A DNA stretch of 20,657 nt from Promethearchaeota archaeon (lineage in GTDB: Archaea > Asgardarchaeota > Lokiarchaeia > Sigyniarchaeales > SOKP01), in the NCBI GenBank assembly GCA_019894975.1, contig JAGXNO010000053.1, positions 1-20,657 on the forward strand. Reading direction: 5' to 3'. The translations under genes and the position numbers were made by a program. Below the pieces are notes generated by a model. It was not told the DNA's origin. It saw nothing but the letters and a program-made list of their open reading frames with translations, and did not search any database. This document shows positions 1 to 20,657 of this stretch, one piece after another; within the stretch, counting starts at the first letter, position 1, and each line of letters starts with the position of its first letter.

Positions 1-98
1 GTATCATGAAGGATAATAAAGCCAAATATGGCATTGCTAATGCGTGTGTAGGAGGAGGACAGGGCGTAGCAATCCTACTTGAAAATATAGATGCGTAA
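1..98 (+). CDS. Thiolase (acetyl-CoA C-acyltransferase), 3' end only
   Basis: The frame starting at nt 3 reads [31 protein letters not shown], with TAA at 96-98. CxGGGQG is the C-terminal catalytic-Cys motif of thiolases. Truncated by the window edge. Confidence 0.9.
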
Positions 99-136
99 GT
101 TTTCAATTAATAATTTATATTTTTATAATTTCTTAC

Positions 137-159
137 TTTTTTTTTTTATTTAATTTTTT
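137..159 (+). terminator. Oligo-T archaeal terminator after thiolase
   Basis: T11 run at 137-147 followed by a further T run, about 40 nt after the thiolase stop. Confidence 0.55.
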
Positions 160-206
160 CTCATAAATAATTCATAATTAAAGATATTTGATTCATGAGC
201 TTTCTG

Positions 207-223
207 AGAAATATTTAAATATT
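207..223 (+). promoter_or_regulatory. Putative BRE/TATA promoter of the dodecin gene
   Basis: Purine-rich GAGAAA followed by TTTAAATA (214-221), inside the palindrome AATATTTAAATATT (210-223), about 50 nt upstream of ATG 269. An SD-like AGTGA lies at 257-261. Confidence 0.5.
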
Positions 224-268
224 AGGCTATAACCAATTAACTTACAAACTAAAAAAAGTGAAATCAAA

Positions 269-505
269 ATGCCAGTATATAAAAGTATTCAATTGGTCGG
301 CACTAGTGACAAGAAAATTTAGAAGAAAGTCTTTTAAGTCTTGAGTTGGGCTGATGCTGTAAAAAATTGTTATGAAGAGGCGAAAAAAAGCTTACGTGGT
401 ATCAGAAATATTCAAATCATTGAATCTGACGTTAAAATTAAAGAAGATGTCGATAAAATGATTTATAGATGTAGAGTCCAAGTTAATTTTCAATTAGAGA
501 GATAA
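269..505 (+). CDS. Dodecin-family protein interrupted by a 27-30 nt in-frame insert (candidate intron, otherwise a recent pseudogene)
   Basis: ATG 269 gives MPVYKSIQLVGTSDK. The same frame resumes at 344 with SWADAVKNCYEEAKKSLRGIRNIQIIESDVKIKEDVDKMIYRCRVQVNFQLER* (TAA 503-505). The VYKxIxLVGTSxxSWxDA...LR.I...Y.....V.F.LE pattern and the 68-69 aa joined length match dodecins. In-frame TAG (320-322) and TAA (335-337) both lie in the insert. Confidence 0.85.
314..343 (+). other. Hairpin-forming insert, candidate BHB-type intron
   Basis: AAGA(311-314) pairs with TCTT(339-342). AAA(315-317) is a 3-nt bulge. TTTAGAAG(318-325) pairs with CTTTTAAG(331-338), including G-U pairs. The flanks TGAC(307-310)/GTTG(345-348) and GTCGGC(296-301)/GCTGAT(350-355) can also pair. 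Folded by eye, and exact borders are ambiguous. Confidence 0.55.
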
Positions 506-525
506 AAAATTTATAAACAAATCTA

Positions 526-540
526 TTTTTTTTTCTTTTC
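526..540 (+). terminator. Oligo-T terminator after the dodecin gene
   Basis: T9 (526-534) followed by CTTTTC, about 20 nt after the stop at 505. Confidence 0.55.
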
Positions 541-644
541 CTTGAATCAATTTAAATATATTAAGAACTCTTTTCAAAACAATTGTTAAATTTTAAATAT
601 GATGTGCTTTATTTAGATTTAAAAACGTTTTAGATTTGATTTCG

Positions 645-776
645 ATGTTACAATGGGATGCTATTACTGATTTATTATCTAATCCTGTCGTTTTTAGATA
701 TATTATAGGTGGTGTAGTACTTCTGGTGGTAGTTATTATTTGCTGTATAATTCATAATAAATTAAAGAAATCATAA
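645..776 (+). CDS. Small single-pass membrane protein (43 aa), not in the ORF track
   Basis: ATG 645 to TAA 774-776 encodes MLQWDAITDLLSNPVVFRYIIGGVVLLVVVIICCIIHNKLKKS, with one hydrophobic helix and a basic tail. It fills the gap up to the convergent TPR gene. TATA-like TTTAAATA motifs lie upstream near 551 and 592. Confidence 0.65.
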   Translation: MLQWDAITDLLSNPVVFRYIIGGVVLLVVVIICCIIHNKLKKS

Positions 777-777
777 T

Positions 778-1521
778 TTATACCTCTAAATCATCCAGAA
801 ATTTAATTATGTCTGGTAATTTAGCCTTATTTATAATCAAGAAATCTCCATCTATTTCACATTGATATTCTTTGCCCCATTCAATCAAAATTTTATACAA
901 TTTTTCCTTGTCTATATCTAGTAAGGATTGGATCATATCAATTCTAATTTTTTTTGAGACTTCGAGTAAAGACTTTAGAGTTTCTAGATTTTTATCGTGA
1001 TTATATTCTTCTTTACTTCTTTTTAATTCTTCTAAATTGCTTAAAATCTGATTCCTCGCATTAGAAGCATAGGGAAACTTGGAGTCTATCTCCAAAGCTT
1101 TTTCGTAATAGTTTAATGCCTCTTGAAACTCTCCTTCGCTCTCATAAATCAACCCAATGTTATATAGGCAGTATTTGTAGTCTGGTTTAATCTTAATTGC
1201 TTCTTCATAACATTCTTTCGCCTCTTTGATCTTGGATAAATTTACATTAGCTATTCCAAGGTTATAATAAGCTCTATAGTTATCCGGTTCGATTTCTATA
1301 ATTCTCTTAAACATATCCCTCGCTTTTTTATATTCCAAAGTAAAATCGTCATTGAGGTAACCGCCATAAGCGAGTAGCGTTCCCACAAGACATTTTTTAA
1401 CTTGCTTAGAATCAGAATTATTTTTGTAGAGATCTTCTAATATTTCTAAAGCTTCTTTAAAATTTTCTTGATGTCTCAGATTTACAGCTTTATTAATAAG
1501 TTCTTTGATTGTATCAGTCAT
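778..1521 (-). CDS. Tetratricopeptide repeat protein with a C-terminal winged-helix (PCI-like) domain
   Basis: Canonical TPRs (AYYNLGIANVNLSKIKEAKECYEEAIKIKPD; CLYNIGLIYESEGEFQEALNYYEKALEID). The C-terminal helix-helix-hairpin segment ending EIDGDFLII is inferred to be a winged helix. Confidence 0.85.
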   Translation of the reverse strand: MTDTIKELINKAVNLRHQENFKEALEILEDLYKNNSDSKQVKKCLVGTLLAYGGYLNDDFTLEYKKARDMFKRIIEIEPDNYRAYYNLGIANVNLSKIKEAKECYEEAIKIKPDYKYCLYNIGLIYESEGEFQEALNYYEKALEIDSKFPYASNARNQILSNLEELKRSKEEYNHDKNLETLKSLLEVSKKIRIDMIQSLLDIDKEKLYKILIEWGKEYQCEIDGDFLIINKAKLPDIIKFLDDLEV

Positions 1522-1535
1522 TTCTACTTCTTATT

Positions 1536-2003
1536 TTATATTTCATGCTCATACCAACTAAATTTGGATTTATTTATTCCGAGTTTCAGAAAAAGACTCC
1601 TTAAAGCACTATCAGAATCAGGGCAGATATAATACACATTATCAATTTTAAGGGTTCTTTTTACATATAATTGAATTTCTCGCATGATCTTCTCTTCAAT
1701 CCCTCTTTTAAAAGAATCTTCTTTTTTAGTTAAAACTTGATGGATTAATACTCTATCATTTCCTAGGTAATCCCTAAATATTGTATACGTTCCAAAACCC
1801 AATATTTTGCCCTCTTCTTTAGCAATTACCATCGAATTCCTATACTGAAGATCAAGCGCTCTCCGATTTAATTCTTCTTCAAACTTTTTCCAATGAGAGA
1901 AGAAATATGATTTTTTTTCAATAAAATCCTCAAAGATCTCCTTGATTGCAGGTTTATCATTTCTTGGGTCAAATCTGTCAATTATAATCATAAATTCCAC
2001 CAA
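1536..2003 (-). CDS. GNAT-fold N-acetyltransferase-like protein
   Basis: MVIAKEEGKILGFG strand, motif-A-like KEDSFKRGIEEKIM, and C-terminal ALRSLFLKLG. The length of 155 aa fits. Start codon uncertain (TTG, GTG or ATG). Confidence 0.6.
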   Translation of the reverse strand: MVEFMIIIDRFDPRNDKPAIKEIFEDFIEKKSYFFSHWKKFEEELNRRALDLQYRNSMVIAKEEGKILGFGTYTIFRDYLGNDRVLIHQVLTKKEDSFKRGIEEKIMREIQLYVKRTLKIDNVYYICPDSDSALRSLFLKLGINKSKFSWYEHEI

Positions 2004-2123
2004 AAGGGAAATAAATTTTGTGTTAAAATGTATAATTGTATAAGTTTCTTTTTCTTTTCAAACTTAATTAATGTTTAATAACAACTATTTTTTAGAATTT
2101 GATCTTTATACAAATGATAAATA

Positions 2124-2654
2124 ATGCCTAATACAAAAAATAATTCCCCCCATAATGAAAGGAAATTATCAATCCCAATTAAAATATTAAACAAGGATAC
2201 AGAAGTTCCAAAAATAACTAAGTTTGGTGACGCGGGTGCAGATGCACGGATAATTGGTTTCAAAAGGATAATTGTAAAAGGAGATGAAAAGGAATTAGAA
2301 GATATTAAAGCAGATTCTTATACTTTGAAGCCTTTGGAAAGAATAGGGTGTCCTCTTGGATTTGCTACAGCTATTCCCGAAGGATATTACTTTAAAGTTG
2401 TTCCTAGAAGCGGTTTAGCATTATGGGAAGGATTATCTATAGTAAATTCTCCTGGTACGATTGATTCGGGTTATCGTAATGAATGGATGGCTATTGTAGT
2501 TAACCTTTCAAATAAAGAGGTAACAATTAAAAAGGGGGAACGAATTTGTCAGATTATCTTAGGAAAACTTCATAGTTATGAGTTTATTGAGACTCAAAAA
2601 CTGCCCGAATCTGCAAGGGGTCTCAAGGGTTTCGGTTCCACCGGAAAGGAATGA
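2124..2654 (+). CDS. dut: Trimeric dUTP diphosphatase
   Basis: All five dUTPase motifs are present: AGAD, PRSGLA, GTIDSGYR, GERICQ, RGLKGFGSTG. Confidence 0.95.
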   Translation: MPNTKNNSPHNERKLSIPIKILNKDTEVPKITKFGDAGADARIIGFKRIIVKGDEKELEDIKADSYTLKPLERIGCPLGFATAIPEGYYFKVVPRSGLALWEGLSIVNSPGTIDSGYRNEWMAIVVNLSNKEVTIKKGERICQIILGKLHSYEFIETQKLPESARGLKGFGSTGKE

Positions 2655-2682
2655 AATTATTAAATTTAAATTATAGTGAGGT

Positions 2683-2907
2683 ATGCTTAAAATGTCAGAA
2701 TTAAGTCATGAAGAGAAATTTATAATCGAAAAACTCAAGGAAAAAGAAGGGAAGCTAAATTATAAGGATTTACAAATCCTATGTCAAGATGAATTTGAAG
2801 GGGTCAGATTAATTTTGAAAAAATTAAAAGAGAAGGGATTTGTTGAATACGAAGGAGGGGGGATTCCTGGTTTTTCCACTGAAATTGTGTTAGTAAAAAA
2901 GGATTAA
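2683..2907 (+). CDS. Small winged-helix DNA-binding-like protein
   Basis: LSHEEKFIIEKLKE...LNYKDL...VRLILKKLKEKGFVEY followed by a beta-wing. SD-like GTGAGGT lies upstream. Confidence 0.65.
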   Translation: MLKMSELSHEEKFIIEKLKEKEGKLNYKDLQILCQDEFEGVRLILKKLKEKGFVEYEGGGIPGFSTEIVLVKKD

Positions 2908-2984
2908 TTTTAAATATCCCTCAATAGAAAAACTCTTATTTCTTTTTTTATTTCCTTAACTAGAAATTAGGCTAAGGATATGTT

Positions 2985-4499
2985 ATGATCGAAAATGATT
3001 CAAAATCAGTAAAAAACAATTATATCGAACAGATTTTAAACCCTAAAAAGATCTGTGTTTTTGGAGCAAATGACAATCTATTGGGAACAATGGGTTCAAT
3101 GCAACTTCGTAATATTATTGCAGGGGGCGGATTTGAAGAGATTTATCCTATCCATCCAAGATTAGAATATGTCCAAGGATTTAAAGCATATAAATCCGTA
3201 TTGGATCTCCCTGTAATTCCAGATTTAGCATTTATAATATTACCAACAAGAGTTGTTCCTACCGTTATGGAGGAATGTGGTCAAAAAGGTATAAAAAATT
3301 TGATAATTACTTCTGGGGGTTTCAGAGAAGTTGGTTCCGATGGAATTGAGTTATCTAATCAAATTGATATCATTGCAAAGCAATACAATATGAGATTTAT
3401 TGGTCCAAACTGTTTAGGAGTATTCAATGGATGGTATGGATATCCTGAAAAGGAGAATACGTTTCTTAATACTTTTTGGATATATCTTCCCCATAAAAGG
3501 GGTAATATTTCAATTGTGAGTCAATCAGGTACTATCGCTGCTCAAACAGCGTGGTATACAAATGATCTGGGTGTAAATGTTGGAAAATCAATATCAGTTG
3601 GCAATGAAAGAAGTATTGATATAGTAGATCTTCTGGAATATTTCAAAAATGATCCTCAAACAGAGGTTATTGGTCTGTATATTGAAGAGGTCAAACGTGG
3701 TAAAAAATTTATAAAATTAGCCAAAGAAATATCTCCAAAAAAACCCATTGTTGCTATTTATGCGGGAGGTACCAATGCTGCGGCAAGGTCTATAATGTCT
3801 CATACGGGTTCTATTAGTGGTGATGATAAGATATATGAAGCTATATTTAAGGAATCAGGTATAATTTCAACTAATTCTATATCGGATTTCTTATATTACC
3901 TCAGAACGTTATCTCAAGCACAGACTTATAATTTTTTTCCTAAGGGAAAACGAATTGGAATAATAACTGACTCAGGTGGACCAGGAGCAATGATGACGAA
4001 AACAGCTGAGTTGTATGGCTTGGAAGTTCCTGAATTTTCTAAACGACTACAAGATGAATTTTCTGATGATCTACCTAAAACGGGTAGTGCTACGAATCCA
4101 ATCGATGTAACCTTTCATGAAAACTTCTTAACTATGTTGATTAAATTTCCAAAAATATTGATGAAATCTGGGGAGGTTGATAGTATTATAGTGTTTGGTA
4201 TTTATGATTTTGATGAGGTTATGGATGTAGTTGAGAGTTCAGGGGGCAAAGTGGATGAACAGATGAAACAAATGAAACAGCTGATGGATATAGGCGTTGT
4301 TAATCCTATAAAAAAACTTATGAAAAAATATCATATCCCGGTATTTTATTCTGGCCCAATTCCTTATAGATCTCCTTGGATGCAGAAATTTATCTCGTCT
4401 GATGTGCCCATTTTTTCATTATGGGATTATCCTACCAAGTGTTTGGCAATGTTGACTAAATACTCTGAATATCGACAAAAAGTGTCTTACTCTAAATAA
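2985..4499 (+). CDS. acdA: ADP-forming acetate/acyl-CoA ligase (ACD) alpha subunit
   Basis: CoA-binding N-domain (ICVFGA, IYPIHP), IGPNCLG, SQSG, phospho-His motif SHTGS, DSGG and NPID. No ATP-grasp beta domain is fused. Confidence 0.88.
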   Translation: MIENDSKSVKNNYIEQILNPKKICVFGANDNLLGTMGSMQLRNIIAGGGFEEIYPIHPRLEYVQGFKAYKSVLDLPVIPDLAFIILPTRVVPTVMEECGQKGIKNLIITSGGFREVGSDGIELSNQIDIIAKQYNMRFIGPNCLGVFNGWYGYPEKENTFLNTFWIYLPHKRGNISIVSQSGTIAAQTAWYTNDLGVNVGKSISVGNERSIDIVDLLEYFKNDPQTEVIGLYIEEVKRGKKFIKLAKEISPKKPIVAIYAGGTNAAARSIMSHTGSISGDDKIYEAIFKESGIISTNSISDFLYYLRTLSQAQTYNFFPKGKRIGIITDSGGPGAMMTKTAELYGLEVPEFSKRLQDEFSDDLPKTGSATNPIDVTFHENFLTMLIKFPKILMKSGEVDSIIVFGIYDFDEVMDVVESSGGKVDEQMKQMKQLMDIGVVNPIKKLMKKYHIPVFYSGPIPYRSPWMQKFISSDVPIFSLWDYPTKCLAMLTKYSEYRQKVSYSK

Positions 4500-4647
4500 C
4501 CCCTCAAACCAAACATGATATAATCTACCAACAAAAACTTTCTTAATCGATTCTTTGTATTGTTTCCACTAATTATTTATATAAATTCTTTCTATGATCA
4601 TTTGAAAGATATTTTAAAAACAGATTCACTAAATTAAGTCTTGTAAA

Positions 4648-5640
4648 ATGCCGATTGAATTCTATAATCCCCCTTCTGCGATTTTAGCCTCTGGATCCAA
4701 GTTAGGGGTTGAGCTTGGAGGGTCAAAGAGTATTTTAAGCATAGATCAATTTCATAATCTCTATTCTGAAGGTTCAGTTTTTAGTGAGTTAAGTTGGGGT
4801 GCATTTTATCAAGAAGAGGGGCTTACTGATCAGATAGATACATTCGAAACAAAAGAGTACGATTCTGTTCGAGAAGATCCTAAAGCGCTGGTTCAAAAAA
4901 TTGTTGAAAGTATCTACAATATAATGAATGGCCAGAAACTCTTTTATGGCATCGTTGACTTTGAAGTAGATGCTTTTCTTAATCAAAATACTATTATTCC
5001 TGGATTAAAATTAGATTATCAAATTATCAACAAATTACTGGACGCTCATAAGAATACCCGGGATAGAGAACTATTTCCGAAGATTTTGTCTGATGCAAAA
5101 GGTACAAAAAAAATCCGATTAGAATTCCAGGGAACTAAAAGGGTGAATCTCCATTTAAATGGTACAAAGTTGGAGGATTATGCAGATAATTTGAGAGTAG
5201 CTAAAGGTTTCGCTACAGGAATAGTGTGTACCTCTAGAGGGGCCGCGAACCTTTATATCATGAGCGATAATATCACATTCAAGGAAGACATAATCCCTGA
5301 GCTCTATATTGATGAAGAAAACCTTATTATTATTGATATGGGAATTGAAAGGCAGTTATTATTCCCTATTAGCTGGTTTAGAATAGATCTTGGAATTAAA
5401 TCATTAGAAACACTCGAACTCTGGGAGGAAATAAAAACCGATCCAAAGTTAGAAAAAGCACTAAGTTATTATGATCGTTATATTGGTGGTTTAGTTTATA
5501 AAAAATTTCAAGTTATGGCTTCTACAATTGGTACTGATGTGGGTGATGAGTTTGATAATTTAAATCCCACAGAAAGAAGACAAGCACTAAGAGATATGGC
5601 AGAAGTTATTAGGAAATTAACAGATGAATATAAGAAATAG
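4648..5640 (+). CDS. Hypothetical protein (330 aa)
   Basis: Long ORF with globular composition and an upstream TATA-like TTTATATA near 4577. No motif recognised. Confidence 0.8.
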   Translation: MPIEFYNPPSAILASGSKLGVELGGSKSILSIDQFHNLYSEGSVFSELSWGAFYQEEGLTDQIDTFETKEYDSVREDPKALVQKIVESIYNIMNGQKLFYGIVDFEVDAFLNQNTIIPGLKLDYQIINKLLDAHKNTRDRELFPKILSDAKGTKKIRLEFQGTKRVNLHLNGTKLEDYADNLRVAKGFATGIVCTSRGAANLYIMSDNITFKEDIIPELYIDEENLIIIDMGIERQLLFPISWFRIDLGIKSLETLELWEEIKTDPKLEKALSYYDRYIGGLVYKKFQVMASTIGTDVGDEFDNLNPTERRQALRDMAEVIRKLTDEYKK

Positions 5641-5657
5641 CAGTTCTTCAGATCTTT

Positions 5658-5963
5658 CTATTTCTTTAATATCCTTGGTGCTTTGAAATATCCATCCTGT
5701 TTATATTTTGTATTTTTTGTAGCTTCTTCGTTTGAGAGAGACTCCCAAGGTTCGTCTTCTCGAAACACATTGAATAATCCTTCAATAGGGTGAGTAGTAG
5801 GTTCAATATTAGTCGTATCTAGATCATCTAATTTCTTAAAATAGTTAACTATGTCTCCTAGTTGTTTAGAAAGCTCTTCCTTTTCTTCTTCAGATAATTC
5901 TAATAGTGCTAACTTGGTAAGATGATCAATTGTTTCTTTGGAAAATTCTTCTTTTTTAGACAT
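5658..5963 (-). CDS. gatC: Asp-tRNA(Asn)/Glu-tRNA(Gln) amidotransferase subunit C
   Basis: IDHLTKLALLEL...IVNYFKKLDDLDTTNIEPTTH...NVFRED...DGYFKAPRI is the GatC pattern. ATG at 5963 is preferred over the TTG at 5975. Confidence 0.93.
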   Translation of the reverse strand: MSKKEEFSKETIDHLTKLALLELSEEEKEELSKQLGDIVNYFKKLDDLDTTNIEPTTHPIEGLFNVFREDEPWESLSNEEATKNTKYKQDGYFKAPRILKK

Positions 5964-6112
5964 GACACAACTCAAATAACTATAAATATAAGATCAAATT
6001 AAGTTTAACCATTTATTAGATATATACTTCTGAATCTCTAAAAATTATATTTCCCGCAAATTCTATATAATATAATAAAAAGAAATAATTAAAACCCACA
6101 TTTTAAAAAATT

Positions 6113-6466
6113 ATGACTGATCCTGAAGAAATAAGGAAAGAAATACCAAGTTATGCATTCATTGCTCTTGCGAGACGAGGAATGGAGAAAATCTCACTAG
6201 ATCAATGCTTTTTGAAAAATTGTAATAATGAGAATCCAGACTTACTGGAACCTTTTAAGAAAGAAGAATATGAGGACGAAAAAAGGCAAACGAAAGAAAT
6301 CTATATCAAATGTAAAGTATGCAATGGAGTGTTTATCTTAAAATTAGTTACCTTAAAAAGAGTAGCTAAATCAACCAAGGAAGAAAGCGAAGATCCTCTA
6401 GCAATGGGAATGGTTTATGCTCTGGATGAAAAAAAAAAAAATTTAGGTCATATAGGGTATTTCTAA
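6113..6466 (+). CDS. Hypothetical Zn-ribbon protein
   Basis: Two Cys pairs (CFLKNC and CKVC) in a 117-aa protein. First gene of a co-oriented run. Confidence 0.7.
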   Translation: MTDPEEIRKEIPSYAFIALARRGMEKISLDQCFLKNCNNENPDLLEPFKKEEYEDEKRQTKEIYIKCKVCNGVFILKLVTLKRVAKSTKEESEDPLAMGMVYALDEKKKNLGHIGYF

Positions 6467-6483
6467 ATTGTTAAAAGTATCTC

Positions 6484-7176
6484 ATGAAATTCGACATATA
6501 TATTTTCGATTTAGATGGCACATTACTTAATCTAGGGAATATTGGAGTTTATGCAGATCAAATTTTACAAAAAACACTAAGTAGATTAAATGCTCCTGTT
6601 ATCCCCGGTGAGAATGAAAGACGTCAATTTTGGGGTTCTGAAAATAATTATATTGATATCTTAAATAATTGGGGTGTTTCTAAAGCTCAGGATTTTTGGG
6701 AACATTATGATAAAGTTGATTTTAAGCAAAGGAAAATTTTGTTCAAACAAAAAAAAATTGCTTTGTTTGATGGTGTTGAGGAGGTATTAGAAAAACTATA
6801 CACCCATAATGACGGTAAAAATATTGCTATTGTCACCAATACATCTGATTACGTTGTGGAATTTTTCTTAAAAAAGTTTAATATTGCTTCATTTTTTCAA
6901 GAGGTTTTTAGTATGGGTTTGAAAAATGACCAACAATTTGCTAAACCATCTCCTCGTGGAATTTTATCAATTTTAGAAAAGTTTCAGTACGATCAAGATA
7001 TTCACAGAGCCTTAATGATTGGGGATTCATATTCTGATATAAAAGCTGCGAAAAAGGCAAATATTTCTGCATGTCTGGTAAAAAGAAACATAATGGGACA
7101 TGATCCAGCTATTATTAAGCGAGATTTCCAACCAGATTATATTATAGAAAGGTTGGATGAAATTCTTGAATTATAA
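6484..7176 (+). CDS. HAD-superfamily hydrolase (phosphoglycolate phosphatase-like)
   Basis: Motif I FDLDGTL, motif II IVTN, motif III KPSP, motif IV MIGDSYSDI. Confidence 0.92.
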   Translation: MKFDIYIFDLDGTLLNLGNIGVYADQILQKTLSRLNAPVIPGENERRQFWGSENNYIDILNNWGVSKAQDFWEHYDKVDFKQRKILFKQKKIALFDGVEEVLEKLYTHNDGKNIAIVTNTSDYVVEFFLKKFNIASFFQEVFSMGLKNDQQFAKPSPRGILSILEKFQYDQDIHRALMIGDSYSDIKAAKKANISACLVKRNIMGHDPAIIKRDFQPDYIIERLDEILEL

Positions 7177-7242
7177 TCCAAAAAAATTAAATATTCGACT
7201 TACTTCTTATATAGTATTGAAAATCTTAAGAGAATAGTCGAT

Positions 7243-8970
7243 ATGTCGACAAATTTAGGAGAAGAAGATATATTAAGAAAAAAGATTTGGAAAATTATCA
7301 ATTTAATCCAAGCGAATCAACTATTTGTCCATTATAAAGAATTAAATATCAAACACTCTACTGATAATGGTAAAAAACTCCAGTCAAGAAATTTACCTGA
7401 AATTTTGACTTTGTGCATTTTAAATGCAATTGTTGCCAATTCAGCAATGCTCTTAATTGGTGGCCACGGAGGTGGGAAGACCAGCCTCACGAAGATTTTA
7501 GGAAGAATGTTTACAGCAAGTTCACTTAATGATATTGAAACCTCAATTATAAGGGGACATCCTCAATTAACTGAAGAAAAACTCATAGGTACATTAAAGC
7601 TTGGGAAACTGATGAAAGAAGGTGAGGAAGTGGTTGTATGGAGACAATTTGTAACAAATTTTTGGAAAATCATTGATGAGGTAAATCGCTTAACCCCCTA
7701 TGCTCAAGACATCCTATTATCACTTCTTGCTGAAGGTACGGTCAAATATTATGATTCTATAAGAACAATTAATAAATACTGCTTATTTGCTACTATAAAC
7801 CCAAACGATGTTGGGACGTTTGAATTATCTCAACCATTTCTGGATAGATTTGGTATTTCTGTTCCGATCGCAATGCCCGCGAGTCATGACTTACAACTGA
7901 TCTTGGCAGGAAAGGATGAAAAATACTCCGGACGAGATGAATTAATACAAGTTCCTAAAGTTTTAAATATTGATGAATTAATGGAAATTTGGTATTATGT
8001 TAATAGAATTACTTTTACTTCTGAAGTAAATAATTATATCCATGCTATAATAAGAGAATTTACCTTATGCTCAAGGGTCGACAAAGGTAATATCGAAGAA
8101 TTAAAACCAAGTACAGGTCTATGTACGGGTTGTCATTTTAATACAGTTCAGAATATTTGTAATAAAATTGATTCGATATTAAGCGTTAGAGTTGCGAAGG
8201 ATTTATTAAGATATTCAAAAGCCCTAGCATGGCTATTGGGAATTAGTACGATTGATGTCAATATTGTAAATACTATTGCACCATATGTAATATCACATCG
8301 AGTTATCTATGTTAAAAGAGAACTCGATAAATCTCCTTATTTCGGGAAAAGATATGAGTTTTCCAAGAATATGTTAAAAATAGTTCAAAAGCGTTTTAAA
8401 AATCGTGAACCGTGTTATCAAATATCTGAACGATTTCGAGAAGGAAATTCGAAAGAAACAGATCTAGCAGAACTAATAAAATTTGAAAAAAATGATTTAA
8501 TTGTAAAATTTGATTTAATCCCATTTGTGAACTCAGTTAACAATAAAAATTACCCTCCTCTTGCTCAAGAGATCAAAGAAGCTGCAAAAAAAGGAGATAT
8601 AAATACATTAGCGAAAATAAGAAATGATCTATTAGAGGATATTGATTTCCCAAATAGGGGAGATCTAATCGAATGGTGTAACCATGAGCTTTATAAGCAA
8701 ACTGTTACAGATTACATCATTAAGTTTTCTTATTGGAAAGATATTTGGGCGGATATCGCTGCCGAATTTTCAAATTTAGATCAACCTCTTAAGGACGCGT
8801 TTAGTCAACGGCAAACGAAACAAATACGTACTGAAGATCTAATAATTGAAATTAATGTAACTGGAACTAACGAAGATTCCTTAGTAAACATTCAAATTTC
8901 TGGAGGATCTGAGGCCCTAAAATTAAGATCGTTAATGGATAAATTAGAATATATAGAAAAACAAGATTAA
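7243..8970 (+). CDS. MoxR-type AAA+ ATPase
   Basis: Walker A GGHGGGKT, Walker B IIDEVNR, sensor I ATINP, Arg finger FLDRF and sensor II LSVR. Directly upstream of a VWA gene. Confidence 0.88.
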   Translation: MSTNLGEEDILRKKIWKIINLIQANQLFVHYKELNIKHSTDNGKKLQSRNLPEILTLCILNAIVANSAMLLIGGHGGGKTSLTKILGRMFTASSLNDIETSIIRGHPQLTEEKLIGTLKLGKLMKEGEEVVVWRQFVTNFWKIIDEVNRLTPYAQDILLSLLAEGTVKYYDSIRTINKYCLFATINPNDVGTFELSQPFLDRFGISVPIAMPASHDLQLILAGKDEKYSGRDELIQVPKVLNIDELMEIWYYVNRITFTSEVNNYIHAIIREFTLCSRVDKGNIEELKPSTGLCTGCHFNTVQNICNKIDSILSVRVAKDLLRYSKALAWLLGISTIDVNIVNTIAPYVISHRVIYVKRELDKSPYFGKRYEFSKNMLKIVQKRFKNREPCYQISERFREGNSKETDLAELIKFEKNDLIVKFDLIPFVNSVNNKNYPPLAQEIKEAAKKGDINTLAKIRNDLLEDIDFPNRGDLIEWCNHELYKQTVTDYIIKFSYWKDIWADIAAEFSNLDQPLKDAFSQRQTKQIRTEDLIIEINVTGTNEDSLVNIQISGGSEALKLRSLMDKLEYIEKQD

Positions 8971-8978
8971 TTTAAATA

Positions 8979-10697
8979 ATGTCTCTGTCTAAAAGAAAGA
9001 AAACTAAAGGGAGTAAGAAAGAATTAACCATCAAACAAAAGAGAATTGTTGATTTAGCAAAGATAGCGTGGGCTGAAACTTTAAAAGAATTTTATTATCC
9101 TCCTCTAAATGAGCCAACCTACTTATTTGATTATACCCATTTGGAAGGATTTTATATTGATCCTGAAAACCAATGGGAAATAACAATGAATCTTGCTAAT
9201 ACTCCATTGTTCAATGATGATCAAGAGTATATTGATTACTTTCATAGTATTTCACTCCATGAAGTTTCACATTACCAGATTATTCCTTATGACGGTTTAA
9301 CAAATGCAAAATTGCTTCGAGCAGCGATAGAAAATGTTAATCCAAATTATGCTCCTATTGTGGTAAATGTTTTTGCAGATCTGATTATTGATTATTTACT
9401 ATACAAAAAATATCCAAATCTGATAACATGGGAAGTAAAAGTAACCTATGAACACATTAAAAATAAAGGGAGAATGAGTGATTTCACTAAATTTCTATTC
9501 CGATCTTATGAGAAAATTTGGAATCTTAACCTCCTAAATGACGATTCACTAAAAAGTATTGATCCATTAGCTGAAAGGGTATCCAAAGTTATCCTTAAAG
9601 ATTTTGAAGATGAGTCCACATGGGAAAAAAAGGTTTCTACCGTTGCGAGGCATTTAAACAATTTAATTCAAGATTCATTCACGATGGTTGGTAAGAATGT
9701 AGTAAGAGAGAAAGGAAAAGAAAAAATCAAAAGTCCGGGAGGGGCATTTATTGAAGTTCCTAATGATGTTTTAGAAGTTATGGGTAATCCTCTCGAAAAT
9801 AAAAATTCTGATAAATTAAAAGAAAGTAATGAGGATGAAAGAAGACAAAAAGCTGAAGAATTTGCAAAAAATATCCCATACTCTGAGTTTGGTGGACCTG
9901 CAAGGCAAGCAGGCATTTTATTAGATGGAATTCCTCTGGCTACATGGTATAGAGGATTAGCAAAGAATCTTATTGAAATCAGAATACTTGAGGAACAACC
10001 AAGTGGACAATTACCTGTCTATCCGGAAGTGTGGCGTATAGGTGATAGAATTGAAGATCTAGATATAGTTCAAACTTTACTAAATAGTCCTGTTATCATC
10101 CCCAATCTTACTACTAGAAAATGGGCTTATGAAAAGGGACCAGGCCACCTTACAGAAAAACAAATTCCAGATTTATTACTCGTTTTAGATTCCTCTGGTT
10201 CTATGAAGTGGAATTACACATCAAGAATAGAAAGAGGGAGGGGCCCATATCATGTAGCACTAGTTGCTGCTTTTGCAGCTCTTCATTACGCCGCAAATAA
10301 GGGAGTTAAATTTAGCGTAATTAATTTTTCAAACAAAGCAGACGTTTGTCAATGGACGGCAGATTTTAAAAAAGCTGAGCGTGTGTTATTAAGATATCAA
10401 GGAGGAGGTACAGTTCTGCCAATAGATGAAATTGTTCAGCAGTGTGATAAGGCCGAAAGGAAAGCTCTTATTTTTATAATTACTGATTTTGGCATTTATA
10501 ATTGGAGTAAGTCTAAAAAAATAATGTTAGATTTAGCTCAACGAGGCCATAAGATTGTAGGGTTTTTCATAGGAGCATCTAAAATACCAAAAGATAAATT
10601 TAAAACCCTCTTGGATAAAGTGACTTTCTACGGAATAAGAGATGCTAAAGATTTAATTGATTTAGTTATTACTGAGGTCAAAAAATATTACTTATGA
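8979..10697 (+). CDS. VWA (MIDAS) domain protein with an N-terminal HExxH metallopeptidase-like domain
   Basis: LHEVSH (9255-9272) with downstream NVFADLII. The C-terminal VWA has LVLDSSGS, GGGT and IITD. Starts 8 nt after the AAA stop. Confidence 0.88.
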   Translation: MSLSKRKKTKGSKKELTIKQKRIVDLAKIAWAETLKEFYYPPLNEPTYLFDYTHLEGFYIDPENQWEITMNLANTPLFNDDQEYIDYFHSISLHEVSHYQIIPYDGLTNAKLLRAAIENVNPNYAPIVVNVFADLIIDYLLYKKYPNLITWEVKVTYEHIKNKGRMSDFTKFLFRSYEKIWNLNLLNDDSLKSIDPLAERVSKVILKDFEDESTWEKKVSTVARHLNNLIQDSFTMVGKNVVREKGKEKIKSPGGAFIEVPNDVLEVMGNPLENKNSDKLKESNEDERRQKAEEFAKNIPYSEFGGPARQAGILLDGIPLATWYRGLAKNLIEIRILEEQPSGQLPVYPEVWRIGDRIEDLDIVQTLLNSPVIIPNLTTRKWAYEKGPGHLTEKQIPDLLLVLDSSGSMKWNYTSRIERGRGPYHVALVAAFAALHYAANKGVKFSVINFSNKADVCQWTADFKKAERVLLRYQGGGTVLPIDEIVQQCDKAERKALIFIITDFGIYNWSKSKKIMLDLAQRGHKIVGFFIGASKIPKDKFKTLLDKVTFYGIRDAKDLIDLVITEVKKYYL

Positions 10698-10725
10698 ACT
10701 TACTATTACCCAATACATTGAATAA

Positions 10726-11187
10726 TTATTCCGGTTTGTTGATTTCACGCAAATAGAGTTTCATGAAATAACGCTGAGTAGTACAGTAATATAATTTATC
10801 TTTATTGGTTAAATGTCTGCAATTTTGTAATACATTTTGGATATCCGTAAGCAATTTAAAATTGGCATATTTTGCCTTAAGTTGTATTACTTCAGGCAAT
10901 TGGGCTATAATATCCTCAACCTTAATTTCATAAAACAGATTTTCCAGATTTAGGATGGGTTCGGGTGCATCTAATCTTGAACTTGTCATAATATCTACTC
11001 CTTCCTCAAGATTTTTTACGATATTCTGAGAGTTAACAGATTTCTGACCAAAGTATTCATCACAAATCCCTTTATGCCTGTATCTACAATTTTGACAATT
11101 GTGTAAATTCGGTTCTAGCTTAGTATGACAATTGTTTGGGATTTTTTTAAGGTCATTTTCTAATTCGTTTAAATTTGAAAGCATCAT
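10726..11187 (-). CDS. Hypothetical Cys-rich protein
   Basis: 153-aa ORF in otherwise free space, with an N-terminal C-x9-C-x2-C-x7-C cluster. No family recognised. Confidence 0.6.
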   Translation of the reverse strand: MMLSNLNELENDLKKIPNNCHTKLEPNLHNCQNCRYRHKGICDEYFGQKSVNSQNIVKNLEEGVDIMTSSRLDAPEPILNLENLFYEIKVEDIIAQLPEVIQLKAKYANFKLLTDIQNVLQNCRHLTNKDKLYYCTTQRYFMKLYLREINKPE

Positions 11188-11353
11188 TTTTTACATATGT
11201 GTTTCTCTTGTAATTCTCTGATATCAGTGGAGAAATATCCAGATATATATTAAAAACATAAGATCCTTTCTTTTGAAATTAAGTAATATCCAAGCAATAT
11301 CCTCAAAAATAAAAAAAAGGGATTTTAAAATAAGGAATAAAGATTTTTAATGA

Positions 11354-11881
11354 TCAGAGTACAGAAAGTATCCCATCAATATCTAACCATCCTTTTAGTG
11401 CATGAATTATTATACCATGTTCATCTATTACAAATTGACCGGGGCCTTGTTTTTCTTCTCCCTCATATTCACCATGTTTAAATCCGTGCTTTTGAACTTC
11501 CTTTAATTTTAGTGGAATTTGCTTAACTGCATCAGATGTCATTACTCCTAAACCATATTCTGCATAAAGCTCATCTTTAGAGCTTGGAATTACAGGAAAA
11601 TCTACATTCTCCTTTTCAATATATTCTTTTGCTATTTTTTCACCTGATTGTGTGATATATAATATTTTGGCATTCTTTTCTTCAATCTCAGCTTTACGTT
11701 TAAGAAGTTCTTTAAAATCCACTTGGCATATAGGACATCCAAAATATCTTGAAAAGATTAATACAATCTTTTGGTCTCCTATTAAACTTGCCAAATCAAT
11801 ATTTCCTGCATTGTAGGAATCTAATTTAAATAAAGGAGCTTCACTTCCTTCTGTAATTTCTTTTTTTTCCATAGAACTCAC
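11354..11881 (-). CDS. Peroxiredoxin-like / AhpC-TSA redoxin protein
   Basis: EGSEAPLFKL, VLIFSRYFGCPIC (CxxC), LYAEYGL and GQFVIDEHGII, consistent with a thioredoxin fold. Confidence 0.85.
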   Translation of the reverse strand: MSSMEKKEITEGSEAPLFKLDSYNAGNIDLASLIGDQKIVLIFSRYFGCPICQVDFKELLKRKAEIEEKNAKILYITQSGEKIAKEYIEKENVDFPVIPSSKDELYAEYGLGVMTSDAVKQIPLKLKEVQKHGFKHGEYEGEEKQGPGQFVIDEHGIIIHALKGWLDIDGILSVL

Positions 11882-11995
11882 ATACCATTTATTCTATTTT
11901 TTTAATGTATAGTTTCATAAAAGATTTATTAGCAGCATTTTCTCCACAATTAAATATAAAAGATTAAAAGTTTCAAAGTAGATTTTATAATTAAG

Positions 11996-13840
11996 GTGAA
12001 TTTCTCTTTGAATGGTTTTACAGGAAAACTTTTGATAATAAATTTAGATAATAATGGTATTACAGAAGAGCCCTTGAATGAAGAAATAGCAAAGAACTTC
12101 CTTGGGGGGGCAGGATACTGCTGTAAATACTTATATGATAAATTAGATAAAGATACGGATCCTTTATCTCCGGAAAATATTATAATGTTTATGACAGGTC
12201 CCTTCTGTGGATCTAATATACCTTCAAGTGGAAGGTTTGTCGTGTGTGCTAAGTCTCCTTTAACAGGAATTTGGGGGGAATCAAATTGCGGGGGATTTTT
12301 CGGACCTGAATTGAAGAAAGTAGGATTTGATGGAATTATAATAAAAGGAGCTTCAGACACACCCGTATATATAGAAATCACTGAAAATAATGTGAGTATT
12401 AAAGATGCTACTCCAATATGGGGAAAGGGTATCTTTGAGACATCTAAGATATTAAAAGAAAAATTAGGTGCAATTGCGCGAGTTGCATGCATTGGACCTG
12501 CTGGTGAAAATCTTGTAAAATACGCAATAATTGCATCAGAAGATAGAGCTGCAGGAAGAACTGGGATGGGTGCAGTAATGGGGTCAAAAAAATTAAAAGC
12601 TATAGTCGTTAAAGGTGTAAAAGTAGGATATACTCCTGCTAATCCTCAAAAACTTAAAGAAACTATAAAAAAAGCAAGAGATCATATTATGGATTCATTC
12701 ATTCCTCAAGCGTTTGGCCAGTTAGGAACTTCGGGAGGAGTTGACACAGGTAACGCTTATGGAGATTTACCAATTAAGTATTGGACATTAGGCACATGGA
12801 AAGAGGCATATAAAATCTCAGGGATAACTGCTTTTGAAACAATTTATACGAGAAAATATCATTGTTATTCATGTCCTATTGGATGTGGTCATAAAGTCTT
12901 TATAAAAGAAGGAGATTATAAAACAGAAACAGAAATTCAAGCAGCTGAATATGAAACTGTAGTAGGATTCGGTTCACTGATATTAAATGATAACTTAGAA
13001 TCTATAGAGAAAGCAAATTATTTATGTAATGATTATGGGGTTGATACGATTAGTGGAAGTAGCACTATTGCCCTACTATACTATCTTTTTAATAATCAGA
13101 AAATAAAATCTGAAGATATTGATGCTCTTGAACCAAAATGGGGTGATGTCATTCCAGCTCTTAAATTAATTAAGAAAATTGCTTTTAGAGAAGGTATTGG
13201 AAACTTGCTAGCAGACGGTTCTGATGCTGTTGGGAAAGTTTTTAAGATACCGCAAGATGAAATTGCTACAGTCTATGGTATGGAAGTACCATATCATGAT
13301 GTACGACATATTTATGGTATGGCTATAGCATATGCTTTAGGTACACCGAGAGGACCATGTCATGAGTCTTGTGATATGTTTCTTCTGCTGATGGGTTCTC
13401 GACTTGAAAGTTTTGGGATTGAACCGATTGAATGGGATCAGAATGATGATAAAATGGCAATTGTTAGTGCATTGGCTCAAGATTATCGTGCTATTTATAA
13501 TTCAATGATTATGTGTAATATTGCAGATCCTCTACCTGAAATGATTATAGATCTTATCGATGCCGCGATAGGATTGAGCTTAAATATGACAGATTTTAAA
13601 AAGTTAGGGGAAAGAATCTATATGATCAAACGAATGTTCAACCTAAAAATGGGGATCACACCTGATGATGATAGATTACCCCAGATATTGCTAAATCCTG
13701 TTAAAGAAGGTGGTGCAGCAGGAAAAACCCCGAATTTTGAAAAATTAAAAAAGGCATATTATAGGTACCGAACTTTTGATGCTAAAACAGGTTATCCAAA
13801 TCAAGGAAAATTAAAACTATTGGGATTAGATAATCTTTAA
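11996..13840 (+). CDS. aor: Tungsten-dependent aldehyde:ferredoxin oxidoreductase family protein
   Basis: KSPLTG..GESNCGG, IGPAGENLV, GRTGMGAVMGSKKLKAI, Fe-S motif CYSCPIGC, EYET, GVDTIS and RGPCH; 614 aa. Confidence 0.95.
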   Translation: MNFSLNGFTGKLLIINLDNNGITEEPLNEEIAKNFLGGAGYCCKYLYDKLDKDTDPLSPENIIMFMTGPFCGSNIPSSGRFVVCAKSPLTGIWGESNCGGFFGPELKKVGFDGIIIKGASDTPVYIEITENNVSIKDATPIWGKGIFETSKILKEKLGAIARVACIGPAGENLVKYAIIASEDRAAGRTGMGAVMGSKKLKAIVVKGVKVGYTPANPQKLKETIKKARDHIMDSFIPQAFGQLGTSGGVDTGNAYGDLPIKYWTLGTWKEAYKISGITAFETIYTRKYHCYSCPIGCGHKVFIKEGDYKTETEIQAAEYETVVGFGSLILNDNLESIEKANYLCNDYGVDTISGSSTIALLYYLFNNQKIKSEDIDALEPKWGDVIPALKLIKKIAFREGIGNLLADGSDAVGKVFKIPQDEIATVYGMEVPYHDVRHIYGMAIAYALGTPRGPCHESCDMFLLLMGSRLESFGIEPIEWDQNDDKMAIVSALAQDYRAIYNSMIMCNIADPLPEMIIDLIDAAIGLSLNMTDFKKLGERIYMIKRMFNLKMGITPDDDRLPQILLNPVKEGGAAGKTPNFEKLKKAYYRYRTFDAKTGYPNQGKLKLLGLDNL

Positions 13841-15036
13841 AAGTCAATATCTTTTCCTTCATAAGCATATGTATAAATTTTCGCAAATTCTTCCTTGGTT
13901 GGAGTTCTTGGGGCCATTACACTGCTGGGATCTTGAAAGCATAAACTAATTACTTTATCAAGATTTTTCTCGAATTCATCCCTTTTAATGCCTAAATCTT
14001 TAAGATTAGAAATAAATTTTACTTCCTTTTGAAGTTCTTTAATTTTCTCGACAACAGTATAAGCTGCTTTCTTGTTTTCATCATCCCATTTTGCCCATCC
14101 TAACTTTTTAGCTAAATCTGAATACATTAAAATTGAGTCATTTGTTTCACCAGGAGCATTTAAACAATATTGGGTTATATATCTAAGGAAAAGGCCTACC
14201 GATTGTCCATGAGATGTATGAAAAACTCCACTCCAACTATGGCCTATTGCATGACCTATATGAACTTGAGCATTACTAAAGGCTAAACCAGCTATACTAG
14301 CTGCTTGATGCATATAATCTCTTGCTACTTTGTTATTCCCATCTTTATACACTAAGGGCAAATATTTGAATAAAAGTTCAATAGCCTTAATTCCCAGTGC
14401 ATTAGAAAATTCATTTCTCCAACCAGAGGTATATCCTTCCATTGCATGTGCTAATGAATCAAATGCCGTATCAACAGTTAATTTGGGAGGCATTCCCATA
14501 GGAAAGATGGGATCAATAATAGCATAGGTCGGGATCAATGATTTGTGACCTAATGACGCTTTTCTCCAAATATTATTTTGAAATCTGGAGATAAGGATTA
14601 CCCAAGACACCTCGGCTCCTGTTCCCGAAGTAGTAGGAATAGCAATTAAATTTGCTTTATTACCTATATCAAATAAATCTTCATTAAAGGGATCAATATT
14701 ATCCAGAGTAAATTCCGGTTTTTCATACAGTGCCCATATTGCTTTTGCTGAATCCATAACAGAGCCCCCTCCTAAAGCTATTATTAAATCCGGCTCATAT
14801 GAAATACATTGTTCTTTTCCTTTCATGATATCATCTTCATAAGGATCTGGCACTACATCATTAAAAACAGTATATTTTCTGCCATATTTTTCAAGTCTGT
14901 CAGTTAAAATCTTTAAATAGCCTAATTCTTCAATTACTTTATCAGTAACAATAAAGCATTTTTTTCCTTTTATTTTTTCCAAGAATTCTAGAGAATCTTC
15001 GCCGTATATTATATTTGGGCTAAAAAAATACCACAT
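13837..15036 (-). CDS. Iron-containing alcohol dehydrogenase
   Basis: GGGSVMD, IPTTSGTGAE, and metal ligands in DSLAHAMEG, HAIGH and HGQS. Confidence 0.95.
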   Translation of the reverse strand: MWYFFSPNIIYGEDSLEFLEKIKGKKCFIVTDKVIEELGYLKILTDRLEKYGRKYTVFNDVVPDPYEDDIMKGKEQCISYEPDLIIALGGGSVMDSAKAIWALYEKPEFTLDNIDPFNEDLFDIGNKANLIAIPTTSGTGAEVSWVILISRFQNNIWRKASLGHKSLIPTYAIIDPIFPMGMPPKLTVDTAFDSLAHAMEGYTSGWRNEFSNALGIKAIELLFKYLPLVYKDGNNKVARDYMHQAASIAGLAFSNAQVHIGHAIGHSWSGVFHTSHGQSVGLFLRYITQYCLNAPGETNDSILMYSDLAKKLGWAKWDDENKKAAYTVVEKIKELQKEVKFISNLKDLGIKRDEFEKNLDKVISLCFQDPSSVMAPRTPTKEEFAKIYTYAYEGKDIDF

Positions 15037-15308
15037 TTATATTTTACACCTTTAAATTTTCTTTTTAAGTTAACAAAATTAATCAGGTTTCTTTTAATTT
15101 GTTAATAAGATCTATACTTTAATTAGATTTAATACTGAATTAATAAATTAAAAACGATTCAAGTGATTATATCCATAAAAATTAAAATTTGTTGAAAATC
15201 AATTAATACATAAAAGAAAATTAGTAGATATTTTAAAAAATAAAATTAATATTAATATGGTAGAATTCTAGTATTACATGTAATCAACAAATTTAATAGC
15301 CAATAAAA

Positions 15309-16118
15309 GTGGAAAAAGTGAATAATTTGGTCAAGAAAGAATATATCTGTGATAAAGGTAAAAGAAGTTCCATTGTTATAGACAACCTTACAGTGGAGAT
15401 CAAGGAAGGTGCTACCCTAGTTTTAGGATTTGCAGGTATCGGTCTCATAGGCCCCATTGTTGCCAATACCCTCATTGAACAGCTTCCCGATGTAAAAGAA
15501 ATTGGATTTATTACGAGTGAATACCTTCCCCCTATAAGTGTGTTTTATGCTGGAGTATTAAAACACCCTTTCAGAGTGCTTTATTCCCCCCAACATAACT
15601 TATTAATCGGGATATGTGAAGTACCTTTCCAAGTCGTATCCGCATATAACGACCTTTCCAAAACAATTTGTAACTGGGCGTTGTCTGAAGATGTTAAAGC
15701 AAAGGAAATTGTTATATTCCAGGGAATACCTCAGAGGGGTATAATTGAGGAATACCCGGTTTATTATGCTGCTGAAGAGGAAATGATGGAGCGGTTAGAG
15801 AAATATGGCGTATCTGTTTTAGAAAAGGGGATCATAGTGGGTCCGGAAGCTACCGTATTAAACGAGGCGTTAACAAATAGATTGCATGCTTATGCTTTGT
15901 TCACACCCGTTTTAGAGATTCCTACTCCTGAGGGTGCTGCCAGTATTTTAGAAGTATTGAATAAGATTTATAATTTAACAATAGATACTGCACCCCTTAT
16001 AGAACAAGGGAAAGAGATCAAAGCTAAGATGTTGGAATTAGCCCAAAAAGCTCAACAATATCAACAGCAGCAGCAACTACCTGGAACTGGTAAAGAATAC
16101 ACTCAATACTTTCAATAA
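15309..16118 (+). CDS. PAC2-family proteasome assembly chaperone (PbaA/PbaB-like)
   Basis: LVLGFAGIGLIGPI, IGFITSEYLPP, HPFRV, GIIVG and PTPEGAASILEVL match PAC2. The start may instead be TTG at 15327. Confidence 0.88.
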   Translation: MEKVNNLVKKEYICDKGKRSSIVIDNLTVEIKEGATLVLGFAGIGLIGPIVANTLIEQLPDVKEIGFITSEYLPPISVFYAGVLKHPFRVLYSPQHNLLIGICEVPFQVVSAYNDLSKTICNWALSEDVKAKEIVIFQGIPQRGIIEEYPVYYAAEEEMMERLEKYGVSVLEKGIIVGPEATVLNEALTNRLHAYALFTPVLEIPTPEGAASILEVLNKIYNLTIDTAPLIEQGKEIKAKMLELAQKAQQYQQQQQLPGTGKEYTQYFQ

Positions 16119-16125
16119 TGAATTA

Positions 16126-16157
16126 TTTTTTTAATATCCAACTCTATTTTTTATTTT
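16126..16157 (+). terminator. Oligo-T terminator after the PAC2 gene
   Basis: Successive T runs immediately after the stop at 16118. Confidence 0.45.
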
Positions 16158-16236
16158 ACGATTTCTTTGGTTCTAATTAAAGAACTTATATGGATTAAGG
16201 TAAAATTTAAAGAATCTAGAAAAATTAAATCTCTTT

Positions 16237-16743
16237 ATGAAATATAACAAAACACATGCAGCGGTTTGTGGTCTTTATTGCCCAGGGTGCACAGTTTTCA
16301 TAGCTTCTCAAGAGGATCCGGCGCGTCTTAAATTCCTTGCTGATATGTCTGGGATAACTCCTGAAGAAATGAGATGTAATGGTTGCCGATCAGATAAGCG
16401 TATCCCTTATTGTGAAAATTGTAAGCTTTATCCTTGCGCTCAAGAAAAAGGAATAGATTTCTGTGGTGAATGTGATGAATATCCCTGTGAGGATTTAAAA
16501 GAATTTCAGTCCTTAGCACCCCATCGTTTAGAGTTATGGGATGCCCATGAAGAGATTGTAAAGAATGGTTATGAAAAATGGATGGAAAATATGAAGGAAC
16601 ATTATTCATGTTCACAGTGTGGCAAAATTAATTCTGCTTATGATTTCAAGTGCAGATCATGTGGTTCCGAGCCAAGTAGTCACTATTCTGAAAGGCATAA
16701 TAAAGAAGTAATAGAATTCTTGGCAAAGCAACAATCTAAGTAG
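16237..16743 (+). CDS. DUF3795-like Cys-rich metal-binding protein
   Basis: CGLYCPGC, CNGCRS, CENCKLYPC, FCGECDEYPC, and a C-terminal Zn-ribbon CSQC...CRSC. Confidence 0.85.
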   Translation: MKYNKTHAAVCGLYCPGCTVFIASQEDPARLKFLADMSGITPEEMRCNGCRSDKRIPYCENCKLYPCAQEKGIDFCGECDEYPCEDLKEFQSLAPHRLELWDAHEEIVKNGYEKWMENMKEHYSCSQCGKINSAYDFKCRSCGSEPSSHYSERHNKEVIEFLAKQQSK

Positions 16744-16795
16744 AGAAGGTAAATTCAATCATTTTTAAAAAAAGGGTTTAGTAAAATAACAAAAA

Positions 16796-17722
16796 TTATG
16801 CAAAATTAAACAATTTTCTCGCTTTATCAACTGTACCAGAATCAAATTTCCTAAATAAAGCGTAAGCAGCAATTGGTACAACACATCCACAATTGTCGCA
16901 TAGAAGTGGTGAATTTCCCATGACACAAAACTTTTGTTTTCCATCAGGAAAGAAACTTTTTATTTGACCAGTTTTAAAAATGCAATGTGGCACAAATTCT
17001 TTTGACAGGTATACTTCTAACATTTTTTTGGAATAAAAAATAAAATCTCCATATTCACGCATTACTTTTAAAATATCGTTTATTGTCTTTTTTAATACAT
17101 TACCTTTTAATAAGAGTGAGCTGTCAGGATAATCTGTATATAACAGAAAAGCTAATCCAGAGGCACCATTATCATAAGCAATCTTGGCAATATCTTCAAT
17201 TTCCTTATAGTTTAGTGCCATTATCGTTGATGAAACCACTGGATTATTCTCACGAATATTTTGTATGACTTTATCAAAAACTTGTGCACCTCTTATCTCA
17301 TTATGAGTTTCTTTGGTACCATCTATACTTACCCAGTATTTCGGTTGTTTGTATCCATTAAATCGAGGTAATTTTATAAGTCCATTTGATACAACCTGAA
17401 CTGAGGGAAAGATTTTAATCGCTTCTTTTATAACATCCATTCTTAGAGTAGGTTCTCCACCAGTTAAAACAGCTATTTTTGTTCCTAATTTTCGGTGGTA
17501 TTTAAAAACCTTAATCCATTCTTCATCAGATAATTCCGGTCTTTTATTTTTTAATTCCGTTGTTGATGAGAAAAAATAACAATGCTTACATTTTAAATTA
17601 CATTGCCACGTTAAATCATAATTCACATATAATGGAACCTTCCTTACTATTGACTGCAAAAATGATGGTCCCATGGACACAAAACTTATTATATTTTTTA
17701 CGGTAAATAGTCCCATAATCAA
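16796..17722 (-). CDS. Radical SAM protein with a C-terminal Cys-rich auxiliary domain
   Basis: CNLKCKHC (CxxxCxxC), LTGGEPTL and VSIDG...HNEIRG, plus C-terminal HC...FC...CDNCGC. ATG at 17716 is an alternative start. Confidence 0.9.
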   Translation of the reverse strand: MIMGLFTVKNIISFVSMGPSFLQSIVRKVPLYVNYDLTWQCNLKCKHCYFFSSTTELKNKRPELSDEEWIKVFKYHRKLGTKIAVLTGGEPTLRMDVIKEAIKIFPSVQVVSNGLIKLPRFNGYKQPKYWVSIDGTKETHNEIRGAQVFDKVIQNIRENNPVVSSTIMALNYKEIEDIAKIAYDNGASGLAFLLYTDYPDSSLLLKGNVLKKTINDILKVMREYGDFIFYSKKMLEVYLSKEFVPHCIFKTGQIKSFFPDGKQKFCVMGNSPLLCDNCGCVVPIAAYALFRKFDSGTVDKARKLFNFA

Positions 17723-18087
17723 GATCAGATTCGATATTTTAAAAACTCATATTAAGATATAAGTAATTATTGCTTATTTTTTATTTCCTTAATTTGTTTT
17801 TAGATTATTAGTAAATTTTCAGTATGAACTTTACAGTAGTAAAAATATTCAAGTGAGAGTCTCCAATCGACTGAATTGTCCTATTATAATTTCTCCGCCC
17901 TTGTTAGATAAAATAAAGAACTAATAATTATGCATCAAAATCTTTTTTTATAGTAAGAAATAAAACAATTTAATTGATTGTTCATTAAGAAGAAGTTAAT
18001 AAGAGTAAGAATTAATTTTAATTGAAGATCTTAGGAGAATTATGATTAAAATCTTATCTCATAAACATTCAATATTTAGTATTTATT

Positions 18088-19206
18088 ATGAGAAGAATTA
18101 AGACTTTTGATATTATTCGCGGTTGGTGCATGTTTATGATGGTTTTTGGACATATGCTTTCCTGGTGGATAATATCTCAAGATCGTTGGTTAACCTCAGC
18201 ACTTCATTCGATTTTTGGTGATATTGTTGCTATTGGATTCTTATTAATTTCAGGATTAAGTTCGGTAATATTTTTTAGGAGTAGACTTACTAAAGCTGAA
18301 GCTTCAACTGGTTATAGTGTAGAGCATGTAAAAAGTGAATATCTATTTCGAGCTTTACTTATATTGATCGTAGCTCTACTATACAATGGTTTTATATCAA
18401 TAGGAACATTAGATCCTTTAAATATCTGGAAATGGTTTATACCACTTACAATAGCGATTTCACTATTATTAGCGTTCCCCTTATTAAAAATTTCAAAATC
18501 GCTTAGATTATTAATAGCCGTGGGTTTTTGGATAACCCATTATTATATCCTTTCATTACTTTTACCTTATCAAGGGCAAGTTAACCCTTTTGGAGTATTA
18601 TATCATATTTTATATAATTCCAAAGGTCTACATCCCATTCTATGCTATTTTAGTTTTTTTTTAATAGGAACAGTAATTGGAGATGTAATATACGAAATAT
18701 ATCTTACAAATGATCAAAAAGAGAGAAGAATGGCAATAAAAAATGAAGTTCTGCTTCCTTCGTTAATAATAGGCCCAATTCTAATAATAATTGGAGTTTT
18801 ATCTCTGTTTCCTAGTTTTTTAACACATGCAACATTTTCATCAACGGTTTATTCCCTGGGAGTAATATTAATTTCAACTTCAGTATTATTAATCATTGAA
18901 GAATTTGAAGCTATCAATGTAGAAAGAAGCTACAGATTTTTCTTTTATTACTCATATTATTCTTTTACTATTTATTTTGCTCATAATATGTTATACTTTT
19001 TACTATTTGAAAGGGTAAATGCACTAACTATTTGGATTTTTATGCCACTCACATTCTTAGTAATTACTTTTGTACTTAGAATTATTTATACAAAACTTAA
19101 GGAGAGAGTATCAATAAAGGCACAAGTTGGAAAACTAAGTGCAAAGCTGGCAATTTACGTTAATGAAAGATCAGAAAGTAAAGAAATGGAAAAAGATAGG
19201 ATTTGA
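18088..19206 (+). CDS. Polytopic membrane protein, DUF1624/HGSNAT-like acyltransferase family
   Basis: N-terminal RIKTFDIIRGWCMFMMVFGH, FLLISGLS, many hydrophobic helices and a late SFTIYFAH motif. Confidence 0.75.
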   Translation: MRRIKTFDIIRGWCMFMMVFGHMLSWWIISQDRWLTSALHSIFGDIVAIGFLLISGLSSVIFFRSRLTKAEASTGYSVEHVKSEYLFRALLILIVALLYNGFISIGTLDPLNIWKWFIPLTIAISLLLAFPLLKISKSLRLLIAVGFWITHYYILSLLLPYQGQVNPFGVLYHILYNSKGLHPILCYFSFFLIGTVIGDVIYEIYLTNDQKERRMAIKNEVLLPSLIIGPILIIIGVLSLFPSFLTHATFSSTVYSLGVILISTSVLLIIEEFEAINVERSYRFFFYYSYYSFTIYFAHNMLYFLLFERVNALTIWIFMPLTFLVITFVLRIIYTKLKERVSIKAQVGKLSAKLAIYVNERSESKEMEKDRI

Positions 19207-19539
19207 TAAAAATTAAAGAGAAATTCATTCCAGTACAGATAAATCAGGAATTATGTTTAAGGTGTGAACGGTGTTTACGTGTTTGTAAGGCTAAAGCAAT
19301 ATATTTCGAGTATTAAAGTTGATCATGAAAAATGCTCTATGTGTGAAGATTGTTTAGATGATGAGGGAAATTTCTGCCCTAAAAGCCTTTTTTATAAAGA
19401 TAAGGTAAAAAACAAGGAAAATCAAGAAATTGAAGGGATTAGATTCAAATATAGAGAAATAGCAAAATGTCAAGGTTGCTTAAGATGCGAAGCTCTCTGC
19501 CCTGAAAAGGCACTAAAGCCTATAAAATTTGATATATAA
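19203..19539 (+). pseudogene. Polyferredoxin ([4Fe-4S] motifs) split by a frameshift
   Basis: TTG 19203 overlaps the upstream TGA and reads MIKIKEKFIPVQINQELCLRCERCLRVCKAKAIYFEY* (TAA 19314-19316). The +1 frame from about 19309 continues SIKVDHEKCSMCEDCLDDEGNFCP...KCQGCLRCEALCPEKAL to 19539. Confidence 0.75.
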
Positions 19540-19551
19540 GAAATAAATGTT

Positions 19552-20211
19552 CTATATTTTATCTTCTACTCTTTTGATTTTTTTAACTAAATCGTTGAGA
19601 TATAAATTACCCATTCCTAACTTTACCATATGAGAAAAAAATAGTACTAGTGCAAATCTATTTTCTTGGATTTCCACATAACTAGAACAAATCTTCTGAT
19701 TATTTTCCAATTCTAAATACATCTTCTTCAAAGCACTTAAATTTCTCTCAGAACGAACTTCAAACTCTTTAGAAATTGAAAATAAGGTTGTACTTGGAAG
19801 TGAGGAATATAGAACATTTCCATTAGTAGTAAAGATCCCACTTCCCAAAATTTCTTTATCATCTACAAAGCTTCTTAAGATTTTAACGATATCTTGAAAT
19901 AATGGGGTGGATGTTAATGCTGTATCTTCTACAGCTCTTTCAGAAGATTCTCCTCCTCCTTCATAGAATTCCATATGTGCGAATTCAAAATCAACTTTTT
20001 GATATCCACGAACTTTGAAATTCTTATCTACAAATGATTGAAAACTATGTTCACAAACTGCACCTGAAGGTATAGAAACTGTAGTTAATTGTTTACTTTG
20101 ATTAATAATTTGACTTGGGATTTTTAGTTCTTTTCTTCTGTTACATGTAGGACAATCTACTCGAATGCTCTCAAATAATTCTTTTTCTTCAGAATTTTTT
20201 GTTTTTGACAT
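19552..20211 (-). CDS. Zn-ribbon protein (CxxC...CxH) with a C-terminal Roadblock/longin/profilin-like domain
   Basis: N-terminal CPTC...CEHSFQSFVDKNFKVRGY. The C-terminal half has a helix, strands (ILGSGIFTTNGNVLYSSL), a helix, three strands and a final helix. Fold assignment is by pattern only. Confidence 0.65.
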   Translation of the reverse strand: MSKTKNSEEKELFESIRVDCPTCNRRKELKIPSQIINQSKQLTTVSIPSGAVCEHSFQSFVDKNFKVRGYQKVDFEFAHMEFYEGGGESSERAVEDTALTSTPLFQDIVKILRSFVDDKEILGSGIFTTNGNVLYSSLPSTTLFSISKEFEVRSERNLSALKKMYLELENNQKICSSYVEIQENRFALVLFFSHMVKLGMGNLYLNDLVKKIKRVEDKI

Positions 20212-20241
20212 ATGAAGCTAAGTTGTGAACTAATTTGAATG

Positions 20242-20254
20242 TATATAAAAGGTT
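20242..20254 (-). promoter_or_regulatory. Putative TATA box for the 19552-20211 gene
   Basis: The minus strand reads AACCTTTTATATA about 30 nt upstream of ATG 20211. Confidence 0.45.
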
Positions 20255-20325
20255 AATATTAATACACCAAAATAAATTTATTTGCTTATAAGTTGAATTG
20301 TGAGTATTAGTTTTTGTTTCATGGG

Positions 20326-20657
20326 CTATGCAGATAATTCTGGTTTAATATAATTACAGAGACCCAAAGCTTTTTTCCTCTTAAGACAAGACGAACATTG
20401 ACCACAAGGTTTTTCTCCATCACTATAACAGCTCCACGTCAATTCTAAGGGGACACTTAAATTTTTAGCTAATTTTACAACCTCTGATTTACTTAATTTA
20501 ATCAATGGAAGTAAAATTTCGATACTAGTCTTATCCCGCTTATGCTTACCTCTATTTATTAATTGTTCGAGAGATTTAAAAAAATTGTAACTAGCATCTG
20601 GAAATTGATCTGCATCTGCTAAAATATGACCTCCAATAATGAAGTGACATCCAAAAG
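20326..20657 (-). CDS. queC: 7-cyano-7-deazaguanine synthase (QueC-like), 3' part
   Basis: The minus frame from 20655 reads FGCHFIIGGHILADADQFPDAS...PLIKLSKSEVVKLA...LTWSCYSDGEKPCGQCSSCLKRKKAL...*, with TAG at 20328-20326. TWSCY...CGxCxSCxxR is the QueC Zn motif. Truncated by the window edge. Confidence 0.88.
   Translation of the reverse strand, partial: FGCHFIIGGHILADADQFPDASYNFFKSLEQLINRGKHKRDKTSIEILLPLIKLSKSEVVKLAKNLSVPLELTWSCYSDGEKPCGQCSSCLKRKKALGLCNYIKPELSA

What the first reader, a model, noticed from the sequence alone, without database searches (positions are those of the whole stretch)
269..505. Candidate bulge-helix-bulge intron inside a protein-coding (dodecin) gene
Seen in the sequence: a complete dodecin ORF with a TATA box, SD-like motif and oligo-T terminator, and no other visible lesion. 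Between GTSDK and SWADAV sits AAAATTTAGAAGAAAGTCTTTTAAGTCTTG, which keeps the frame and holds two in-frame stops (TAG 320, TAA 335). The insert and flanks fold into an inner stem 318-325/331-338, a 3-nt bulge AAA (315-317), a 4-bp helix AAGA/UCUU (311-314/339-342), a bulge near 343-344, and exon-exon stems 307-310/345-348 and 296-301/350-355. Established: archaeal EndA cuts BHB motifs after the second bulge nucleotide and RtcB ligates the exons. mRNA introns of this type are rare, with crenarchaeal cbf5 the classic case. Inference: this may be a spliced mRNA micro-intron in an Asgard-like archaeon, invisible to ORF callers and possibly a regulatory switch. Caveat: the 3' bulge is 2 nt in the best register, so strictly canonical cuts (after 316 and 344) would remove 28 nt and lose the frame. 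Removing 317-343 (27 nt, GTSDKKSW) or 314-343 (30 nt, GTSDKSW, the usual dodecin spacing) restores it, so a relaxed motif is needed.
Basis: partly seen in the sequence, partly recalled or inferred. Interest (0 to 1): 0.85.

Follow-up and report, generated by a model that had tools for sequence, protein, structure and literature searches.

The report
tRNA-type mini-intron in Asgard dodecin gene
The only dodecin gene of this Loki-type Asgard archaeon is interrupted by a 30-base hairpin shaped like an archaeal tRNA intron, and relatives carry similar inserts at four other sites of the same tiny gene, so the mRNA is very probably cut and rejoined by the tRNA-splicing enzymes, which has been published for only one other archaeal coding sequence (cbf5).

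Summary
The dodecin gene (269-505) carries a 30-nt in-frame insert with TAG 320 and TAA 335. The canonical bulge-helix-bulge (BHB) register is helix 310-313/340-343, bulges 314-316 and 344-346, and intron hairpin 317-325/331-339. Cuts after 315 and 345 remove 316-345 and give GTSDK-N-WADAV, as in nearly all intact orthologues aligned.

In the same Lokiarchaeial genus, 9 of 45 dodecin-bearing genomes hold 10 such inserts (30-34 nt) at five sites. In each, the canonical cut restores the orthologous protein; the 4-bp helix is complete in nine and 3/4 in one. Exons of intron-sharing species show dN/dS of 0.03-0.05, and stem changes are compensatory.

The insert is unique in the genome, which also encodes two EndA paralogues and RtcB. 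I confirmed similar 30-31-nt inserts in its eS30, RNase HII and cdhC genes. This scan had already flagged the class on other pieces of this genome.

A 400-kb comparison suggests such introns are rare, about one per several hundred genes, so dodecin is a hotspot.

No RNA data were available, so splicing is inferred, not shown. The exon-exon outer helix is nearly absent (relaxed motif).

The parts
214..223 (+). TATA-like promoter box (TTTAAATATT), 46-55 nt upstream of the ATG
   Evidence: Read. The block is conserved in the same-genus orthologue alignment. Function is inferred.
258..261 (+). SD-like GTGA 8 nt upstream of the start codon
   Evidence: AGTGAAAT is conserved upstream of the ATG in nearly all orthologues. 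Function is inferred.
269..315 (+). Dodecin exon 1 (MPVYKSIQLVGTSDK plus the first two bases, AA, of the Asn codon)
   Evidence: It is identical or near-identical to the first 15 residues of the orthologues.
310..313 (+). 5' strand (CAAG, exon) of the 4-bp central BHB helix; pairs with 340-343
   Evidence: 4/4 Watson-Crick pairs.
314..316 (+). 5' bulge AAA; predicted EndA cut between 315 and 316
   Evidence: Geometry. The cut itself is inferred.
316..345 (+). 30-nt BHB mini-intron holding in-frame TAG 320-322 and TAA 335-337
   Evidence: It is absent from intact same-genus orthologues and unique in the genome. G048 has an 87%-identical homologue at the same site.
317..339 (+). Intron hairpin h': stem 317-325/331-339 (9 bp, two of them G-U) with loop AAAGU 326-330
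   Evidence: The four differences from the G048 homologue lie in the loop (2), in the bulge (1) or turn U-G into C-G (1).
340..343 (+). 3' strand (CUUG, intron) of the central helix
344..346 (+). 3' bulge AGU; predicted EndA cut between 345 and 346. Only one outer exon-exon pair follows (309:347).
   Evidence: outer helix count 1. The cut is inferred.
346..505 (+). Dodecin exon 2 (the T that completes the Asn codon, then WADAVKNCYEE...NFQLER and TAA 503-505)
   Evidence: Pfam Dodecin positions 15-64, E 2.8e-9.
526..534 (+). T9 run, a likely archaeal oligo-T terminator
   Evidence: a T-run is conserved downstream of the stop codon in all orthologues. Function is inferred.

Best explanation
Bases 316-345 are a tRNA-type (bulge-helix-bulge) mini-intron inside the coding sequence of the single dodecin gene of a Lokiarchaeial (Promethearchaeota) MAG.

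Proposed mechanism:
1. The gene is transcribed with the insert.
2. In the pre-mRNA, exon bases 310-313 pair with intron bases 340-343. The intron hairpin 317-325/331-339 closes one side, and 314-316 and 344-346 are left as 3-nt bulges.
3. The splicing endonuclease EndA, here a two-paralogue and presumably (alpha-beta)2 enzyme, cuts after A315 and G345.
4. RtcB joins the exons to GAC AAG AA|U UGG and probably circularises the 30-mer.
5. The spliced mRNA encodes a normal 68-residue dodecin (..GTSDKNWADAV..). Unspliced RNA would stop at UAG 320 after 17 residues.

Shown here: the geometry, exact restoration of the orthologous sequence, recurrence at five sites in congeners, structure-preserving substitutions, purifying selection on the exons, and presence of the enzymes. 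Inferred: cleavage and ligation in vivo.
For: 1. At the register fixed by the orthologues, the motif has a 4/4 central helix, two 3-nt bulges and a 9/9 inner stem. Canonical cuts give DKNW, as in nearly all intact orthologues aligned. No shuffle in 20,000 matched it.
2. In the genus, 9 of 45 dodecin-bearing genomes carry 10 inserts of 30, 31, 32 or 34 nt at five sites:
   - A' (G|T): G047
   - A (K|N): G000, G048
   - B (VK|N): G012, G049
   - C (VK|E): G061, G043, G048
   - D (DK|L): G015, G046
   In each, the canonical BHB cut restores the orthologous protein exactly. Four lengths are not multiples of 3. The central helix is 4/4 at representatives of all five sites. Chance per site is 0.01-0.065, giving a product of about 1e-7.
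3. Compensatory change occurs between exon and intron at site B: GGUC/GACU in G012 against GGUU/AACU in G049. At site A, the G000 and G048 introns differ at 4 of 30 bases, none breaking a pair, while exon dS is 1.8.
4. dN/dS between species that share an intron:
   - site B: 0.038
   - site C: 0.051
   - site A: 0.034
   Against the nearest intact genes it is about 0.01-0.15. The interrupted genes therefore stayed functional.
5. The insert is unique in the genome, and this is the only dodecin copy.
6. There are two EndA paralogues. One is closest to the subunit in chain B of the Aeropyrum (alpha-beta)2 enzyme, 3p1z_B, E 1e-34. The other is divergent. RtcB is present.
7. The same test confirms 30-31-nt inserts in eS30, RNase HII and cdhC of this genome, and one in G005.
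Against: - There is no RNA evidence. No RNA run holds the locus, and only DNA contigs could be laid.
- The exon-exon outer helix is almost absent (0-2 pairs in all ten introns), so the motif is the relaxed HBh' form rather than strict hBHBh'.
- The MFE fold prefers the neighbouring register (A314:U339), and the local fold is not more stable than shuffles (z -1.1).
- In G048 the site-A central helix is only 3/4. G012 has ATA at the start codon, so some copies may be decaying.
- Dodecin was not found in 9 of 54 genus genomes, so it may be dispensable.
Confidence: 0.85

Rival explanations
1. The insert is a DNA-level hairpin insertion (a small palindromic or MITE-like element, or a replication foldback) that simply inactivates the gene. 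On this view the interrupted dodecins are young pseudogenes and are not spliced.
For: - The insert is an imperfect palindrome with stops.
- Dodecin was not found in 9 of 54 genus genomes, so it may be dispensable.
- G012 has ATA in place of the start codon.
- The intron distribution on the gene tree is patchy, needing 7 changes for 9 rows.
Against: - There is no second copy in 3.9 Mb at up to 6 mismatches.
- Ten inserts of unrelated sequence all place a 4-bp exon-intron helix and two 3-nt bulges so that canonical cuts restore the protein exactly.
- The exon and intron halves of the helix covary.
- dN/dS is 0.03-0.05 at dS 0.7-1.8 between species that share the insert. There are no other stops or frameshifts in any exon.
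Confidence: 0.08
2. The ribosome bypasses the insert during translation, as with phage T4 gene 60 or the byp elements of yeast mitochondria, so the insert stays in the mRNA.
For: It is a short, stop-containing, hairpin-forming insert in an otherwise intact gene under selection, which resembles byp elements in outline. That resemblance rests on my own knowledge.
Against: - The junction that reproduces the orthologues falls inside a codon (AA|T), which hopping between matched codons cannot produce.
- The only matched pair near the ends, AAG 311-313 and AAG 336-338, lands directly before TGA 342-344.
- The precise BHB geometry at all ten inserts has no role in bypassing.
- As far as I know, bypassing of this kind has not been reported in archaea.
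Confidence: 0.03
3. The insert is an assembly or binning artefact, or belongs to a contaminating strain.
For: - The MAG has 8.6% estimated contamination.
- Logan contigs of run X3 break between 308 and 322.
Against: - Contigs of X3 match 158-308 and 322-479 with no mismatch, covering the 3' 24 nt of the insert joined to exon 2.
- Nine genomes of the genus (separate GTDB species representatives) have such inserts, and G048 has a homologous one at the same site.
- The flanking genes match those of congeners.
Confidence: 0.01

Closest known systems
BHB intron in the cbf5 (pseudouridine synthase) pre-mRNA of Crenarchaeota (Watanabe 2002; Yokobori 2009, PMC2738675)
   Same: Both are short bulge-helix-bulge introns inside an archaeal protein-coding sequence. 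Both are presumed to be removed by the tRNA-splicing endonuclease and ligase, and both show lineage-specific presence and absence. PMC7714728 states that cbf5 is the only coding-region case reported, alongside a 5'UTR intron.
   Different: - The gene (dodecin) and the phylum (Asgard, Lokiarchaeia) differ.
- There are five insertion sites in one 207-nt gene, polymorphic among congeneric species, whereas cbf5 has a single ancestral site.
- Here the motif is consistently the relaxed form without an exon-exon helix.
- Splicing of cbf5 was shown experimentally; here it is not.
Non-canonical tRNA introns of Thermoproteales and of Asgard archaea (Marck and Grosjean 2003, from my own knowledge; Asgard census preprint 10.64898/2026.10.13.758758)
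   Same: The motif is the same (4-bp helix, two 3-nt bulges, intron hairpin). The two-paralogue EndA, taken as (alpha-beta)2, is also shared. The preprint reports many independent gains at different positions, and gains across genomes are seen here too.
   Different: [quoted passage not shown] The preprint does not report mRNA introns.
BHB intron in the 5' UTR of Haloferax volcanii HVO_1309 (PMC7714728)
   Same: It is an mRNA substrate of archaeal EndA. The circular intron was detected and cleavage was confirmed in vitro.
   Different: It lies in the untranslated leader (46 nt) and does not interrupt the reading frame.
IRE1/RtcB unconventional splicing of XBP1/HAC1 mRNA in eukaryotes (from my own knowledge)
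   Same: It works alike: a small intron (26 nt in XBP1) is excised from a coding sequence by a protein endonuclease acting at stem-loop structures. The exons are joined by RtcB in animals, without a spliceosome, and this changes the protein made.
   Different: The endonuclease and recognition motif differ (IRE1, twin stem-loops). It is stress-regulated, and there is no evidence here of regulation. This is an analogy, not membership.

Membership tests
Archaeal BHB (EndA-spliced) intron | [quoted passage not shown] | tested here: met
   CAAG 310-313 / CUUG 340-343, with bulges 314-316 and 344-346. The same holds in 9 further dodecin inserts, with the helix 4/4 in 8 and 3/4 in 1.
Archaeal BHB (EndA-spliced) intron | Cuts after the second nucleotide of each bulge leave a functional, correctly joined RNA | tested here: met
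   In silico, removing 316-345 gives the DKNW junction and a full 68-residue dodecin matching the orthologues. The same is true for all ten inserts, including the 31-, 32- and 34-nt ones.
Archaeal BHB (EndA-spliced) intron | Flanking helices h (exon-exon) and h' (intron) of the strict hBHBh' form | tested here: not met
   h' is present (9 bp), but h has only 0-2 pairs in all ten inserts. The motif therefore fits the relaxed HBh' class. From knowledge of the family, that class is cleaved by (alpha-beta)2 and epsilon2 EndA but not by alpha4 or alpha'2 enzymes (PMC5829648 abstract).
Archaeal BHB (EndA-spliced) intron | The host encodes a splicing endonuclease able to take relaxed motifs, plus an RtcB ligase | tested here: met
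   There are two EndA paralogues, on C22 and C55. The first is closest to the Aeropyrum and Pyrobaculum heterotetramer chains 3p1z_B, 3ajv_B and 2zyz_B. The second is divergent and, by eye, lacks the catalytic Tyr and His. RtcB is on C90. The subunit architecture is inferred, not shown.
Archaeal BHB (EndA-spliced) intron | Structure conserved through compensatory change in homologous copies | tested here: met
   At site B the helix changes C-G to U-A across the exon-intron pair. At site A a U-G becomes C-G and all other changes lie in the loop or bulge. At sites C and D the stems are rebuilt with different bases. Each site has only 2-3 sequences.
Archaeal BHB (EndA-spliced) intron | Spliced RNA and excised (circular) intron observed, or cleavage shown in vitro | not testable with these tools
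   No RNA run holds the locus. Only DNA contigs were laid.
MITE / REP-like repeated insertion | Many related copies in the genome | tested here: not met
   There is one copy only at up to 6 mismatches for the 30-mer, the 38-mer and the 65-mer. Inserts at the five sites share no obvious sequence by eye.
Programmed translational bypass element | Matched take-off and landing codons that give an open frame across the gap | tested here: not met
   AAG 311-313 to AAG 336-338 lands before TGA 342-344. The orthologue-restoring junction splits a codon.

The most novel reading that the evidence does not exclude
A genus of Lokiarchaeia, among the closest prokaryotic relatives of eukaryotes, maintains a turnover of 30-34-nt introns in protein-coding genes. 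These are spliced by the tRNA endonuclease and RtcB, and are gained and lost fast enough that a single 68-codon gene shows five intron positions among congeneric species. That would be protein-enzyme mRNA splicing with eukaryote-like presence/absence polymorphism in an archaeon. It would also mean that gene callers systematically miscall such genes as pseudogenes.
Probability: 0.8. Interest if true: 0.85.

Novelty: new variant of a known kind. Interest (0 to 1): 0.8.

Why it matters
- **Rarity.** In the papers I could search, BHB introns inside archaeal coding sequences are known from one gene, crenarchaeal cbf5 (PMC2738675, PMC7714728). I found no report for Asgard archaea.
- **Recurrence.** The dodecin case shows the phenomenon is not a one-off. 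Five positions in one tiny gene, each with exact BHB geometry and exons under purifying selection, imply repeated gain or loss of mRNA introns in relatives of the eukaryotic ancestor.
- **Testability.** It offers a small system for in vitro EndA/RtcB assays on a roughly 60-nt substrate. It also offers a natural series for asking how BHB introns arise at new sites.
- **Annotation.** Such genes are called as broken or split ORFs, so metabolic reconstructions of Asgard MAGs may lose genes such as cdhC, eS30 and RNase HII.

Tried and rejected
1. **Ab initio genome-wide scan.** I searched G000 for BHB motifs (4/4 helix plus inner stem) whose excision merges ORFs, with and without a codon-usage filter. 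Counts at the canonical cut did not exceed decoy cuts shifted by 1-2 nt. Background from adjacent genes and AT-rich hairpins swamps the signal, so this gave no genome-wide count.
2. **RNA evidence.** No RNA holder is listed for window 1-6000. The one run labelled metatranscriptomic (X20) covered only 1084-1555, at under 90% likeness, and not the gene.
3. **DNA contigs.** No intron-less allele of this strain was seen. X3 contigs stop at 308 and resume at 322, which is unexplained. A hole in coverage proves nothing.
4. **Thermodynamics alone.** The MFE of 300-360 is -13.5 kcal/mol, z -1.1, and it picks the neighbouring register. It is not informative by itself.
5. **Bacterial promoter/terminator scan**. 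This is not applicable to archaeal signals.
6. **Other inserts nearby.** An all-against-all blastn of about 120 3.2-kb loci found 12-150-nt insert clusters only in dodecin. Sensitivity is limited for divergent neighbours.
7. **MITE and bypass readings.** Both were rejected; see the rival explanations.

Full report
**What is in the sequence.**
The window is a whole 20.7-kb contig (C124) of a 3.9-Mb, 31.6% GC MAG. Close relatives carry titles such as "Promethearchaeota archaeon", the Loki lineage of Asgard archaea.

From ATG 269 to TAA 503-505 the + strand reads MPVYKSIQLVGTSDKKI*KKVF*VLSWADAV...NFQLER*. The stops are TAG 320-322 and TAA 335-337, and there is no other lesion. Read through, it matches Pfam Dodecin over positions 1-64, and it is the only dodecin locus in the genome. 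Exon 2 alone (347-502) matches profile positions 15-64, so nothing is missing except that ten extra codons sit between positions 14 and 15.

A TATA-like box (214-223), GTGA (258-261) and a T9 run (526-534) are conserved in the orthologue alignment.

**The right register.**
Intact orthologues of the same genus read GTSDK-NWADAV, with Asn in nearly all of them. I scored every pair of cut sites with the standard BHB rule. That rule is a 4-bp helix between two 3-nt bulges, a cut after the second bulge base on each strand, and an inner helix that starts right after the 5' bulge.

The best-scoring candidate in the gene is:
- helix CAAG 310-313 / CUUG 340-343
- bulges AAA 314-316 and AGU 344-346
- inner stem 317-325/331-339 (9 of 9 pairs) with loop 326-330

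Cutting after 315 and 345 removes 316-345, exactly 30 nt. It joins GAC AAG AA|T TGG, which reads DKNW as in nearly all intact orthologues.

Of the 77 excisions that keep LVGTS and ADAVK in one frame, this one has the best motif. In 20,000 shuffles of the insert, a 4/4 helix at this register occurred in 1%, and 4/4 plus 9/9 never.

The MFE fold also prefers that neighbour, because A314 and A317 compete for U339. The local fold is not significantly stable by energy alone (z -1.1). The exon-exon outer helix is nearly absent (one pair, 309:347), so this is the relaxed HBh' form.

**Comparative evidence.**
A Pfam-guided search of 54 genomes of the genus found dodecin in 45. After fetching the odd ones, nine genomes proved to hold ten inserts at five sites:

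| Site | Position in protein | Genomes | Insert length |
|---|---|---|---|
| A' | LVG\|TS | G047 | 31 nt |
| A | DK\|NW | G000, G048 | 30 nt |
| B | AVK\|NAY | G012, G049 | 32 nt |
| C | VKVK\|EDV | G061, G043, G048 | 31 nt |
| D | DIDK\|LIY | G015, G046 | 30 and 34 nt |

Two further genes are cut by contig ends.

In every case the canonical BHB cut restores an uninterrupted protein collinear with the orthologues. The central helix is 4/4 in nine inserts and 3/4 in one. Four of the lengths are not multiples of three, so those genes would be frameshifted unless the insert is removed.

Inserts at the five sites share no obvious sequence, and the helices differ: UUGG/CCAA, CAAG/CUUG, GGUC/GACU, GGUU/AACU, AGUU/GACU and AUUG/CAAU. 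At one representative per site, the chance of a 4/4 helix at the orthologue-defined register is 0.01-0.065, a product near 1e-7. Allowing for a few equivalent registers per site does not change the conclusion.

Dodecins of ten genomes from other families of the order are uninterrupted. A metagenome contig from permafrost also shows a 31-nt insert at site C.

**Selection.**
Species that share an intron have diverged strongly at synonymous sites but hardly at all in protein:

| Site | Genomes compared | dN/dS | dS |
|---|---|---|---|
| B | G012 vs G049 | 0.038 | 1.46 |
| C | G061 vs G048 | 0.051 | 0.68 |
| A | G000 vs G048 | 0.034 | 1.77 |

Interrupted genes against their nearest intact neighbours give about 0.01-0.15. 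No exon has a stop or frameshift.

The introns themselves are constrained. The G000 and G048 site-A introns differ at 4 of 30 bases: two in the loop, one in the 3' bulge, and one that turns U318-G338 into C-G. At site B the outermost... rather, one central-helix pair changes from C-G to U-A through a synonymous exon change and an intron change together. This is what an RNA structure under selection looks like, and not what a pseudogene looks like.

On a gene tree built from 204 nt, and so weakly resolved, the site-B pair and the G061/G048 pair are sisters. Sites C, D and A each occur in separate clades, so several gains, losses or transfers are needed.

**Rival readings.**
- *Repeated mobile element.* This is excluded by copy number: there is one copy at up to 6 mismatches.
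- *Translational bypass.* This does not fit. The restoring junction splits a codon, and the only matched codon pair lands before TGA 342-344.
- *Assembly artefact.* This is unlikely. Nine genomes of the genus (separate GTDB species representatives) carry such inserts, and run X3 has exact contigs over 322-479, which joins intron to exon 2.
- *Recent inactivation.* This remains possible for individual copies. G012 has ATA at the start and G048 has a 3/4 helix. It cannot explain the class.

**Machinery.**
The genome has two EndA paralogues of about 200 residues. One is closest to the chain-B subunits of the crenarchaeal (alpha-beta)2 enzymes (3p1z_B, E 1e-34; also 3ajv_B and 2zyz_B). The other is divergent and, by eye, lacks the catalytic Tyr and His. 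RtcB is present.

A recent preprint reports the same two-paralogue arrangement in most Asgard genomes, in the context of intron-rich tRNAs. It does not mention mRNA introns. From knowledge of the family, (alpha-beta)2 enzymes accept relaxed motifs (PMC5829648), which matches the missing outer helix.

**Is it a genome-wide habit?**
Earlier notes of this scan list the same kind of insert in other genes of this genome. I tested three of them with the same procedure:
- eS30: C108:5919-5949, 31 nt, CUGG/CUAG, restores ..SLTKAGKVKMQTPK..
- RNase HII: C94:15062-15033 on the minus strand, 30 nt, 4/4 plus 8/9, restores GIDEAGRGPVIGPLV
- cdhC: C131:19387-19358 on the minus strand, 30 nt, 3/4 plus 9/9

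To gauge frequency without bias, I fetched the first 400 kb of a closed congener (G005) and compared it with G000 by tblastn in both directions. The method finds the dodecin intron as a positive control. It found no intron in G000 among 339 orthologue-like pairs, and one 30-nt BHB insert in G005 (near base 337,487, ACCU/GGGU) among 595.

So these introns are rare, roughly one per several hundred genes. Dodecin, interrupted in 9 of 45 genomes at five sites, is a hotspot. The 3.2-kb flanks of dodecin in about 120 genomes show no other insert clusters. An ab initio motif-plus-ORF scan could not separate signal from decoys.

**What is known.**
In the library searched, coding-region BHB introns are reported only for crenarchaeal cbf5 (PMC2738675). 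A 2020 study of Haloferax EndA substrates says so explicitly and adds one 5'UTR intron (PMC7714728). Four searches found nothing on mRNA introns of this type in Asgard archaea.

The dodecin intron is thus a new case of a known mechanism, in a new lineage, with an unreported pattern of many polymorphic sites in one small gene. In function it also resembles IRE1/RtcB splicing of XBP1 mRNA, but that is an analogy only.

**Verdict.**
Splicing is inferred from geometry, recurrence, covariation, selection and enzyme content. It has not been seen in RNA. Confidence is about 0.85.

Noticed in passing
G000 C108:5919-5949 (+); C94:15062-15033 (-); C131:19387-19358 (-): Three other genes of the same genome (ribosomal protein eS30, RNase HII, acetyl-CoA synthase cdhC) carry 30-31-nt inserts with BHB geometry. 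Canonical excision restores conserved motifs: KAGKV, GIDEAGRGPVIG and SAMANQTGGGKQ.
   Followed up: partly
G005:C1 about 337,480-337,520 (loci L158-L159); orthologue of G000 C143:11946-12329: A 30-nt BHB insert (ACCU [AU|A] ... GGGU [AU|G]) with two stops lies in a gene of unknown function of a closed congener genome. It is absent from the G000 orthologue, and excision gives ..KSTYSCNL|CAVTFGAFG..
   Followed up: partly
L029 (G012), start of dodecin; L053 (G049): G012's dodecin has ATA where all others have ATG, and there is no in-frame start upstream. This may be decay, an error or a rare initiator. Its sister G049 uses GTG and ends ..QLEV instead of ..QLER.
   Followed up: no
window 440-444, run X4 (permafrost metagenome contig): A related environmental contig has about 31 extra bases at dodecin site C, with a sequence unlike the site-C introns of G061, G043 and G048. 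This would be a further independent intron-bearing allele.
   Followed up: no
L047 and L054 (G063 C185 and C299), L051 (G042 C96): Contigs of two MAGs end inside the dodecin gene, and in G063 the two halves lie on two contig ends. The cause was not determined.
   Followed up: no
L116 (DATKTW010000099.1): A contig of a MAG titled 'Candidatus Nanopelagicaceae bacterium' (Actinomycetota) carries a dodecin 88% identical to the Lokiarchaeial one and nests among them in the tree. It is probably a mis-binned contig. Several MAGs carrying near-identical dodecin genes (90-100% identity) are titled Odin-, Thor-, Hermod- or Hodarchaeota, which looks like inconsistent labelling.
   Followed up: no
window 308-322, run X3: Logan contigs of an independent sample match the window exactly on both sides but break within the 5' part of the intron. 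The contig over 322-479 has 19 leading bases that do not lie on the window. The cause is unknown.
   Followed up: no
window 7243-10697: A neighbouring gene pair encodes an AAA_5 (MoxR/dynein-like) ATPase followed by a VWA-domain protein. Further on lie an aldehyde:ferredoxin oxidoreductase (11996-13840) and an Fe-alcohol dehydrogenase (13837-15036, minus strand). All are uninterrupted.
   Followed up: no
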